Positions 1-64,000 of a stretch of DNA of 64,000 nt are shown here, piece after piece (positions within the stretch are counted from its first letter, which is position 1; each line of letters starts with the position of its first letter). Location of the stretch: IMG/VR virus record IMGVR_UViG_3300043395_004688, one strand, 5' to 3'. Source of the stretch: a virus. Lineage: Duplodnaviria; Caudoviricetes. The translations under genes and the position numbers were made by a program. The notes beneath the pieces are model-generated. The model was not told the DNA's origin. It worked only from the letters and a program-made list of their open reading frames with translations, and made no database searches.

Positions 1-1
1 C

Positions 2-874
2 AGATTTAGTCGCGATTATGAAATACTTGACTCTTGGTGTAAGCAGCATCAGTTAAATTCGCAACAGGTTTATTTTATACACGGTAATCAAAATGTTGCT
101 GATACTCAGCAATATCAATTTACCAAAGTCCCAGCCAGTATGTTTATATGTTGGAATGACCCTGTTAACAGTCTTGTGCCTTTTGAACCTGTTGACTTAA
201 AAAATCTTTTTTTAAATTACAATAGACGAGCAAAAGAACACCGCGCACTGGTGCTGGCGCACATAATCAATGAACAGTTGTTTGACAGAGGACTAATCAG
301 CTATCACGGCGACGGTGTTAAAAACACCCATGAAGTTTTGCGTAGTGTTTGGCACACCAATTTAACTCAAGCTGCTGATACTATAGATTCACTGATACCC
401 TTAGAGCTTGACATGGATTTAGGAGCAAACAATCCAGCTTATAAAAACATTGTGCCAGAACACTATACCAATACATTTTTGAGTCTGGTTGCTGAAACTC
501 ATGTTACAGAAGGTGTGCAGTTCTTTTCTGAAAAAATATGGAAACCTATCAGCGTAGGACATCCTTTTATGCTGGTTGCAAGTTCAGGCATGCTAGAACT
601 GTTAAAATCACAAGGATATAAGACCTTTGACCAATGGTGGAATGAGGATTATGATAAAGAGACTGATCTAGATCAGCGAATAAGGATGATCCTAAGTGAA
701 CTAAAACGGTTAAGTATGTTGTCGTTGGATGAGCTAAAGAGCATGAGAATACAAATGCAGCCAATATTGGCTTTCAACCAAAAGCTATTCAACAAACAAT
801 GGAAAGAGTTGTGTTATCCTAGAAACGACGAGGTCGTTTTTAAAATTATTAAAGATATTTGGGATTCATTTTAA
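2..874 (+). CDS. Putative glycosyltransferase-like protein, 5'-truncated by the window edge
   Basis: Frame is open from base 2. Motif LVAET...FSEKIWKPISVGHPF...GYKTF...DYD recurs in the C-terminal half of 875..3235; GT assignment is from recalled family resemblance. Confidence 0.55.
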   Translation, partial: RFSRDYEILDSWCKQHQLNSQQVYFIHGNQNVADTQQYQFTKVPASMFICWNDPVNSLVPFEPVDLKNLFLNYNRRAKEHRALVLAHIINEQLFDRGLISYHGDGVKNTHEVLRSVWHTNLTQAADTIDSLIPLELDMDLGANNPAYKNIVPEHYTNTFLSLVAETHVTEGVQFFSEKIWKPISVGHPFMLVASSGMLELLKSQGYKTFDQWWNEDYDKETDLDQRIRMILSELKRLSMLSLDELKSMRIQMQPILAFNQKLFNKQWKELCYPRNDEVVFKIIKDIWDSF

Positions 875-3235
875 ATGCAAGTAAAACCTAAAGTAGCTAT
901 GATTGGGTGCGGTAAACTGGGCTTGCCCTGTGCCGAAGTCATGGCAGAACACTATGATGTTGTTGGCTACGACACAGTCAAAGACCCCGAAGCCAAGATA
1001 CCCTTGATGGACAGTATTGCTGAAGCAGTTGCTGGTCGCGATATTATTTTTGTAGCAGTACCAACACCGCATCACCCTGCATTTGGTGGCGACGCTCCAA
1101 TAGCACATTTACCTCCAACCAATTTTGACTACGGCATTGTAATCAGTGTGTTAGGGGAATTGAATCAAGTGGTCACTGACGATCAAATGATTGTGTTGAT
1201 CAGTACTGTGTTACCTGGAACTACGAGAACACAACTTTTACCATATCTAACACGCGGTAGATTTGTATACAATCCTTATCTTATTGCCATGGGTAGTGTT
1301 AAATGGGACATGGTCAATCCTGAATGCATTATTATTGGCACCGCCGACGGAACTTTAACGGGCGATGCACAAGAACTCATTGACTTTTATCAGCCATTGA
1401 TGGAAAACAGTCCTAGAGTAAATGTAGGAACCTGGGACGAAGCCGAAGCCATTAAGATTTTCTACAATACTTTTATCAGTGCCAAGATTGGCTTGGTTAA
1501 CATGATACAGGATGTGGCTGAGAAGAATGGCAATATCAATGTTGATGTTGTCACTGACGCACTTAAAGCTGCCACACAGCGTATCACTGGACCGCGTTAC
1601 TTGACCGCTGGCATGGGCGATGCTGGTGCTTGCCATCCCCGAGATAACATTGCTCTACGCTGGCTTTCGCAAGAACTTGATCTTGGCTACGACTTGTTTC
1701 AGGCTATCATGGGCAGTAGAGATGCACAGGCCTTTAACATGGCTCGGCGTCTAGCAGACCTTGCCCGAGAGAGCAATTTACCAGTGATCATTCACGGTAA
1801 AGCCTATAAACCCTATGTGCCCTATGAAATTGGCAGTTACAGCTTACTGGTAGGACACTATGTTGAACACACAGGAGTTCCAATCAGCTATTTTGATCCG
1901 CTTACTGGAGACACAACAGAACCCACTGGCCCAGCAGTGATTCTACTGGCTCATAATCCTGCTGTGACTTATGCTGGAACTGGAGTTGAAGTCACCGGAG
2001 ATGAATTCTATTTCAAATTTCATCCAGGCAGCGTCATTGTTGATCCATGGCGTAGTGTAAGCTCTGTACCTGGCTGTCGTGTGATACACTATGGCAATCC
2101 CAAATTTAACAAGCCTCGAATCAATGGCGCATTACTGTCGCCTGTGCATTGTGGTAGTATTTTTAGAAGAATCAATGATACTTTTAGATTTGAACTAGAT
2201 GAGACCAAACCGGCCATTTACATTGCACAAGTAAAGGTCAATGAGGTTAATTTTGCTGAGCAAGCAAAGCCAATGATTGAGCGCATCAAATCTCAAATAT
2301 CACTGAAGCCTGAAGATCGCATAATCTTTATTACTCAGCACGAAGGTATCATTGCACACGGCATCATGTTCCGTAATCAGCTTCGTGAGTTTTGGCCTGA
2401 AGTCACTGATGACCAGTACATTTATGCCAATGAGCTGTTGTCTTTTGAACAAGCACTGAAATCTAATAATATAGTTGATCCATATAAGAATCATCTGAGC
2501 TTTATGAGCATCAACGAGTGGATAGATCCCAGAGTAATAAATGTTGAGCATGACTACACCAAAAAAGACAAATGGTTTTTAAACTACAACAGAGTGCTGA
2601 GAAGCCACAGATGTCAACTGGTGTCAGAACTACGCAGACGAGAGTTAGATCAGCACGGCTTAGTAAGCTTTGTCCCCGAAGGCGAGTTCTACAATGGATT
2701 TAAGCTCAGCCCGGCTGATGTCTTGGCTAAAGATCCTAATCTCGATGAAGTAGCCCAGGGATACTTTTTAGAATATCTTGACAAGCCACTGGTCATTGAC
2801 GAATACGATGTTACTACTAACGGGCCTGTGGTCAGTGACCACTATCAAAGAACCATTCTAAGTGTTATCACTGAGACCACATGGAATCAAGGTGAAATCT
2901 TTATTTCAGAAAAAACATTCAAGGCCATTGCACACGGTCATCCATTTATTATTGTAGGCCCTGCTGGGTTCTTGAAAAAACTAAGAGAGCTTGGCTTTAG
3001 AACGTTTGGTGGAGTACTCAATGAGCACTACGACGAGATTGAAAATCACAGAGATAGATTGAATTCTATCGTTTCTGAAATTCAGAGGTTGTGTAATCTA
3101 GATCCAATTACTCGTGGGCTAACTTACGGGCAGTTGAGTTCTATTGCTTTTGAAAACAAGCGCATCTACGAAGAACTAAAAGATACACACTTGCAAGGAA
3201 CCTTGTTTAAGTTTCTCAATGACGCTGCATCATAG
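875..3235 (+). CDS. UDP-glucose/GDP-mannose 6-dehydrogenase fused to a C-terminal glycosyltransferase-like domain
   Basis: GCGKLG Rossmann motif, VAVPTP, YNP, AEAIKIFYNTF and catalytic GACHPRD; C-terminal SEKTFKAIAHGHPF domain paralogous to 2..874. Confidence 0.8.
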   Translation: MQVKPKVAMIGCGKLGLPCAEVMAEHYDVVGYDTVKDPEAKIPLMDSIAEAVAGRDIIFVAVPTPHHPAFGGDAPIAHLPPTNFDYGIVISVLGELNQVVTDDQMIVLISTVLPGTTRTQLLPYLTRGRFVYNPYLIAMGSVKWDMVNPECIIIGTADGTLTGDAQELIDFYQPLMENSPRVNVGTWDEAEAIKIFYNTFISAKIGLVNMIQDVAEKNGNINVDVVTDALKAATQRITGPRYLTAGMGDAGACHPRDNIALRWLSQELDLGYDLFQAIMGSRDAQAFNMARRLADLARESNLPVIIHGKAYKPYVPYEIGSYSLLVGHYVEHTGVPISYFDPLTGDTTEPTGPAVILLAHNPAVTYAGTGVEVTGDEFYFKFHPGSVIVDPWRSVSSVPGCRVIHYGNPKFNKPRINGALLSPVHCGSIFRRINDTFRFELDETKPAIYIAQVKVNEVNFAEQAKPMIERIKSQISLKPEDRIIFITQHEGIIAHGIMFRNQLREFWPEVTDDQYIYANELLSFEQALKSNNIVDPYKNHLSFMSINEWIDPRVINVEHDYTKKDKWFLNYNRVLRSHRCQLVSELRRRELDQHGLVSFVPEGEFYNGFKLSPADVLAKDPNLDEVAQGYFLEYLDKPLVIDEYDVTTNGPVVSDHYQRTILSVITETTWNQGEIFISEKTFKAIAHGHPFIIVGPAGFLKKLRELGFRTFGGVLNEHYDEIENHRDRLNSIVSEIQRLCNLDPITRGLTYGQLSSIAFENKRIYEELKDTHLQGTLFKFLNDAAS

Positions 3236-4174
3236 ATCTTTGACCAGGCCTTGAATAATATCATTTGCTGGTAGAATTTCTTTTATTTGGTCTATTGACT
3301 TGCCAGCAAACACATGGCCTCGGCTTGGATCTTTGATTCCTACTATGAGTCCGCGTGTATTGTTCATATTTCTTTCTTTGACATCTGAGCTGAAAACCAG
3401 TGCATTTTGTTTGGTTTCCGTATAAGTGCCAGTGGAAAGTTTAGAAAGGTCTGCGGATGTTGCGCCAATCATTTTTAACTTGGTAGCTTCAGAAATTTTA
3501 CTTTCTTTACTAGCAGCCAGCAATGTTCCTATGCCAATGGCAAATGCTCCTTGAGACATGTATTCTTTCACTTGTTGACTGGTTCCAATACCGCCGGACG
3601 GAATCAATAGTTTGTCTGGAAACTTAGTTCTAAGTATGTTGCATGATTCTTCTAGAGTTAACCCTTCTACAGAACCCCGACCAGCACCATCTGGCCCTTT
3701 AACAATAAATCCATCTAAGTTTTTAGACCATACACCAGGTTCTAAGTGTGCGACCTTGTCTACAATTTTACGAAATATCAATGAGCCGTTGTCTTTAATA
3801 GACCAAATAATTTTAGGAAGCCTTTCAACTACATCATCAGGTAAAACTGTGTCATCCTTGATAATTTCAATGAGCTTGACACGATACTTTAATATCATTT
3901 CTAAAATTAAAGGATCAGTCAAAGACGACAGATTAAGACTCAGCAAGAGCTCACAGTCATTGAATTCGTTGTGATACCCTGCAAGATCCTTTTCTAAATT
4001 TTCATGTATTAAAACTATCTGATCACCAACAACATTCAAATAATTAAAAACAGACAAGCTGGGCAATGCACCAGCTCTACGCACAGCACTGGCCAGTGGC
4101 AAATCAGATACTTGATTCATTGCCATGGCAACGATAGGATAACGGCAGTTAAAAACTTCAGTAAATAGCTTCAT
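3230..4174 (-). CDS. Nitronate monooxygenase / FabK-like FMN-dependent oxidoreductase
   Basis: PIVAMAMNQVSD..LASAV..AGAL, KGPDGAGRG, IPSGGIG, IGTLLAASKES; lone minus-strand gene in a plus-strand block. Confidence 0.8.
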   Translation of the reverse strand: MKLFTEVFNCRYPIVAMAMNQVSDLPLASAVRRAGALPSLSVFNYLNVVGDQIVLIHENLEKDLAGYHNEFNDCELLLSLNLSSLTDPLILEMILKYRVKLIEIIKDDTVLPDDVVERLPKIIWSIKDNGSLIFRKIVDKVAHLEPGVWSKNLDGFIVKGPDGAGRGSVEGLTLEESCNILRTKFPDKLLIPSGGIGTSQQVKEYMSQGAFAIGIGTLLAASKESKISEATKLKMIGATSADLSKLSTGTYTETKQNALVFSSDVKERNMNNTRGLIVGIKDPSRGHVFAGKSIDQIKEILPANDIIQGLVKDL

Positions 4175-4179
4175 ACTAA

Positions 4180-4187
4180 TACTTATC
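4180..4187 (-). promoter_or_regulatory. Late-type promoter core GATAAGTA, 5 nt before the ATG at 4174
   Basis: Minus strand reads gataagta-ttagt-ATG; no Shine-Dalgarno in between. Confidence 0.55.
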
Positions 4188-4210
4188 GTAATAATTTGGA
4201 GAAATTTACC

Positions 4211-4819
4211 ATGTCGATGAAGTTTGCAGAAACTCTGAAGTTTATCAAAGATATCAACATTGAAGGCGATCTCTTAGAAATTGGCTCTGACCGTGGAGAT
4301 GGAAGTACCTATATTTTTGCCACGCTAGCCAAAAATCTTGGGCGCCAGCTGTTTTCGGTAGATGTAGATTCTGATGTCATTGAAAAAAACCGAGAAGAAT
4401 TTAAACAATTACCCTTTGACTTACCTGTTGATTTTTTTAATCAAACCGGTGAACAGTTTTTAGAAGACCATAACAATCTTCGCTTTAGCATAGTGCTACT
4501 TGATAATTTTGATTGGGACTGGAACCCACATAACAGCGAATCTCATGTTCTAGAACAACAAAAAAAATATCGAGAACGGTTTGGCTTAGAAATGAATAAT
4601 CATCAAAGTCAATTTACCCATTTACGACAAGCACTGATGCTTACTCATATGCTAACGGATGAAGCAATAGTAATATGCGATGACACATATTGGGCACATG
4701 AATACGGAACATACACTGGCAAGTGTGGTGCTGTTATACCTTACCTAGAAACCTTAGGATTTAATGTAGTATTAAACAAAGATCATGGCATTGTTATGCT
4801 AAGAAAGAATAATCAATGA
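4211..4819 (+). CDS. Class I SAM-dependent methyltransferase
   Basis: LLEIGSDRGDGST motif I, SVDVD, LLDNFD, VICDDT; GGAG upstream of ATG 4211. Confidence 0.7.
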   Translation: MSMKFAETLKFIKDINIEGDLLEIGSDRGDGSTYIFATLAKNLGRQLFSVDVDSDVIEKNREEFKQLPFDLPVDFFNQTGEQFLEDHNNLRFSIVLLDNFDWDWNPHNSESHVLEQQKKYRERFGLEMNNHQSQFTHLRQALMLTHMLTDEAIVICDDTYWAHEYGTYTGKCGAVIPYLETLGFNVVLNKDHGIVMLRKNNQ

Positions 4820-5586
4820 AAATAGTCTTAATCACCGGAGGCTTTGATCCAATACACAGCGGACACATTGCCTATATAACCGAAGCCAAAAAGCTAGGCG
4901 ACCTATTAATTGTGGGAGTCAACAGCGATGCTTGGCTTGAACGCAAAAAGGGACGAGCCTTTTTGCCCATGCACGAACGGCTGGCAATTGTAGCTGGCAT
5001 TCGAGGTGTTGATCAAACACTTATCTTCAATGACAACGATGACTCGGCTTGCGATGCTATTCAAAAAGTAAAAAACAGCTACAGCTATGCTGAACTTGTT
5101 TTTGCCAATGGCGGAGATCGAACCTCCGAAAATATTCCAGAAATGCGTATTGAAGGTGTGGAGTTTGTGTTTGGCGTAGGAGGTTCCAATAAAAAGAACA
5201 GCAGTAGTTGGATCTTGCGCGACTGGAAGCAGCCCAAAACAGACAGGGCATGGGGCGAGTATCGTGTGCTTTATGATCATCCAATGATTGGTTCTGCTAC
5301 CAAGGTCAAAGAGCTTACTGTAGAGCCAGGAAAAAAGCTCAGCCTACAGCGACACAAAAATCGTCACGAATATTGGTTTGTGGTTGAAGGCCGTTGCGAT
5401 GTTTACGGTGCATTGCCTGGGGGCTACGCGATACCTCCTAGAACCTTAGGTCCGCATGAAACCATGGAAATCCAAGCCGGAGAATGGCACCAGCTGACCA
5501 ATCCTTATAACGAACCATGCCGGCTCATTGAGATCCAGTATGGTTCACAATGTGAAGAAGCCGATATTGAACGAAATCCTGGTTGA
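4816..5586 (+). CDS. Cytidylyltransferase-family domain fused to a mannose-6-phosphate isomerase type II-like cupin
   Basis: ITGGFDPIHSGH (HxGH), FANGGDR; C-terminal WGEYRVL..VKELTVEPGKKLSLQRH..RHEYWFVVEG. Confidence 0.85.
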   Translation: MKIVLITGGFDPIHSGHIAYITEAKKLGDLLIVGVNSDAWLERKKGRAFLPMHERLAIVAGIRGVDQTLIFNDNDDSACDAIQKVKNSYSYAELVFANGGDRTSENIPEMRIEGVEFVFGVGGSNKKNSSSWILRDWKQPKTDRAWGEYRVLYDHPMIGSATKVKELTVEPGKKLSLQRHKNRHEYWFVVEGRCDVYGALPGGYAIPPRTLGPHETMEIQAGEWHQLTNPYNEPCRLIEIQYGSQCEEADIERNPG

Positions 5587-5612
5587 CTTACACCGTTCGG
5601 TACTGTTATACT
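5583..5612 (+). promoter_or_regulatory. Sigma70-type promoter
   Basis: TTGACT-18 nt-TATACT with TG extended -10; followed by a small hairpin and GGAG RBS. Confidence 0.75.
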
Positions 5613-5650
5613 CAGTGGGTAGTTTATTACTCATACCATAGGAGATTCAA

Positions 5651-5902
5651 ATGAGTTTTTCACCCGAGCAGATTGCCAAGCTTACCAAGGTGATCCAGGA
5701 AGGCGTTCAAGTCAAGCGTGAGATTGATGATCTTAATGTTGGACTCAAGGAAACTGTTGCAGCCATTGCTGAAGAAATGAATATCAAGGCAGCGGTGCTT
5801 AATAAAGCCATTACCAAGGCGTTCAAGGGCGACTTTGACAAGGATCAAACGGATCTCGAAGCCGTTGAAGAAATTCTTATTGTAACCAAGAACAAGGCCT
5901 AA
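5651..5902 (+). CDS. DsbA/GapR-like small dsDNA-binding protein
   Basis: 83-aa all-helical pattern EIDDLNVGLKETV..IAEEMNIKAAVLNKAI resembling T4 DsbA/GapR; strong RBS. Confidence 0.6.
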   Translation: MSFSPEQIAKLTKVIQEGVQVKREIDDLNVGLKETVAAIAEEMNIKAAVLNKAITKAFKGDFDKDQTDLEAVEEILIVTKNKA

Positions 5903-6193
5903 GTGAAATCACTGCTATTAAGTGTTCGTGACTACATTGTAGAGGATTGGCGAGAAAATCCTCTACGGTGTGTGCTGGAAATTTCTGCATGGTTTCTCAG
6001 CATTGGTTGCGCGATCACTATGGCCTTGACTCTGCCCAATCCGCCATTCCTAATCTTATATCCCTTGTTTATCACCCAATGTGCTATCTTTGCATGGGCT
6101 TGCAAAACACGCGGTAGTACAGGATTGCTGGCCAACTACTTGTTGTTGGTTACCATTGACTCTGTGGCCTTAGTGAGATTGATAATGCAATGA
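5903..6193 (+). CDS. Hypothetical membrane protein
   Basis: Three hydrophobic segments; starts right after the upstream stop. Confidence 0.6.
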   Translation: MKSLLLSVRDYIVEDWRENPLRCVLEISAWFLSIGCAITMALTLPNPPFLILYPLFITQCAIFAWACKTRGSTGLLANYLLLVTIDSVALVRLIMQ

Positions 6194-6303
6194 AAGACGA
6201 TTGGTCATTCATACTGCTAATCATCCTGTTGATGCTTTTGTTTTGGGGAGAGCCAGATCTGTTTGATGCGATTCGGGCATATTTGATTCAATCTCTTCGA
6301 TGA
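6190..6303 (+). CDS. 37-aa single-TM peptide, not in the ORF track
   Basis: MKDDWSFILLIILLMLLFWGEPDLFDAIRAYLIQSLR; fills the gap exactly, with ATGA overlaps at both ends. Confidence 0.65.
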   Translation: MKDDWSFILLIILLMLLFWGEPDLFDAIRAYLIQSLR

Positions 6304-6527
6304 AAACTGATCAGGTTGCCAAATTCGTAATTTTACCAATAGCACATGCTTATCATAGTCCCACATTGTTTGTGTCAGATTACAAATGGTGGTGCAGCAA
6401 CCAAGAAGAAATTGAAACATGGATGAGAGAAAACTTACCCAATGGTACTTCGCACCTGCAAGGTATGGTTCTTTCATTTGAATCGGTTGAAGATCGTGCT
6501 ATGTTTTTACTTAGATTTGGTTTATGA
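6300..6527 (+). CDS. Small paralogue family member 1
   Basis: ETWMRENL ... VLSFESVEDRAMFLLRFGL. Confidence 0.75.
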   Translation: MKTDQVAKFVILPIAHAYHSPTLFVSDYKWWCSNQEEIETWMRENLPNGTSHLQGMVLSFESVEDRAMFLLRFGL

Positions 6528-6914
6528 GTGCTGGCTATGAAATACGAAATAAAAAGCATGTTTCAATTACCATCAGGGAGATATATTCCTCGCGGCCTCA
6601 ATATTATTGAGAAACTTTGGTGGCGATTTGTGCCCGGAGTTGTTATTAATGTAAAGTGGCCTAAAGGTGCAGTGGTAGTTGGACCAAATAGCAGAAGCTG
6701 GGACGGTGTTACAAATCCTTGTGTGCGCCAATTAGTAGAAAGTGCTGATCCAAACGATCACTACCGGCCTTGGTTAGAAAAACATGTAGGCCGCCAAGGA
6801 CGAGATTGGGATTGGGGCTTGACCAATAATGATGCCACTGACAACAGATTGACCATAAAGATTAGACAGAAGCATCAAGACTCTGCCGTAATTGCCAAAC
6901 TGCAATGGTCATGA
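6528..6914 (+). CDS. Small paralogue family member 2 (N-terminally extended)
   Basis: PWLEKHVG ... LTIKIRQKHQDSAVIAKLQWS. Confidence 0.7.
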   Translation: MLAMKYEIKSMFQLPSGRYIPRGLNIIEKLWWRFVPGVVINVKWPKGAVVVGPNSRSWDGVTNPCVRQLVESADPNDHYRPWLEKHVGRQGRDWDWGLTNNDATDNRLTIKIRQKHQDSAVIAKLQWS

Positions 6915-7186
6915 AAACAGCAACACAAGTCTTAGAAGACCAAATTGCTGATGAATTATCTAGGCAATTGGCAGAGAAAATTGATTTTGAAGTCCTGTGT
7001 AGTTTGCTTGTACAAATAGGTTGGATACAAGTTAAATTAGAAGATGTGTTGCAACCAAGCAAACAAACAGCTGGCATGGTTAATTGGCTACACAAAGAGT
7101 GTTCTGGACACTGGAGGCATCGTGGCAAAACATTTGTATTTGAAAACAAGGAAGACGCTGTCTTATTTAGATTGACATGGGTGTAA
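6911..7186 (+). CDS. Small paralogue family member 3
   Basis: NWLHKECSG ... TFVFENKEDAVLFRLTWV; ATGA overlap at 6911. Confidence 0.75.
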   Translation: MKTATQVLEDQIADELSRQLAEKIDFEVLCSLLVQIGWIQVKLEDVLQPSKQTAGMVNWLHKECSGHWRHRGKTFVFENKEDAVLFRLTWV

Positions 7187-7190
7187 ATAG

Positions 7191-7403
7191 ATGCGTCATC
7201 TCAAACGAAATCTTTGGCCTTTTAAAATTAAGCTAGATGTAGTAGATTCAAATCTAAGCATTGACGCTGTTGAACTTTGGCTAAGCGAAACCTGCGGATC
7301 ATTCAAATCAAATTGGAATGCAGTATACCATGCCAACTATACTGATTTTTATTTTAAAAACGGTGAGGATGCCATGCTTTTTAAATTGCAATTTGGATAC
7401 TGA
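7191..7403 (+). CDS. Small paralogue family member 4
   Basis: LWLSETCG ... DFYFKNGEDAMLFKLQFGY. Confidence 0.75.
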   Translation: MRHLKRNLWPFKIKLDVVDSNLSIDAVELWLSETCGSFKSNWNAVYHANYTDFYFKNGEDAMLFKLQFGY

Positions 7404-7405
7404 AC

Positions 7406-7729
7406 ATGCCTAAGATTATAAAAATGGATAAGCGACACGCAGGGCACCCGCACTTTACATATTATCTAAAGCCGGTGAGTTCTGAAGATAACTTTCACAA
7501 TCTCAGAGCATGGTGTTGGGAAACTTGGGGGCCTAGCAAAGGTCTGCATGACTGGCTAAGAGCCAATGCTGATCTCAAAAACATATTGCATCCGTGGCAA
7601 CCAGATCCTGAAACAGAAGACCGTTGTCAAAATCCTCACTGGTGTTGGCTTGAGGACCAATACCGCCGGCGCATAATGTTTGCGGGTGCAGATGAAGTGG
7701 CCCTGTACAAGTTAACCTATGGGCTATGA
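7406..7729 (+). CDS. Small paralogue family member 5
   Basis: AWCWETWG ... RIMFAGADEVALYKLTYGL. Confidence 0.75.
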   Translation: MPKIIKMDKRHAGHPHFTYYLKPVSSEDNFHNLRAWCWETWGPSKGLHDWLRANADLKNILHPWQPDPETEDRCQNPHWCWLEDQYRRRIMFAGADEVALYKLTYGL

Positions 7730-8016
7730 CCTTACCTAAAATACAAGTTCATCACTGGCATTACAATGATGGTATCGTTTTGGTGCCACCATTACTGCGG
7801 CTGGCCAATCAAAAGGAATCAGAATTTTGTGCTGAATTAGTAGGCTGGCATTGTTGCGTTTACACCAATGACTATGATGGTTTCTTTTTATGGATGGAAA
7901 AACATTGCCCCAGAGCGGAATGTATTTCAAGGTTTAACAGCGGCGATCCAATGATTACTGTACATATCTCAGATCAAGAAGAAGCGGCATATTTTAAATT
8001 ACATTTTCAAACATGA
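7726..8016 (+). CDS. Small paralogue family member 6
   Basis: LWMEKHCP ... TVHISDQEEAAYFKLHFQT. Confidence 0.75.
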   Translation: MTLPKIQVHHWHYNDGIVLVPPLLRLANQKESEFCAELVGWHCCVYTNDYDGFFLWMEKHCPRAECISRFNSGDPMITVHISDQEEAAYFKLHFQT

Positions 8017-8261
8017 AATGGTTTTGTGCTATCCATGTTTGGCGTAATGGTTGGGGACATACTGTGGTACTGAAAGAAAATCCCAAATACAGTTCTCCTC
8101 AATACTATGGCACTACTGTTGACCCAGATGAGATGGAAGAGGTAATAGCATGGACCGATGAAAATGCCCAAGCACGACGAATTTCATATGATACCTGGCA
8201 ATTCAAGTCTCGCAGGGCAGCAGAGGAGTTTATCATGCTGTATAATCTTAGGTGGGTCTAA
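8013..8261 (+). CDS. Small paralogue family member 7
   Basis: AWTDENAQ ... TWQFKSRRAAEEFIMLYNLRWV. Confidence 0.75.
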   Translation: MKWFCAIHVWRNGWGHTVVLKENPKYSSPQYYGTTVDPDEMEEVIAWTDENAQARRISYDTWQFKSRRAAEEFIMLYNLRWV

Positions 8262-8542
8262 TGCCCCTAGAGGTGCATAAACAGCAACTAACTGCAAAAT
8301 TTAGCTGGATAACTAGAGTTGACATAGACGAATTAGGGTATAACATTAACAATGTACCTTGGCTATTTGACATTTTGCTATGGTCTGATTCGTGGTCTTG
8401 GGAATGTACTACCACCATCAACAGCAAAAGCGACAACATTCAATGGAAGTTTGATTCCAGCCAAGAGCTTGAAGAATTTCTAATGTTGTTTGCACTAAAA
8501 TGGGGGAAGATGACACATGTCCGATTCTTGGACGATGATTGA
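8261..8542 (+). CDS. Small paralogue family member 8
   Basis: QWKFDSSQELEEFLMLFALKWG; TAATG overlap places the start at 8261. Confidence 0.7.
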   Translation: MPLEVHKQQLTAKFSWITRVDIDELGYNINNVPWLFDILLWSDSWSWECTTTINSKSDNIQWKFDSSQELEEFLMLFALKWGKMTHVRFLDDD

Positions 8543-8822
8543 CGCCGACGGGCGAGAGTTTGGTATTGACATTGTGGGGTCAAGGCAACTGGGAGAACTG
8601 TGTATCTACTATTGTTTTCCTTACTACATACCCAAAGGTTCAACGCCGCCCTATCCTGGTTTTGAGTGTTTGAGGATTTGGTTGAATTTAAATTTCTCCA
8701 GTGTGGCCCACGAAGTGGTTACAAAAGGAGTGCCAATGGATACTAAAAAATCATGGGCTACATTAGAAGTAACTTTCAGCGATCCTGAGGAAGCTATGTT
8801 GTTTAGGCTAATGTGCAGTTGA
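8517..8822 (+). CDS. Small paralogue family member 9
   Basis: IWLNLNFS ... EVTFSDPEEAMLFRLMCS; start could be 8517 or 8535. Confidence 0.7.
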   Translation: MSDSWTMIDADGREFGIDIVGSRQLGELCIYYCFPYYIPKGSTPPYPGFECLRIWLNLNFSSVAHEVVTKGVPMDTKKSWATLEVTFSDPEEAMLFRLMCS

Positions 8823-8847
8823 CATTGCCACATACACACAGTATAAT
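8819..8847 (+). promoter_or_regulatory. Sigma70-type promoter; -10 lies in the loop of an 8-bp inverted repeat
   Basis: TTGACA-17-TATAAT; ATG 5 nt later; catacaca (8831-8838) pairs with tgtgtatg (8848-8855). Confidence 0.85.
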
Positions 8848-8852
8848 TGTGT

Positions 8853-9269
8853 ATGCAAATCGTTGTACATTCAAGCAGCCCCGGTAAACAGGCCTTGGTT
8901 GAGGCTAGTGCAAGGTTCTACGAACAAGAACTTAAATTACAAAAAAGCAAGTACACTCTTGAGATCCAATTTAAGAAAGGCTTGGCCAAGCGAAAAGGCA
9001 TGAGAGGTTGTGTAAGTGACATCGCTCCAAAACATTTGATCATGTTACTAGACTCCAATCTGCAAGATCATGCGTTGTTTGAAACCCTTGCACACGAAAT
9101 GATTCATGTCAAGCAATATGCTCGAGGACAGTTTAGGATTGACAGAAACAAAACCATATGGTTAGGTAAACCACTCAAACTAAAATATTATCAACAGCCC
9201 TGGGAGATCGAAGCCATGGGTAAAGAAAAAGTACTTGCTAGTAAAATATACAGTATTATTTGGAGTTAG
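8853..9269 (+). CDS. HExxH zinc metallopeptidase-like protein, probably leaderless
   Basis: LAHEMIHVKQY ... QPWEIEA. Confidence 0.75.
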   Translation: MQIVVHSSSPGKQALVEASARFYEQELKLQKSKYTLEIQFKKGLAKRKGMRGCVSDIAPKHLIMLLDSNLQDHALFETLAHEMIHVKQYARGQFRIDRNKTIWLGKPLKLKYYQQPWEIEAMGKEKVLASKIYSIIWS

Positions 9270-9270
9270 C

Positions 9271-9492
9271 ATGTACGAAGAGTTTACTTGGACAAATTCC
9301 AAACATGACCCTATGATAATCGAGATCAAGCATCACGGTCATGTGGTAATGCATTTCTTTCTCGGTGAAGCCATGGAAGGTGCCGGTAGAGCTCGTGTAA
9401 TGAGTCATGTCCGTGAGTGCGATCACAGTCCTTGGCTGAGTCAGTGGCGAGAACATGCCGAACAAGAAATGCTAGCAAAGTTAGGAAGATAA
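9271..9492 (+). CDS. Hypothetical protein
   Basis: GGAG RBS before ATG 9271; in operon register. Confidence 0.6.
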   Translation: MYEEFTWTNSKHDPMIIEIKHHGHVVMHFFLGEAMEGAGRARVMSHVRECDHSPWLSQWREHAEQEMLAKLGR

Positions 9493-9495
9493 ACT

Positions 9496-9891
9496 ATGAA
9501 TGATGAAATTAAAAAGCAAGAGGTATTAGATCAATTACATGAAGCTGGCCGACAATTTAACAAAGCCATGCAAGAATATCAAGACTCTTGCAACAGCTAT
9601 TGGAACAGTCTTGGTCCTGAAGAACAACTCATGGCATTTTGCGCCATGGTAGAGCGTCTTCACCGCGGCGAAATTGAACACAAGCGTAGCTACCGAGGCA
9701 TGCTCTATGATGTATTTGGTTGGGGACCAGAAGCCTATGCACCTGCTCAGCTTGCTGGCTTTTTAGATTTGCATAACTCAATTTATGACTTTGATGACCT
9801 CTTGGTAGTATTTAAGAATACTCTTGAGGAATTAAACATTCAGGTTCCTGATGACCAACTCAGCGAAGCCTTGGCAAAACACTTTTACTAA
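9496..9891 (+). CDS. Hypothetical protein
   Basis: AGGA RBS; 131-aa helical ORF in operon register. Confidence 0.65.
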   Translation: MNDEIKKQEVLDQLHEAGRQFNKAMQEYQDSCNSYWNSLGPEEQLMAFCAMVERLHRGEIEHKRSYRGMLYDVFGWGPEAYAPAQLAGFLDLHNSIYDFDDLLVVFKNTLEELNIQVPDDQLSEALAKHFY

Positions 9892-9908
9892 TAGGAACTA
9901 CATACTAG

Positions 9909-12554
9909 ATGTTTGTTGACGCCTATCATGATAAAAAGACTGAAGTCATCCATGTGGTTGAACGAGTGGATGGCCAGAGAATTCTCAAAGAATATCCTGC
10001 TCGCTATGTACTGTATTACCCAGACAACAAGGGTAAGTTCACTGACATCTCCGGCAATCGAGTAACGCGAGTAATGGTCAGTAATCTTGCGGCCTTTGAC
10101 AAAGAACGCAGGATTCACAACAACAAGAGACTCTGTGAAAGCGATTACAGGCCGCTTAACCGCTGTCTTGAAGAACAGTACGGTGGTCAAGAAGCACCCA
10201 ATCTGCATGTGGCTTTCTTTGACATTGAGGTGGCCTATGACAAGGTCAAGGGCTTTGCCGACCCCAGTGATCCTTTCAACAATGTCACTGCCATTACCAC
10301 TTACTTAGGGTGGCTGGATAGAAACATTACCTTGGTTATAAAGCCAGATGAAATGCCTGTAAACCAGGCAGCAGAAATTGCTGGCAAGTTTGATGATACC
10401 ATACTCTGTGAAGATGAAAAGCAGATGTTGGAGATGTGGCTGGATCTGATTCAGGATGCAGATGTCTACACAGGTTGGAACAGCGAAGGCTTTGATATTC
10501 CTTATCTCACTAATCGCATCACTCGTGTGCTTGGCAAAGAACTGACTCGTAAGATGTGCCTGTGGGACCAGTTTCCTACAAAGAGATATTTTGAAAAATA
10601 TGGTAAGGAACTTGAGACCTATGATCCTATTGGTCGAGTTCACCTAGATTATCTAGAACTTTATCGCAAGTACAACTATCATGAGATGCACACATACCGC
10701 TTGGATGCCATTGGCGAGTATGAAATTGGTGAGAAAAAGATTCCATATGAAGGCACACTTGATCAATTGTACAACAATGATTTTGAAAAGTTCATTGCCT
10801 ATAACAGGCAGGATGTTGTGTTGCTCAAAAAACTCGACGACAAACTTAAATTCATTGAACTTACCAACCTGATTAGTCATGCCAATACTGTAGGACTTAG
10901 AGCTACACTTGGAGCGGTGGCTGTCACTGACCAAGCAGTTATCAACGAAGCTCATCGCCTTAACATGGTTGTTCCTGACAGACCGCGGAGAGGAGACAGC
11001 GAGGACAATGCTGCCGCAGGTGCCTATGTTGCTGTACCCAAGCAAGGCATGCACGAGTGGATTGGCTCCATGGACATTAACAGTCTGTATCCAAGTTTGA
11101 TTCGTGCGCTAAACATGAGCCCTGAAACCATTGTTGGCCAGGTGCGCCAAACAAGAACCAATGAAGGCATTCGAGAATTCAAAGAAGCCGGAAAGGGCAT
11201 TGCTGAGTTTTGGGAAGGTAAGTTTGCCTGCTTTGAATATGAAAGTGTAATGAATCGAGAGATTGGTACCAGTGAAATTGTTGACTGGGCCGATGGAACC
11301 AGCACTGAAATGAGTAGTGCCGAGGTATACGACTATGTGTTCCATGGCGGTAAGCCTTTGATGATCAGTGGCAATGGCACTATCTTTAGATACGATGCCA
11401 AGGGTGTTATTCCTGGTCTTCTGGAACGCTGGTATGCAGAGCGTAAAGAGCTACAAAAGAAAGCTAAGTCAGCCACCGATCCTAAAGAGTTTGAGTTTTG
11501 GGACAAGCGGCAGCTGGTTAAAAAGATTAACCTTAACTCAGCATACGGCGCCTTGCTTAACGCAGGTTCAAGATTCTTTGACCAACGACTTGGGCAGTCA
11601 ACTACCCTTTGCGGTCGACTAGTTGCCAGGCACATGGCTGGTGCTGTCAACGATTGCTTAACCGGTGTAAAGGATCATATGGGAGATGCTATCATCTATG
11701 GTGATACAGACTCGGTATATTTCAGTGCTTATCCTTTGTTTAAAGATCAAATTGAAAAGGGTGAGATCGCTTGGACAGATGAAAAAGCCATTGAACTGTA
11801 TGATGCCATTAGTGAACAGGTGAATGCCACATTTCCGGCTTTTATGAACTATGCCTTTAACGCACCAGCTGCACAAGGCGAGATTATCAAAGCAGGTCGC
11901 GAGCTAGTTGCAAGCAAGGGCATCTACATGACCAAGAAGCGTTATGCTGTTCTTATTGTTGATAAGGAAGGCAAGCGCAAAGATGTCAATGGATCCACTG
12001 GTGAACTCAAAGCCATGGGTCTTGACATGAAGCGAGCAGATACTCCCGAATTCATGCAAAGGTTCTTGGAAGAAATCCTAACAATGACTTTGGAAGGCAA
12101 AACGGAAGCTGAAGTTATGGCTCGTGTCAAGCAGTTCCGTGAGGAGTTTAAGAGCCGTCCGGGTTGGGAAAAGGGTACACCCAAGCGTGTTAACAACCTA
12201 ACTAAGCATACTGATGTTTATAAGAAAACAGGCAAGTGTGGAGTGGGACATGCTATGGCAGCTATCAATTGGAACAGGATCAAAGAAGCCTATGGCGATC
12301 GGCGTAGCATGGATATCACTGACGGGCAAAAGGCCATTGTGTGCAAACTAAGAAGCAACCCGTTGCAGATTAACTCAATTGCCTATCCCATTGATGAGAT
12401 GAACCTACCAGATTGGTTTAAGCAGTTGCCCTTTGATCATGTGGCCATGGAAGAAACTATCATTGACAGCAAAATTGATAACCTTCTGGGCGTACTAAAA
12501 TGGGACCTTAGCCAAAGCAAGGACCGCGGATTGATCAATGAGTTATTCTCTTAA
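9909..12554 (+). CDS. Family B DNA polymerase (T4 gp43-like)
   Basis: Exonuclease motifs FFDIE, WNSEGFD, YNRQD; polymerase motifs DINSLYPS, KINLNSAYG, YGDTDS; C-terminal LINELFS clamp-binding-like peptide. Confidence 0.97.
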   Translation: MFVDAYHDKKTEVIHVVERVDGQRILKEYPARYVLYYPDNKGKFTDISGNRVTRVMVSNLAAFDKERRIHNNKRLCESDYRPLNRCLEEQYGGQEAPNLHVAFFDIEVAYDKVKGFADPSDPFNNVTAITTYLGWLDRNITLVIKPDEMPVNQAAEIAGKFDDTILCEDEKQMLEMWLDLIQDADVYTGWNSEGFDIPYLTNRITRVLGKELTRKMCLWDQFPTKRYFEKYGKELETYDPIGRVHLDYLELYRKYNYHEMHTYRLDAIGEYEIGEKKIPYEGTLDQLYNNDFEKFIAYNRQDVVLLKKLDDKLKFIELTNLISHANTVGLRATLGAVAVTDQAVINEAHRLNMVVPDRPRRGDSEDNAAAGAYVAVPKQGMHEWIGSMDINSLYPSLIRALNMSPETIVGQVRQTRTNEGIREFKEAGKGIAEFWEGKFACFEYESVMNREIGTSEIVDWADGTSTEMSSAEVYDYVFHGGKPLMISGNGTIFRYDAKGVIPGLLERWYAERKELQKKAKSATDPKEFEFWDKRQLVKKINLNSAYGALLNAGSRFFDQRLGQSTTLCGRLVARHMAGAVNDCLTGVKDHMGDAIIYGDTDSVYFSAYPLFKDQIEKGEIAWTDEKAIELYDAISEQVNATFPAFMNYAFNAPAAQGEIIKAGRELVASKGIYMTKKRYAVLIVDKEGKRKDVNGSTGELKAMGLDMKRADTPEFMQRFLEEILTMTLEGKTEAEVMARVKQFREEFKSRPGWEKGTPKRVNNLTKHTDVYKKTGKCGVGHAMAAINWNRIKEAYGDRRSMDITDGQKAIVCKLRSNPLQINSIAYPIDEMNLPDWFKQLPFDHVAMEETIIDSKIDNLLGVLKWDLSQSKDRGLINELFS

Positions 12555-12570
12555 TTGGAAAACGAGCTCG

Positions 12571-12599
12571 TTGACTTTGTCTACTTTTCTAAATATAAT
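12571..12599 (+). promoter_or_regulatory. Sigma70-type promoter for the clamp-dpdA operon
   Basis: TTGACT-17-TATAAT, then GGAG RBS. Confidence 0.8.
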
Positions 12600-12623
12600 C
12601 ACTAATAACTGGAGAAATCACCA

Positions 12624-13343
12624 ATGCTAAAAGATATTGTGCTTGATGTAGCAAAAAACATCGCCAGCCTAGGAACCTTTGAAGAGGTCCTAGTTGAACA
12701 AGAAACTAACAACACTAAGTTTACTGCTTATCCAGAGGATTCGAGTATCACTGTTCTTGCCAGTAGCAAGAACAAGGTCGTAGAATTCCCAGAAAAGTTT
12801 GGTATGCTAAACCTTGGATTCTTTGTTGGATTGTCAAACCTGTATCGCGCTGACGACACTAGCGTAGCCACTGGTACCAACAGCAAAAGCGATATTGATC
12901 GTCTAGTCTTTTCCAGTAAGGATGGCAACAACGACGAATATCGACTAACACCTACCAACTTAATGAAGACCAAGAGCCGTAGCTTTAACGGCACTACCTG
13001 GGATGTTGTGGTCAATCCTGCAGCCAACAAGATCAGCGAACTGGCTCAACGAGCAGGCTTGTACGCAAGCATTGATCCAAATCTACTTGCCAGCACAGAA
13101 AATGGCAAGTTGGTTTTCACATTTGGTGGAGTCAGCGGTGGTGGCCATAGCGGCAAGTTTGTGTTTGCTGACACTACTCAAAAGCTCAAGCGTCCGGTAG
13201 CATTGCCAATCAACAGCTTGCTCATGGCACTAAAGACTGCTAGTCAAGGTACCCCAGTGGTCAGCTTTAGTGAAAAGGTTGCTAAGGTTGAATTTGATAG
13301 TGGTTTAATCAAGTACGAATATCTTATTATTGCTCAACAATAA
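12624..13343 (+). CDS. Sliding clamp (T4 gp45-like)
   Basis: 239 aa, directly after polB; FGMLNLGFFVGL resembles the gp45 FGIYDL..FL segment; C-terminal F.S....YEYLI. Confidence 0.65.
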   Translation: MLKDIVLDVAKNIASLGTFEEVLVEQETNNTKFTAYPEDSSITVLASSKNKVVEFPEKFGMLNLGFFVGLSNLYRADDTSVATGTNSKSDIDRLVFSSKDGNNDEYRLTPTNLMKTKSRSFNGTTWDVVVNPAANKISELAQRAGLYASIDPNLLASTENGKLVFTFGGVSGGGHSGKFVFADTTQKLKRPVALPINSLLMALKTASQGTPVVSFSEKVAKVEFDSGLIKYEYLIIAQQ

Positions 13344-13352
13344 GAAAAAATA

Positions 13353-14915
13353 ATGACAGCAAGTAAAAAATCCAAAGTAGATTTATGGGCAAAGAACGAA
13401 GATTATGCTGTGTTCTTGCCCAGCATTTCAACTTTCTATAATACCATCATTAGCAAAGAGCGCAATGAGCCTGGTGTAAGTGTTCCACCAGACCGTGTGC
13501 CTCAAGAGTTTGAAAATGGCATTGAAGGCATGAACTTCCTTAATAAGGATGCTGCCTACTACCATTATCCTTATGCTCTTTACTCTGCTGGTCATGCACA
13601 ACTTGATCTCAGTAAAACTGACACCGAAGAATCAATGATTCAAAAGCGCGATCGCAAGAATACTTTTATTCTTGGCGACAGCGGTGGATTTCAGATTGCC
13701 AAAGGTGTTATTAAGTTCGACTGGGAAAATTTCATGGAGAGACCCGGTGACCAAGGATACAAAGGATCTGCTGACAAGACTCGCGGCCAGATTCTCAACT
13801 GGCTTGAGCATACTGCTGATTATAGCATGGTTCTTGATATTCCTACTTGGGCGGCAAGACCTCCACTGAACGAGCGCACGGGCCTACAAAGCTTCCAACA
13901 ATGTTTGGATGGTACCTTGTACAACAATGCTTGGTTCTTGGCAAATCGTAAGCATCAAACTAAGTTTTTAAATGTCTTGCAGGGCAGTAACAATCAAGAA
14001 GCTGATATTTGGTATGATGCTGTCAAACACTTCCCCTTTGAAGGTTGGGCCATGGGTGGTAACAACATGCAGGATGCACATCTGCTGTTGAGGCGCCTGA
14101 TCCAAATGCGTGACGAGGGTATGTTGGCTCCGGGTCGTGATGTAATCCATGTGCTGGGTACCAGTCGACTAGAATTTGCTATCTTTTTAACTGCGGTTCA
14201 ACGAGCTCTGCGCGAACATGTTAATCCTAACATGATGGTTACTTTTGACTGCGCTAGCCCATTTGTAGCCGTAGCATATGGTCTAAGCTATACCCAACAT
14301 GTACACAGCAACGACCGTTTCACTTATGTGATGGAAAAGGCTGTTGATAATCGCGAACTCAGTGGCAGCAAAATTCCTTGGCCGTGGAACAGTCCAATCG
14401 GTGAAAGATTAACCATGGGCGATATTTGCTATTACAAGCCTGGTCAGGCTAATAAAACTGGCAAGGTATCAAGGACTAGTTGGGATACATTTAGTTACAG
14501 CCTAATTATGGCTCACAATGTCTACCAACACATTGAGTCGGTTCAACGAGCCAATGCCCTTGCAGATGTTGCACATAAGCTAACCAGACCTGATCCAAGA
14601 GAATGGAGGAAAGGACGGCAAAGAAGTCAAGAAGGTCAGCTTGACTTATGGGTGCCGCGTAATGTATTATACATTATGGAACTAGTAGACCAAGTGTTTA
14701 AAGTTGAAAACCCTTATGAGTTATTGAATCAGTGTAGCTCACTGCTCTCAGAATTTTCTGGCCGCAAGACTCGCAAGAGCGGAGCAGAAGCAGTACACGA
14801 CATCTTTACCACTGACGACGGATCAAGTGCAACAGAAATGGCTGAAGGTGGCGAGTTTGATGATCCTAATGATCCTAAGTTGATGGAACTTGAACAACTG
14901 GCTAAGGATGAATGA
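13353..14915 (+). CDS. dpdA: DpdA-like DNA-guanine transglycosylase (TGT superfamily)
   Basis: GDSGGFQ, MVLDIP, NVLQG, IHVLGT, TFDCASP, MAHN; no CxCxxC zinc motif; folE and queE are in the window. Confidence 0.8.
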   Translation: MTASKKSKVDLWAKNEDYAVFLPSISTFYNTIISKERNEPGVSVPPDRVPQEFENGIEGMNFLNKDAAYYHYPYALYSAGHAQLDLSKTDTEESMIQKRDRKNTFILGDSGGFQIAKGVIKFDWENFMERPGDQGYKGSADKTRGQILNWLEHTADYSMVLDIPTWAARPPLNERTGLQSFQQCLDGTLYNNAWFLANRKHQTKFLNVLQGSNNQEADIWYDAVKHFPFEGWAMGGNNMQDAHLLLRRLIQMRDEGMLAPGRDVIHVLGTSRLEFAIFLTAVQRALREHVNPNMMVTFDCASPFVAVAYGLSYTQHVHSNDRFTYVMEKAVDNRELSGSKIPWPWNSPIGERLTMGDICYYKPGQANKTGKVSRTSWDTFSYSLIMAHNVYQHIESVQRANALADVAHKLTRPDPREWRKGRQRSQEGQLDLWVPRNVLYIMELVDQVFKVENPYELLNQCSSLLSEFSGRKTRKSGAEAVHDIFTTDDGSSATEMAEGGEFDDPNDPKLMELEQLAKDE

Positions 14916-14916
14916 G

Positions 14917-15438
14917 ATGAGTGGAATTGATCGTATCGCAAAGGATTTTTTTCTTGGCGTTGAGGTAGAAAATTCTCCTGCCAAGTCAATGCAAACCTTG
15001 TTTGTTGTTGGGCTTCAGTCTGCGGATCAAGTGCTTGGTCTTGCAATTGAACACTATTGTGAACATGTATACCTGGGTGCCAACATGAGTATGCATTATC
15101 TACAGTATACGGATCATGATGAATGGGAAAAGTGGGATCGGCTAATCGAAGCCTTGACACACAGCCCAATGATCAAGTATATTACAGTTGATATTACAAC
15201 TGATCAAGTTGAGGGGTTCGTCGAAAGCATGGCATCTGAAAGTAACAAGGTAATTCCAATGATTTCGGTGAAACTACCTTATGTAAAATTGCTTAACTAC
15301 AATACTACGATCAAGCTCGACGACAAGGGTTTTGATCAAACCAATCCAGGAGTATGGTGTCACTTGCTACATGATTTAATGGATCGAGAACATTTTACTC
15401 CATGGATAGCCTACAATGGCGACACTCCCGTAAATTAA
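14917..15438 (+). CDS. Hypothetical protein coupled to dpdA
   Basis: Starts 1 nt after the dpdA stop (alternative start 14908); alternating beta/alpha pattern; GVWCH near the C-terminus. Confidence 0.65.
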   Translation: MSGIDRIAKDFFLGVEVENSPAKSMQTLFVVGLQSADQVLGLAIEHYCEHVYLGANMSMHYLQYTDHDEWEKWDRLIEALTHSPMIKYITVDITTDQVEGFVESMASESNKVIPMISVKLPYVKLLNYNTTIKLDDKGFDQTNPGVWCHLLHDLMDREHFTPWIAYNGDTPVN

Positions 15439-15461
15439 ACTTAAACAAAGGAAAATAGAAA

Positions 15462-15668
15462 ATGAGTGAATCAGACGAAGTTAAGGTTGGTAGCTTTAAT
15501 AAGGTTCCAAAGCGTCCAATTCCAAATGGTGCTGCCAATGGTGCCGCACCTGTTGCCGAAGTCAGCAATGCTGATATTTCTGCAAAGCTGGATCAAATGA
15601 ACAAGCATCTTCAGGCTATTGACTGGAAGATGTGGGTTTATCTCAAGGCCAATAACTATATTGATTAA
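15462..15668 (+). CDS. Hypothetical protein
   Basis: AAGGA RBS; 68 aa with a short coiled segment. Confidence 0.6.
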   Translation: MSESDEVKVGSFNKVPKRPIPNGAANGAAPVAEVSNADISAKLDQMNKHLQAIDWKMWVYLKANNYID

Positions 15669-15676
15669 GGATTAAC

Positions 15677-16048
15677 ATGTCACAAGACATGATTTGGGTT
15701 ACCTTCCGTAAAGAAGGTATTCATAGGTATCCTGCCGCAGGGCAGGATCCAAAGCTCGCAAGCGGCGATGAGTATGATGTAAGTTTCTTGCAGTATCCGC
15801 ATCGTCATATCTTTCATTTCAAAGTTTATCTAGAGGTCTTCCATGACGACAGAGATGTAGAGTTTATTCAGTTTAAGCGTTGGCTAGAAAATTTGTACAG
15901 CCAAGGCACACTTGAATTGAATTACAAATCGTGTGAAATGATTGCTGATGATCTTCATAAGGAAATCTCAGCAAAATATACAAGTCGTAAAATTTGGATT
16001 GAAGTCTCGGAGGATGGCGAAAATGGATGCATCAAACAATACTCTTAA
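15677..16048 (+). CDS. T-fold QueD paralogue (DpdL-like)
   Basis: LQYPHRHIF fits LxxxHRHxF; DRDVEF, SCEMIA and IEVSEDGENG are T-fold hallmarks; lacks the QueD CxxxHGH. Confidence 0.7.
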   Translation: MSQDMIWVTFRKEGIHRYPAAGQDPKLASGDEYDVSFLQYPHRHIFHFKVYLEVFHDDRDVEFIQFKRWLENLYSQGTLELNYKSCEMIADDLHKEISAKYTSRKIWIEVSEDGENGCIKQYS

Positions 16049-16481
16049 TACTCGTGTTCGTTTTGATAGGAGAGAGCGTGTGAATACATATAATAACAAT
16101 CAACCCAAGCGGGCTGGTCTTAATCTTAATCATATTAAGTTTGATCTGCTTAAGATCAGTGAACTATATGATGGTGTTCTAACCGAAGACCTTGGTCATT
16201 TGCCTTTGAATCTTTATAATCAGTATCTTACTGATTTGGTTCGAGATCGCTATATTCATAGCTACAACATTGAGACGCCAGAAATGCGTACTCATGAAGC
16301 CACAGGAGATCGTAGTTTTACCTATACGATCAATGTTCAAAACTCACCTGAGCGGTCTAGCAAGGCCCTCAAGATTCATGTGGGCTTTTACAAGAGTGCT
16401 TGGGCGCCAACCACTCGTCATACTGCTGACGGTATGTGCTGTATGCCCGACCGCTTAGATCGAGAGGACACCAATGCGTAA
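16014..16481 (+). CDS. Hypothetical protein
   Basis: GGAGG before ATG 16014 (or 16023); overlaps both neighbours. Confidence 0.55.
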   Translation: MAKMDASNNTLNTRVRFDRRERVNTYNNNQPKRAGLNLNHIKFDLLKISELYDGVLTEDLGHLPLNLYNQYLTDLVRDRYIHSYNIETPEMRTHEATGDRSFTYTINVQNSPERSSKALKIHVGFYKSAWAPTTRHTADGMCCMPDRLDREDTNA

Positions 16482-17685
16482 ACTCTACTACATGGGATTA
16501 GAACCCTATGAGGGTAGATATACGCTACAACTACAGCAATGGAATGAAGCGGTGTTCAAGCGCCGCAACATTAACTATGTTGTTGTTCCAGGTAAGACCA
16601 TTGACAATACCCGAGCTATCAGTGTAGGTCAAGTGTTAGATGCACATGGCCGCAGTTACTTTGGTATGAGCCAAATGATGAACTTGGTTCAGTTGATGCG
16701 AAGCGGCGAAGTTACCGGCGAGGATGTCGTCTATTTTGAAGACATGTTTCAGCCCGGTATCGAATCGCTTCCATACATCATGGATCAGATTCCGGCCAAT
16801 CAACGACCAAGAGTTTTTGTGCGGTGTTTGGCACAGGCCATTGACCCCGATGACTTTGTTCATGTTTGGGGCATGAGCAAGTGGATGAGCTTGTACGAAC
16901 ACATGGTGAATGAGTTTGTTACTGGTGTACTTGCGACCAATGAGGAAATGGTAGCTCACATGCGTATTGCTAATTGGACTGCTCCAATCTACAATATCAG
17001 TGGACTAGCATTTGGTAAAGAAGAAGTAAGAGGTCGTGTTAATAATAAGATTAAATCTTGGCCTGAGAGAGCAAATCGTGTAGTCTTTGCCGCAAGATTT
17101 GATCAAGAAAAGCAGCCAGACTTCTTTATGGATGTCATTGAAGAATGGCATCGTCAGTGGCCTGGAATTCCAGTTGAGTTTGCAGTATTAAGCGGCGGGC
17201 CGTTGCGTAGCAACAATCCCAAGTATCTAGAGCGAGCCGCACAAATGGAGGCACTAGGTAAACTAAAAATTTACAAAGACCTTAAAAAGAATGATTACTA
17301 TAATTTGGTCAACGATAGCCGTGTGCTTTTTAATTGTGCTTTACAGGACTGGGTATCTAACACAGTTTCGGAAGCTGATGCTCTTGGTTGTAATGTGCTA
17401 TATCCTGCTTATCGCAGTTTCCCTGAAACCTTTGCCAACGATCACACTAGGTTGTATGTGCCCTGGAGCATCGATGACGCAGTGAACAAACTGCGAATCC
17501 AGCTAGCTGGCCCACATGTTAATCAAGGCAAGATCAGTGACTGGAATAATGGCACCATTGATCGCATCTTAGACATTATGGAAACTGCTGGTACTGTTGC
17601 CGAAGGCGGAATGGCTTGTAAAGCCACCCAATGGAATCGTTCTGGTAATCGATACAGAGACCATGTTGCTGGGGCCAAGTACTAA
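16474..17685 (+). CDS. GT-B fold glycosyltransferase (GT4-like)
   Basis: VVFAARFDQEKQPDFF, YYNLVNDSRVLFNCALQDWVSNTVSEADALGCNVLYP. Confidence 0.8.
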   Translation: MRKLYYMGLEPYEGRYTLQLQQWNEAVFKRRNINYVVVPGKTIDNTRAISVGQVLDAHGRSYFGMSQMMNLVQLMRSGEVTGEDVVYFEDMFQPGIESLPYIMDQIPANQRPRVFVRCLAQAIDPDDFVHVWGMSKWMSLYEHMVNEFVTGVLATNEEMVAHMRIANWTAPIYNISGLAFGKEEVRGRVNNKIKSWPERANRVVFAARFDQEKQPDFFMDVIEEWHRQWPGIPVEFAVLSGGPLRSNNPKYLERAAQMEALGKLKIYKDLKKNDYYNLVNDSRVLFNCALQDWVSNTVSEADALGCNVLYPAYRSFPETFANDHTRLYVPWSIDDAVNKLRIQLAGPHVNQGKISDWNNGTIDRILDIMETAGTVAEGGMACKATQWNRSGNRYRDHVAGAKY

Positions 17686-18678
17686 ATGGACAAGTGGGTT
17701 GCTGTTACAGGGGCCTGTGGCTACATTGGTGGGCAAACAGTCTTAAAGTTCAAAGACAAGGGCTATAAAGTACTGGGCGTAGACCGTGCCGCAACTGCGC
17801 CATGGATTCGTCAAGCCTGTGATGCATTTGTCGAGGGTGATTTTACCAACCTTATGTTTATTCTCAATGTTGTTAATAACAATGTTGAGGCAATCATACA
17901 TTGTGCTGGGACTAGTCTAGTTGGTCCCAGCGTTCTAAGTCCTGGTCAGTACTATGTCAACAATGTTGGCAATACCGCCAAGCTCTTGGCCATTTTAAAA
18001 GAAAATAAATGGCAAGGTACTTTTGTATTTTCAAGTAGCGCGGCTGTCTATGGCAATCCCGTAGAGTTTCCATTAACTGAAAATTCGTTAAAGGTACCAG
18101 TTAGTCCCTATGGTCATAGCAAGCTTATGACTGAGCAAGCTATAAAGGACTGCGCCTTTGCATATAACCTAAAGGCCATTTCGCTGAGATACTTTAATGC
18201 CTGTGGAGCCGATCTCAAAGGACGACACGGACAATTAAAAAATGCCACGCATCTAATTGCAAGAATCATGGAGAGTGTACTCAATAAGAGTGTGTTTACT
18301 TTAAATGGTACCAACTACGATACACCAGATGGTACTTGTGTTCGTGACTACTTACATGTTGATGATATTGCCAACGCACATTACCTCTCTGTACAATACG
18401 CACAGACTATGGAAACTGGTAGTAGCCAAGAATTTAACCTAGGCACTGGCACTGGTATCAGCATCAACGAAATCATAGCCAGTGTTGAAAGAAATATTCC
18501 ATACAAGGTTCTAGTACATAAAGGACCGCGTCGTGAAGGCGATCCTGCTAAATTAGTTGCTAGTTCCAGTAAAATTGTCAAGCACATGGGTTGGAAACCT
18601 GAAAACAGCAGCATCGATAACATTGTTCGATCTGCTTGGGCTTGGTATAACTCGACTGAATTTAAAAATAGAGCATGA
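17686..18678 (+). CDS. galE: UDP-glucose 4-epimerase
   Basis: TGACGYIG, FSSSAAVYG, YGHSK (YxxxK), LRYFNACGA, DGTCVRDYLHV. Confidence 0.9.
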   Translation: MDKWVAVTGACGYIGGQTVLKFKDKGYKVLGVDRAATAPWIRQACDAFVEGDFTNLMFILNVVNNNVEAIIHCAGTSLVGPSVLSPGQYYVNNVGNTAKLLAILKENKWQGTFVFSSSAAVYGNPVEFPLTENSLKVPVSPYGHSKLMTEQAIKDCAFAYNLKAISLRYFNACGADLKGRHGQLKNATHLIARIMESVLNKSVFTLNGTNYDTPDGTCVRDYLHVDDIANAHYLSVQYAQTMETGSSQEFNLGTGTGISINEIIASVERNIPYKVLVHKGPRREGDPAKLVASSSKIVKHMGWKPENSSIDNIVRSAWAWYNSTEFKNRA

Positions 18679-19013
18679 AACTAAATCAACATGACATTGG
18701 CGGTGAAGTTGTTAAGAGCAACGAGACCTATGTGCTCAAAGACAATCGCACTTTAAAAAATCTAGTATTGAGTAGCACTCTTCTATATCGAGGACAGCAG
18801 ACTCGCGGACACCGACACAGCGGCCAAGAAGAAGTGTACTTCTTTGTCCAAGGCAACGGTAAAATGATTGTCGGTGACGAAACCAGTGAACCCTTTATCG
18901 TCAATGCAGGAGATGTTGTACTAATTCCAGATGGTGCTTTTCATCGCGTAATTAACGATGGTGAAATGCACATGATGTTTAATTGTGTCTTTGACGGAAA
19001 GCGTAATCACTAA
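18675..19013 (+). CDS. Cupin-domain protein
   Basis: GHRHSGQEEVYFFVQGNG ... GDVVLIPDGAFHRVIN. Confidence 0.85.
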   Translation: MKLNQHDIGGEVVKSNETYVLKDNRTLKNLVLSSTLLYRGQQTRGHRHSGQEEVYFFVQGNGKMIVGDETSEPFIVNAGDVVLIPDGAFHRVINDGEMHMMFNCVFDGKRNH

Positions 19014-19453
19014 TGAAAGTAGGTTTTACTTGTTCAACCTTTGACCTCTTACATGCAGGTCATGTAGCAATGTTACAAGAAGCAAAAACTCAATGCGACT
19101 ATTTGATTGTAGGTCTACAAAACGACCCAACCCTTGATCGCCCTAGCAAAAATAAGCCTGTACAAAGCATTGTTGAACGGCAGATGCAGTTGCGAGGAAG
19201 TAAATATGTTGATGAGGTTTGGATCTATAACACAGAAAAAGACCTCGAAGATTTACTTTTAACCTTACCACTTAATGTGCGTATCTTGGGCGTTGAGTAT
19301 GAGGGTAAAGAATTTACCGGACGAGAAATTTGTCATAAACGAAATATTGACTTGTATTTTAACAAACGCGATCACAGCTTTAGTTCAAGCAGTCTAAGAA
19401 GGCGAGTGTATGAAGCTGAAGTTGCCAAGGAATGGATAAATGAAAATCAGTGA
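19013..19453 (+). CDS. Cytidylyltransferase (TagD-like)
   Basis: CSTFDLLHAGH, YLIVGL, RDHSFSSSSLR. Confidence 0.85.
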   Translation: MKVGFTCSTFDLLHAGHVAMLQEAKTQCDYLIVGLQNDPTLDRPSKNKPVQSIVERQMQLRGSKYVDEVWIYNTEKDLEDLLLTLPLNVRILGVEYEGKEFTGREICHKRNIDLYFNKRDHSFSSSSLRRRVYEAEVAKEWINENQ

Positions 19454-19871
19454 TTTAAAAGAAAATGTAAATGATGCATGGTTTGAAACTGGCAGCTTCA
19501 AGACTTTTAAAAAGCCTGCACAAGAAAAATATGAAGTTGCACAACAGGCAGGAACTGTTGACACTTTAGAAGGACCTGTTCGCTATGAAGCTGGTCATTA
19601 TATTATGACTGGTCCCAAGGGAGAAAAATATCCTATTACTCCTGAAAAGTTTGCAGATCTCAAAGATGATTTTGGAAATGGCATTGCTAGCCCCAAGAAG
19701 ATAATGAAGGTAGCCAAGCTTGCTGACCATGATGGTGTGTTGCACACCTCCTGGGGCGACTTGAATTACACCGCTGGCAATGACTATATTGTTCGTCATG
19801 GTCCAAACGACTACGGCGCCGTGAAGAAAGATATCTTCATGCAAACCTATGATACTTCAGGAATTAACTAA
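19440..19871 (+). CDS. PGDYG-like protein with an internal duplication
   Basis: TLEGPVRYEAGHYIMTGPKGEKYPI and TSWGDLNYTAGNDYIVRHGPNDYGAV are two similar halves. Confidence 0.6.
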   Translation: MKISDLKENVNDAWFETGSFKTFKKPAQEKYEVAQQAGTVDTLEGPVRYEAGHYIMTGPKGEKYPITPEKFADLKDDFGNGIASPKKIMKVAKLADHDGVLHTSWGDLNYTAGNDYIVRHGPNDYGAVKKDIFMQTYDTSGIN

Positions 19872-20119
19872 TGGAAGTTGTAATTTACAGCAAGGACAAT
19901 TGTCCATACTGCGATATGGCCAAGAACTGGTTCAAACGAAAGAACCTTACTTTTACTGAACACAAAATTGGAACCAATGGTTTTACTAGAGAAATGCTAT
20001 TAGAAGCTGTACCAACGGCAAGAACCGTTCCTCAAATCATCGTTGATGGTGAATTAATTGGTGGCTGGACTGATTTGTGTCAAAGCAAGTTGTATGCCCA
20101 GTACAGTAATTCAAACTGA
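19871..20119 (+). CDS. Glutaredoxin
   Basis: CPYC active site, TVPQI, IGG. Confidence 0.92.
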   Translation: MEVVIYSKDNCPYCDMAKNWFKRKNLTFTEHKIGTNGFTREMLLEAVPTARTVPQIIVDGELIGGWTDLCQSKLYAQYSNSN

Positions 20120-20384
20120 GTATCGGTTAAAAACAGTACTGCCCTTGGAACAAGTGCCTGACCTAAGAAGTTGGCTACAAAATAACCTCGGGCATTCCTC
20201 AACAGCATGGAAGATTGAAACGCACAGTGGATCTTTTTTTAACTGGCGAGGAATTGCAGGTGCTGTTAAATCTAAAAATCCCGAAACTAAATTGCCAGTT
20301 ACTGTAATTGTAACGGTATATGAATTTAAACATTTGCTGATCTTTGCTAAGTCCTGGGAAACCGAGCTATTGCTAGAAGAGTAA
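20094..20384 (+). CDS. Probable dispersed member of the small paralogue family
   Basis: SWLQNNLG ... VIVTVYEFKHLLIFAKSW. Confidence 0.55.
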   Translation: MPSTVIQTEYRLKTVLPLEQVPDLRSWLQNNLGHSSTAWKIETHSGSFFNWRGIAGAVKSKNPETKLPVTVIVTVYEFKHLLIFAKSWETELLLEE

Positions 20385-20402
20385 GATTTTGCTATAATAT
20401 AG

Positions 20403-20410
20403 TATAAATA
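20403..20410 (+). promoter_or_regulatory. T4-type late promoter TATAAATA upstream of folE
   Basis: Exact T4 late consensus, followed by hairpin tgctac/gtagca (20415-20432) and AAGGAAGG RBS. Confidence 0.7.
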
Positions 20411-20468
20411 ACTGTGCTACACAAAGGTAGCAACATTTCAAAATTAATCCGCGTAAGGAAGGAACCCT

Positions 20469-21152
20469 ATGTCATATAACAAAACAAAAACCGATCCCGC
20501 CTTGGGACAACTTGTACACGAGCACTTGGTCAAGTGTGGTGTAGAAACTCCAGTAAATCAGAACAGCCTAGACCGTAAAGAAAAGATTGATCTCATTGAG
20601 AGCCACTTTACCAAGATCATGCAGACTCTTGGATTAGATCTCAGCGATGACAGCCTCATCGAAACACCCAAGCGTGTGGCCAAGATGTATGTCAACGAAA
20701 TCTTCTGGGGCCTTGACTATGATGCATTTCCTAAATGCACCACAGTTGACAACAAGATGAAATACGACGAAATGGTTGTCGAGCGTAATGTCAATGTACA
20801 AAGCAACTGCGAACATCACTTTGTGGTAATTGATGGTGTGGCCACTGTTGCTTACATTCCCAAGCAAAAGGTTCTAGGACTTAGCAAGATCAACCGCGTA
20901 GTTGAATACTTTGCCAAGCGTCCACAGATCCAAGAACGCCTCACCGAGCAGGTCTATCACGCACTACAATACATTTTAGAAACCGACGACATTGCCGTAG
21001 TCGTAGATGCCCAGCATTACTGCGTTAAGAGTCGCGGTGTCGAAGATGTTGGTTCATCTACAGTAACCAGCAAACTTGGTGGTGTGTTTAAGTCTGATCC
21101 AAGCGTTCGCTTAGAGTTTATGAACATCGTTAATAACTGTAAAAGAGGGTAA
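20469..21152 (+). CDS. folE: GTP cyclohydrolase I
   Basis: ETPKRVAKMY, SNCEHHF, GLSKINR, RPQIQERLT, HYCVKSRG. Confidence 0.96.
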   Translation: MSYNKTKTDPALGQLVHEHLVKCGVETPVNQNSLDRKEKIDLIESHFTKIMQTLGLDLSDDSLIETPKRVAKMYVNEIFWGLDYDAFPKCTTVDNKMKYDEMVVERNVNVQSNCEHHFVVIDGVATVAYIPKQKVLGLSKINRVVEYFAKRPQIQERLTEQVYHALQYILETDDIAVVVDAQHYCVKSRGVEDVGSSTVTSKLGGVFKSDPSVRLEFMNIVNNCKRG

Positions 21153-21153
21153 A

Positions 21154-21669
21154 GTGAGTGACAAGAAAGATCAAAGTTATAACACCGATGACATAAACAT
21201 TGGTTGGGAATCGCCTTGCCCGTCTCAAGACTATATTGTTCAAGGCGACTACTGCAATATGGGCATGCCAAGTGCCTCTGTTACTGCAACCACTACTAGC
21301 CTTGACATATCAAACATGGGCGCCGCAGGGTCTGTTTATGCCATAGACACTACCGACACCATTGACCTTAGCAGTATCACCATTGGCAGCGGCGGTAATA
21401 CTACTATCAACAGTAATCCTTATACATTTTCAACTTGGGAAACTAAAAACACTTTGAATGGTGTTGAGGAAATACACACCAAGTCCGGTAAGAAGATTGA
21501 TGTTGATGAACTGGCTGAAGTTGTTGAAACTATCAAAAAGCGGTTGCTGATACTAACACCAAACTTTGAAATGCATGAAAAATATCCAATGCTCAAAGAA
21601 CTCTATGAAGAATACAAGGCATTGGAAAAGCTTTTAGGCGGTCCAGACAACGAGGAAAATAATGGTTAA
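21154..21669 (+). CDS. Hypothetical protein with an S/T-rich middle
   Basis: Low-complexity S/T/G centre; C-terminal LTPNFEMHEKYPMLKELYEEY. Confidence 0.6.
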   Translation: MSDKKDQSYNTDDINIGWESPCPSQDYIVQGDYCNMGMPSASVTATTTSLDISNMGAAGSVYAIDTTDTIDLSSITIGSGGNTTINSNPYTFSTWETKNTLNGVEEIHTKSGKKIDVDELAEVVETIKKRLLILTPNFEMHEKYPMLKELYEEYKALEKLLGGPDNEENNG

Positions 21670-22162
21670 ACAATCACTGTCTTGGAATGAAGTTACCTGT
21701 TTGGTTAATGATTTAGCTAGACAGGTTTCTTTATCAAACTGGAAACCTGATTACATTGTAGGACTGGTTCGTGGTGGATGTGTTCCTGCTGTTATGCTCA
21801 GTCACTACCTTAATGTTCCTTGCGAATCATTGAAGGTAAGTCTGCGCGATGGAGGCAGTTGCGAAAGCAACCTATGGATGGCTGAAGATGCATACGAGGG
21901 GAAAAATATCTTGGTAGTTGACGATATCAATGATTCGGGTGCTACCATTAACTGGATCAAGCAAGATTGGCCCAGTGGTTGTTTTCCAGATGATGAAAAG
22001 TGGATCAATGTTTGGGAAAACAATGTGAAATTTGCTGTATTGGTTGACAACTCTGCCAGCGAAGCGTATAGTAACTTCTGCGGCATGACTGTTAACAAGG
22101 CCGAAAATGATGTTTGGATTGATTTTCCTTGGGAATCTTTTTGGAATAGGAACACACAATGA
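21662..22162 (+). CDS. Purine phosphoribosyltransferase (type I PRTase)
   Basis: IVGLVRGG, PRPP loop ILVVDDINDSGAT, WIDFPWE. Confidence 0.88.
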   Translation: MVKQSLSWNEVTCLVNDLARQVSLSNWKPDYIVGLVRGGCVPAVMLSHYLNVPCESLKVSLRDGGSCESNLWMAEDAYEGKNILVVDDINDSGATINWIKQDWPSGCFPDDEKWINVWENNVKFAVLVDNSASEAYSNFCGMTVNKAENDVWIDFPWESFWNRNTQ

Positions 22163-22569
22163 AAGTAGGATTTAGTCTGGGTCGGTGTGTGCGAGATATT
22201 GTCAAAGGTCTAGTTGACATTGAAGATGTAGTTGTTGTCATTGCAGGTACTCGTATTGAGACCCAGGAGCAACTGGCCAGAGTGATTACCGAATATATGT
22301 ATCGACACGACTACCTTGCCGGACTTGATGAAGCCCAGTGTCAAGGAGTTGCTAGTGTGCTTTGGACTGAAGGTAAGGTTCATCAATCGCGACTAAGTGG
22401 ACATTATGCTAGACGCATTAACGAAGAAAGTGTTTGGGCGGATCTTGTGCCAACAGGAGGATTCAATAATCCCATGGTACAGGATGCATGGAACGAATAT
22501 CGAGGAACTCTTTCCATCACAGAAAGTGCGCCCGAAAAAGAAGATGTTGCCAATAATTGGAGATTATAA
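22159..22569 (+). CDS. Hypothetical protein
   Basis: ATGA overlap; [14 protein letters not shown] start. Confidence 0.6.
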
Positions 22570-22895
22570 TGACCTATGTTGTAACCGAGTCATGTATTAA
22601 ATGCAAGTTTACAGATTGTGTAGAAGTATGTCCTGTTGACTGTTTTTATGAAGGACCAAATTTTTTAGTTATCAATCCCGACGAGTGTATTGATTGCGGA
22701 GTGTGTGTTCCGGAATGCCCTGTTGAAGCTATTGTTGCTGATAACGACATCAGTGAAGAACAGAAGCCTTTCATTGAAATCAACAAGCGGCTGAGCTATG
22801 TTGGTTGGCCGGTTATTACCAAGCGCAAGGAAGCGTTGCCTAGTGCCGACGAGTTTAAAGACATCAAGAGCAAAAGGCACTTGCTCGAGGAATGA
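22569..22895 (+). CDS. fdxA: 7Fe (FdxA-type) ferredoxin
   Basis: [21 protein letters not shown] ... [12 protein letters not shown]. Confidence 0.92.
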
Positions 22896-23656
22896 TAGAT
22901 TTTGCCAGCCTTATCAATCTAGATGATTGTGCTACTTTAGCCAAGAAATATTCTGGTGTAGTAGCATTGCCATTGGCGTTGCCAAAATTTACTTGGGACT
23001 CTGAAAAAGAGTTCTGGCGCATTTGGAATACGGATAATGCTGGTGTTACAAGGCAGCACATTGATCGTGGGGCACAAGGCAGATCGGCACCTCGAACTGA
23101 TCTAGTGCAATGGGATGGACTGGCCTTGTATGAGGACCATACACTTTTAGATAAGGCTGCATGGCTCACTAAGGTTTCGCAAGAACTGAGAGAGACCCAG
23201 CCTCAATTTTTGAACTCAATTTTTGATCTTATGCCATTTAGTCGCATACGATCTGTTAGACTATGGAGTGCTAACAAACCAATTCCAGCGCACTATGATG
23301 GCAATATGCCTGCGTCGCTTGATGGTAAATTACAGTTTCCTGCTGAAATAAGAATCATGCTACACGATGCTAATACAACAGAAACTTTCTGGTGCTGTTC
23401 GTCTACCAAGTATCGTCCAGGCCCTGATACTGTTGTTCCTGACAATGATCGCTACTACATTAAATTGCCCACGGACTCAAACACATTTGCGTGGAACAAT
23501 GAAGGATACTTGCACGGTGCAGATTACCATTCTCCGCATAGAAAAATTCTTGCAGTAATTAAAGGTTGGGTTGATACTAGAAGACTAGAAAAATTACTTG
23601 ATCAAAGCATTGAAAAATATCCTTCGCTAATTCTTAGAGAGAAACTAAATGACTAA
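22892..23656 (+). CDS. Putative Fe(II)/2OG dioxygenase-like (double-stranded beta-helix) protein
   Basis: IPAHYDG (HxD) ... [12 protein letters not shown] ... RKILAVI. Confidence 0.55.
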
Positions 23657-24434
23657 AATTGTAATTCAAGGTAAAGGTACAGTTGGCCTATCAACTGAAA
23701 TGTTTCTTAAACATTATATCAAAGATGTTGATGTAGTGTTTAATGATCCTTTTAAGGAAATTGCAGTCAGTCAGGATGATTGGTTGACCGCTGACTATGT
23801 TGCTATTTGTGTAAACACAGACCTTGACGAATCATTGCCTTTGCCAGAAAACAATATTAAAAATGTCGTTGAAGCTATTGGCCATGCAATTGGCTGCGGA
23901 TTTGGTGGCCAATTCTTGGTTCGTAGTACCATTGGTGTCGAAGATGCTGTCAAGCTAGTTAAGGAACACGGAACCAAAATAATTATGTGGCCCGAGTATA
24001 TCAGAGAAGCATCATGGCAACTTGATAGTATTGCACCGCGTATGGTTCTACTAGGTGGCGATGCTGAAAACTTTGCCTTGCTGTTTGATGAAAGCTATCA
24101 AGGTCCAGTTATTATCACCGAACCAGTCGAGGCCATGCTTGCAAAATTAAGCACCAATGCATTTCTATCAACCAAGGTTATTTTTGCCAATCAAGTAAGA
24201 CAACTTTGCGAAACTTATGGTCTAGACTACGGCCTAGTGAGTCAGCTGTTGGCCAATGAAGGTCGGCTGGGAGAAAGCCATTGGCAAAGTCCTGGGCCTG
24301 ATGGGCGAGCTGGCTTTGGCGGTAAATGCTTTCCTAAAGATATGAAAACCTTTGAGACTGCCTTGATAAAAGCAGGCTTACCCAGTAACATGGCTCAGGC
24401 TGTTTTAGATCTGAACAAACAAATGCGACCTTAA
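23649..24434 (+). CDS. Short UDP-glucose/GDP-mannose dehydrogenase-family protein (no C-terminal domain)
   Basis: GKGTVG, VRSTI, PEYIRE, KLSTNAFL..KVIFAN, GFGGKCFPKD. Confidence 0.8.
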   Translation: MTKIVIQGKGTVGLSTEMFLKHYIKDVDVVFNDPFKEIAVSQDDWLTADYVAICVNTDLDESLPLPENNIKNVVEAIGHAIGCGFGGQFLVRSTIGVEDAVKLVKEHGTKIIMWPEYIREASWQLDSIAPRMVLLGGDAENFALLFDESYQGPVIITEPVEAMLAKLSTNAFLSTKVIFANQVRQLCETYGLDYGLVSQLLANEGRLGESHWQSPGPDGRAGFGGKCFPKDMKTFETALIKAGLPSNMAQAVLDLNKQMRP

Positions 24435-24440
24435 TAGTCG

Positions 24441-24469
24441 TTGACATTTGCTGAGAGTTTTGCTAAACT
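24441..24469 (+). promoter_or_regulatory. Sigma70-type promoter
   Basis: TTGACA-17-TAAACT with TG extension; AGGTG RBS before ATG 24498. Confidence 0.75.
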
Positions 24470-24497
24470 ACTATTAGTTACAAATTTAGGTGATCCA

Positions 24498-25352
24498 ATG
24501 AAGATAAAAGTAGTAAGCGACTTGCATCTAGAGTTCTCAGACATTAACATCAACAACAATGAAGGTTGTGATGTTCTAATTCTCAGCGGCGACATTATGG
24601 TAGCCCAAGATCTGCATGACCACCCCGAAATGGAATATGGCATGTACAGCAATGTAAACCTTGCTGATTTGGGCCGCAGGCAACAAACTGCTCTGCGCTT
24701 TCGCGACTTTCTAAAGCGTTGCAGTTTTCAATTTCCGCATGTTGTATATGTTGCTGGCAACCACGAATTCTATCATGGCAAGTGGAATCAGACCATTGAT
24801 ACTCTACGAATAGAATGCGCTAAGTTTCCTAACATACACTTCTTGGAACGAGATACTGTTACTATCAACGATGTGCTATTTGTTGGTGGCACATTGTGGA
24901 CTGATTGCAACAACAACGATCCACTGACTATGCATGGTCTTCGTGATATGATGAATGATTTTCGCATTGTTCGTGTTGAAGATGCTGGCTATCGGGCTCT
25001 TAAGCCCGCTGACATTGTTGCACGGCACAAGAAGACTCTAGGCTACATTAAACTAGTCTTAGACGAAAACCGAGACAAGACTTGTGTAGTAGTAGGACAC
25101 CATACTCCTAGCTTTCAAAGCTGCCATGAACAGTATGCACATGATCAGATTATGAATGGTGGCTATCACAGTGAACTCAGCGAGTTTATTTTAGATCATC
25201 CGCAGATCAAGCTATGGACACACGGTCATACTCATCATTGTTTTGATTACACTATTGGAAGCACTCGCGTTGTTTGTAATCCGCGAGGCTACCACAACGG
25301 TGGCTATGGCGAAGAAACAGGATGGAGCCCTGAGAAAGTAGTGGAAATTTAA
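24498..25352 (+). CDS. Calcineurin-like metallophosphoesterase
   Basis: SDLHLE, LSGDI, AGNHE, GHH, HGHTH, NPRGY. Confidence 0.92.
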   Translation: MKIKVVSDLHLEFSDININNNEGCDVLILSGDIMVAQDLHDHPEMEYGMYSNVNLADLGRRQQTALRFRDFLKRCSFQFPHVVYVAGNHEFYHGKWNQTIDTLRIECAKFPNIHFLERDTVTINDVLFVGGTLWTDCNNNDPLTMHGLRDMMNDFRIVRVEDAGYRALKPADIVARHKKTLGYIKLVLDENRDKTCVVVGHHTPSFQSCHEQYAHDQIMNGGYHSELSEFILDHPQIKLWTHGHTHHCFDYTIGSTRVVCNPRGYHNGGYGEETGWSPEKVVEI

Positions 25353-25568
25353 ATGCAACCAGTAACACCTCCCGAGTCAATAACAGTATGGGTATTATCT
25401 AGTTTGAGTACCACTGGATCAATGACCATGCATACTCCGTCATCGTACTCTGGAGGTGTTTTTCCAGGATATTTTATTAGGCTTGAAGATGCCCAACAGG
25501 AGCAAATGCTACTGGCTCTCAAAGGACAGAAGTCACATGTATTTCAATTAGATTTTCCAAGGCCATGA
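25353..25568 (+). CDS. Hypothetical protein; C-terminus weakly like the small paralogue family
   Basis: YFIRLEDAQQEQMLLALKG. Confidence 0.5.
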   Translation: MQPVTPPESITVWVLSSLSTTGSMTMHTPSSYSGGVFPGYFIRLEDAQQEQMLLALKGQKSHVFQLDFPRP

Positions 25569-25786
25569 AAACTCGAGAAGAAATTATTACATCCATGTGC
25601 TATACATATCGGCATGATTATGGGCTGACTAAGCGTTCCGATCCTGGTGGTTATAGCTTTCCTTTTGAAGCCGGTATGACATTTGAGGAACAACAGGCGT
25701 TGTGGCGCCAGATGGCACAGATTTTTGACAACGACATTGCTCCGCATATGGAATTCAAAGATGCAACGACCAAAGAGGCCACCTAA
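25565..25786 (+). CDS. Hypothetical protein
   Basis: ATGA overlap with the upstream gene. Confidence 0.6.
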   Translation: MKTREEIITSMCYTYRHDYGLTKRSDPGGYSFPFEAGMTFEEQQALWRQMAQIFDNDIAPHMEFKDATTKEAT

Positions 25787-26027
25787 AAGTGTAGAACCAA
25801 CTGAACTGCATAAAGATTTACTTGACAGAGAGTTTAAAGTAGGTCAGTATGTTGCAGTATCGGACAGCGGGTTATACATTGCAAGAGTAACTAGATTTAC
25901 AGCTAAAATGGTAGAAGTTGAAAAAATTAATAGCAAGTATCGCAGCAAAAGATTAAAGTATGCCAGCGACATGGTAATACTAGATGGCCCAGATGTGTTT
26001 ATGTGGGTGTTAGCAAACGGTTTATAA
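25761..26027 (+). CDS. Hypothetical protein, SH3/KOW-like beta pattern
   Basis: [15 protein letters not shown] ... [14 protein letters not shown]. Confidence 0.55.
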
Positions 26028-26028
26028 A

Positions 26029-27048
26029 ATGAGAATCGAAGAAGATATTAAGTTGGACTTTCGTGATGTGCTGATTCGCCCCAAGCGAAGCACACTGGCT
26101 AGTCGCAAGGAAGTAGAACTAAAGCGTACATATACCTTTAAGCACAGCGGCTGGGAGTGGTCTGGTGTTCCTGTTATGGCTGCTAACATGGACGGCGTTG
26201 GAACCACTGCCATGGCTGAAGCGTTGTACGAGCATCGCATGTTTACCTGCTTGGTTAAAAACTACGACGAAGATCAGTTGTTTGATCTAGTTGGCGGTAT
26301 TGGTGGCAATTACTTTGCTGTTAGTACTGGCATTGGCGAAAAAGACTTTGTTAGACTGAGCCGCATCATCAATGCCTATCCAGAGATTCACTTTATTTGT
26401 ATTGATGTTGCCAACGGCTACAGTGAACAGTTTGGCGACTATGTAGCAGATGTTAGAGAAGCGTTCCCTCATTGCACTATCATTGCTGGCAATGTAGTTA
26501 CTGCTGACATGACTCAAGAACTTATTTTGAGAGGAGCAGACATTGTCAAAGTTGGAATCGGACCGGGATCGGTATGTACGACTAGGTTACAAACTGGGGT
26601 TGGCTACCCGCAACTTAGTGCGATCATTGAGTGCGCTGATGCGGCGCATGGGCTTGGTGGACATATCATTGCTGACGGCGGGTGTACTTGCCCAGGCGAT
26701 GTGGCTAAAGCATTTGGTGCAGGCGCAGACTTTGTTATGCTGGGTGGCATGTTAGCCGGACACGACGAAGGTGGTGGCACAGTCGAAGATGGCAAGGTAA
26801 AGTTTTATGGCATGAGTTCAGATACTGCCATGAACAAGCATCACGGTGGTGTTGCCGAGTATCGTAGCAGTGAAGGTAGAACTGTAGAAATTCCTTACCG
26901 CGGTGCTGTCACGCATACTGTGATGGATCTACTTGGAGGCTTGCGTAGCACCTGTACCTATGTTGGTGCACCAACACTCAAGCAGTTGCCCAAATGTACT
27001 ACCTTTATTCGCGTCAACAGACAAATCAACGATGTGTTCCTAAAGTGA
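26029..27048 (+). CDS. guaC: GMP reductase
   Basis: [56 protein letters not shown]. Confidence 0.95.
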
Positions 27049-27275
27049 GATACTTTTCTTATAACGAATACGACCCAGATTCACCTAGAGCAGATGACAC
27101 TGGCGGCTATGTGGAAACACTATCCGAAGAAGAGATTCGCGCTAGGTACTGGCCGTATTGGTATAAGAAAATGTGTGAAAAATTTGGTCAAGAGCATGTG
27201 GACAAAAACTACTGCTTCGAAGACTGTTTAGTTGATTGGCAAGTTGTTAACTGGGCATGGGAAGTAACAAAATGA
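27045..27275 (+). CDS. Hypothetical protein
   Basis: GTGA overlap with the guaC stop. Confidence 0.6.
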
Positions 27276-27655
27276 ATCAAGAAATTCTTGGCTATGACCT
27301 TCAAGGTCAACCTATTCATAAAACACCGAAAGGATCTATTGTGACTCAGGCATTTATTCTTTGTTCAATGTGCAGGAAACCTATTAGTAATGTTGGCGGG
27401 CCAAGGCATGGTAGCGAATGTCTTGATTGTCATCCTATTCGTCAGGCATTTGAATCTGAGTGTTATCCTAATTTTAGTCCTGACTCTGCTCACGGGCTTA
27501 GGCGAAAGCCCAATGGCGAATATATTAGCAATGTATTAGAAGATCATTGGCAAACTTTTCAAGAGGGCTGGGAGCAAGCAATGAAACACTTGCAAAATAA
27601 GACCAACTCGTGCTATAGTGATATAGTCAGCACTGGCGGAATGGATCCAAGATGA
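27272..27655 (+). CDS. Hypothetical protein with a CxxC...CxxC zinc-finger-like motif
   Basis: CSMC ... CLDCH. Confidence 0.6.
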   Translation: MNQEILGYDLQGQPIHKTPKGSIVTQAFILCSMCRKPISNVGGPRHGSECLDCHPIRQAFESECYPNFSPDSAHGLRRKPNGEYISNVLEDHWQTFQEGWEQAMKHLQNKTNSCYSDIVSTGGMDPR

Positions 27656-27816
27656 GTAACTTATGGTTTAATATTCGTTTTGGTGTATACCACTGGCAGT
27701 GGGGACCTGATGGCATGACATGGCGTGAAAACCCTGCTCAGATTGAATGGCGTAGCAGAGAACCCGAAACTTGGCGTTGGTTTTGTGTTTATTGTTTATT
27801 TGGAAAACATCTATGA
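27652..27816 (+). CDS. 54-aa Trp-rich protein, not in the ORF track
   Basis: MSNLWFNIRFGVYHWQWGPDGMTWRENPAQIEWRSREPETWRWFCVYCLFGKHL; ATGA overlaps at both ends. Confidence 0.65.
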   Translation: MSNLWFNIRFGVYHWQWGPDGMTWRENPAQIEWRSREPETWRWFCVYCLFGKHL

Positions 27817-27989
27817 ACGAACGAATTAAAAATTTAACGATTGATGAAATGATTGACTGTCTGCATAATCCCACATCAGACAAGCGTAGCCTTGCTGAAC
27901 TGGATACAGTAATTGATGAAATCATTGATCGTAATCCAGAATGGGTTGAACACATCATGAGAATTGTAGAACAAGGCCAAGGAAAGTAA
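27813..27989 (+). CDS. Hypothetical protein
   Basis: ATGA overlap at 27813. Confidence 0.55.
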   Translation: MNERIKNLTIDEMIDCLHNPTSDKRSLAELDTVIDEIIDRNPEWVEHIMRIVEQGQGK

Positions 27990-27993
27990 AAGA

Positions 27994-28272
27994 ATGAATT
28001 CAATGACACGAGAAGAAGAGATCCTAACTGTTCTGCAAGAAGAATGTGCCGAAGTCAGCCAAATGGTGTGTAAGATCCGTAGGTTTGGCATTGACGAGAC
28101 TCACCTCAAGGAAGGCGGATCTAATCGCGAGCGCCTAACCGAAGAAGTAGGGGATTTACAAGCGGCGATAGATCTGTTAAAATTACACAATATAGTCAAT
28201 GAACATGATATCGAACTAGCCAAGCAACGCAAGTTTGAAAAGTTAAAAAGGTGGTCAAAAATCTATGAATGA
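27994..28272 (+). CDS. MazG-like nucleotide pyrophosphohydrolase
   Basis: LQEECAEV ... LTEEVGDL. Confidence 0.8.
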   Translation: MNSMTREEEILTVLQEECAEVSQMVCKIRRFGIDETHLKEGGSNRERLTEEVGDLQAAIDLLKLHNIVNEHDIELAKQRKFEKLKRWSKIYE

Positions 28273-29134
28273 ATTTAAAGTAAGCGAAATCTTTTACTCA
28301 GCACAAGGTGAAGGACGCTTTGTAGGTGTGCCCAGTGTGTTCTTTAGAACATTTGGTTGTAACTTCAAGTGTGCAGGATTTGGTTTGCCCAAGGGCGAAA
28401 AAACCACAGAGCCTGATGAGATTGGTAAAAGTGTTCACTTATACAAGACATTCAACGACTTGCCATTGGCCAAAGCCGGTTGCGATAGCTATGCTAGCTG
28501 GCATCCTGCCTTTAAGCATTTGAGTCCAACTTATACAGTTGATCAAAGCATTGATGCAATGCTGGCATTGACTCCCAACCATCACTGGAAGCAAAACAAC
28601 GGCAATGATGTTCATTTGGTTGTTACTGGCGGTGAACCGTTGCTGGGATGGCAACAGCTATATCCTGCACTACTGAGTCATCCTAGAATGACAGACCTCG
28701 ACAACCTGACATTTGAAACCAATGGTACTCAAATGTTGCATGACGAATTTTACGATTATCTTTTCCAGGACTGGACTAGGTTTGGTCGCGATGCTGATAA
28801 TCTTACATTTAGTGTTAGCCCTAAGCTTAGTGCCAGCGGCGAGCGTTGGGAACAAGCTATCAAGCCAGATGTAGTACAACAGTATCAAACTGTTGGGCAT
28901 GTTTATTTGAAATTTGTAATTGAAAAAATTGAAGACTTTGAAGAAGTAGATCAAGCAGTTATGGAATTTAGAGCTGGTGGCTTTGGTGGACAGGTCTATG
29001 TAATGCCCGTAGGTGGCACTGATGCCGCTTACTTTGCAAACAACAAACACATTGCTGACGAAGCTTTAGCAAGAGGTTATCGTTACAGCCCAAGATTGCA
29101 TGTGGACATTTGGAGCAACGGATGGGGCAAATGA
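28265..29134 (+). CDS. queE: 7-carboxy-7-deazaguanine synthase (radical SAM)
   Basis: SEIFYSAQGEG, RTFGCNFKC..(insert)..CDS, VVTGGEPL, FETNGT, SVSPKL, SPRLH. Confidence 0.9.
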   Translation: MNEFKVSEIFYSAQGEGRFVGVPSVFFRTFGCNFKCAGFGLPKGEKTTEPDEIGKSVHLYKTFNDLPLAKAGCDSYASWHPAFKHLSPTYTVDQSIDAMLALTPNHHWKQNNGNDVHLVVTGGEPLLGWQQLYPALLSHPRMTDLDNLTFETNGTQMLHDEFYDYLFQDWTRFGRDADNLTFSVSPKLSASGERWEQAIKPDVVQQYQTVGHVYLKFVIEKIEDFEEVDQAVMEFRAGGFGGQVYVMPVGGTDAAYFANNKHIADEALARGYRYSPRLHVDIWSNGWGK

Positions 29135-29469
29135 AAGCTCAAATTCCAGCAGTAGGAATACTCAAGCGCAGTGATTATGGCGATAGCAAATCTTATCAGA
29201 TTGTGTGCGAGTGCCATAATCCTAATCATGACCATAATGTTTGGGTAGAAGCCGAAGATACCGGAGTTACTGTTACCACCTATACAACTCAAGTAACCAA
29301 GCTCTGGGAACTAAGCAGATGGAAAACTATCTGGATTCTTTTAACCAAGGGCTATGTTGAATACCAAGCAAGTATTATTATGACTCAGCAACAGGCGCTG
29401 AATTATGCTGAAACTTTGAAATCAGCCGTTAGCGATGTAACAAACCTTCGAAAAAGTTCTAAACCTTGA
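29131..29469 (+). CDS. Hypothetical protein
   Basis: ATGA overlap with queE; CECH motif. Confidence 0.6.
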   Translation: MKAQIPAVGILKRSDYGDSKSYQIVCECHNPNHDHNVWVEAEDTGVTVTTYTTQVTKLWELSRWKTIWILLTKGYVEYQASIIMTQQQALNYAETLKSAVSDVTNLRKSSKP

Positions 29470-29480
29470 TATATACGGCT

Positions 29481-29753
29481 ATGAACACCAAAATTCAAAC
29501 ATGGACACATTCGTGCTCTACTAGTGGTACATTTGTTGTATTGCGACTAGATGAGATTTGCCCGCGATGCCTTATTAATCACCAACTCCATGCCCTCCGC
29601 CACGATGGATTTTTAGTTACTCCTGCCAGCAACCCTAAGAAATTTTTAGAAAAGAGTAAGGTTAAGCTTGCAGCTTTATTTGCTCCTAAGCAACAGATTA
29701 AAAAGAACATAGATGAAGATGAGCAAACACAGCACCTCCATAGAATCGGATAA
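29481..29753 (+). CDS. Hypothetical protein with a possible Zn ribbon
   Basis: HSC ... CPRC; preceded by gatatata-N5-ATG. Confidence 0.5.
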   Translation: MNTKIQTWTHSCSTSGTFVVLRLDEICPRCLINHQLHALRHDGFLVTPASNPKKFLEKSKVKLAALFAPKQQIKKNIDEDEQTQHLHRIG

Positions 29754-29928
29754 GCATGCCAGTGACACAAATCCGTGTCTTGGCATTTGTCAATCGGACG
29801 CAAAAGGATACTGCATAGGCTGCTATCGCACACAAGACGAAAGAGAAAAGTGGTACACTGAATCAGTCAAGTGGCGCGAGCAAACTTTAAAAGAATTGTC
29901 CTTGAGGGAGACAAGGGCCTTTGAATGA
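29713..29928 (+). CDS. DUF1289-like small Cys-rich (Fe-S-type) protein
   Basis: NPCLGICQSDAKGYCIGCYRTQDER.KW. Confidence 0.75.
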   Translation: MKMSKHSTSIESDKHASDTNPCLGICQSDAKGYCIGCYRTQDEREKWYTESVKWREQTLKELSLRETRAFE

Positions 29929-30830
29929 TAAACATTGCTCGACCTGTTAAATTATTAAATTTACTTTCGCGCGATAGCTGGATCTCTCTGCTTCAGTCTC
30001 CAAGGTTATTGCTCAACTACGAATACCACGATATTGCTTTTTTTGCATTACTGGCTTATATTAAGAAGCCCAGTAACATATTAGACCTGGGCAGCTACAC
30101 TGGCTTTTTGCCTTTTTTGGTCGAGCGGGTAACATTGCTATCCAACTCATCTCAAAGATATAATTGGACTTTGGTTGATGATTCTAGGTATCTCAGTGAA
30201 CTAAGGTCGTCTATTATTAACAATAATCCATTGAGTGGAAAAGGACTCAAAGAAGTACACAAAATAAGTTGGCTTAAAAGTAGAGTGCCTCCTACCATTG
30301 GTTCAATTTTAAACGAACATGGCGATTATTATTTGCCGCCGGTTGAACCCAACGAGTTTGCTGATTTTTGGAAAAAGTTTTCTTGGGTCGTTAGCATAGA
30401 GCAGCCCCAAATGTCTATGTACAAAACTTTAGAAAGCGTTCCTCCGGATCTAAAATTTGACTTGGTGCATTTTGATCTGGCAGCAGGCAATACAGAAAAC
30501 TCAGAAGTGTTTAACTACCTGAGACAAAACTATCTAAAGGACGACTCTATCGTTGTTTTTGATGATGTTGAAATTGCACATCCTAAAATGTTGCTGTTTT
30601 TCTTGGATGTTATAGAGCAGACTGAATACAGACCAGTTGCCATTGGAATGCAAAAAATTGCAGTAATGAACCGAGCATACAAAGATGCTTTCATTGACAT
30701 AACTAGTCAACTAGGCCTGTTGGACTTCAGTAGCGAACCTTTTAGAGATAAGTCCAATGAAGCCTACAAATTTTTCCCCGAAACAAGCAGTCGTTGGGGA
30801 CAGTATCTTAACCTAAGGGCAAAAACCTAA
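29925..30830 (+). CDS. Class I SAM-dependent methyltransferase-like protein
   Basis: ILDLGSYTG, FDLVHFD, IVVFDD. Confidence 0.65.
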   Translation: MINIARPVKLLNLLSRDSWISLLQSPRLLLNYEYHDIAFFALLAYIKKPSNILDLGSYTGFLPFLVERVTLLSNSSQRYNWTLVDDSRYLSELRSSIINNNPLSGKGLKEVHKISWLKSRVPPTIGSILNEHGDYYLPPVEPNEFADFWKKFSWVVSIEQPQMSMYKTLESVPPDLKFDLVHFDLAAGNTENSEVFNYLRQNYLKDDSIVVFDDVEIAHPKMLLFFLDVIEQTEYRPVAIGMQKIAVMNRAYKDAFIDITSQLGLLDFSSEPFRDKSNEAYKFFPETSSRWGQYLNLRAKT

Positions 30831-30831
30831 A

Positions 30832-31155
30832 ATGTTTAAATTCATAAAAAATCTATTCAATCGCAAACCTACTGCTAAGAGTATGCGAGACAATCCAGAA
30901 CCTTGGGTACAGGTTATCAAAGCTAATTTAGATCCAAGTAATCCCAAGCAAGGTTATTTTGAACTTGAATGGAACCCGGCCTTTGTGCGTCATTTAATGG
31001 ATCATGGATATCGTGGACCTACTCCCGAAGATATTGTTGATCAATGGTTCACAGAGCTGTGCCGCAATGTTGGCATGGATGGTGTTGCTGAAGGGTCGTT
31101 TGTGGCAGACGCAGGTAGAATGTCCACTAACGAAAAAACACGCAAGCAAGAGTAA
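30832..31155 (+). CDS. Hypothetical protein
   Basis: FELEWNPAFV..L...GY.G ... IVDQWF.ELC. Confidence 0.6.
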   Translation: MFKFIKNLFNRKPTAKSMRDNPEPWVQVIKANLDPSNPKQGYFELEWNPAFVRHLMDHGYRGPTPEDIVDQWFTELCRNVGMDGVAEGSFVADAGRMSTNEKTRKQE

Positions 31156-31157
31156 AC

Positions 31158-31859
31158 ATGCAGGATCGTAAAAAGCTAATCTATGGCAAAGGTTGGTTGT
31201 TAAAAAAATCTTATATCAAAGACTCTTTGATTGATATATTTTACGATCGCATAGATCGATTAGGACCGCGGCGAGCCATTGACATCAATAAAAACTACGC
31301 CGAAGGTGCTGGAATACTTGATTTAGGCAAGCTGGCTATTTGGTGGAGTCAACAGGTTCTAGACTGGCCTGAATTTCAAAGCATTGAAAAAATAACATTT
31401 GACCTAGTTCGTAGTATTTTACTAGATCCAAGACTGTATGCGGCTGATGTTGTGACCATTGAACCTGGTAGCAACATTATAAATCCTCATGTAGATACTC
31501 CGCATCGTTTTCCAGAATGGAATTTTGATCAGCGACTATTGGCACTACAGTTGATCATTCCTTTGCACGACATTGACAGCAAGTCAGGCAGCACTGGATT
31601 GGTTGATCAAAGCCAGCTTGAAAATTATCCCATTGACGATTGCTACCAAGGCAAATATAATCAAAGCTTTTTGGATCTAGTCAAGCAACCAAAAATGCCC
31701 AAAGGATCTGTGCTGTGCTATAACGCAAGGCTCTTGCATTCAAGTATGCCCAATCCAAGTACTCGACCTAGAAAAGCATTGCTGATCCACTATTGCGAAT
31801 CCAGTATCATTAAAGCTCTTCGGTCCATTGATAACATTTGGTCATCATTGGTGCCTTAA
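31158..31859 (+). CDS. Phytanoyl-CoA dioxygenase (PhyH)-family Fe(II)/2OG oxygenase
   Basis: PHVD (HxD), IIPLHD....GST, GSVLCYNARLLHSS..N....PRKALL. Confidence 0.85.
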   Translation: MQDRKKLIYGKGWLLKKSYIKDSLIDIFYDRIDRLGPRRAIDINKNYAEGAGILDLGKLAIWWSQQVLDWPEFQSIEKITFDLVRSILLDPRLYAADVVTIEPGSNIINPHVDTPHRFPEWNFDQRLLALQLIIPLHDIDSKSGSTGLVDQSQLENYPIDDCYQGKYNQSFLDLVKQPKMPKGSVLCYNARLLHSSMPNPSTRPRKALLIHYCESSIIKALRSIDNIWSSLVP

Positions 31860-31876
31860 AAAACTAGAACACAGAA

Positions 31877-32638
31877 ATGACTTTAAAAGTAATAGGGGTA
31901 TACTCTAGTAACTCTAGACTGGATCGTAACAAAGTTCTACAAGACACTACTATAAACAAAGAAATTTATAGTGGGAATGAGTGGCGGGAGGATACACCTG
32001 TTACAGATACACATCAACTTTCTAGTGCTACGCGATTATCAAGACTTACTGAAATAACCAAGCAACTGCTGTCTACACCTATTACAAAATTACCACAAGA
32101 CTATATTATACTTTCACCTGGCGGTGTACATGGTGATAAACATTTCGCATCACCGGAACGAGCAAAAAGAGATGGCATTTCATATATACGACAACGAGTT
32201 AATCAAGTAAACATCTTTGCCAAAGAAGAGCTTGATCGACTTAATAAAAAAATTAATACCAGTGTACAGGGCGGGGCACTAGGCGAAAACATATTGACAG
32301 AAGGATTTGATATTGACTCGTTGCCGCTGAATACAATATTAAAAATTGGAAATGAAGTAACATTACGAGTCTCGGCACGCCGATCATTTTGTGCTAAATT
32401 CATTGGGGCATTTTATAGAAAGGATTACTTTACAAAAAATGATCACGATAAATTTGACAAAGAGAGGACAGGTCTTGCTACACAAGTAATAACAGGTGGT
32501 ATTGTTAAAGTAGGCGACTTGATAGAAATTATCATGCCAGCCACACATGTACCGCTTACAATAAAAGGAGCCATGGTAAAATTTGAATTGCACAATCCAA
32601 ATGATCCGACTTCTCCGCCAATCCCGGACCTAAAGTAG
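31877..32638 (+). CDS. MOSC-domain protein (YiiM-like)
   Basis: GVHGDKH, GALGENILTEG, LKIGNEV.LRVSARRSFCAKF, GIVKVGD.IEI. Confidence 0.75.
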   Translation: MTLKVIGVYSSNSRLDRNKVLQDTTINKEIYSGNEWREDTPVTDTHQLSSATRLSRLTEITKQLLSTPITKLPQDYIILSPGGVHGDKHFASPERAKRDGISYIRQRVNQVNIFAKEELDRLNKKINTSVQGGALGENILTEGFDIDSLPLNTILKIGNEVTLRVSARRSFCAKFIGAFYRKDYFTKNDHDKFDKERTGLATQVITGGIVKVGDLIEIIMPATHVPLTIKGAMVKFELHNPNDPTSPPIPDLK

Positions 32639-32641
32639 GTC

Positions 32642-32670
32642 TTGACAACTCAACCCTTTAATGTTATACT
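32642..32670 (+). promoter_or_regulatory. Sigma70-type promoter giving a leaderless RNase H transcript
   Basis: TTGACA-17-TATACT with TG extension; ATG 6 nt later; no SD. Confidence 0.85.
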
Positions 32671-32676
32671 ATTCAC

Positions 32677-33660
32677 ATGAGCTACTTACTTGTTGATGCC
32701 GCAAATCTTTTCTTCCGTGCTCGTCATGTGATCCGTAATGGTGATCCTGAAGAGCGTGTAGCTATGAGCTACCACATTATTCTTGCCGCAGTCCTTAAAC
32801 AATGGCGCGATAGGCAGGGCAAGCATGTGGTATTCTGCTTTGAAGGTCGTAGCTGGCGTAAGGATCACTATGCTCCTTATAAGGCGCAGAGAGCAGATGC
32901 TCGAGCCAAACATACTGTCAAAGAAGCCGAAGAAGAAAAGCTTTTTTGGGAAAGCTTTGACAAGTTCTACGAGTACATTAGCACCAAGACCAATGTGACA
33001 GTTCTTCGCAACGCAGTTTGCGAAGCTGACGACTTTATTGCTCGTTGGATTCACTTGCACCCGAATGACAATCATATTATTGTTTCTAGCGACAGCGACT
33101 TCGAACAACTCATTGCACCCAATGTGCAACTGTACAACGGCATCGCTGGTGTGCTGACCACACACGAAGGCTACTACGACGACAAGGGCCGTGCTGTAGT
33201 TGACAAGAAGACCAAGGAAGTCAAGCCAGCGCCAGATCCTGAGTGGCTGCTTTTTGAAAAATGTATGCGCGGTGATACCAGCGATAACATCTTTAGTGCG
33301 TACCCTGGTGTTCGTGAAAAAGGTTCTAAAAACAAGGTTGGTCTTAGAGAAGCCTTTGCTGATAGAAACAACAAAGGATTCATGTGGAACAATCTCATGC
33401 TACAGCGTTGGACCGACCACGAAGGAGTCGAACACCTGGTGCGAGATGATTACGAACGAAATCGTGCTATCATTGACCTAACTGCACAACCTGACAATAT
33501 TAAGGCAGTATTAGACGAAACAATTGCCCAAGCAGTTCAGCGTGAGCGAGTACCAAACGTAGGTACCCATTTTATGAAGTTCTGTGGTAAGTATGGATTA
33601 CAAAAGGCTTCTGAAAATGCTCAATATCATTCTGATTGGATGGCGTCATCGTATAACTAA
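32677..33660 (+). CDS. rnh: T4-type RNase H / 5'-3' exonuclease (FEN family)
   Basis: LLVDAANL, SWRKDHYAPYKAQR, CEADDFIA, VSSDSDFEQL, GDTSDNI. Confidence 0.9.
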   Translation: MSYLLVDAANLFFRARHVIRNGDPEERVAMSYHIILAAVLKQWRDRQGKHVVFCFEGRSWRKDHYAPYKAQRADARAKHTVKEAEEEKLFWESFDKFYEYISTKTNVTVLRNAVCEADDFIARWIHLHPNDNHIIVSSDSDFEQLIAPNVQLYNGIAGVLTTHEGYYDDKGRAVVDKKTKEVKPAPDPEWLLFEKCMRGDTSDNIFSAYPGVREKGSKNKVGLREAFADRNNKGFMWNNLMLQRWTDHEGVEHLVRDDYERNRAIIDLTAQPDNIKAVLDETIAQAVQRERVPNVGTHFMKFCGKYGLQKASENAQYHSDWMASSYN

Positions 33661-33979
33661 AATTTTTATTTTTTGCGGATTAGCTGGGCTGGCCGTATGG
33701 GCACTCCCTGCAATCGCACAAGCCTTCTTGCTCAGAACAAATTGGGTATGTAGTAATACTCAAACAGTTGTTGAGGCTCTCAAAGAAGCCAATGAATCAG
33801 TTAGAGCAATCGGCAAGTCACAGACTAGCGATAACGAATCCATAATTATGTCGATTTGGGTTGCTAAAGACGGCAGTTGGAGTATCATTGCCACTAGTCA
33901 AAAAGATCCTAGCGTAAGCTGTGTTGTGATCACTGGCGACGGATTTACTAGATATAACTTATCCAAAGATTCCATTTAA
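33617..33979 (+). CDS. Hypothetical exported protein (start uncertain)
   Basis: Hydrophobic signal-like segment ending AQA; two Cys. Confidence 0.45.
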   Translation: MLNIILIGWRHRITKIFIFCGLAGLAVWALPAIAQAFLLRTNWVCSNTQTVVEALKEANESVRAIGKSQTSDNESIIMSIWVAKDGSWSIIATSQKDPSVSCVVITGDGFTRYNLSKDSI

Positions 33980-34004
33980 GCCCTGTTTAATAGGTTCATT
34001 ATAT

Positions 34005-34029
34005 ATGCACTTTTGCTAAATAAGTGCAT
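34005..34029 (+). promoter_or_regulatory. Late-type promoter GCTAAATA (34015-34022) inside an 8-bp inverted repeat that overlaps the ATG
   Basis: atgcactt-ttgctaaat-aagtgcat; ATG 34028 is 5 nt after the motif. Confidence 0.7.
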
Positions 34030-34339
34030 GAGTAGACCTAAGCCAACCATTATCCTAACACATACTAATCCAAGAACTTATAAGAGCGAAGAAGTTCTTG
34101 CGGCTGATGCGATCTATGCGGTTTTCTACAAAGATAAGCCTATTAACCTACGAACATTAAACAGCCTAGTTAGCTATCCTGGGCCAAAATACAAAAAAGT
34201 AAGCTTTAGCAATCCAGGACACGCATTTAACCTTGCAGATCGTTTGAACAAAATGTTTAAGGTAAACGATTTTTCTGTAGTTGAACTCAAGCAAGGAAGG
34301 CGCATCAATGAAGCAGGAACTAGCTACAAAGATAGTTGA
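34028..34339 (+). CDS. Hypothetical basic protein
   Basis: MSRPKP..., YPGPKYKKVSFSNPGHAFNLA.RLN..F. Confidence 0.7.
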   Translation: MSRPKPTIILTHTNPRTYKSEEVLAADAIYAVFYKDKPINLRTLNSLVSYPGPKYKKVSFSNPGHAFNLADRLNKMFKVNDFSVVELKQGRRINEAGTSYKDS

Positions 34340-34691
34340 GTACCTAGCTCAATATCCGCTTCCGCATATTTGGGGTAACACAAAAATAACCCCATATTCC
34401 GTTTTTAAAAATTATCAACCAGGGCGCCAAAAAGGACTAAGACTAACAACATTTGGTTGGGAGCTGATGAAGCCTCACTTTCGTTATTGGTCTTACAAAT
34501 GTCCAGCTGGATGGTCACCTAAACCCGGTCACTTGGTTGGATTAGAACAACACCTAGATTGGCCATATTATCACGGTGCTGGTTATTTTCGCATATTTGG
34601 TGAAAACGATGCCATGGAAATTCGCTTAGTAAACGACGACCTTGTATTATGGCTTGACGGTCTAAGTCGCAAAGCTCTTAACAATCGTTGA
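34308..34691 (+). CDS. Hypothetical protein
   Basis: AAGGAAGG RBS; GLRLT.FG and WPYY motifs. Confidence 0.6.
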   Translation: MKQELATKIVEYLAQYPLPHIWGNTKITPYSVFKNYQPGRQKGLRLTTFGWELMKPHFRYWSYKCPAGWSPKPGHLVGLEQHLDWPYYHGAGYFRIFGENDAMEIRLVNDDLVLWLDGLSRKALNNR

Positions 34692-34724
34692 TAACCAAGA
34701 TAGCATAAGCTGTACAATTAATCA

Positions 34725-34760
34725 TTGACCACAGAACAATTATGTACTATGTTCTGTGGT
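34725..34760 (+). promoter_or_regulatory. Probable sigma70 promoter inside a perfect 11-bp inverted repeat abutting the speD ATG
   Basis: TTGACC-17-TATGTT; accacagaaca (34728-34738) pairs with tgttctgtggt (34750-34760). Confidence 0.65.
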
Positions 34761-35153
34761 ATGAAGAAAACACAACTCATTGACCACTTTGTTACCAAAG
34801 ATGGCAAAACCTTTGCTGGCACTCATGTAATTCTAGACCTTTGGAATTGCGCTGGCTTAGATGATGAAGAACTAATTGATCGCGCTCTAAGGCAAAGTGT
34901 AAAGGCAGCTAAGGCTACCTTGTTACATATACACCTGCACAAATTTCAACCCAATGGCGGGATTTCAGGTGTTGCTGTTCTAGCTGAATCACACATGTCC
35001 ATCCACACATGGCCTGAACGCGGTTATGCTGCCTTAGATATTTTCATGTGCGGATCCGCCGATCCTTTGTTGACTGTTCCTGTGCTTGAAAAGCATTTTA
35101 AGCCTTCCAAGGTTGTACAGGAAAAATGGTATAGAGGCATGGTCTACGACTAA
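34761..35153 (+). CDS. speD: S-adenosylmethionine decarboxylase proenzyme (pyruvoyl-dependent)
   Basis: GTHVILDLW, FQPNGGISGVAVLAESHMSIHTWPE (ES cleavage site), LDIFMCG. Confidence 0.9.
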   Translation: MKKTQLIDHFVTKDGKTFAGTHVILDLWNCAGLDDEELIDRALRQSVKAAKATLLHIHLHKFQPNGGISGVAVLAESHMSIHTWPERGYAALDIFMCGSADPLLTVPVLEKHFKPSKVVQEKWYRGMVYD

Positions 35154-35190
35154 CCCGCCCTTGCGGTAACTTCTCAAACCACACCTGTTT

Positions 35191-35198
35191 TATAAATA
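35191..35198 (+). promoter_or_regulatory. T4-type late promoter TATAAATA, 5 nt before ATG 35204
   Basis: tataaata-ctttt-ATG. Confidence 0.75.
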
Positions 35199-35203
35199 CT
35201 TTT

Positions 35204-35638
35204 ATGAAGCACTGGCAACCTTATGTGCGGGCCAGCTGGGAACTAGTGGTAGAAGCACAAGGCACTACTCAGACTTATCTAGAGTCTGATGTTGAAGCAT
35301 TCTTGGTACATGTAATGGCCCGCAGTTTTGAGCGCACAGACTTTTGGTCTGTGCCGATTGCTATAAAAATGCTTGAGGCTAGATCCTTACCAAACAATCA
35401 AAAACAACCAGTGCTTAGATCAGTGGGCGAAGAATGTCTGTTCATTGATGCATGGGAGTTTAAGAAACCTCGTTGGCCTGGAGAAGCCTATTTTAAGCAG
35501 ATGGGCAGTATTGCATTTGGCATTGCTAGCGTGGCTACTAGGCCACCAGATGAGCTACTGGACATGGCAAGCTCGCAGTTCAACACCATGAGCCAAGTGC
35601 TCAGGGGCGTAAGGGACCTATATTTGTCTAAAAATTAA
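35204..35638 (+). CDS. Hypothetical protein
   Basis: 144-aa helical ORF; GEECLFI motif. Confidence 0.65.
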   Translation: MKHWQPYVRASWELVVEAQGTTQTYLESDVEAFLVHVMARSFERTDFWSVPIAIKMLEARSLPNNQKQPVLRSVGEECLFIDAWEFKKPRWPGEAYFKQMGSIAFGIASVATRPPDELLDMASSQFNTMSQVLRGVRDLYLSKN

Positions 35639-35652
35639 GCAAAACAAGGGGT

Positions 35653-35789
35653 TAGCTAAGTCATTGATTTTTAACACTTTTTTAGCCCTAGCTAAGTCAT
35701 TGATTTTAAAGAACTTTTAAAAGTGTTGCAAAAATGCCACATTTTTGAGCCAAAAAAAGTGAAAAAAAAGTGAAAAAAGAGGGGAAAAA
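35653..35789. repeat. Two 19-bp direct repeats, a 9-bp inverted repeat and four phased A-tracts
   Basis: tagctaagtcattgatttt at 35653-35671 and 35689-35707; aacactttt (35673-35681) / aaaagtgtt (35719-35727); A-tracts start at 35752, 35762, 35773 and 35785. Confidence 0.85.
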
Positions 35790-35792
35790 CGG

Positions 35793-35821
35793 TTGACTCA
35801 GTCCTAGGGTTCCCGTATACT
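35793..35821 (+). promoter_or_regulatory. Sigma70-type early promoter 1
   Basis: TTGACT-17-TATACT with A-tract UP region. Confidence 0.85.
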
Positions 35822-35830
35822 ATAAAAACT

Positions 35831-35998
35831 ATGAAACGGATCACATCAATCACTGTAAAGCTTCCGCGCCAAAAGCGCCGTTGTGTGGAACTTTACTCCG
35901 CAGATACGCCCTTTAAGGGCCGCATTGAGCGGAGCAAGGTTGCGTACAAGCGCCATGCTCGGACGCAAAAAGAGGTTGACAAGGATCTGGATCTTTAG
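35831..35998 (+). CDS. 55-aa basic protein with a weak ArfA-like pattern, not in the ORF track
   Basis: MKRITSITVKLPRQKRRCVELYSADTPFKGRIERSKVAYKRHARTQKEVDKDLDL; ATG 9 nt after the -10 box. Confidence 0.6.
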   Translation: MKRITSITVKLPRQKRRCVELYSADTPFKGRIERSKVAYKRHARTQKEVDKDLDL

Positions 35999-36004
35999 TA
36001 AACT
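35976..36004 (+). promoter_or_regulatory. Sigma70-type early promoter 2
   Basis: TTGACA-17-TAAACT; 9-bp hairpin at 36012-36032; AGGAG RBS. Confidence 0.8.
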
Positions 36005-36055
36005 AGGTACTGTGGTAGGATGGTCCTACCGCAAATCACACACAGGAGTGTTCGC

Positions 36056-36433
36056 ATGTCTAAGATTCTTTCTCAAACCCCCGACGCCATCCGCAAGCGT
36101 GAGGCTCGTGCTCGTGCTCGCGCCGCTGGTGTAATGGAGCTCACTGTTGCCGCGCCGGTGGCACCGGTTGTTGCGCCTGCTGTAGTTGCCGCGGCCGTTG
36201 CTGAAGTTGCCGCTGGCGAGACTTTTGCGTTTGTTGGCTATGCCATTGACGCCAAGGGTCGTGGTGCTGTTCGCTACACCAACGACAAGCGTCGGACTCG
36301 TACGCTGGTCCGTGCTGGTTGCACCGCTGTTAAGTTTGTCGAGCTGCCTGAGCCAATGACCAAGGAGCAGATTGATGCTTCTGAGTTTATTGCTCAGGTA
36401 AAGCCTGCCGACTCTGTTAGCCAGGCGGCTTAA
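36056..36433 (+). CDS. Hypothetical protein with basic/Ala-rich N-terminus
   Basis: AGGAG RBS; AIRKREARARARAAG, Ala/Val/Pro linker, globular C-terminus. Confidence 0.7.
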   Translation: MSKILSQTPDAIRKREARARARAAGVMELTVAAPVAPVVAPAVVAAAVAEVAAGETFAFVGYAIDAKGRGAVRYTNDKRRTRTLVRAGCTAVKFVELPEPMTKEQIDASEFIAQVKPADSVSQAA

Positions 36434-36450
36434 TTAGGAAGGGGTAGGGG

Positions 36451-36479
36451 TTGACACTCCTACCCTACCCTGCTATACT
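36451..36479 (+). promoter_or_regulatory. Sigma70-type early promoter 3; -35 at the tip of an inverted repeat
   Basis: TTGACA-17-TATACT; gggtagg (36442-36448) pairs with cctaccc (36459-36465). Confidence 0.85.
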
Positions 36480-36511
36480 AGAAACATCATTAACGCCCTG
36501 AAGGAGCCACC

Positions 36512-37609
36512 ATGGGAAATCAAGTAGAAACCCGCACCGTTAAGATCAGCGAGTGCAAGCCTATTCTGCGCCGTGCAGTAGCCAAGCGCCGACCAATTTT
36601 TATCTGGGGTCCTCCGGGTGTTGGTAAGAGCGATATGGTGAATCAAGTTGCCAGCGAGTTTCCTAACTCGACTGTGATTGACTTGCGTATGGCACTCATG
36701 GACCCTACTGACATCAAGGGTGTGCCTTATTATAGTGCTGGTGACAATACTATGAAGTGGGCTACTCCTAGCGAGCTGCCTACCGCAGAAGTTGCCGCTG
36801 AACACGATGTTGTGTTCCTATTCCTCGACGAGCTTAACTCTGCTCCTCCTGCTGTTCAGGCCGCGGCTTATCAGCTGGTGCTCAACCGCAAGGTTGGTCA
36901 GTACACCTTGCCCAACAATGTAGTGATCATTGCCGCAGGTAACCGCATGGGCGATAAGGGTGTTACCTATCGCATGCCTAGCCCACTGGCCAACCGTTTC
37001 CTGCATTTGGAAATTCGTGTAGACTTTGAGGACTGGGAGCAGTGGGCTTTGCACCACGAGATCCATCCGCATGTGGTGGGCTTTTTGAAGCAGTTCAAGG
37101 GTGATCTTTATAACTTTGATCCTACCCAGCACGACCGTGCGTTCGCTACTCCGCGTACCTGGAGTTTTGTGAGTGACATGTTGGATGACGACATGCCCGA
37201 CAGCGCCAACACCGACATGGTGGCTGGACTAGTTGGTGAAGGTATGGCCATTAAGTTTATGGCTCATCGTAAGCATGCCGCTGACTTGCCTGATCCTGCA
37301 GATGTGCTGAGTGGTAAAGTTACCACTTTCAAGAGCAAGGAAGTGTCTGCGGGTTATGCACTGGTTACTAGCCTCTGCTACGAACTTCGTAGCCGCTACG
37401 ATGATGGCAAGAGGACTGGCAAGCTGGACGACTTCAACAAGAGTGCTGATAACTGGCTGGGCTTTATGATGAGTAACTTTGAACCCGAAATGGTTATCAT
37501 GGGTGCTCACACCGTGCTGAAGAATTATAAGGTTGTGTTTGATCGCAAGAAGATGACCAACTTCCCCGAGTTCTTCAAGCGGTATGCCAACCTGCTCACT
37601 GACGAGTAA
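36512..37609 (+). CDS. MoxR/dynein-related AAA+ ATPase
   Basis: Walker A GPPGVGKS, Walker B FLFLDELN, AAGNR, PSPLANRF, TPRTW. Confidence 0.92.
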   Translation: MGNQVETRTVKISECKPILRRAVAKRRPIFIWGPPGVGKSDMVNQVASEFPNSTVIDLRMALMDPTDIKGVPYYSAGDNTMKWATPSELPTAEVAAEHDVVFLFLDELNSAPPAVQAAAYQLVLNRKVGQYTLPNNVVIIAAGNRMGDKGVTYRMPSPLANRFLHLEIRVDFEDWEQWALHHEIHPHVVGFLKQFKGDLYNFDPTQHDRAFATPRTWSFVSDMLDDDMPDSANTDMVAGLVGEGMAIKFMAHRKHAADLPDPADVLSGKVTTFKSKEVSAGYALVTSLCYELRSRYDDGKRTGKLDDFNKSADNWLGFMMSNFEPEMVIMGAHTVLKNYKVVFDRKKMTNFPEFFKRYANLLTDE

Positions 37610-37613
37610 TAGG

Positions 37614-37931
37614 GTGAGGAACTGGGCTGTACTTGAAATAATGTATGGCCCAGAAGCCCGGCAGATATGGACGGACCAACCACCAACCCCCTCTGATGTT
37701 AGCGAGTGGCTCCGCGAACAAAGGAAAGGTTGGTCCGTCCGCCCATACCCAATTGGAGCCACAATCAATGAAGTTACCAAATGGGCCAGAGAACAGGGCC
37801 TTAAACGGTTAGATTGGGACTTTGTTCCGCGTAAGAAGATATGGTTTAGAGATCCGCAGGTAGCAATGATTTGGGACTTGTGTGGTCCTAAAAATAAAGC
37901 GGTTAAAACGGTTGACCTAGAGACAGAATAG
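37614..37931 (+). CDS. Probable dispersed member of the small paralogue family
   Basis: EWLREQ, KWAREQG ... KIWFRDPQVAMIWDLCG; start GTG 37614 or ATG 37641. Confidence 0.55.
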   Translation: MRNWAVLEIMYGPEARQIWTDQPPTPSDVSEWLREQRKGWSVRPYPIGATINEVTKWAREQGLKRLDWDFVPRKKIWFRDPQVAMIWDLCGPKNKAVKTVDLETE

Positions 37932-37940
37932 CCGTATAAT
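37912..37940 (+). promoter_or_regulatory. Sigma70-type early promoter 4
   Basis: TTGACC-17-TATAAT; AAAACGGTTGAC shared with promoter 1. Confidence 0.85.
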
Positions 37941-37966
37941 AGATACATAGTTTGAAGGAGCCACAA

Positions 37967-39163
37967 ATGTCTAGAATGCCCGCCCGCGATAAGCTTATTA
38001 AGAGCCGTGTTGCAATGTTGCTGAAGTATCCGTTCTGGGGGCCTTTGGCAGCTCGGCTCAAGCTTGAAGAAGTTGATTGGTGCAAGACCATTGCCACTGA
38101 CGGCCGCAAGTTTTACTATAACAAAGAGTTTGTCGAGAAGCTCAGCGACGGCGAAATGATTTTTGGTTTTGGCCACGAGCTTGGACACATTATTTTTGAT
38201 CACATGGTCCGCCGAGGAGACCGTGAACCTCAAATTTGGAACATGGCCGGTGACTATGTTATCAATAACATGCTGGTCCGTGAAGGTGTTGGCACACCAA
38301 TCACCACTGTACCTATTCTAGTTGATCGCAAGTATGAAGGCAAGACTGCCGACGAAGTTTATGACGACTTGATGGCCAATGCCACCGTTATTAAGATGAC
38401 GCTGGATGACCACCTTGATGCTGATGGCAGTGGTGACGGTGACAGCGACAGTGACGGCGAAGGCAACGGCAAGCCCAAGTTCAAGAAGCTTACCGAAGAA
38501 GAGCGCAAGGCTCTGCGTGACGAGTGGCGCGAAGCTGTTATCCAAGCCGCAAAGAATGCTGGCGCAGGTAATACGCCGGCCGCAATTCAGCGCCTAGTTA
38601 AGGATATTACTGCGCCTGTTATGGATCTGCGTGATCTGTTGCGTATTCAGTTTAGCGGCTCTGTTAAGAGTGACTACACCTGGATGCGTCCTAACCGCAA
38701 AGGTTGGCATACTGGTGCAGTTCTTCCGGGTCAGTTGCCTGGCGAGGAACTGGACATTGTAGTGGCACTTGATGCTTCAGGTTCCATTGGTGAAGACATG
38801 CTGATGGACTTTTTGGGTATGGTACAGGGTTCGCTGGATCAATTTACCAGCTACAAGGTTCGTGTTGTTACCTTTGACACTACTGTTTACAACGAAGACG
38901 AGTTCACTGCGGAAGATGGTCGTAGCATGGGCGAATACGAAGTTACCGGTGGCGGTGGTACAAGCTTTGAATGTGTGTGGCAGTGGATGAAGGACAATGA
39001 AATCCAACCGCACCAATTGGTCATGTTCACAGACGGATATCCGTTTGGTTCGTGGGGCGATCCTGACTACTGCGACACGCTGTTTGTGGTTCATGGTAGC
39101 AAGGACATCACTGCTCCGTTTGGTATCACTGCTAACTATGTGCCTGCCAATCGCAGGCATTAA
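37967..39163 (+). CDS. Metallopeptidase-like (HExxH) plus VWA-domain protein (DUF2201-type)
   Basis: IATDG, GHELGH, WNMAGDYVIN, acidic DGDSD linker, MIDAS DASGS, GGGTSF, FTDG. Confidence 0.88.
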   Translation: MSRMPARDKLIKSRVAMLLKYPFWGPLAARLKLEEVDWCKTIATDGRKFYYNKEFVEKLSDGEMIFGFGHELGHIIFDHMVRRGDREPQIWNMAGDYVINNMLVREGVGTPITTVPILVDRKYEGKTADEVYDDLMANATVIKMTLDDHLDADGSGDGDSDSDGEGNGKPKFKKLTEEERKALRDEWREAVIQAAKNAGAGNTPAAIQRLVKDITAPVMDLRDLLRIQFSGSVKSDYTWMRPNRKGWHTGAVLPGQLPGEELDIVVALDASGSIGEDMLMDFLGMVQGSLDQFTSYKVRVVTFDTTVYNEDEFTAEDGRSMGEYEVTGGGGTSFECVWQWMKDNEIQPHQLVMFTDGYPFGSWGDPDYCDTLFVVHGSKDITAPFGITANYVPANRRH

Positions 39164-39176
39164 ACCAGAAGGACGT

Positions 39177-39387
39177 TCAGCTTAATCAGCTGATACTGTG
39201 ACCCGCAGGATGAGAAGTGGTGTGATAACCACGGGTGGTTCCAGTCTAACCTAACTGGCGCTGGCGATGCGAGAATCCTCCCTGGTTGGGAAGCGGGTGG
39301 AAGGCATGCGTGATGGTGTTGGGAGTAACCTAGCGCCTGATGTGCTACAATTACCGCCGCAGGGAGGAAGCACTTAGTTCGCTAAGT
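39177..39387 (+). ncRNA. Candidate structured non-coding RNA containing a C/D-type kink-turn; family unknown
   Basis: Four local hairpins, a 9-bp long-range stem tcctccctg/cagggagga, nested helices, GUGAUG/CUGA k-turn geometry and a terminal UUCG hairpin; folded by hand only. Confidence 0.65.
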
Positions 39388-39405
39388 AAGGTAGAGTACC
39401 TTACT
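39381..39405 (+). promoter_or_regulatory. Late-type promoter GCTAAGTA overlapping a 9-bp hairpin that abuts ATG 39406
   Basis: agtaaggta (39385-39393)-gag-taccttact (39397-39405)-ATG. Confidence 0.6.
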
Positions 39406-40263
39406 ATGATAGAACTAGAATACGCTGAGGTAACCTGGTTTTTAAATGGTTACTGCAAATTCCAATGCTCCTACTGCCCATCACTCTTTAAAAGTGGTGA
39501 GTTGAGCTTTTCAGTTGACCAGTATCTATCTGTCATTGAAAAATTGCAAAGCACAAGATACCAACACCACCCAAAAATATATTGGAAGCTAGGCGGCGGT
39601 GAACCTTTACATTATCCGCATCTGAGTACATTGTTAAAAAAAATAAAAGAACGACCATCATTTGTTAGACTTGATACCAGTGGTGACGATACTTGGTTTT
39701 CTTTGTACAGCGTTTTAAATTTCATTGACAAGGTAAAACTTACATACCATCCCTGGCAAAATGATGATGTGTTTGGCTTTGCACTTGAGCAATGCCAAGA
39801 AAAAAATATAGGGGTTTCAATTGTTATTCCTTTAACGCCCGGAAAGATTTACGAAGCCAAAGAAAAAGCACAGCACTATAAAGACCTAGGATATGTGTGC
39901 AGTGAGCAAATACTCTACGAAGAAGACGGTCGATTATATCAAGGATATAGCCAAGTAGATGAGAATAGAATTTATGGTCGCCCAGACGATTATGTTAGTG
40001 TTCCAGTGGTTCCAGTGTATACAGACCTAAGTGTACCTAATCAAGCAGATCCTGTTTACACGGGAAAGCCATGCTATGCAGGAGTAGACTGGTTGACTAT
40101 TAATCCTCGCGGCTTTGCATCATATAGTCAATGCGGTGGCAGAAGCGAACACTACAATGTATTTGATCCACAATGGCAACCACCTAGCAGTCATTTTGCT
40201 TGTACCGTAAACCAATGTAGAAACGAACAAGATCGTAGAAAAATTAGAATTGTTACCGAGTAG
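39406..40263 (+). CDS. Radical SAM protein with a Cys-containing C-terminal (twitch-like) segment
   Basis: CKFQCSYC, GGGEP, LDTSG, C-terminal CYAG..SQC...CTVNQC. Confidence 0.88.
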   Translation: MIELEYAEVTWFLNGYCKFQCSYCPSLFKSGELSFSVDQYLSVIEKLQSTRYQHHPKIYWKLGGGEPLHYPHLSTLLKKIKERPSFVRLDTSGDDTWFSLYSVLNFIDKVKLTYHPWQNDDVFGFALEQCQEKNIGVSIVIPLTPGKIYEAKEKAQHYKDLGYVCSEQILYEEDGRLYQGYSQVDENRIYGRPDDYVSVPVVPVYTDLSVPNQADPVYTGKPCYAGVDWLTINPRGFASYSQCGGRSEHYNVFDPQWQPPSSHFACTVNQCRNEQDRRKIRIVTE

Positions 40264-40290
40264 AAACGCACCGCAAGGTGCGTTTTTTTT
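40264..40290 (+). terminator. Rho-independent terminator
   Basis: aaacgcacc-GCAA-ggtgcgttt followed by a T run, immediately after the stop codon. Confidence 0.92.
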
Positions 40291-40325
40291 GATTCCATTT
40301 TGGTTAAACCTTTGCAAAATTGGCT

Positions 40326-40333
40326 AATAAGTA
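40326..40333 (+). promoter_or_regulatory. Late-type promoter variant AATAAGTA (leadered)
   Basis: Downstream of the terminator and upstream of AGGAG + ATG 40368. Confidence 0.45.
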
Positions 40334-40367
40334 TTTCGTGGGTATACCATAACAATAGGAGATAAAC

Positions 40368-40607
40368 ATGGAAAACCAAGAACAGGCACAACAGCCAATT
40401 TCGCTCAATTTACAAGACCTTCGCGTACTAGCCGGTGCAGTAGAACTCGGCGCTACACGCGGTGCCTATCGTGCCAATGAAATGGAAATTGTTGGTGCTA
40501 CTTACAACAAGTTAGCATTATTTCTAAAGGCCAATACACCAGCAGAGCAGCCGGCTGAAGCAGGCGCACCTGCAGAAGTTACCGACGCACCTCAAGAAGC
40601 TGCTTAA
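40368..40607 (+). CDS. Small acidic hypothetical protein
   Basis: AGGAG RBS; GAYRANEMEIVG.TYNKL; P/A/E tail. Confidence 0.7.
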   Translation: MENQEQAQQPISLNLQDLRVLAGAVELGATRGAYRANEMEIVGATYNKLALFLKANTPAEQPAEAGAPAEVTDAPQEAA

Positions 40608-40624
40608 ACTAAAAGGAGCCTTAT

Positions 40625-41248
40625 ATGGCAAAATTTATTAAACATGTTGGACAAAATTTACAAGGCAAAAAGGTTGTAGTTTTGTTTCGCGAAGTACCCG
40701 GAGAGCCCGAGAACTGCCTGGTAGTTCATACAGAAAAGCTACCAGCTAGCTATCACGACGATCTTATGCGAGCTGTTGAAAGTAATATTTGCCAGGATCA
40801 ACTTGACACTCATGACTTTCTTTTTAGACAGTCATTCCAGGACGGTACCAATATGCTAAACACCTTGCATCAGCAAGGTTGGATTGTCAAGGTGCCTACC
40901 AAGAGCATTCTTATGCGACCAACTCCCGGCGTTGAAATTAACCTAGTTGATCTCAATAAGGAACTCAAGCAAATTACAAATCAAGAAGCTGTACAGGGAA
41001 TTAAACGAGCACCTGTAGCAGCGGCTGCGCCAAGCACACCACCCGGCGTAATCAGCGACGAGCAATTGGCTGCTAAGTATCGTTCTCAGGCCAATACCTT
41101 TGAAGCTGAAGTACGCAGGTTGAGAGAAGAGGCAAACAAGCTTGACCCAAAAAGCGTGGTCGCGGGCGACCACCAAAGTCCAGCCCAGCCGGCGACCGAA
41201 GCCAAGAGAGGAAGGGGCCGGCCAGCCAAGGTTCAAGTCGTAAGTTAA
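40625..41248 (+). CDS. Hypothetical protein with a C-terminal AT-hook-like motif
   Basis: AAGGAG RBS; KRGRGRPAK near the C-terminus after a coiled/low-complexity region. Confidence 0.7.
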   Translation: MAKFIKHVGQNLQGKKVVVLFREVPGEPENCLVVHTEKLPASYHDDLMRAVESNICQDQLDTHDFLFRQSFQDGTNMLNTLHQQGWIVKVPTKSILMRPTPGVEINLVDLNKELKQITNQEAVQGIKRAPVAAAAPSTPPGVISDEQLAAKYRSQANTFEAEVRRLREEANKLDPKSVVAGDHQSPAQPATEAKRGRGRPAKVQVVS

Positions 41249-41285
41249 CTTGGCTTGATCGTCTTAGGTCTTTTTGGAACTAACA

Positions 41286-41588
41286 ATGAGCATTCGCAAA
41301 AAAGATCGCAGCTTTGAAGACATGCTTCGAGAGATACATGTTGAGGAAGTACCTGTGGAATACATTGAATGGATCAAGGTCTATTTAGATGATGGCACAG
41401 AAATTGTCTTCAAGCAAAAAGATCTATCTGAAATTAAAACTAGCAAAGAAGTACTGGGTATCAAACAGCTAGAACAATACCTAGATCGTATTGTAGATTT
41501 TGAAGTAATGATGAACAGTGAACTTATCAAGTCTAAGGTCACTAGATTTGTAGGTGCTTTGTTAGCCACGCACTTTAATCAGGATTAA
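41286..41588 (+). CDS. Hypothetical protein
   Basis: FEDMLREIHVEEVPVEYI; in operon register. Confidence 0.65.
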   Translation: MSIRKKDRSFEDMLREIHVEEVPVEYIEWIKVYLDDGTEIVFKQKDLSEIKTSKEVLGIKQLEQYLDRIVDFEVMMNSELIKSKVTRFVGALLATHFNQD

Positions 41589-41591
41589 ATT

Positions 41592-42296
41592 ATGATTGAT
41601 TTATTATTAGTAAACCCACCAGAACATGCTTACAATTTAATGCCTTCATTTAGGTCTCAGGGGCTAGACTGTAAGGTAGTGATAACCCCAGGCTATGCAG
41701 ATCAGGCCGCTTTTGTGCAGGATGACGGAAATAATATTTCACTGTCATCTGTTGATAGTGTTACCACTGCATTGGCATTTGGGCCAAATGGCCAACGAAT
41801 CGTTGAAGGATTGAATTCTGCCGGTAAGATTGTTTTGGGAAACATTTCTAGTCCTAGTCACTTTCAGCGTCGTTTACAGTACTATCACACTGAAAAAGCA
41901 AATACTGGAACATGGAAATTTGAATTAGTATCTTTTAAAGGTAGGCATGTACTTGCTTATGCTAAATTTTATAATGAAGCATACGGCTGGAAACTAATTG
42001 ATAGAACAAAACAAGACCTTCCGTTTTTCTCCGGAAGAATTGAAGAAGTTTTTGAGTTTGCTGATCACATGGGCATACAAAATGGCCCATCGCAAATCTA
42101 CATAGACAACGAATCAAATTTTCGCTGTAGATTTTGTTTTGGATGGGAAGCATCAGCTGGGTTCCAAAAGCATTTTGAACACATATGGCCTAGTGTATTA
42201 CTTCACACGAAGGAAGAACCAAAAAAAGCAGCAGCGGCCTTTTACAATTGGGCAGACCGCAACGGTTCTTCTAAGAGATTTGATGTTAAGAAATAA
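41592..42296 (+). CDS. Degenerate ATP-grasp-like protein (tentative)
   Basis: FELVSFKGRH ... FADHMGIQNGPSQIYI resembles ATP-grasp ligase C-domains; no clear ATP-binding loop. Confidence 0.35.
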   Translation: MIDLLLVNPPEHAYNLMPSFRSQGLDCKVVITPGYADQAAFVQDDGNNISLSSVDSVTTALAFGPNGQRIVEGLNSAGKIVLGNISSPSHFQRRLQYYHTEKANTGTWKFELVSFKGRHVLAYAKFYNEAYGWKLIDRTKQDLPFFSGRIEEVFEFADHMGIQNGPSQIYIDNESNFRCRFCFGWEASAGFQKHFEHIWPSVLLHTKEEPKKAAAAFYNWADRNGSSKRFDVKK

Positions 42297-42299
42297 TTC

Positions 42300-42752
42300 T
42301 TAGTGTCTTTTTAAAGTTCCAAACATCCAGTCCCACACAGGACTAAACAATCCAAAATTAACACGAGTATCCCAGTGGTGAACCAAATGCCATTTACCAC
42401 TGGTAATCCATGGGTACCAATCAAACTTTGGATTATGCTCAATGGTTTCCTGTATAAATGCTGCCCAGAAGTAATAGAATACACTAATCCACCAATGCCC
42501 TGTAATCCAACTGAACACTAGTGTGGGAATAACTTCAGTGATCCACAGATCTAGTGTACTCATCCAAGTGTCATTGAATAAGAATATGTTATTCCAGTGC
42601 CATTTGGTTTGTTCGTGAGTGTTTATATACTTGTGGTGGTCGGCGTGAGCTAAGAATGCCAGCGGAAAGTAGCTGAGGCCTACAGCATGTATGGCACGAT
42701 GTATAATGTACAGATAAAGCGTCCAAGCAAGAAAAACTACAAAATAGATCAT
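42300..42752 (-). CDS. Fatty acid hydroxylase / sterol desaturase superfamily membrane enzyme (minimal)
   Basis: His boxes HRAIH, HADHH, EH, HLVHH; NFGLFSPVWDWMFGT terminus. Confidence 0.85.
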   Translation of the reverse strand: MIYFVVFLAWTLYLYIIHRAIHAVGLSYFPLAFLAHADHHKYINTHEQTKWHWNNIFLFNDTWMSTLDLWITEVIPTLVFSWITGHWWISVFYYFWAAFIQETIEHNPKFDWYPWITSGKWHLVHHWDTRVNFGLFSPVWDWMFGTLKRH

Positions 42753-42757
42753 GCTAG

Positions 42758-42798
42758 TACTTAGCAAGCAAATTTAATCATATAATGCCTAATAAATA
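42758..42798. promoter_or_regulatory. Back-to-back late-type promoters
   Basis: Minus strand gctaagta-ctagc-ATG (42765 to 42750); plus strand aataaata-aaac-ATG (42791 to 42805). Confidence 0.6.
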
Positions 42799-42802
42799 AA
42801 AC

Positions 42803-43315
42803 ATGCTTTTATACGAACGAACCAACATACCAAATTGGAAACTGATTCAAGAAAAGTTTTCTTACTTAGAAACTGCAAGGTCAGGCAGCGAATGGATCTA
42901 CCTTTTAGATAACAATGAAATTGCCGAGCTAACGAAATTGCTCCCTGTATATCCAGAAAGAAAAATAAAATCTGTACTGGCATTTAGTCAAGGACCATTG
43001 GGTGTACAGGAGATACATGTTGACGGCTACAGCGCAAAAAGAACTCGCTCCAGTAATAGCGCATTAAACATACCAATCAAATCCAGTGGTAGAATGACCT
43101 GGTATCGTGGAAAGTATGAATTAGAAGAAGCGTCAACCAGTAAGGTAAAATACCTTAAACTAAATTGGATTAGTGAGCCTGCTATACAAAATAGTGTAAC
43201 AATTGATTCACCTACTATTGTTAAAATTGATGTTCCTCATCGTGTTACCAACTTGGACAATGATTCAAGGATAGTACTGAGTGTAAGATTTTCTCCGGAC
43301 ATAGCCATTGGGTAA
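42803..43315 (+). CDS. Putative Fe(II)/2OG dioxygenase-like protein
   Basis: EIHVDG (HxD), ALNIPI, DVPHRV.N, RIVLSVRF. Confidence 0.6.
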   Translation: MLLYERTNIPNWKLIQEKFSYLETARSGSEWIYLLDNNEIAELTKLLPVYPERKIKSVLAFSQGPLGVQEIHVDGYSAKRTRSSNSALNIPIKSSGRMTWYRGKYELEEASTSKVKYLKLNWISEPAIQNSVTIDSPTIVKIDVPHRVTNLDNDSRIVLSVRFSPDIAIG

Positions 43316-43363
43316 ACAAACAGCTCTTGTGTTCATACATAAAAAGGTAACAGGAGAATTACC

Positions 43364-43984
43364 ATGAAGTGGCTAGCACTTGCTTGCTCTGCTGAAAACG
43401 AAGTACTTGCTTGCTCTGAGAGTTTACCATTGGTTGAAAGTGCGTGCCTCAACGATTTTAGAGCCATCTCTAGAATTTACGGACTTTCAGAGTCTGAGGC
43501 AAATGAACTCAAGAATGGTAATTTTAATTTTCGCATAGAGTTTAATGGTCCAAGAAATACCAAGTTGGTACCTCATCAGAAATCAGAAGATCTTGAATTA
43601 TTAAGCAAACAATTGCGCGGGCGAGTGCAGCTAATGCATGAGCTACATCAACGACTAGCACATGGACATAAAAGATTCCTTGATGTTGTACCTTGGCAAC
43701 AAGAAGCATACGAAGAAAAATATGTTGAAGCACAGGCCGTCATTGACGGAGTAACAGCAGAGTCCGGTATGGTATCTGACTATGCAGAAGAAAGCGGCCT
43801 AACAATCAATGTTGCCGCTGGTATTATTGTAAACAAATATCTGAATAGAAAATTTTTGCTTCGCAAACTTGAAAGGCTGCGAATTAGACATCAAATTGCT
43901 ATTCGTAATGCCAGTACCAAAGAAGACTTTGATCGGTGTCGTTCTGCAATGGACGAAGATGCCTTTTTGTCAATGATGATGTAA
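43364..43984 (+). CDS. Hypothetical protein; C-terminus reminiscent of tail-fibre chaperones
   Basis: AGGAG RBS; YEEKYVEAQA ... YAEESGLT. Confidence 0.5.
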   Translation: MKWLALACSAENEVLACSESLPLVESACLNDFRAISRIYGLSESEANELKNGNFNFRIEFNGPRNTKLVPHQKSEDLELLSKQLRGRVQLMHELHQRLAHGHKRFLDVVPWQQEAYEEKYVEAQAVIDGVTAESGMVSDYAEESGLTINVAAGIIVNKYLNRKFLLRKLERLRIRHQIAIRNASTKEDFDRCRSAMDEDAFLSMMM

Positions 43985-43986
43985 CT

Positions 43987-45051
43987 ATGAAAAAATTACT
44001 CTACTACATTCCACATCGTCTGTATCAGACAAAACCAGACATTGACCCAGCAACAAAATCGTTTGTGCAAATGTTCAATCCTTGGATCAGTTTGCACGAC
44101 CGCACTGGTACATTAAACATTCCAGGTATTGATGTACACAACAATAGTCCAATACCCAATAAGCCCGCTACTGTACCTACATTCAGTGCTGCCAGCTATC
44201 AACGCATTGATGAGTGCATTGAACTTTTTAAAACAAAGAACAAACAAAGACTTGTTGTCTTTTTTAGCGGCGGCATTGATAGTACTCTGATTGTTTCGTT
44301 ACTAATCAGTCATCCCCATTGGGCAGATATTAAAGAATCTGTTTGGTGTGCAGTAAATGAAGATAGTCAAGTTGAAAACAGTGAGTTTTTTAATGAAATT
44401 ATATTGCCCCACTTTGGAACAAGGCTGTTGCCAAGCAATAACTTCTATGGCATTATCAATGATCCGCTAAATCTATGCATAACCGGAGAGTGTGCTGATA
44501 ATTTGTTTGGTAGCTTGACTTTAAAAAGCTATATGGATCGCACAGGAAATTTTGATGCTATCCATGGAAACTGGGAATACGAATCTTTACACTGGTTGCT
44601 AGACAAACAAGAAGACTACCGAGATGAGCGTGAACAAATGCTCTACGACTTAGTTAATGCAGCACCTCTACCCATTGAAACTAATCACGATTTCCTATGG
44701 TGGATTAACTTTACCTGCAAATGGCAAGCAGTTAAGTATCGTCTAAGTATGCATTCTCCTAGCGCCAGAGAAGCAGAGTACATGGCTGGAAATATTGTTA
44801 ACTTTTTTGATACTGTTGCGTATCAAGAATGGGCGTTGTATTCCACAGAACCTAAGGTAGGAGATCGGTGGAATACCTATAAACTACCAGCCAAACAATT
44901 GATCAATGATATCTGGCTGAACGAGCGATACTTTAAGTACAAGACCAAATGGCCTAGCTTGCCCAGCATCACTCGCTACAACAACGCCTGGGGATTTTTG
45001 TGGCAGAACGAAGATGGGTCATTGACTGCCACAAAGTCGTTAAACGACTAA
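43987..45051 (+). CDS. Asparagine-synthetase-like PP-loop ATP pyrophosphatase (no glutaminase domain)
   Basis: VVFFSGGIDST and ITGECADNLFGS. Confidence 0.7.
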   Translation: MKKLLYYIPHRLYQTKPDIDPATKSFVQMFNPWISLHDRTGTLNIPGIDVHNNSPIPNKPATVPTFSAASYQRIDECIELFKTKNKQRLVVFFSGGIDSTLIVSLLISHPHWADIKESVWCAVNEDSQVENSEFFNEIILPHFGTRLLPSNNFYGIINDPLNLCITGECADNLFGSLTLKSYMDRTGNFDAIHGNWEYESLHWLLDKQEDYRDEREQMLYDLVNAAPLPIETNHDFLWWINFTCKWQAVKYRLSMHSPSAREAEYMAGNIVNFFDTVAYQEWALYSTEPKVGDRWNTYKLPAKQLINDIWLNERYFKYKTKWPSLPSITRYNNAWGFLWQNEDGSLTATKSLND

Positions 45052-45705
45052 ATCTTTTGCCATTGGAAAAATTTCAGCAATAACCTGAGCACAAGCTTTG
45101 GCAATTTCTTGGTGCTCTTTCTGAGTTCCATTGGCACTTCTCAGTTCAATAAAGTGAACCCAGCTTCGTAATGTGCCATTCATATACAAGCGACTTTCAA
45201 TAAGTCCTTCGGGCAGTACTGCTCGTGCTTGCTCCTTGGCTATACCGTTAGCGATAGCCCACTCGTACTCTCTTTTTGCAGCAAAGATGACTCGTTGTTG
45301 AGCACGATACCATTCATTTTGTAGCATTGTATCATTCGTTTCAATGCTGTTTTGTCTATTTTTTGTGTCTTGCAGTCTTGCTTCTCTACAAACAAACGAG
45401 AGATCCTGAGTAGGATCAGCATATCGTTGGCTGAACTCTTGGAAGCTAAAGCTTCTGTGTCGAAGGATTTGTCTTGCAATATCTCTTGTAGTAGTGATTT
45501 CCATGCAGGCTGAGACCATTTCGAGTGGTGACCAGTGCTGGTGCTTGATGAGGTATCTGATGAGCTTTTCGGATGTGTCTGTGTTGAATTGGTTGCTAGG
45601 GTTGCTGACACGGGCGCAATACGCAATGAGTTCCTGTGCATCTGTGATGCCTTTGTTGGCAAATTGCTCTGTGGGCTTGGAGTAGCTGAGTAGTTGAACA
45701 TTCAT
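45040..45705 (-). CDS. thyX: Flavin-dependent thymidylate synthase
   Basis: AYCARVS, HWSPLE, RHRSFSFQEFSQR, EQARAVLP, TQKEH. Confidence 0.96.
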   Translation of the reverse strand: MNVQLLSYSKPTEQFANKGITDAQELIAYCARVSNPSNQFNTDTSEKLIRYLIKHQHWSPLEMVSACMEITTTRDIARQILRHRSFSFQEFSQRYADPTQDLSFVCREARLQDTKNRQNSIETNDTMLQNEWYRAQQRVIFAAKREYEWAIANGIAKEQARAVLPEGLIESRLYMNGTLRSWVHFIELRSANGTQKEHQEIAKACAQVIAEIFPMAKDLVV

Positions 45706-46598
45706 TTAGTTTCTCTTTCTTGTTGCTTTTCTAATATAGCATTTTTTCTTAGATTCCACAAGCGTTTTGATTCCTCTACAGGCGCAAATGGCAACATTAA
45801 AATCATGCACGGATCAAACTCATGAGGACGACCGCTTACACTGGTGCCAAAATCAAAACTGCTGGCCTTTTGATGATGATTGTTGTGCCAACCGCTACCC
45901 CAGTGAAAATATCCTAGCCACCATACATTGGTGCTGACATCTCTGTTATCAAAGTTCTTGTAGCCTGCTCGGCTGACATGACCAAAGGTATTGACTAAAC
46001 CATCGGCATGCAAACTCATTAACGCACCAATAACAAAGAACCAAACAGTAAATGTTAGCCCAAACAAAAGATAGCTGATTGCCAATGTGCCGTAGATTAC
46101 CTTGTTGTAATTTTCATGAATAAAGGTAATGCGCCTATCTCTCAGCAAGTCAACTGCATAGCGGAAGCTTACACTACCCTGATCAATGCCAAATTGCCAA
46201 CCCATGTAACTGTGCAGCCAACCATTTTCTACAGGAGTGTGGATGTCTTTTCCGGGTTGATCACTTACACGATGATGATGACCACGATGCAAAGCAGCCC
46301 ACCAAAGAGGGCTTCCTTCGCCAACCATGGTTGCAGCCCAAAGCAAAAAAGGTTCAGCAGCTTTTCTTGGCGTCCACGACTTGTGACTTAACCAGCGATG
46401 CAATGTTAGATTATTGCCAACACCGTCAAGCAAGATCCAGCCACACACGGCCCAAACAGGATACCACCAACTCCAATCTTGCAATGCATAGATCACTGCA
46501 AGAATTGCTGCCACATGATAGGGCAACCAAATAGCAATAATATAAGGCACTTGTTTGGTTTTTAGATACAGCTCTTTTTGTTTAATCAACCAGTTCAT
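45702..46598 (-). CDS. Membrane fatty-acyl desaturase (delta-9-like)
   Basis: His boxes HRWLSH, HRGHH, HNNHH; D.PGKDIHTP; VNTFGH. Confidence 0.9.
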   Translation of the reverse strand: MNWLIKQKELYLKTKQVPYIIAIWLPYHVAAILAVIYALQDWSWWYPVWAVCGWILLDGVGNNLTLHRWLSHKSWTPRKAAEPFLLWAATMVGEGSPLWWAALHRGHHHRVSDQPGKDIHTPVENGWLHSYMGWQFGIDQGSVSFRYAVDLLRDRRITFIHENYNKVIYGTLAISYLLFGLTFTVWFFVIGALMSLHADGLVNTFGHVSRAGYKNFDNRDVSTNVWWLGYFHWGSGWHNNHHQKASSFDFGTSVSGRPHEFDPCMILMLPFAPVEESKRLWNLRKNAILEKQQERETK

Positions 46599-47235
46599 TT
46601 TTTTCCTGCGTACTGTTAGAGTTTGTATTTAATACCTTAGGGTCTGTGTTTTGTCGTCGAAGAATATACCTTCTTAAACTCATATCATGAGGATGCAAAG
46701 TTTGGCCCATTAAAGAATATATAAACCCATACGGACTTCTTTCTTTGGCAGGTACTGTGCATTCAACAAAAGTGTAATATTTTTCACGAAACGGCAACAT
46801 AATTTTACTGTATGCTGATTCTCTCGAACTTGGATAAGTTACAAAAAATTCATTGAAGCCAATAGATTCGTGTAAACAGGCCAACTGTGACATGAGTTCT
46901 CTAAAACATGCTATAAATTTAAAATTGTTACGCGGACTCAAAACCCAAGCCACGGACCAACTTGGCCAATTTTCAAACCTGGTTACTCCTGCGGCTATAA
47001 TATACTTTCCATTGTCATCAACTAATGCAAATGCCTGCCTGATGTTGTGATTAGCAAAAGAACTTGGCAATGTGAAAGCTTTGTAGAATTTTTTTCTTTT
47101 GCCAGCATCATCAATATCTGTTGAAAATCTAAATTCTGGGTATTTGTCTGCGTCTGTATTTTGATATACCAGTTCGGCAAATTCCAGCAGAGACGACAAG
47201 TTGTCTGAGTCAATTTCAATCAAGCGATATGACAT
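46582..47235 (-). CDS. GNAT-fold-like protein (tentative)
   Basis: QAFALVDDNGKYIIAAGV...WSVAWVLS...IGFNEFFVTYP pattern. Confidence 0.4.
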   Translation of the reverse strand: MSYRLIEIDSDNLSSLLEFAELVYQNTDADKYPEFRFSTDIDDAGKRKKFYKAFTLPSSFANHNIRQAFALVDDNGKYIIAAGVTRFENWPSWSVAWVLSPRNNFKFIACFRELMSQLACLHESIGFNEFFVTYPSSRESAYSKIMLPFREKYYTFVECTVPAKERSPYGFIYSLMGQTLHPHDMSLRRYILRRQNTDPKVLNTNSNSTQEKNELVD

Positions 47236-48167
47236 AGTGTCTTTTTTCCATTTAATAAGTTATATCTAAGCTCAAGCGCATCAACTTGGTAAAGCCTGGG
47301 ATTAAATTTACAAGTTGCAACCGAAGCATTGTACTCAACCTGATCCCAAAGGTGCTTGTAGTTTTCTATGCCAAACCATTTGGGCCTCTGACGGAAACTG
47401 TATCCTAGATGGCTGTAAATTTTCATCTTGCTTGATGTCCAACCAAGCTTGCCAGGAATTCTGTCGTTGATTAGATCATCAACTGTTGGTATTTGTAAAA
47501 AAGCCAGCATTGATTCAGGGCTATAAGAATAAAAATTATTCAACGCCGGGATGCCAGTGCGATCGTTGAATCTACGCCAGCAGCCATCTTGATCTTCTTT
47601 TTTTACAAAAACCCATTGGTTAGAAGTATTACCTGTTTTCCAATCCACTGAATAAGATTTTTCAAGTTCTATTTCATCAATGGTAATCATTGGCATTGCA
47701 AATGCTTCAGCAACATCTAATAGCATTTGTTGATAAAGAGTGTATGCTTGATACCTACGACCTACTTCATAGCAGCGACCAGAATAAACAAAATCTTCTA
47801 GATCAAAATTAATAACAGTATATGAGATGTTCATCTCATTTAACATTTTCATCATTGGTCCAATGTCGTGAAGATTTCCTTCGCCATAGAACTTTACTGT
47901 TGCTATTCTTGGAGTTATGCCTGCTGCTAAAAAGCTTCTCAGCGCCATTTCGCAGTCAAGTCCTCCGCTCATAAAAAGTGTTAGGTCAGGGTATTCTTTG
48001 TGTAAGGCGCGAGCAGTTCTAATAAGCTCTGCTCGCAAGCTCATTGGCTTTCGTGTACAAATGCCAATCTCCATAGTGGTAGTGTCAAGGTCGTTGGCTC
48101 TCCAAACCTGCTGCGGATCTTGATTATAATAGTATAACAGGTGATTGTTTTCAGTGTTATTAATCAT
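47220..48167 (-). CDS. PP-loop (adenine nucleotide alpha-hydrolase) protein
   Basis: LTLFMSGGLDCEM (Cys at the usual Ser position); SSKMKIY. Confidence 0.6.
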   Translation of the reverse strand: MINNTENNHLLYYYNQDPQQVWRANDLDTTTMEIGICTRKPMSLRAELIRTARALHKEYPDLTLFMSGGLDCEMALRSFLAAGITPRIATVKFYGEGNLHDIGPMMKMLNEMNISYTVINFDLEDFVYSGRCYEVGRRYQAYTLYQQMLLDVAEAFAMPMITIDEIELEKSYSVDWKTGNTSNQWVFVKKEDQDGCWRRFNDRTGIPALNNFYSYSPESMLAFLQIPTVDDLINDRIPGKLGWTSSKMKIYSHLGYSFRQRPKWFGIENYKHLWDQVEYNASVATCKFNPRLYQVDALELRYNLLNGKKTLCHIA

Positions 48168-48808
48168 GCGCTTACATAAGGACTTGTACGAGCAACTCCG
48201 TACTTTTTGTCAATTTCCAGCACCAGTTCATCAAGGTCAACAATGTAGTTGTTTGACACAGGTTTAATTACTGCCCACTGTGGTGTGTTGAATAAGCGTA
48301 CCATTCGAGGTAATACCACACAGTTATTCCACCAATTGCTCCATACTCGCCCTAATGGTCTGCCTTGACCTGAGCTGATTCTAGCAATAGTACTGTATAT
48401 CCACTTGTTGTAGTTGTTAAAAGAAAGTATCATGCCCTTTTTACATTTTTCCTGGCACCAGTTTAAATTGGCTGCTAACAAGTAATTGCTGACTTCGTTG
48501 TTGAGTCGATAGTCCTTGAGCAGCCAACAACGATTGCCTCCTGAGCCCAATTCAACATGAAGTGTGCTGTGCTCAACGCAACTGACTCCGACAATCTGAT
48601 CACGGTCATATAAAAACGCAATATGACCCTGACCTCGGAACCATCGAAGCCGTTGTTGTGCAATATACATTAGCCCTGCCGGAGCATCATAGCCCATGTT
48701 ACCAAGAGCAGGTGCGTCAGAGGTAGCGATACGATCCAAAAAAACTTGGTAGTCTTTTAAGAAAGGATCAATGTTATCAGAATAAGCTAATTCAACACGC
48801 AGGCTCAT
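48164..48808 (-). CDS. GNAT-fold acetyl/acyltransferase-like protein
   Basis: IAFLYDRDQIVGVSCV, NRCWLLKDYR, GMILSFNNYN. Confidence 0.5.
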   Translation of the reverse strand: MSLRVELAYSDNIDPFLKDYQVFLDRIATSDAPALGNMGYDAPAGLMYIAQQRLRWFRGQGHIAFLYDRDQIVGVSCVEHSTLHVELGSGGNRCWLLKDYRLNNEVSNYLLAANLNWCQEKCKKGMILSFNNYNKWIYSTIARISSGQGRPLGRVWSNWWNNCVVLPRMVRLFNTPQWAVIKPVSNNYIVDLDELVLEIDKKYGVARTSPYVSA

Positions 48809-48822
48809 CCTGTATGTATCAG

Positions 48823-49335
48823 CTAATCTTCGTTGGTGTTTACCAGGCACATGACCAGGTGTATACGATCAATTAAGCTGCCATTCATGGCTGAATGTTC
48901 TTTGGTAGTATCAACCCACCACACGCTGCCATCAGCTGGCAGATGTCTTAGAATTGGTGGATCTGTAAAAATAAATCTTGCTTGACGATGGGTAACAATG
49001 GGAATGTGTACTCTAGGAGTCATGTCTGTGTGAATACTATAACAAGTCCTGGGATACATGGTCATTAGTCTGGCTCTGTATACTTTAAAAGGAAAGCTGG
49101 TTAAAAAGCCTTCCCACCAAGTTCCAACCAGATTAGGATGTAGTTTATCCCACTGGGCTTCGTCTTGCCCTTCGCGTTTTCCAGTTCCAGATTGCCAATC
49201 GTTATCGCCATTGGTTTGCAAAGACAATTGATGCTGATACCGCCCTGTGGTGCTGTCCCAAAGTATACGGTGTGTTTCTTCTTTTAGCTTTTCAATGTCA
49301 ACTTTGAAATCATAGAGTCTAAATCGTCTGTCCAT
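48823..49335 (-). CDS. Aspartyl/asparaginyl beta-hydroxylase-like Fe(II)/2OG dioxygenase
   Basis: RARLM..YPRTCYSIHTD, RVHIPIVT, WVDTTKEHSAMNGS..DRIHLV. Confidence 0.8.
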   Translation of the reverse strand: MDRRFRLYDFKVDIEKLKEETHRILWDSTTGRYQHQLSLQTNGDNDWQSGTGKREGQDEAQWDKLHPNLVGTWWEGFLTSFPFKVYRARLMTMYPRTCYSIHTDMTPRVHIPIVTHRQARFIFTDPPILRHLPADGSVWWVDTTKEHSAMNGSLIDRIHLVMCLVNTNED

Positions 49336-50546
49336 TATACTTTACCTATAGCCATAAAGCGCAGACATTTATTCAATATCAGTTCTCCGCTCCATAGTAT
49401 AGTATTTAATCCAGACGATTCTAAAAACTCCTCAAGGCTGTTATGACAATTTACATGATCTGGTACATCAAACATGTTGTTGCCTTGTAGTACAACCAGT
49501 GTGCCTTTAGGCAAGCTTTTAATCCACTTTCCGTGGTCTTTGAAATGCTCGACGATAGTATCAATCACTATTAGATTTTTGTGTTGTGTAAAATTGTATT
49601 TTTTAATGTCCTTGGCCAAGCTACGATATTTGAATTTGCTTGCGTTGCCAACTAATTTTTCAGCGGCTGGATGTACTGTTTTGTCTAGATCGATGTTGAT
49701 CAGTTCTGGAGTATGTACTAGCTTGTAGAATTCAAAATCAGTTAGAGTCATTAACCAAGGTAAAATTCCAACCCAACCACCAACAACAATAATAGTCTGC
49801 GGCTCTAGTATATTTTTTATTTGAGCCTTAGAGGTTGCACCAGACTCTTGCATTTTTTCCAGTAACCAAAGTTTACTTTGCACTTGATTTCTACTCAGTG
49901 CGTCTTTCCAGTTTAACTCTGGGTTTTCTTCGATTATTTCTGCAAGTAGGCTTATTTGTTTGGCTCGATCTGGATAGTATTTAGAAACTTCTCTAGTAAA
50001 GCAAGACATTGAGTTATCTTCTAAGCACGACAACAAGGTGTCACCTAGAAAAATTTTTATTACTTCAAAAAGTTTAGTAATGTCTTCCTTTGACTCTTTG
50101 ATTTTGCCAAGTACAAAAGGTATTGCTGACAAAGGGTTGTCAAACTCTTTGCTGTTTTCATGCACCCAATCGTGTAGTTCCCAAAAGCGACCTTCTTGTA
50201 TTTCAAGATTATCGGTGTAAGACAAGTTTGTTTGTTGTATTAGCCATGCTGGTACAGGACTCAGCATGATTTCTTTTCCTTCTGACCACTCTCGTGGCAA
50301 ACGAAGATGTTTCAAAAACAAACTATGTACAGTCTGATCAATATGATCGTTCTTGCCTTGACAGTAGTTAACCAATGGCCATAGATTAAGATAATGCTCT
50401 TTTCCTATTTCAACAATTAGCTTAACTAGGTCTTCTTGATCCTGTGTTTCGTACCAACGATGTAAAAAATGCAAGCTTCGACGAAATCCAACGATTTCAT
50501 CTAAGAAGATCAGCATGGAGTTTTTTAATTCAACAGACTTATCCAT
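49335..50546 (-). CDS. Helical N-terminal region plus C-terminal SAM-dependent methyltransferase-like domain
   Basis: IVVGGWVG, NIDLD, IDTIVEHF, VLQGNN...DHVNC. Confidence 0.55.
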   Translation of the reverse strand: MDKSVELKNSMLIFLDEIVGFRRSLHFLHRWYETQDQEDLVKLIVEIGKEHYLNLWPLVNYCQGKNDHIDQTVHSLFLKHLRLPREWSEGKEIMLSPVPAWLIQQTNLSYTDNLEIQEGRFWELHDWVHENSKEFDNPLSAIPFVLGKIKESKEDITKLFEVIKIFLGDTLLSCLEDNSMSCFTREVSKYYPDRAKQISLLAEIIEENPELNWKDALSRNQVQSKLWLLEKMQESGATSKAQIKNILEPQTIIVVGGWVGILPWLMTLTDFEFYKLVHTPELINIDLDKTVHPAAEKLVGNASKFKYRSLAKDIKKYNFTQHKNLIVIDTIVEHFKDHGKWIKSLPKGTLVVLQGNNMFDVPDHVNCHNSLEEFLESSGLNTILWSGELILNKCLRFMAIGKV

Positions 50547-51510
50547 TGAACCAACCATACAGTTTTAGGTTTGTCTGTGCTGCTACATCCTCATTTGTTA
50601 ATTCTTTATTGGGATGAAACTGTAGTCTCTTAATAACTTCGCTGTGGCTAGCATCAAATTCAGGTAGCGCGAAGCCTAAGCCAGCACTGATTGCTTTGCT
50701 CAATTGCTTGCTTGATTTCATAGGATTGTCTTTGCTGTGGCTTTCAAAGAAATCTTTAAACCATTCGTAGTCGCGAATATGCATTGGATCAAAATCATCG
50801 TACTGTAAAAGTTTAACTGCTAAACGAGCACCGTAGATTGTCCACCAGCCGTTCTTAACATCTGCGCCCACAGTCATCCAGGTTAGTAAACGCTGGAAAT
50901 TTGCACCGTGAATTTTATTGGTCCACTGTTCAAATGGCACTGCCTGTCCTTGATCCATGCTTAGTTTGATGCCTTCACGAAAGCCAACTCTAAAGGCCTG
51001 ATAAGGACTGCCATTGGTATATGTGGTTGACCAGCAACCAGACAGCGTTTTGTATTGAGATCCGTCCCAGCAAAAGTCCACAGCATCTCTTTCTGAATCT
51101 GCTGCTTCATGACTACGCATGGTTTCCAAATGAATTCTGCTCCACAGCTTGATTCCACCATTGCCATACATCAACCCATTGGTATGTTGTCTTCCGTTCC
51201 ACGAGTAGCTGATTGGCAATTTAATATCTGCTTGCAATTGCAAATTAAAAAAGTTCAAGTCAACAAGATTATCTGCATCCACTGTTATCACATGGGTGCT
51301 ATTGGGAAAGGCCGCAGCAGCAGCTTTATGTGCGGCATCAAATCCTTTGACTCCGTGTACTCTTCGAACAAGATTACCAGGCCTATTTCTTTGCAGATGC
51401 TCCCAATGTTGATCAGCATTGGGTTCGTCATAGCTTAAAAACGCCACAGGAAATTTACCAAGAGAATGTACTTCCTTGTTAACTAACTTAGCATGATTAA
51501 ACAGTGACAT
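50539..51510 (-). CDS. GT-A fold glycosyltransferase-like paralogue 3
   Basis: FLSYDEPNAD, VITVDADN (DxD), YGNGGIKLW, QAFRVGFREGIKL. Confidence 0.7.
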   Translation of the reverse strand: MSLFNHAKLVNKEVHSLGKFPVAFLSYDEPNADQHWEHLQRNRPGNLVRRVHGVKGFDAAHKAAAAAFPNSTHVITVDADNLVDLNFFNLQLQADIKLPISYSWNGRQHTNGLMYGNGGIKLWSRIHLETMRSHEAADSERDAVDFCWDGSQYKTLSGCWSTTYTNGSPYQAFRVGFREGIKLSMDQGQAVPFEQWTNKIHGANFQRLLTWMTVGADVKNGWWTIYGARLAVKLLQYDDFDPMHIRDYEWFKDFFESHSKDNPMKSSKQLSKAISAGLGFALPEFDASHSEVIKRLQFHPNKELTNEDVAAQTNLKLYGWFNG

Positions 51511-52366
51511 TTTTTTCAAATTCCTTTTCTAGCCACTCCCAGTTGTTGATTAAATCTAACTTTGACGAGTCGCTGTATTTTAAGCCAAATGTTGCTCCGG
51601 CCTGCGCTCCTAGTACTGCGTATTTTCCATTCTTAGCATCCCAGCCGCGTGTACACCAGATCAACTGACGCTGACTTATTTCTTCCATTTCTTCCCAGTA
51701 GTGAAAAATTTCTTTTTGAGATTTATAGTGTTCGGTGATAACTGTGGCACGACTGCGACGATAGTTGTTTTTCTTATTCTGATCCCATTCCTGCGTTGCA
51801 ATATACTTAGACAGTTCTTCTAGCTCTGTTTGTTCTTGCCGACGAATGCTTTTAATTCTATTCTTAATTATGGCCAATGAAGCCATCTTAGCACACTCGC
51901 GAAATGCTCCAATCCAGGCACTTTGTGGTGTGGCATTAAATCTTGTTTCGCAACTGATAGTATCCCTTGTGACTAGTTGAGCTATAGAAGCAGTTACATC
52001 AACACTCCAGGACTTGTTTTCTAAAAATGGTTTTTGAGGGAATACCTTAACTGCACCATATCCGTATTTTAAGTTGTTGACAGGATTGATACTGGGCCAA
52101 ACATGTACACATTCAGACTCCGGTACTCCCCAATGCAGTACTTCATCATTGGGTTCCCAGGCAAAATCAAATCCGTCGACTATCCAAGCGTCAGCATCCA
52201 CTACCCAAAAATTTTCTGTTTTGCTGCGCTCTGCACAAGTACGATGCACATTATAAATTCCAACTACATTATCAATGCGCTGTGCTTGTGGGGCAAATTC
52301 CAGTAGCCGTGCAAAGTTTTCATCAGCACCTTGTTCCAGCATACTAATGAAAAATACATCTAACAA
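51497..52366 (-). CDS. GT-A fold glycosyltransferase-like paralogue 2
   Basis: DVFFISM, WVVDADA, YGYGAVKVF, AWIGAFRECAK. Confidence 0.7.
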   Translation of the reverse strand: MLDVFFISMLEQGADENFARLLEFAPQAQRIDNVVGIYNVHRTCAERSKTENFWVVDADAWIVDGFDFAWEPNDEVLHWGVPESECVHVWPSINPVNNLKYGYGAVKVFPQKPFLENKSWSVDVTASIAQLVTRDTISCETRFNATPQSAWIGAFRECAKMASLAIIKNRIKSIRRQEQTELEELSKYIATQEWDQNKKNNYRRSRATVITEHYKSQKEIFHYWEEMEEISQRQLIWCTRGWDAKNGKYAVLGAQAGATFGLKYSDSSKLDLINNWEWLEKEFEKNVTV

Positions 52367-52369
52367 AGC

Positions 52370-53341
52370 TTACTCCGAAATAAACTGTTCAACATCGCTT
52401 TCCTTGACAGTGGGACCAAGTCGATGTGGGTTAAAGTAACTGGCCTTAAAGAAGCGACTGCCGGCTTCGTCTAGGTCAGCAATTTCAAGACGAAGGTCCT
52501 GACGCATTACTCGTCCTAGCTTTACAGTTTCTGCCATAAGCTTGGTCTTGCTCCAGGAATATTTGCTGACTGGACAGGTCACTTCATCGCCAGCAAATTG
52601 TGGCATGATATCTTCTCTCCAGTATTGGTTGTGCCACTCAAAGTCAGCAACCAGTTTGTAATCCCAGTCTCTGCGAATGTTGGTCAAATAACAACCAAGT
52701 CTTGCGCCGTACATGGCCCATAATCCGTTTGTAACATCTTGTCCAACACTCATCCAGACCAGCAGTCTACGATGATTTTTAAAATTGTTCTTTTCAGCAA
52801 TTTGACGCCAATCCATTGGGCGGCCATCGTGCAATGCCAGCTTTACGCCTTCCCTGAAACCAGCACGATATGCCTGATATGGTGTGGCATTATTAAACAC
52901 ATCGCTGTAGATGTTATTGAGCTGATGGTAATGAATGTCCCAACAGAAGTCTACTGCTCCAGGTCCATTGTCAACGGCTTCGTGTGTACGCATTTGCTCA
53001 ACAACCTTTTTAGGCCAAAGCTTAACGCCACCGTTACCATAGACCAGGCCATTGATAACATTTTTACCCGACCACGACAGTACATCGCTGCGATCAAACT
53101 TGCGTAGATCTAGCTCTAATTCAAAAAAGTCTGGGCGAACCTTGTTGTCTGCATCAATGGTAATAAAGCGTTCAGTTTCTGCCAACTTTGCAGCCGCTTT
53201 ATGGCAAGCATCACTGCCATATACACCATGACTTCTTTTTGCCCAAGGGCATTTTTCTAGTAGATCAGCATAATTCTCATCAGCATTTGGTTCGTCGTAG
53301 CTGATAAAAACTACATCAAATTCACTAATTGGGGTTTTCAC
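52370..53341 (-). CDS. GT-A fold glycosyltransferase-like paralogue 1
   Basis: DVVFISYDEPNADEN, FITIDADN, YGNGGVKLW, QAYRAGFREGVKL. Confidence 0.7.
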   Translation of the reverse strand: MKTPISEFDVVFISYDEPNADENYADLLEKCPWAKRSHGVYGSDACHKAAAKLAETERFITIDADNKVRPDFFELELDLRKFDRSDVLSWSGKNVINGLVYGNGGVKLWPKKVVEQMRTHEAVDNGPGAVDFCWDIHYHQLNNIYSDVFNNATPYQAYRAGFREGVKLALHDGRPMDWRQIAEKNNFKNHRRLLVWMSVGQDVTNGLWAMYGARLGCYLTNIRRDWDYKLVADFEWHNQYWREDIMPQFAGDEVTCPVSKYSWSKTKLMAETVKLGRVMRQDLRLEIADLDEAGSRFFKASYFNPHRLGPTVKESDVEQFISE

Positions 53342-54321
53342 GGAAGAACTCCTATATCAATATTATTAGCCTTATATAACGCCGAAGGCGGTTGCTTGTG
53401 TGACCAATCTGGTAACACTTCAAACGGCTGTGATTGTCTTAGCAATAGCGCAGGTAGCCAGGCCCAGGAAACAAATGACTCTAAGTCTGTTCCATTGACC
53501 ACTGCAATCTGTAAATGTCCTTTGAGCTGGTCAATGGCACCACCAGGCTGGTAATGACTCTGCGCCCATAGTACACCATCCCTAACAAACAGCGACACAT
53601 GTTTACCTGGTCCAATGTGACTCATTACTGTCTGATCATCAATGATGCCAGTAAACTCTGAGTATTGGGTAAGTCTAGTAAAGAACAACGAATGCGCCAC
53701 TGCTGGCAAGTTAATTCTAATCTTTTGTCCTTGGTATAGTATGCGAGTTACAATTTGATGATCAATAAACGACCAAAGTCTAGTTTCCCAAAAGCCGCGT
53801 TCAACAATATCGTTTAATTTAATCTCTGAGAACCCTAACAGTTGGTGAGGATCTTCAATGTCAGTGATAAAAAGCGGAATGGTTTCTGTTGTACTTTCGC
53901 GCGATAACATTTCTTTAGCGCCACTGGCCCACATGCGAGATGCTTCAACCCTGAGCATACCATTTTCATTGAACAACAGAGCTCTAAGATCCGAATCAAT
54001 ATCACCTTGATATTCGCCAATGGTTAACCAGCCGTGACTGCGCTGTTTCTTCTTGGTAACAATGGGTTTTGGTTCTCGAACATCAATGAGGTCTAATGCG
54101 CCAATTGCTTCGTTGAATCCAACTCTAAAATTGGCTTGATTTTTAGTACCTTCTAAGATTGAGCGTACCTTAGCAAATGAAAGCGTTAAACGATCTGTAG
54201 CTGTGCTGGAGCCAGGTTCAATTCCAATGATCTGGCCGGTGTGAATATTATATTGAACTGACCAAATTTCATTGCGTTTTCGTTCTCTCCGACGAAGTTC
54301 AAATTGAATACCTGTGCTCAT
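53338..54321 (-). CDS. Hypothetical protein
   Basis: ATGA overlap; beta-rich ORF. Confidence 0.6.
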   Translation of the reverse strand: MSTGIQFELRRRERKRNEIWSVQYNIHTGQIIGIEPGSSTATDRLTLSFAKVRSILEGTKNQANFRVGFNEAIGALDLIDVREPKPIVTKKKQRSHGWLTIGEYQGDIDSDLRALLFNENGMLRVEASRMWASGAKEMLSRESTTETIPLFITDIEDPHQLLGFSEIKLNDIVERGFWETRLWSFIDHQIVTRILYQGQKIRINLPAVAHSLFFTRLTQYSEFTGIIDDQTVMSHIGPGKHVSLFVRDGVLWAQSHYQPGGAIDQLKGHLQIAVVNGTDLESFVSWAWLPALLLRQSQPFEVLPDWSHKQPPSALYKANNIDIGVLP

Positions 54322-55037
54322 ACTTTCCAATATTCCAATGGCTTAAGACTTCCAGCTAACCAAACTGGGTAAAGTTGCGTATGATTTTCTAATTTAAAAT
54401 TGCCATTGGCAGGATAAAACGCAATCCAATCGTGCCATGCATGTGTGGCGTACATCACTGGCACAACTTCTAGATCTCTAACACTAAGATCAACTAACTT
54501 AAACCAATCAGGTGCTTGCCAGTTTTCCATAATGGACAAAATTGACAGAGTTTGTTCCAGGGTTGGATCGTCTGGAACATAATGCGGCCAACATGATTGT
54601 GTGCCGTCATTGAGCAGTTGATCTAACACAGCAAATCCCTGTTGTGCTGTTTCAACATCACCAATGATTAACATCGACGGCCAGGCCACATAAAAGTTTT
54701 TGTCAATAGGCAATCGACGACTTATTTTATTTGGCCAAATTGCTTGTAGTCTATGGTCAACACCCATTCCAGGTATAAGATTAATTTTTTTAAGCTTTGC
54801 TAGCTCTCTGGCAGACTTTGTAAATTGCCGCAGGCATAACCCTGCAAAGCAAACAACATCGCCAGGTTCATAGTTGATTTCAGCCAGTAGTTTTATTTTT
54901 TCACTGAGAGTTTTGTTTGACAATTCAACTAGGTTAAATTTTTCTTGGGCGTCAATGAGAACCGCATCGTGCTTGGTAATCTCTACCAGTTGGTGCTCAA
55001 TGGTTCCATTTGTTTCAACTAAAATATGAACGGTCAT
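54318..55037 (-). CDS. Degenerate glycosyltransferase-like protein (tentative)
   Basis: Resembles the adjacent 55034..55912 layout (QLYPVWL in the C-terminal H-loop position); no clear DxD. Confidence 0.35.
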   Translation of the reverse strand: MTVHILVETNGTIEHQLVEITKHDAVLIDAQEKFNLVELSNKTLSEKIKLLAEINYEPGDVVCFAGLCLRQFTKSARELAKLKKINLIPGMGVDHRLQAIWPNKISRRLPIDKNFYVAWPSMLIIGDVETAQQGFAVLDQLLNDGTQSCWPHYVPDDPTLEQTLSILSIMENWQAPDWFKLVDLSVRDLEVVPVMYATHAWHDWIAFYPANGNFKLENHTQLYPVWLAGSLKPLEYWKV

Positions 55038-55912
55038 GCCAGCATCTCCATAATTTTTTCATAGTTACGGAGAATGCTTTTTTTGTTCATAAGGTGAATG
55101 TCTTCGCCTCTGATCTCAACAGCTAAGTTTTTCCACTCTTCGGGCAAGTTACTTAACATAGCCCAATGATTAGGTCCTTTGACTTCAATGATGTCGTCAC
55201 GCTGGTCTTGATAACGCATGTAGTTGGGAATTTGACCAATAAAGCCGCCGTCTTGCCAACCGTCACACATATGAGCAGCAATACTAGCAGAGTAGTCGGT
55301 TCTATACAAGCTTCCAGGAAACTTATATAAAAAGCGATAGTATTCCCAGTTCTTTTTCACTGCTGCCCAAACACTAAAGAAATGTTCGGCTTCTTCACTC
55401 TTGCGCCAGTAGACCACTGTGGACCACCACATGCGAATACCAGCATAGTGCAACCAACGCTCAGTGGTAAAGGGTTCTTCCATGCGTAAATTGCGAGCAT
55501 CTCTGTACATGGCAACATCATATGGTCCACCAAACAGCTTTGATAAGTTATCATTGCCGCAAAGATAATCTGTGTCGATTAAGATAGTTTCGTCAAAAGG
55601 ACTGAGATTGTAGATGTCGTGCTTGTTGGTATTGGTAAACTGTGCATTGAAACTATAATATGCGCCGTCGTGATGCAACCGCATATTTCTTTCGTAACCC
55701 GGATCTGTAAGTACCACATCATCCCAGGCCGCATTCATTAACTCATGCCCATGCGTGTGCTGACAATGCTCCAGACTCTGTTGGTTAGTGACCAGCACAA
55801 CCGGGTAATCTGGCATGTATTTTTTCACTGCATAAGCAGCCACAATGGCCAACTGAGTGTAGTCCAGTTGTTCGTTGTTGTATGCGAACATCATAAAGCC
55901 CTTACTAGACAT
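55034..55912 (-). CDS. GT-A fold glycosyltransferase-like protein
   Basis: GFMMFAYNN, IYNLSPFDETILIDTDY (DxD), WSTVVYW, YRTDYSASIA. Confidence 0.7.
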   Translation of the reverse strand: MSSKGFMMFAYNNEQLDYTQLAIVAAYAVKKYMPDYPVVLVTNQQSLEHCQHTHGHELMNAAWDDVVLTDPGYERNMRLHHDGAYYSFNAQFTNTNKHDIYNLSPFDETILIDTDYLCGNDNLSKLFGGPYDVAMYRDARNLRMEEPFTTERWLHYAGIRMWWSTVVYWRKSEEAEHFFSVWAAVKKNWEYYRFLYKFPGSLYRTDYSASIAAHMCDGWQDGGFIGQIPNYMRYQDQRDDIIEVKGPNHWAMLSNLPEEWKNLAVEIRGEDIHLMNKKSILRNYEKIMEMLA

Positions 55913-55914
55913 AG

Positions 55915-56262
55915 TTAGAGCCCTACAATTTTAGCAGTTGACCTAGCCGATTTAAGTTGCTGCTGGGCCACTTTCTTTGCCTGCATAGCAGCATTGTATG
56001 TTTCAAAACAATTGCTTAAAAATTCTTGTGGATTATCAATTTGGACAACATTACCAGTTTGGTCATCGACTAGCAAGGGCTGGCTGTTGCGTAAGGCAAT
56101 ATCTGCAAAAGAAATGAGTTCGCGATTAACTTTAAAAATTGAGCCTTGATATGAAAGAATCAAGGCGGTATGAAAGGTAGCCTCAATGTTCTGACGCTGT
56201 ACCTGTAGTGTTAAACGATAATTTGCAAAGGCCAAGGCCTCATTGAGTTTTTGCTGGTCCAT
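55915..56262 (-). CDS. Hypothetical protein in the tail/baseplate operon
   Basis: Has its own late-type promoter; helical termini. Confidence 0.6.
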   Translation of the reverse strand: MDQQKLNEALAFANYRLTLQVQRQNIEATFHTALILSYQGSIFKVNRELISFADIALRNSQPLLVDDQTGNVVQIDNPQEFLSNCFETYNAAMQAKKVAQQQLKSARSTAKIVGL

Positions 56263-56289
56263 TGAAATCCAAACTATTATATGCGCTGT

Positions 56290-56297
56290 TATTTAGC
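56290..56297 (-). promoter_or_regulatory. Late-type promoter GCTAAATA (leadered)
   Basis: Minus strand gctaaata in the 56263-56324 intergenic gap. Confidence 0.6.
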
Positions 56298-56324
56298 GAC
56301 ACAAAATTGAATGGATTTTTCCAA

Positions 56325-57653
56325 TTAAACCAAGTGCCAGTCTTCAATTAAAGTAACTGTTGGGCTTGGAATAGTTAAAGTAACATCGTTTTCTGTTACT
56401 GCGGTTGGCTGTGTTTTACTTACAACCAATCTAGTTTTGCCGCGAACTAGTACACCCATACCAGAATTATCAAGCAAGATTCTAAATCTTAGATTTCCGT
56501 TATGAAATTCACCGTAGATCTTAGCTCTGCTAGAAGCGTAGGTTCCATAACCACCGTTATATCCGCCATAGCCACCATAACCACCATAGCCTCCTAGGTG
56601 TTGCCAACCTGGACCATAGCCACCGTAACTGCCGCTGCCGCCATATCCACCATAGCCGCCTTCGCCATAGGGCAATGGGCATCCAAATGCATCGTATCCA
56701 CCATATCCACCATAGCCGCCATATCCACCATAGCCGCCATAGCCGCCATATCCACCATATCCACCATAACTAGTTCCGCCAGAACCCGATGGGCTAGTAT
56801 ACAGTAGTTGTTCAGCGTCAATCATTTTGGCATATCCGCGGTCTTGTGTGATGCCGCGGTTGTTGATACTAGAGAGATTTTCTACTGTAAAATTTAAGGT
56901 TCCTTGGTCTAAAAAGATACAACGCCAAATATGATAGCCAGCACCGTAACCTTCGACTTGACTAAAAATAAATCTTATTGCACCACCTGCATTAAAGAAA
57001 TGTCGTCCTTTTTCATATCCGCCAAAGTCTAACTCAATGGTACATTCAAGTTGATTTGCCCAAGTGGCACCAGAACTATCATAGGTAGCAAGTGTGCCAA
57101 GTTGAGTGTATGCTGGATCAACATCGTTGCGCTTTTCTCTTGCACCATCTAGCAATGTAATGGCTGTATCAAAAAAGCTCTCGGTCATCTTTTCGCCGCG
57201 AGCAACAACTACCAACTCTTGATCTGAACTGTTGGTTCTTAAAGTGCTGATGTTAATTCTATTGACAATTTCGTTAGTTAGGGCCGCAGTAATTTTTTGT
57301 GTGGCATCTACATTTTCAATGTTATCACCGCCCCAGCCCCAGCGAATGTTATCTTCGGTCTCTGGATCAGTTCTGTTTGTTGTAGGACCCTCACCTGCAT
57401 GAGTATCACCAAATAGTTCATTGACATCGTCAGTTAACTCGTTGAACCAATGCTTGGCAATTTTTTCGTCAGGGTCTGCAAAAGTAGCAGGATCTCTTGG
57501 TCTCGGCACATAGCCGCAGACTGTTGAATTTTTCTCAATTAGTTGTGTGTAGGATCCGCCATAGCCGTCGGCATACCAACCCCATCGGTCATAACCGATA
57601 CATCGCTCGCCAAGGAATGTTCCAACTGGAAGAATTGGTGTGTTTAATGGCAT
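56325..57653 (-). CDS. Probable virion structural (baseplate/tail) protein with a Gly-Gly-Tyr repeat insertion
   Basis: Lies in the tail gene block; WGWGG, RHFFNAGGAIRF; contains a (GGY)n tract. Confidence 0.6.
   Translation of the reverse strand: MPLNTPILPVGTFLGERCIGYDRWGWYADGYGGSYTQLIEKNSTVCGYVPRPRDPATFADPDEKIAKHWFNELTDDVNELFGDTHAGEGPTTNRTDPETEDNIRWGWGGDNIENVDATQKITAALTNEIVNRINISTLRTNSSDQELVVVARGEKMTESFFDTAITLLDGAREKRNDVDPAYTQLGTLATYDSSGATWANQLECTIELDFGGYEKGRHFFNAGGAIRFIFSQVEGYGAGYHIWRCIFLDQGTLNFTVENLSSINNRGITQDRGYAKMIDAEQLLYTSPSGSGGTSYGGYGGYGGYGGYGGYGGYGGYGGYDAFGCPLPYGEGGYGGYGGSGSYGGYGPGWQHLGGYGGYGGYGGYNGGYGTYASSRAKIYGEFHNGNLRFRILLDNSGMGVLVRGKTRLVVSKTQPTAVTENDVTLTIPSPTVTLIEDWHLV
56545..56768 (-). 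repeat. In-frame 9-bp tandem repeats encoding (GGY)n
   Basis: Y(GGY)8 at 56694-56768, then two more degenerate GGY blocks. Confidence 0.95.
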
Positions 57654-57658
57654 GGCTA

Positions 57659-58726
57659 TTAACGAACTCCAACTGTGGCTTCGATTATACCAACGCCATC
57701 TCCTGCAAAGTTTCCTAAGCTACGACCAATGATACTCCAAGCTGGTGCATCTACAGAAGCTGCCTGAGCTACTCCAGGAATATCACTGGCAATTAAGCGA
57801 TCTCCTTTGTTAACTACACCTGTTACTTTAACAGGAATTCGGCCAGCCACTGCAATTGGTAGCGCATTTTTTTCATGCTTTTGTTTGGCATTCATCAAAT
57901 AAGCTGGTCTAGAAGAAACAATGCCAAATATGTTTTGGTCAGCAACTCCGGCGGTCACAGTAACATCAGCACTACCGCCTAGTGATACCAGTGTACCTGG
58001 CTCATAAGCAGCATCGGCTACATAAATCTCAGCAACGTCCGCAAATTCTGCTTCCATAGAAATACCACGCAATTTGAAAGCATTTGGGTTAAAGGTTGTT
58101 GTAGTATTACCAGTGCTGTTCATGTTAATACCCTTACCAATTGTAGTAAAGCCAGGGATGGCATGTGAAGCAGCAATTGTAAATTCTGCATCAGTACTAA
58201 TAATTGCAACACAGATGCCATTGGCATTGAGACGCACTACTTTATGTGTGGTGCCGTTTGTATCCAATAGTGTAGCAAAGCTAATGCCACTGCCACCTTC
58301 AAATGCACCAACATTGACCCAACCATTATTGTATCCAGGTAGTGCTTGATCGTTGGCAGTTTGACCCACATAAATTTTCAATGCTTTGTTGGTAGTGTCC
58401 CACCAGAAATCGCCCGAACGAGCTGTTTCTGTTGGGCGATTTTGTCTACTGGTCAGATGAGCAAGTGTTTTCCAATACTCATCCGAATCTCTAACTGCTA
58501 ATCTATTTTCACCGGTGTTAAACCACAGCTGACCTGCGATTGGACTTGCTGGTTCTGCGCTGCTGGCAAAATTTTCCAGCATGTGAACAAAGTTTTCAGC
58601 GATAAGTTCGCCATAGCCCAGGTAGTTTTTACCCAGCAAGTTTAGAGCCGTAGTGGTATTGTCGACTTCACCGTCGATAAGATTTACCAGTACTTCTCCG
58701 TTGCTTTTATTGACTTCGTATGCCAT
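57659..58726 (-). CDS. Probable tail fibre/baseplate protein with a C-terminal chaperone-like domain
   Basis: MAYEVNKSNG, LLGKNYLGYGE..AENF..MLENFA, GQLWF, GDFWWD; C-terminal ADVAEIY..D..YEPG.LV..GG...AVAGRIPVKV.G.V.KGD.L. Confidence 0.7.
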   Translation of the reverse strand: MAYEVNKSNGEVLVNLIDGEVDNTTTALNLLGKNYLGYGELIAENFVHMLENFASSAEPASPIAGQLWFNTGENRLAVRDSDEYWKTLAHLTSRQNRPTETARSGDFWWDTTNKALKIYVGQTANDQALPGYNNGWVNVGAFEGGSGISFATLLDTNGTTHKVVRLNANGICVAIISTDAEFTIAASHAIPGFTTIGKGINMNSTGNTTTTFNPNAFKLRGISMEAEFADVAEIYVADAAYEPGTLVSLGGSADVTVTAGVADQNIFGIVSSRPAYLMNAKQKHEKNALPIAVAGRIPVKVTGVVNKGDRLIASDIPGVAQAASVDAPAWSIIGRSLGNFAGDGVGIIEATVGVR

Positions 58727-58759
58727 TTTTATATCCCCTTGGCTTAATTGCCTTTGGTA

Positions 58760-58767
58760 TATTTATT
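58760..58767 (-). promoter_or_regulatory. Late-type promoter AATAAATA (leadered)
   Basis: Upstream of AAGGGG RBS and ATG 58726; flanked by a 6-bp ggtata/tatacc inverted repeat. Confidence 0.6.
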
Positions 58768-58778
58768 CTTATACCTTT

Positions 58779-59408
58779 TTAACCAGCTTGCACCCTAAGG
58801 GTGTAAACTATTTGAATTCTTTGATTAGCCTGTTTTTCTACTGGGTGAAATATAAAATGCGTTAACAAATTTCCAGTATTGAGTCCGGTTAATCCTCTGG
58901 TTTTTAACCCAATTTCATCAAACACAAATTCGCCGTTGACGCTGGTTGTTGCATCAAGGCTTTGTTGAGTGCCGTTTACAATGTTGTAAACACTGTCATT
59001 GATCATTGGCTCTGTGTAATCTAGTGTTGCAGTAATCACAGTATCTGAAAAGTCTGTTCCAGTTGTGTGAACTTGTTTTGTAGAATTAAATTCAAAGTCC
59101 GGATTATTTAAATCTTCGTCATCAACTACCCTAAAATACACAGTATTGTAAAGGTTAGCACTAACACCAGTCACATTTGGTTTTCTATAAGTGATGGTGC
59201 CAGTGTCAGAAACAATACTGGCGCCTCGTCCAAAATGTATCTCACTGATAAAGCTTGAATTGTTGTTTCTTGCTAGCCCATTGGCTATGGCAATGCTCAT
59301 ATTTTCACGATGGATAGCGTTGTGCCCTTCGCGCAGGATTTTACCGGTATCAAGATCCTTGATAACAATAAAAGTGTCTATTTTAATTGGCAGTTTCATG
59401 CTGGTCAT
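58779..59408 (-). CDS. Probable baseplate/tail-associated structural protein
   Basis: HNAIHRENMSIAIA, FDEIGL, LLTHFIFHPVEK..N..IQIVYTLRV; start set at 59408 by the promoter spacing rule. Confidence 0.65.
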   Translation of the reverse strand: MTSMKLPIKIDTFIVIKDLDTGKILREGHNAIHRENMSIAIANGLARNNNSSFISEIHFGRGASIVSDTGTITYRKPNVTGVSANLYNTVYFRVVDDEDLNNPDFEFNSTKQVHTTGTDFSDTVITATLDYTEPMINDSVYNIVNGTQQSLDATTSVNGEFVFDEIGLKTRGLTGLNTGNLLTHFIFHPVEKQANQRIQIVYTLRVQAG

Positions 59409-59413
59409 AGTCA

Positions 59414-59421
59414 TATTTAGT
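59414..59421 (-). promoter_or_regulatory. Late-type promoter ACTAAATA, 5 nt before ATG 59408
   Basis: Minus strand actaaata-tgact-ATG. Confidence 0.65.
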
Positions 59422-59440
59422 TTTTTCTATATAACCCTTG

Positions 59441-62400
59441 TTAACTCTCTTCAGTAAGCGATTGCGTTACTGTATCAAATCTTTGAGGAATTCCCAGCCC
59501 AAGTTCTGTTGACACAATGGCATTTTCATCCTGCTCCTGAACCAATACAGCCACAGTGGTGATAGTTAGGTCTATGGATTCTGTAATGTCAACTGAAGTT
59601 GGCACAACCTTAACGCTGAACTGATTCTTATCAAGTGTCTTGGTGTGATAAGGTTTGACTTCATCAATGTATTTTCCTACCAATCGATCTTTCTTGTTAT
59701 AAAAATTCTTAACTTGATTTAGGTTATTTGAACTGGTCTGTGTTACATCTAAATAGGTAGTTTTTGCTACCCAATCGGCTGTTGGAATTTGCACAAGACT
59801 TTCTTTGACCAGCGCAAAGAACAGCAGGTTAAAGTAACCCAAGTCAGCACCAACAAAGATTGAATATCGCAGAGCCTTGAGTATGCTTTCAATGATTTCG
59901 CTGCCGTCTTCGTCCCAGCGAGTTGAGTCCCAACGAGTTGAATCCCAGGTGTCACCTAGTGAGCCATTCCAAAGAGCATCGTTGAACTGAATAGTTCCAT
60001 TTTTTCTGTACACTAGAGTTACAATGTTGCCATCTTTGTTGTATGCTTCAATGGTGTCGTTTGCTGAATCAACAATAGCAAAATTAGTAATATCATCGTC
60101 GAGATCAACTACTTGACTAAAGTTTGTCAGGCGAGTAATTTCATTGCCAGGGATATAGTCAGTGGCAACATAATCAGCGTATCTCCAAAGGCCGGTAAGG
60201 TTTCTCGAATAAGGTCCAAACAGCGGCTTGTATGTTCTTAGGTATTTGTCCCAGTCTTGTTTACTCACAGTATCAATATTCAGCAAAAAGCTGTTGGCCG
60301 CTGAAACCAATACTCGGCGAGCTTCTCTGACATTATTGAACCAACTCTGAGGTAGTGGCACAATTTGATTACCATATCTTCTTGCTGGATGTAAACGACT
60401 GCTAGGCACTTGGCGTCGTGTATTCAGTACTGCATAATACTCATTAGGATCTAGCTCTAACACACCAGAGATCATGCCAACTGCACCACTCTTAATCAGC
60501 CTTCTTGCGTTTCTATCAGTAGAAAGCAAACTAGATGCAGTAAAGTCTTTTGCGGCCTGAAATATTCTATGGTCACGGCCAGGTATTGCTTGCCAAATTT
60601 GAGTTATGTTTTCTCGTTGGTCATCAATGCTATTCAGAAGCGGGTAGTCCTTGGTAGTATATTCTCCCGGAGTGGTAAGCTGAACAAAGATACCACTATT
60701 AAAGTTAACAACAAAGTCACCTTTGTAGTATTGCTGACCAGGCACAAAAGGTTTAATAGGATAAATTTCTCTATAATTGTCTCTGGCTGTAATGCTGGCT
60801 TCTAAGCGTTTGTAGAAATAGTCGTCAATGACATCACCTGAAAATCCTTCTGATATTAGTTTAGCAAAATTAAAGTTTTGTTCTGGGAAAGCATCTTGCT
60901 CAAGTCTTAAAATAAGCCTATCGCTTTCTGCAAAGAAATCATTGATGTTTGAAACTAGCAATGCGTTTTCATCAATTGGAGCTATCCAAGCAATGCCATT
61001 GGCGTCTGGATCATTGAGCATGGACTGAATGGCATTTGCAGAATAAATTCTATCAGGTGCAGCTGGATTTAAATGACCAACATTGCCATTCCAGAAATAA
61101 TATTTTGTTTCTACTCTGCCAGTGGTTACATTAAACACTTGTTCTTCACTGTAACGAATTTGTCCAGCTGTGCTACTGCTCTTATCTAATCTTGCATAGG
61201 GAAAGTCATTGACAGTGGGTTCGCTGTCAACTTCGGTCCACTCATATACTACAACAGATGTGTTTGCATATTTTTCTCCCCAGTGGGTGGCACGATATTG
61301 AATATCATCTGTTTGTTCATACTCAATGTATCTCAGCGATGATAGATCCCACCACAGTTTTCCAACCTGTGAGCGACTCCAACTTTCAACTGCTTCTGGG
61401 TCCTTATCACCTAGGTCTGTAACATTATAAACTGCTGGGTCTGCAATTCCCTTGTAGTCAATGTAATTTGCTGCTTCGTCTATGGTTAATCCCTTATAAG
61501 GATCAAATACTTCCAGGGTGGTCAATTGTTCTTGAGTTTTACCATTGATAAGCTTGACCGCATTTAGATCGCCACTGGCTACCATTGGTCCACTGTATTC
61601 TACAATAATGTCTGGCTGGGTTCCTACATCTGATCCGTCTTCAACATAGGTAACAACTTTCCAACTGCCTTCTGTGTCACCATAATCAATATAGGCTTTC
61701 ATGCCTGGAATAAAGTTTACCGGCGCTGCTTGCCATTCGGCATCAGAATTAAACTTTACAGATTTAATCTTAAAGGCAACTAGATTGTAAACAATCTCAC
61801 CTGAAGTTGATTTAGCATCTACTAGTATATTGTAGTCATCAACGATTTCTTTGACAGTTAGTAAAGTATCTAGTGCGCCATCCCCGGCGCCAACCAGAAT
61901 AAATTTCTCTCCAACAGCCAACAAGTGAGGACTTGCAAATGTAATTTTGCTTTCAATTAAATTAGGGTCTAGTGCATTTGGACAGCATTCTTCTACATAT
62001 ACTCCAGGCATAACCTGTAGCACATTCCAGCCGTAACCATTGTAATCACTGATCCAGATTGATGGCAGTAATTTACCGCTTATGTTTACACTTTGCCATT
62101 TATCAGTATCAAATGAACCAAGAGAAGATCCTGTATAGTTTTCTAGGGCTTCGTAGAATATGCCTTGGTTCCATGCATAGTCGCCTTTCTTGTATTCAGC
62201 AAACTTGCTAAATGACCGTGTTCCAAAAACTTTTGCAACAGTCAAGGTGCTGTTGTTTTCTTTTGACTCATTTAATGTCAGTAAGTCGCTGAAATTAAAT
62301 TCATCCAAGGAAACAATGCGTAAATCTGTATCTGTTAGTTCAGCAATACCTGCACTGGGCAACCAGTCATTGGCTTTGCTATACTCCACAGTGATTTCAC

Positions 62401-64000
62401 TGCGAGGTATCATTCTAAATTTTGGATCGTCGGGTTTTGTTACCCAGCGAGGATCATTGTTACCAATTAGGTCAATGATATTGTCGCTTCTTAGATCGCT
62501 GGACCCGCTGTCTGGGTTAAATCGTATGATTTGTCTGCGACCAGTGAAGTCTTCTTTTCGTAGCTCAATTTCCCAAAGCTTTTTTGGCCCAGTTTTTCCA
62601 AATTGGCCAACATCAAACATCCATTGTTCATTGACTTGAATTTCCTGAACTTTTCCAGGAATATCAAAATTGGTATTTCTAAACAAGGCATCAATGGTTA
62701 GGTTAGTACCCGCAGCAGTTTGTACACCCTGCTGATATAAGAATAAGTTAGTGTCATCTTGAATAATGTCACCAACAACGCTATCTTTGGCTGGTACTAC
62801 ATTTGATCTTGAAATTGAATTTTTAAAAAATTCAAACGCACTGGTTTCAGGTTGTCGACTTTTTACAATGTCAGTGGCCAGTGCCTCAAAGCTAGGTAAA
62901 ATACCTGTTTCAGTTGGAATTGCGCCATTGACCGCTGGGCGACCTGTCCAGGCATGTGTTCGTCTGGCTGAAATTTTTACACTATTAACTCTGTTGCCAG
63001 TCACTGAATCAACAATGGTATCATTAAATTTGGTTTTTCTATTGATGAAAACTACATGTTGGAAATCACGCAGCGAAAGATCAGCAAAAACTATTTGCTC
63101 ATCGTTCAATGGCTGTACGCTGTCTGTGTTATTCTCAATGTTTCTTGTTACCAATACTTCGGTTGCCAACGCTGGTCTACCTGAACTAAAAAGAATCTTA
63201 CCAGTTGAGCCTAAGCCCTTGGATAAATCATCAAGATTTCCGCGTTCGTGTCTAAATCTAATTCCAGACCTAGTCGCAACTCCAATGATACAATAATGAC
63301 CACTACCCCAGCCTTCTTCAATCCACTGGAATGCATCAATGGCGGCTTGTTTCCAGGTTATATTGACTCCGCGGGCATCAACTTCGTCTAAGACAAGACC
63401 ACGGTTTTGTTGATATTCGCCAAGACCAATTAAAAATGTTAACACTTCTTGCTTATTGGCCAGAAGATATCCATAGTCTATATCCACTGGAGTAGTATCC
63501 CACTCTTGATACTCTTTAAATGTGCCGTATGCAGTATCTAAATTTCGTGTAGGACTGGTTTTTGTTGGTTTAAATATTGTAAAATGTCTTTGCCCAGGAT
63601 CAAACCCAAATACACGAAATCCGTCAATGTCTTTTTGTAAACGAACTGCGCTATAGCGAAGTTGAGAAACTGATACACCCTCGCTAAGAGTCATTACCGT
63701 ATCTTCTACTGGAACATAATTGTTTAATCCGCTTCTTGAAAAAGGCAATTTTATATTGATATTACCATCACTGAAACCACCTAGCCCAAAGCCAATTCTC
63801 ACTGAAATTGAAATTAAGTCAGTCAAAGGTGTTTCACCAAGATGATTTAGATCTCGATTTCCTTCAAACAATACTGCACCTAGGCCCAGTGTTGGCCTAT
63901 CTTGGAAAAACTGCGTTGGTGCTATTGAATCTACGCCTTTGGGTGCTATGCTGTAATTTTTAACATGCTTTTGTTTGGCATAAGGATCTATGTTACTGTC
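59441..64000 (-). CDS. Very large virion structural protein (baseplate wedge-like), 5'-truncated by the window edge
   Basis: Frame is open to base 64000 (over 1500 aa); WGEKY..VYEW, WDSTRWDSTRWD, EVKPYHTK. Confidence 0.7.
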   Translation of the reverse strand, partial: DSNIDPYAKQKHVKNYSIAPKGVDSIAPTQFFQDRPTLGLGAVLFEGNRDLNHLGETPLTDLISISVRIGFGLGGFSDGNINIKLPFSRSGLNNYVPVEDTVMTLSEGVSVSQLRYSAVRLQKDIDGFRVFGFDPGQRHFTIFKPTKTSPTRNLDTAYGTFKEYQEWDTTPVDIDYGYLLANKQEVLTFLIGLGEYQQNRGLVLDEVDARGVNITWKQAAIDAFQWIEEGWGSGHYCIIGVATRSGIRFRHERGNLDDLSKGLGSTGKILFSSGRPALATEVLVTRNIENNTDSVQPLNDEQIVFADLSLRDFQHVVFINRKTKFNDTIVDSVTGNRVNSVKISARRTHAWTGRPAVNGAIPTETGILPSFEALATDIVKSRQPETSAFEFFKNSISRSNVVPAKDSVVGDIIQDDTNLFLYQQGVQTAAGTNLTIDALFRNTNFDIPGKVQEIQVNEQWMFDVGQFGKTGPKKLWEIELRKEDFTGRRQIIRFNPDSGSSDLRSDNIIDLIGNNDPRWVTKPDDPKFRMIPRSEITVEYSKANDWLPSAGIAELTDTDLRIVSLDEFNFSDLLTLNESKENNSTLTVAKVFGTRSFSKFAEYKKGDYAWNQGIFYEALENYTGSSLGSFDTDKWQSVNISGKLLPSIWISDYNGYGWNVLQVMPGVYVEECCPNALDPNLIESKITFASPHLLAVGEKFILVGAGDGALDTLLTVKEIVDDYNILVDAKSTSGEIVYNLVAFKIKSVKFNSDAEWQAAPVNFIPGMKAYIDYGDTEGSWKVVTYVEDGSDVGTQPDIIVEYSGPMVASGDLNAVKLINGKTQEQLTTLEVFDPYKGLTIDEAANYIDYKGIADPAVYNVTDLGDKDPEAVESWSRSQVGKLWWDLSSLRYIEYEQTDDIQYRATHWGEKYANTSVVVYEWTEVDSEPTVNDFPYARLDKSSSTAGQIRYSEEQVFNVTTGRVETKYYFWNGNVGHLNPAAPDRIYSANAIQSMLNDPDANGIAWIAPIDENALLVSNINDFFAESDRLILRLEQDAFPEQNFNFAKLISEGFSGDVIDDYFYKRLEASITARDNYREIYPIKPFVPGQQYYKGDFVVNFNSGIFVQLTTPGEYTTKDYPLLNSIDDQRENITQIWQAIPGRDHRIFQAAKDFTASSLLSTDRNARRLIKSGAVGMISGVLELDPNEYYAVLNTRRQVPSSRLHPARRYGNQIVPLPQSWFNNVREARRVLVSAANSFLLNIDTVSKQDWDKYLRTYKPLFGPYSRNLTGLWRYADYVATDYIPGNEITRLTNFSQVVDLDDDITNFAIVDSANDTIEAYNKDGNIVTLVYRKNGTIQFNDALWNGSLGDTWDSTRWDSTRWDEDGSEIIESILKALRYSIFVGADLGYFNLLFFALVKESLVQIPTADWVAKTTYLDVTQTSSNNLNQVKNFYNKKDRLVGKYIDEVKPYHTKTLDKNQFSVKVVPTSVDITESIDLTITTVAVLVQEQDENAIVSTELGLGIPQRFDTVTQSLTEES

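Follow-up and report, generated by a model that had tools for sequence, protein, structure and literature searches.

The window analysed here, 64,000 nt of DNA in all, comes from the minus strand of an IMG/VR record of 177.7 kb, for which CheckV gives a completeness of 53%. The phage encodes a T4-type family-B DNA polymerase, and its nearest cultured relatives are Sinorhizobium phage Phosso and Agrobacterium phage Atu_ph07 (470-490 kb), at an amino-acid identity of only 46-47%. Within a 242-nt gap between two protein-coding genes, starting 7 nt past the stop codon of the VWA gene, lies the gene of an intricately folded non-coding RNA. The true start of the radical SAM gene downstream is ATG 39406, because its homologues match from residue 1. 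The locus comprises the following features:

37952-39163, + strand: upstream gene, encoding a DUF2201 metallopeptidase-like and VWA-like protein (Pfam)
39170-39376, + strand: the whole conserved RNA, ~205 nt (nhmmer and covariance-model matches, alignments; ends fixed by flanking tRNAs in other loci)
39372-39405, + strand: two local hairpins, a UUCG hairpin (39372-39387) and a 9-bp hairpin (39385-39405), absent from all homologues
39406-40263, + strand: downstream gene, encoding a divergent radical SAM protein (homologue alignment)

A scan for sigma-70-like promoters upstream of the RNA in the window found none, and expression at this locus would therefore rest on read-through. The UUCG hairpin, which the sequence-only reading of this DNA had taken as the end of the RNA, is indeed present here, but it occurs in no homologue and the family ends near 39376. 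A 96%-identical relative (L035) has another hairpin in its place. The local hairpins may set the 3′ end of the RNA or affect translation of the radical SAM gene, in this phage only.

An RNA family of huge freshwater phages

The family was seeded by using the two flanking proteins as queries for related loci. A ~190-nt homologue of the intergenic gap was recovered from 14 such loci (nine distinct sequences; blastn and nhmmer). A 21-nt pattern drawn from the invariant core matches at least 120 IMG/VR loci, the contigs among the matches listed reaching 525 kb; the same listed matches yield 119 full-length copies, 85 of them distinct (nhmmer). In the window, the covariance-model match extends over 39170-39381. 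The carriers are huge T4-like freshwater phages, represented by IMG/VR contigs of up to 525 kb. Each of four near-complete genomes (320-353 kb) holds a single copy, and the 525-kb record has two tRNA arrays and two copies of the RNA.

Outside this group the RNA is scarcely seen. Megablast, blastn and tblastn searches of 50,697 GenBank phage records left the region, its RNA and the radical SAM protein without a match, and a covariance-model search of Phosso, Atu_ph07, E. coli phage A4 and T4 detected no homologue. An exact scan of 185,579 prokaryote genomes for the core motif returned one match, on a MAG contig of 1.9 kb, itself probably of phage origin.

The sequence-only reading had proposed a novel RNA belonging to no known family, to be checked by cmscan against Rfam and by a covariation analysis of homologues. 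Searches with Rfam 15, tRNA and tmRNA models bear this out. In gathering mode, the entire 64-kb window gave no match to any Rfam 15 model, including GOLLD, ROOL, RNase P, 6S, SRP, T-box and the riboswitches. When 39100-39480 was searched by E-value, only sR18 appeared, at chance level (E = 5.6), and no ribozyme class emerged at E up to 10. ARAGORN found neither tRNA nor tmRNA in the window, and the Rfam tRNA and tmRNA models were likewise unmatched. Among the homologues, strong covariation was found across 86 distinct sequences, as set out below. A literature search yielded no description of this RNA family, the comparison not extending to the 8,495 unnamed RNA candidates that Fremin et al. 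(2023; PMC10690425) drew from IMG/VR. We rate the RNA family as new in kind, and the occurrence of orphan stable RNAs in phage tRNA clusters as an old and general phenomenon.

Covariation supports the fold

Taken as a single sequence, the RNA folds in a way that is only modestly unusual, with z-scores of -2.27 (+ strand) and -1.39 (- strand). As this is only mildly better than shuffled sequences, the decisive evidence comes from the homologues. In the alignment of 86 sequences, the pairs with the highest mutual information fall in the proposed helices, where 96-100% of cells are pairable. The whole structure was also put to a formal test, for which 73 distinct sequences were aligned with a covariance model; the values were:

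Cells paired: observed 98.6%; shuffled 83.5%; slid partners 30-53%
Covariation score: observed 0.426; shuffled 0.154 (0 of 500 reach the observed value); slid partners 0.03-0.07

Folded alone, the 3′ domain shows compensatory changes in 12 of its 21 pairs. The helices covary, and the longest invariant runs are unpaired joiners.

Several other pairings and likenesses were considered and set aside. Two helices suggested by RNAalifold, a long-range GGUGGU/ACCNCC pairing and a local hairpin in the P6 region, show no compensatory changes and clash with the covarying P6 and P7, and were therefore rejected. Resemblances noted by eye to a CsrA site, SRP, RNase P CR-I/CR-V, the GTPase centre, the 16S 530-loop and the T-box are short, and are either unconserved across the family or located inside paired regions.

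The 5′ domain consists of five hairpins tied together by a covarying kissing loop between H1 and H3. Its elements are:

39173-39176, + strand: invariant 5′ ACGU, starting 1-4 nt past a tRNA 3′ end in 45 loci (alignment)
39177-39193, + strand: H1, a 5-bp hairpin with the 7-nt loop UUAAUCA; both-side changes at 5/5 pairs
39185-39188, + strand: AUCA of the H1 loop, kissing UGAU of the H3 loop (39223-39226); covariation
39196-39208, + strand: H2, a 5-bp hairpin with the invariant loop ACC at 39201-39203; covariation
39209-39217, + strand: joiner J2/3, unpaired GAUGAGAAG (alignment)
39218-39231, + strand: H3, a 4-bp hairpin with the loop GUGAUA; double changes at 3/4 pairs
39232-39240, + strand: joiner J3/4, containing the invariant GGGUGGU, putatively pseudoknotted with the H2 and H4 ACC loops (invariance)
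39241-39258, + strand: H4, a 5-bp hairpin whose loop carries an invariant (A)ACC; double changes at 4/5 pairs
39259-39271, + strand: H5, a 3-bp hairpin with a 7-nt loop; pair 39261/39269 is C-G in 78 sequences and U-A in 8

Four of these hairpins (39177-39193, 39196-39208, 39218-39231 and 39241-39258) had been recognised by hand folding and are present, with compensatory changes in 73-86 distinct homologues. The hand folding missed H5 (39259-39271) and the H1×H3 kissing interaction. In the latter, pair 39185/39226 is G-C in 54 sequences, A-U in 28 and G-U in 4, and is hence pairable in 100%. In H2, pair 39196/39208 is C-G in 51 sequences and G-C in 35, and 39199/39205 alternates between U.G and U-A. 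The single-stranded joiners are invariant; the longest is GAUGAGAAG, flanked by GGGUGGU and UAAUUACC, and its segment AUGAGAAG (39210-39217) is identical in 86 of 86 distinct sequences. The GGGUGGU joiner probably forms pseudoknots with the ACC loops of both H2 and H4; the bases concerned are invariant and so lend these pairings no covariation support of their own. One tertiary covariation speaks for them: C39232/A39248 becomes A/U in six sequences.

The 3′ arm runs in the order P6, P7, a conserved internal loop, P8, the k-turn and a variable hairpin:

39276-39284, + strand: P6, 5′ strand, forming a perfect 9 bp here with 39360-39368; covariation
39293-39296, + strand: P7, 5′ strand, partner 39354-39357; pair 39294/39356 is C-G in 69 sequences, U-A in 11 and A-U in 6
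39297-39302, + strand: near-invariant internal loop GUGGAA, opposite ACAAUUA at 39347-39353 (alignment)
39303-39308, + strand: P8, the canonical (C) stem of the k-turn, partner 39341-39346; double changes at 5/6 pairs
39309-39315, + strand: bulged strand of the k-turn, a CGU bulge then GAUG (box C-like GUGAUG; sequence and family counts)
39316-39336, + strand: hypervariable hairpin on the non-canonical side of the k-turn, deleted or with up to ~40 extra nt in relatives (alignment)
39337-39340, + strand: non-bulged strand of the k-turn, CUGA (box D-like; sequence and family counts)
39360-39368, + strand: P6, 3′ strand; covariation
39369-39376, + strand: 3′ tail with an invariant AGC; a tRNA 5′ end follows 2-10 nt on in 22-28 loci (alignment)

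The 9-bp stem that had been drawn at 39276-39284/39360-39368 is real, its family equivalent having double changes at five of six pairs, and covariation backs an additional 2-bp step at 39287-39288/39358-39359. The next helix had been placed in the wrong register: instead of 39296-39302/39351-39358, covariation favours 39293-39296/39354-39357. The C stem (39303-39308/39341-39346) covaries at three to five pairs, and the k-turn itself stands as originally described, with the bulge C39309-G39310-U39311 followed by G39312.A39340, A39313.G39339, U39314.U39338 and G39315-C39337. In k-turns, a canonical stem leads through a 3-nt bulge and tandem trans sugar-Hoogsteen G.A/A.G pairs into a non-canonical stem. 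At the sequence level, 39303-39315/39337-39346 has this geometry on a covarying C stem, and a kink is predicted. The distal hairpin at 39315-39337 is hypervariable in length and sequence and keeps its pairing.

The tandem G.A/A.G is retained in 62 of 86 members and replaced by Watson-Crick G-C/A-U in ten, an exchange which indicates that these bases face each other. In 24 of the 86 the k-turn is lost; judged from these sequences, it is dispensable in about a quarter of the family. Searches for L7Ae (PF01248) in the phage record of the window and in five relatives that are 92-100% complete detected the controls and no L7Ae. Being variable, sometimes lost and without L7Ae in the phages, the k-turn arm appears to be peripheral.

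The RNA usually resides in tRNA arrays

In 80 of 87 distinct loci the RNA is flanked by tRNA genes on the same strand, mostly in dense arrays; these loci hold a median of 13 and a maximum of 30 tRNAs, in at most 15 kb. Every one of the 1168 neighbouring tRNAs shares the strand of the RNA, which, together with the changes from U.G to U-A within helices, places the RNA on the + strand. A tRNA 3′ end lies 1-4 nt before the invariant ACGU in 45 loci, nine isoacceptors occupying that slot, and no gap of between 5 and 37 nt from tRNA to RNA was seen. The tRNAs themselves are often closely spaced, 40% of 1088 gaps between them measuring 10 nt or less, so tight packing alone can explain the junction of tRNA and RNA. 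The position within the array and the adjacent tRNAs differ between loci. The same phages carry a separate permuted tmRNA; since they thus already possess tRNAs and a tmRNA, the RNA is a third kind of stable RNA.

Outside arrays, the RNA occurs in the phage of the window and in six other loci. The phage of the window has its own tRNA array and tmRNA ~128 kb from the RNA, and the RNA gene has therefore moved out of the array in this lineage. In one related locus (L006), a degenerate copy (35.9 bits) lies just upstream of the radical SAM start and overlaps it, which suggests that the displaced position is evolutionarily unstable.

No protein gene is a constant neighbour among the 87 loci, the commonest family occurring in 15. 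Members of this commonest cluster include weak malonyl-CoA-decarboxylase-like, RNAP omega-like, phosphoesterase and HNH proteins. The radical SAM gene adjoins the RNA in only six of the 87 distinct loci, mostly with the RNA downstream; the RNA immediately follows it in L002, L003, L004, L009 and L015, and in L055 and L056 the radical SAM gene lies ~3.9 kb upstream.

About twenty metatranscriptomes from freshwater, rivers and aquaculture contain conserved 31-mers of the RNA. In four freshwater or river metatranscriptomes, chosen for containing the sequence, contigs cover the element in all four and pile up on 39181-39359, with none over the radical SAM gene and few over the VWA gene; one 84-nt contig is identical to the window. 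Given that these runs were picked because they contain the sequence, and that DNA may have been carried over, these data document presence in RNA libraries rather than proof of a discrete transcript.

Comparison with known RNAs

The label 'C/D-type' given to the RNA at the outset holds for the k-turn motif and for nothing further. Like box C/D RNAs, among them archaeal sRNAs such as sR18 and the U4 5′ stem-loop, the RNA combines a C stem, a 3-nt bulge, tandem sheared G.A/A.G, U.U and G-C with GUGAUG and CUGA; unlike them, it loses the k-turn in 24 of 86 family members. Box C/D guide sRNAs possess a second C′/D′ pair and a 10-21 nt guide complementary to rRNA or tRNA, and work with L7Ae, Nop5 and fibrillarin. 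Here, only a 21-nt hypervariable hairpin separates the boxes, with no C′/D′ pair; the segment 5′ of CUGA, where a guide would lie, is the unconserved 3′ strand of that hairpin; and a gene for the partner protein L7Ae is absent from the six phage genomes. The sR18 model itself scores 11 bits, against a gathering threshold of 45, and does so on another stretch (39188-39233). Ro60 (TROVE) and RtcB are absent from five near-complete genomes, and the lack of these proteins and of L7Ae makes a Y-RNA-like or C/D-RNP reading unlikely.

A closer parallel is found in T4. The T4 RNAs rnaC and rnaD (species 1 and 2) are stable RNAs matured with tRNAs. Like the RNA described here, they are small and belong to a T4-type phage, whose tRNA cluster encodes them on the same strand as the tRNAs; rnaD begins 1 nt behind tRNA-Arg, and rnaC 6 nt behind rnaD. 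By analogy, the family shares the in-cluster, same-strand, tRNA-abutting placement of T4-type stable RNAs, though the gene in the window has left its array. By position and probable maturation, it is probable that the 205-nt RNA works like rnaC and rnaD. Homology is another matter: neither a covariance-model search across the complete T4 sequence (E up to 1) nor a blastn search gave a match. The T4 RNAs measure 119 and 139 nt, compared with ~205 nt here; rnaC ends in a tRNA-like T-arm and acceptor, and no k-turn is seen in either. The sole motif in common is short, GAACGUUC then GGAUA, and may be due to chance.

Other ornate orphan RNAs also neighbour phage tRNAs. GOLLD (RF01998) and ROOL (RF03087) are complex pseudoknotted RNAs often found beside tRNAs in phages and prophages (PMC12286853); they are, however, three to four times larger, and the present RNA matches neither in Rfam at any threshold. 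The combination of a k-turn bend with a compact loop-loop or pseudoknot fold is shared with k-turn riboswitches (SAM-I, lysine, c-di-GMP-II) and with T-box stem I, and the GGGUGG and ACCGCC motifs recall T-box sequence. Unlike those elements, our RNA has no conserved downstream gene and no expression platform, is at home in tRNA arrays and lacks Rfam similarity to them. Finally, small HDV-like 'theta' ribozymes reportedly lie directly behind phage tRNAs and free the tRNA 3′ end. The RNA likewise sits immediately behind a tRNA 3′ end, yet it exceeds them about fourfold in size, lacks their nested double-pseudoknot topology and does not match the HDV family, catalysis here being putative. A fold of the HDV-like/theta or hatchet class, such as a nested double pseudoknot whose P1 begins at +1, was set aside, given no Rfam match at E up to 10 and no partner for the 5′ segment.

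Discussion

The RNA at this locus is real and conserved, and we consider it likely that it is a stand-alone stable RNA acting in trans, the latter being read from its genomic context. The sequence-only reading had offered two alternatives, a trans-acting phage RNA or a cis switch for the radical SAM gene. The array context and the rarity of radical SAM adjacency point to a stand-alone RNA that matures with tRNAs and acts in trans; the former alternative fits and the latter does not.

A fuller account, in which a stable trans-acting ~205-nt RNA is coupled to tRNA maturation and bears a core directed at translation, seems to us reasonably probable as a whole. The RNA would be transcribed within a polycistronic tRNA precursor and released by the enzymes that mature tRNA ends, RNase P cutting at the 5′ end of the next tRNA and 3′-end processing of the tRNA ahead liberating the 5′ end of the RNA. 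In the lineage of the window, the RNA gene would have moved to the end of a MoxR-AAA/VWA operon, where the RNA would be made by read-through and local hairpins would stand in for the downstream tRNA. Once free, it could act in trans through its invariant joiners, which would make up a core, for binding or catalysis, aimed at some conserved component of the tRNA/translation machinery of host or phage, and the k-turn arm would be a dispensable architectural or protein-docking appendage. Its position beside tRNAs and close to the tmRNA suggests a role in tRNA/translation biology, although we propose that machinery as the target only tentatively.

Other readings of the same evidence must be weighed. 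The RNA may feasibly be a self-processing ribozyme that cuts itself at or close to the 5′ end, perhaps also at the 3′ end, thereby freeing both the abutting tRNA 3′ end and itself. The tight junction, with ACGU 1-4 nt after the tRNA in 45 loci and then no gap of 5-37 nt, invites this reading, as do the retention of the 5′ sequence even where no tRNA precedes it, the extreme conservation of the unpaired joiners and the probably pseudoknotted core, which are typical of catalytic RNAs. Against it, gaps of 10 nt or less are also frequent between tRNAs (the 40% noted above), no ribozyme class in Rfam matches even weakly at E up to 10, the 5′ segment has no covarying or complementary partner of the kind that a P1-type helix would need, and 205 nt is far above the size of known small self-cleavers; we regard it as improbable. 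It is a little harder still to credit that the element is not a free RNA at all but works in cis within the tRNA-array transcript, as a processive antitermination, folding/stability or processing signal. In favour of this, the element invariably shares the strand of the tRNAs, and 80 of 87 loci have it within an array. Its place in the array and its adjacent tRNAs vary, however, and it persists outside arrays in this phage and six other loci; its complexity and single-stranded invariance go beyond known cis elements of such kind, and short contigs limited to the RNA recur in RNA libraries.

A quite different role, which we doubt strongly, would be to bind tRNA 3′ ends in trans and so to sense or soak up uncharged tRNA: the invariant GGGUGG segments (UGGU, UGGA) would pair with NCCA, and the ACC loops would be competing mimics. 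UGGN in the T-box bulge and GGU in the RNase P L15 loop are the motifs for comparison, and a k-turn is part of T-box stem I as it is of this RNA. GGGUGGU, GGGUGGA and the ACC of two hairpin loops are all invariant, and the genomic home among tRNAs would suit such a function. Yet the idea rests on 4-nt complementarities, the second GGGUGG is partly paired in the covariation-backed P7, and neither T-box similarity in Rfam nor an expression platform is to be found. A riboswitch or leader of the radical SAM gene is very unlikely. In the window, the RNA does end 30 nt upstream of the start codon and a 9-bp hairpin abuts the ATG, but the constant position upstream of one gene family that a switch would show is lacking: the gene is adjacent in 6 of 87 loci and in five of the loci named above the RNA follows it. 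The hairpins between RNA and ATG (39372-39405) occur in no homologue, including the 96%-identical L035, leaving no conserved expression platform. Moreover, ~75 nt separate the VWA gene from the radical SAM gene in a related 285-kb phage, where blastn and nhmmer detected no copy of the RNA. That the conserved entity is a small protein gene is scarcely credible. A 36-codon ORF (39267-39377) and a 40-codon minus-strand ORF are both present in the window; the sequence-only reading had itself named conservation of the former as evidence against an RNA. Across 86 homologues, however, that ORF is unconserved, the frame being open for only 2-43 codons, with a stop after two codons in 18 of the 86 and the start codon lost in eight; indels are not multiples of three and substitutions compensate base pairs.

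We return, then, to the stand-alone RNA processed with its neighbouring tRNAs. Large RNAs with complex folds and invariant cores are rare and, once understood, have usually proved to be ribozymes, riboswitches or the cores of ribonucleoproteins. The conflict between phage and host over tRNA/translation biology is now known to be intense. At 205 nt and with a k-turn, the RNA is a tractable target for structure determination, and its k-turn arm and covarying kissing loops could serve RNA nanotechnology. It also gives a fresh handle on a 50-year-old question, namely why T4-type phages keep stable RNAs in their tRNA clusters.

It is tempting to speculate further that the RNA represents a new class of RNA machine specific to huge phages, whose invariant pseudoknotted core is catalytic or tRNA-directed, either a ribozyme that processes the array or a captor of tRNA 3′ ends or of a translation factor. 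We think this unlikely on present evidence, though not negligibly so. If true, it would be a third kind of translation-linked phage RNA beside tRNAs and tmRNA, a machine that lets the phage manage its own set of 13-30 tRNAs or take over the translation of its host.

Tertiary covariation and divergent copies of the RNA

A lone tertiary covariation was detected within the RNA, between the base that follows hairpin H3 (window 39232) and a base in the loop of hairpin H4 (39248). These positions are occupied by C and A, respectively, in 77 sequences and by A and U in 6, the covariation spanning loci whose H4 stems fall into three different sequences. A related phage has a degenerate copy of the RNA (L006:2878-3072; 35.9 bits), recognisable only in its core around H3-H4. 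This copy lies directly upstream of a radical SAM start, which it also overlaps, and suggests an RNA displaced from its position and in decay. A 525-kb record contains two diverged copies (G001:C1:119575-119794 and 424193-424400), both within tRNA arrays of similar gene order; either the RNA has been truly duplicated or two related phages have been joined in assembly.

A partial likeness to the family was seen in the tRNA cluster of T4.

L207:2909-3047, T4 species 1 RNA (rnaC), containing GGAACGUUCGGAUAU

This sequence resembles the 5' GAACGUUC...GGAUAC of the family with the H1 hairpin removed. The similarity may be due to chance, and the covariance model of the family found no homology of rnaC to it.

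Genomic surroundings of the RNA

Loci lacking a tRNA flush against the RNA (L202, L162, L154, L143, L141, L135 and L107) share a conserved inverted repeat rich in AT, ATACAGT...ACTGTAT, which is located 45 nt upstream of the RNA and followed by TTTATAAAAG. Together these sequences could constitute a terminator-like or late-promoter-like signal; the distance from the repeat to ACGU, the invariant 5' segment of the RNA (39173-39176), looks too short for a promoter giving the full RNA. On the other side, several arrays place a spacer of ~235 nt between the RNA and the next tRNA (L088:1430-1670, with the same slot in L106, L124, L092 and L091), its first ~20 nt being identical in these and other loci. 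The L088 spacer, whose 3' end carries a TTGACA...TATAAA promoter-like pair, may harbor another small element.

In the phage of the window, translation-related RNA genes lie elsewhere in the record.

G000:C1:43-2305, outside the window at one end of the record, tRNA array (Thr, Val, Ala, Leu, Glu, Gly)
G000:C1:14419-14776, outside the window, permuted, two-piece-type tmRNA gene with tag ANDNYYSEDLRLAA

The style of this tag resembles that of Alphaproteobacteria tmRNA tags.

Protein genes also recur in the arrays. An RNA polymerase omega/Rpb6 domain (Pfam E = 2e-6) is encoded by a small ORF (L187:1898-2272) that is found in 14 of the tRNA-array loci. In the window, the radical SAM gene downstream of the RNA is listed as a longer ORF.

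39340-39406, + strand, N-terminal region of the long radical SAM ORF as listed, from ATG 39340

Homologues match the protein from residue 1 when ATG 39406 is taken as the start; the 22 N-terminal codons of the long ORF, which overlap the RNA, are probably untranslated. Other phages bearing the RNA encode a second, distinct radical SAM protein within their tRNA array (L088:1741-2997; 418 aa, CX3CX2C, Pfam E = 6e-10). Because radical SAM genes recur among the tRNAs of family-bearing phages, the encoded proteins may be RNA-modifying enzymes.
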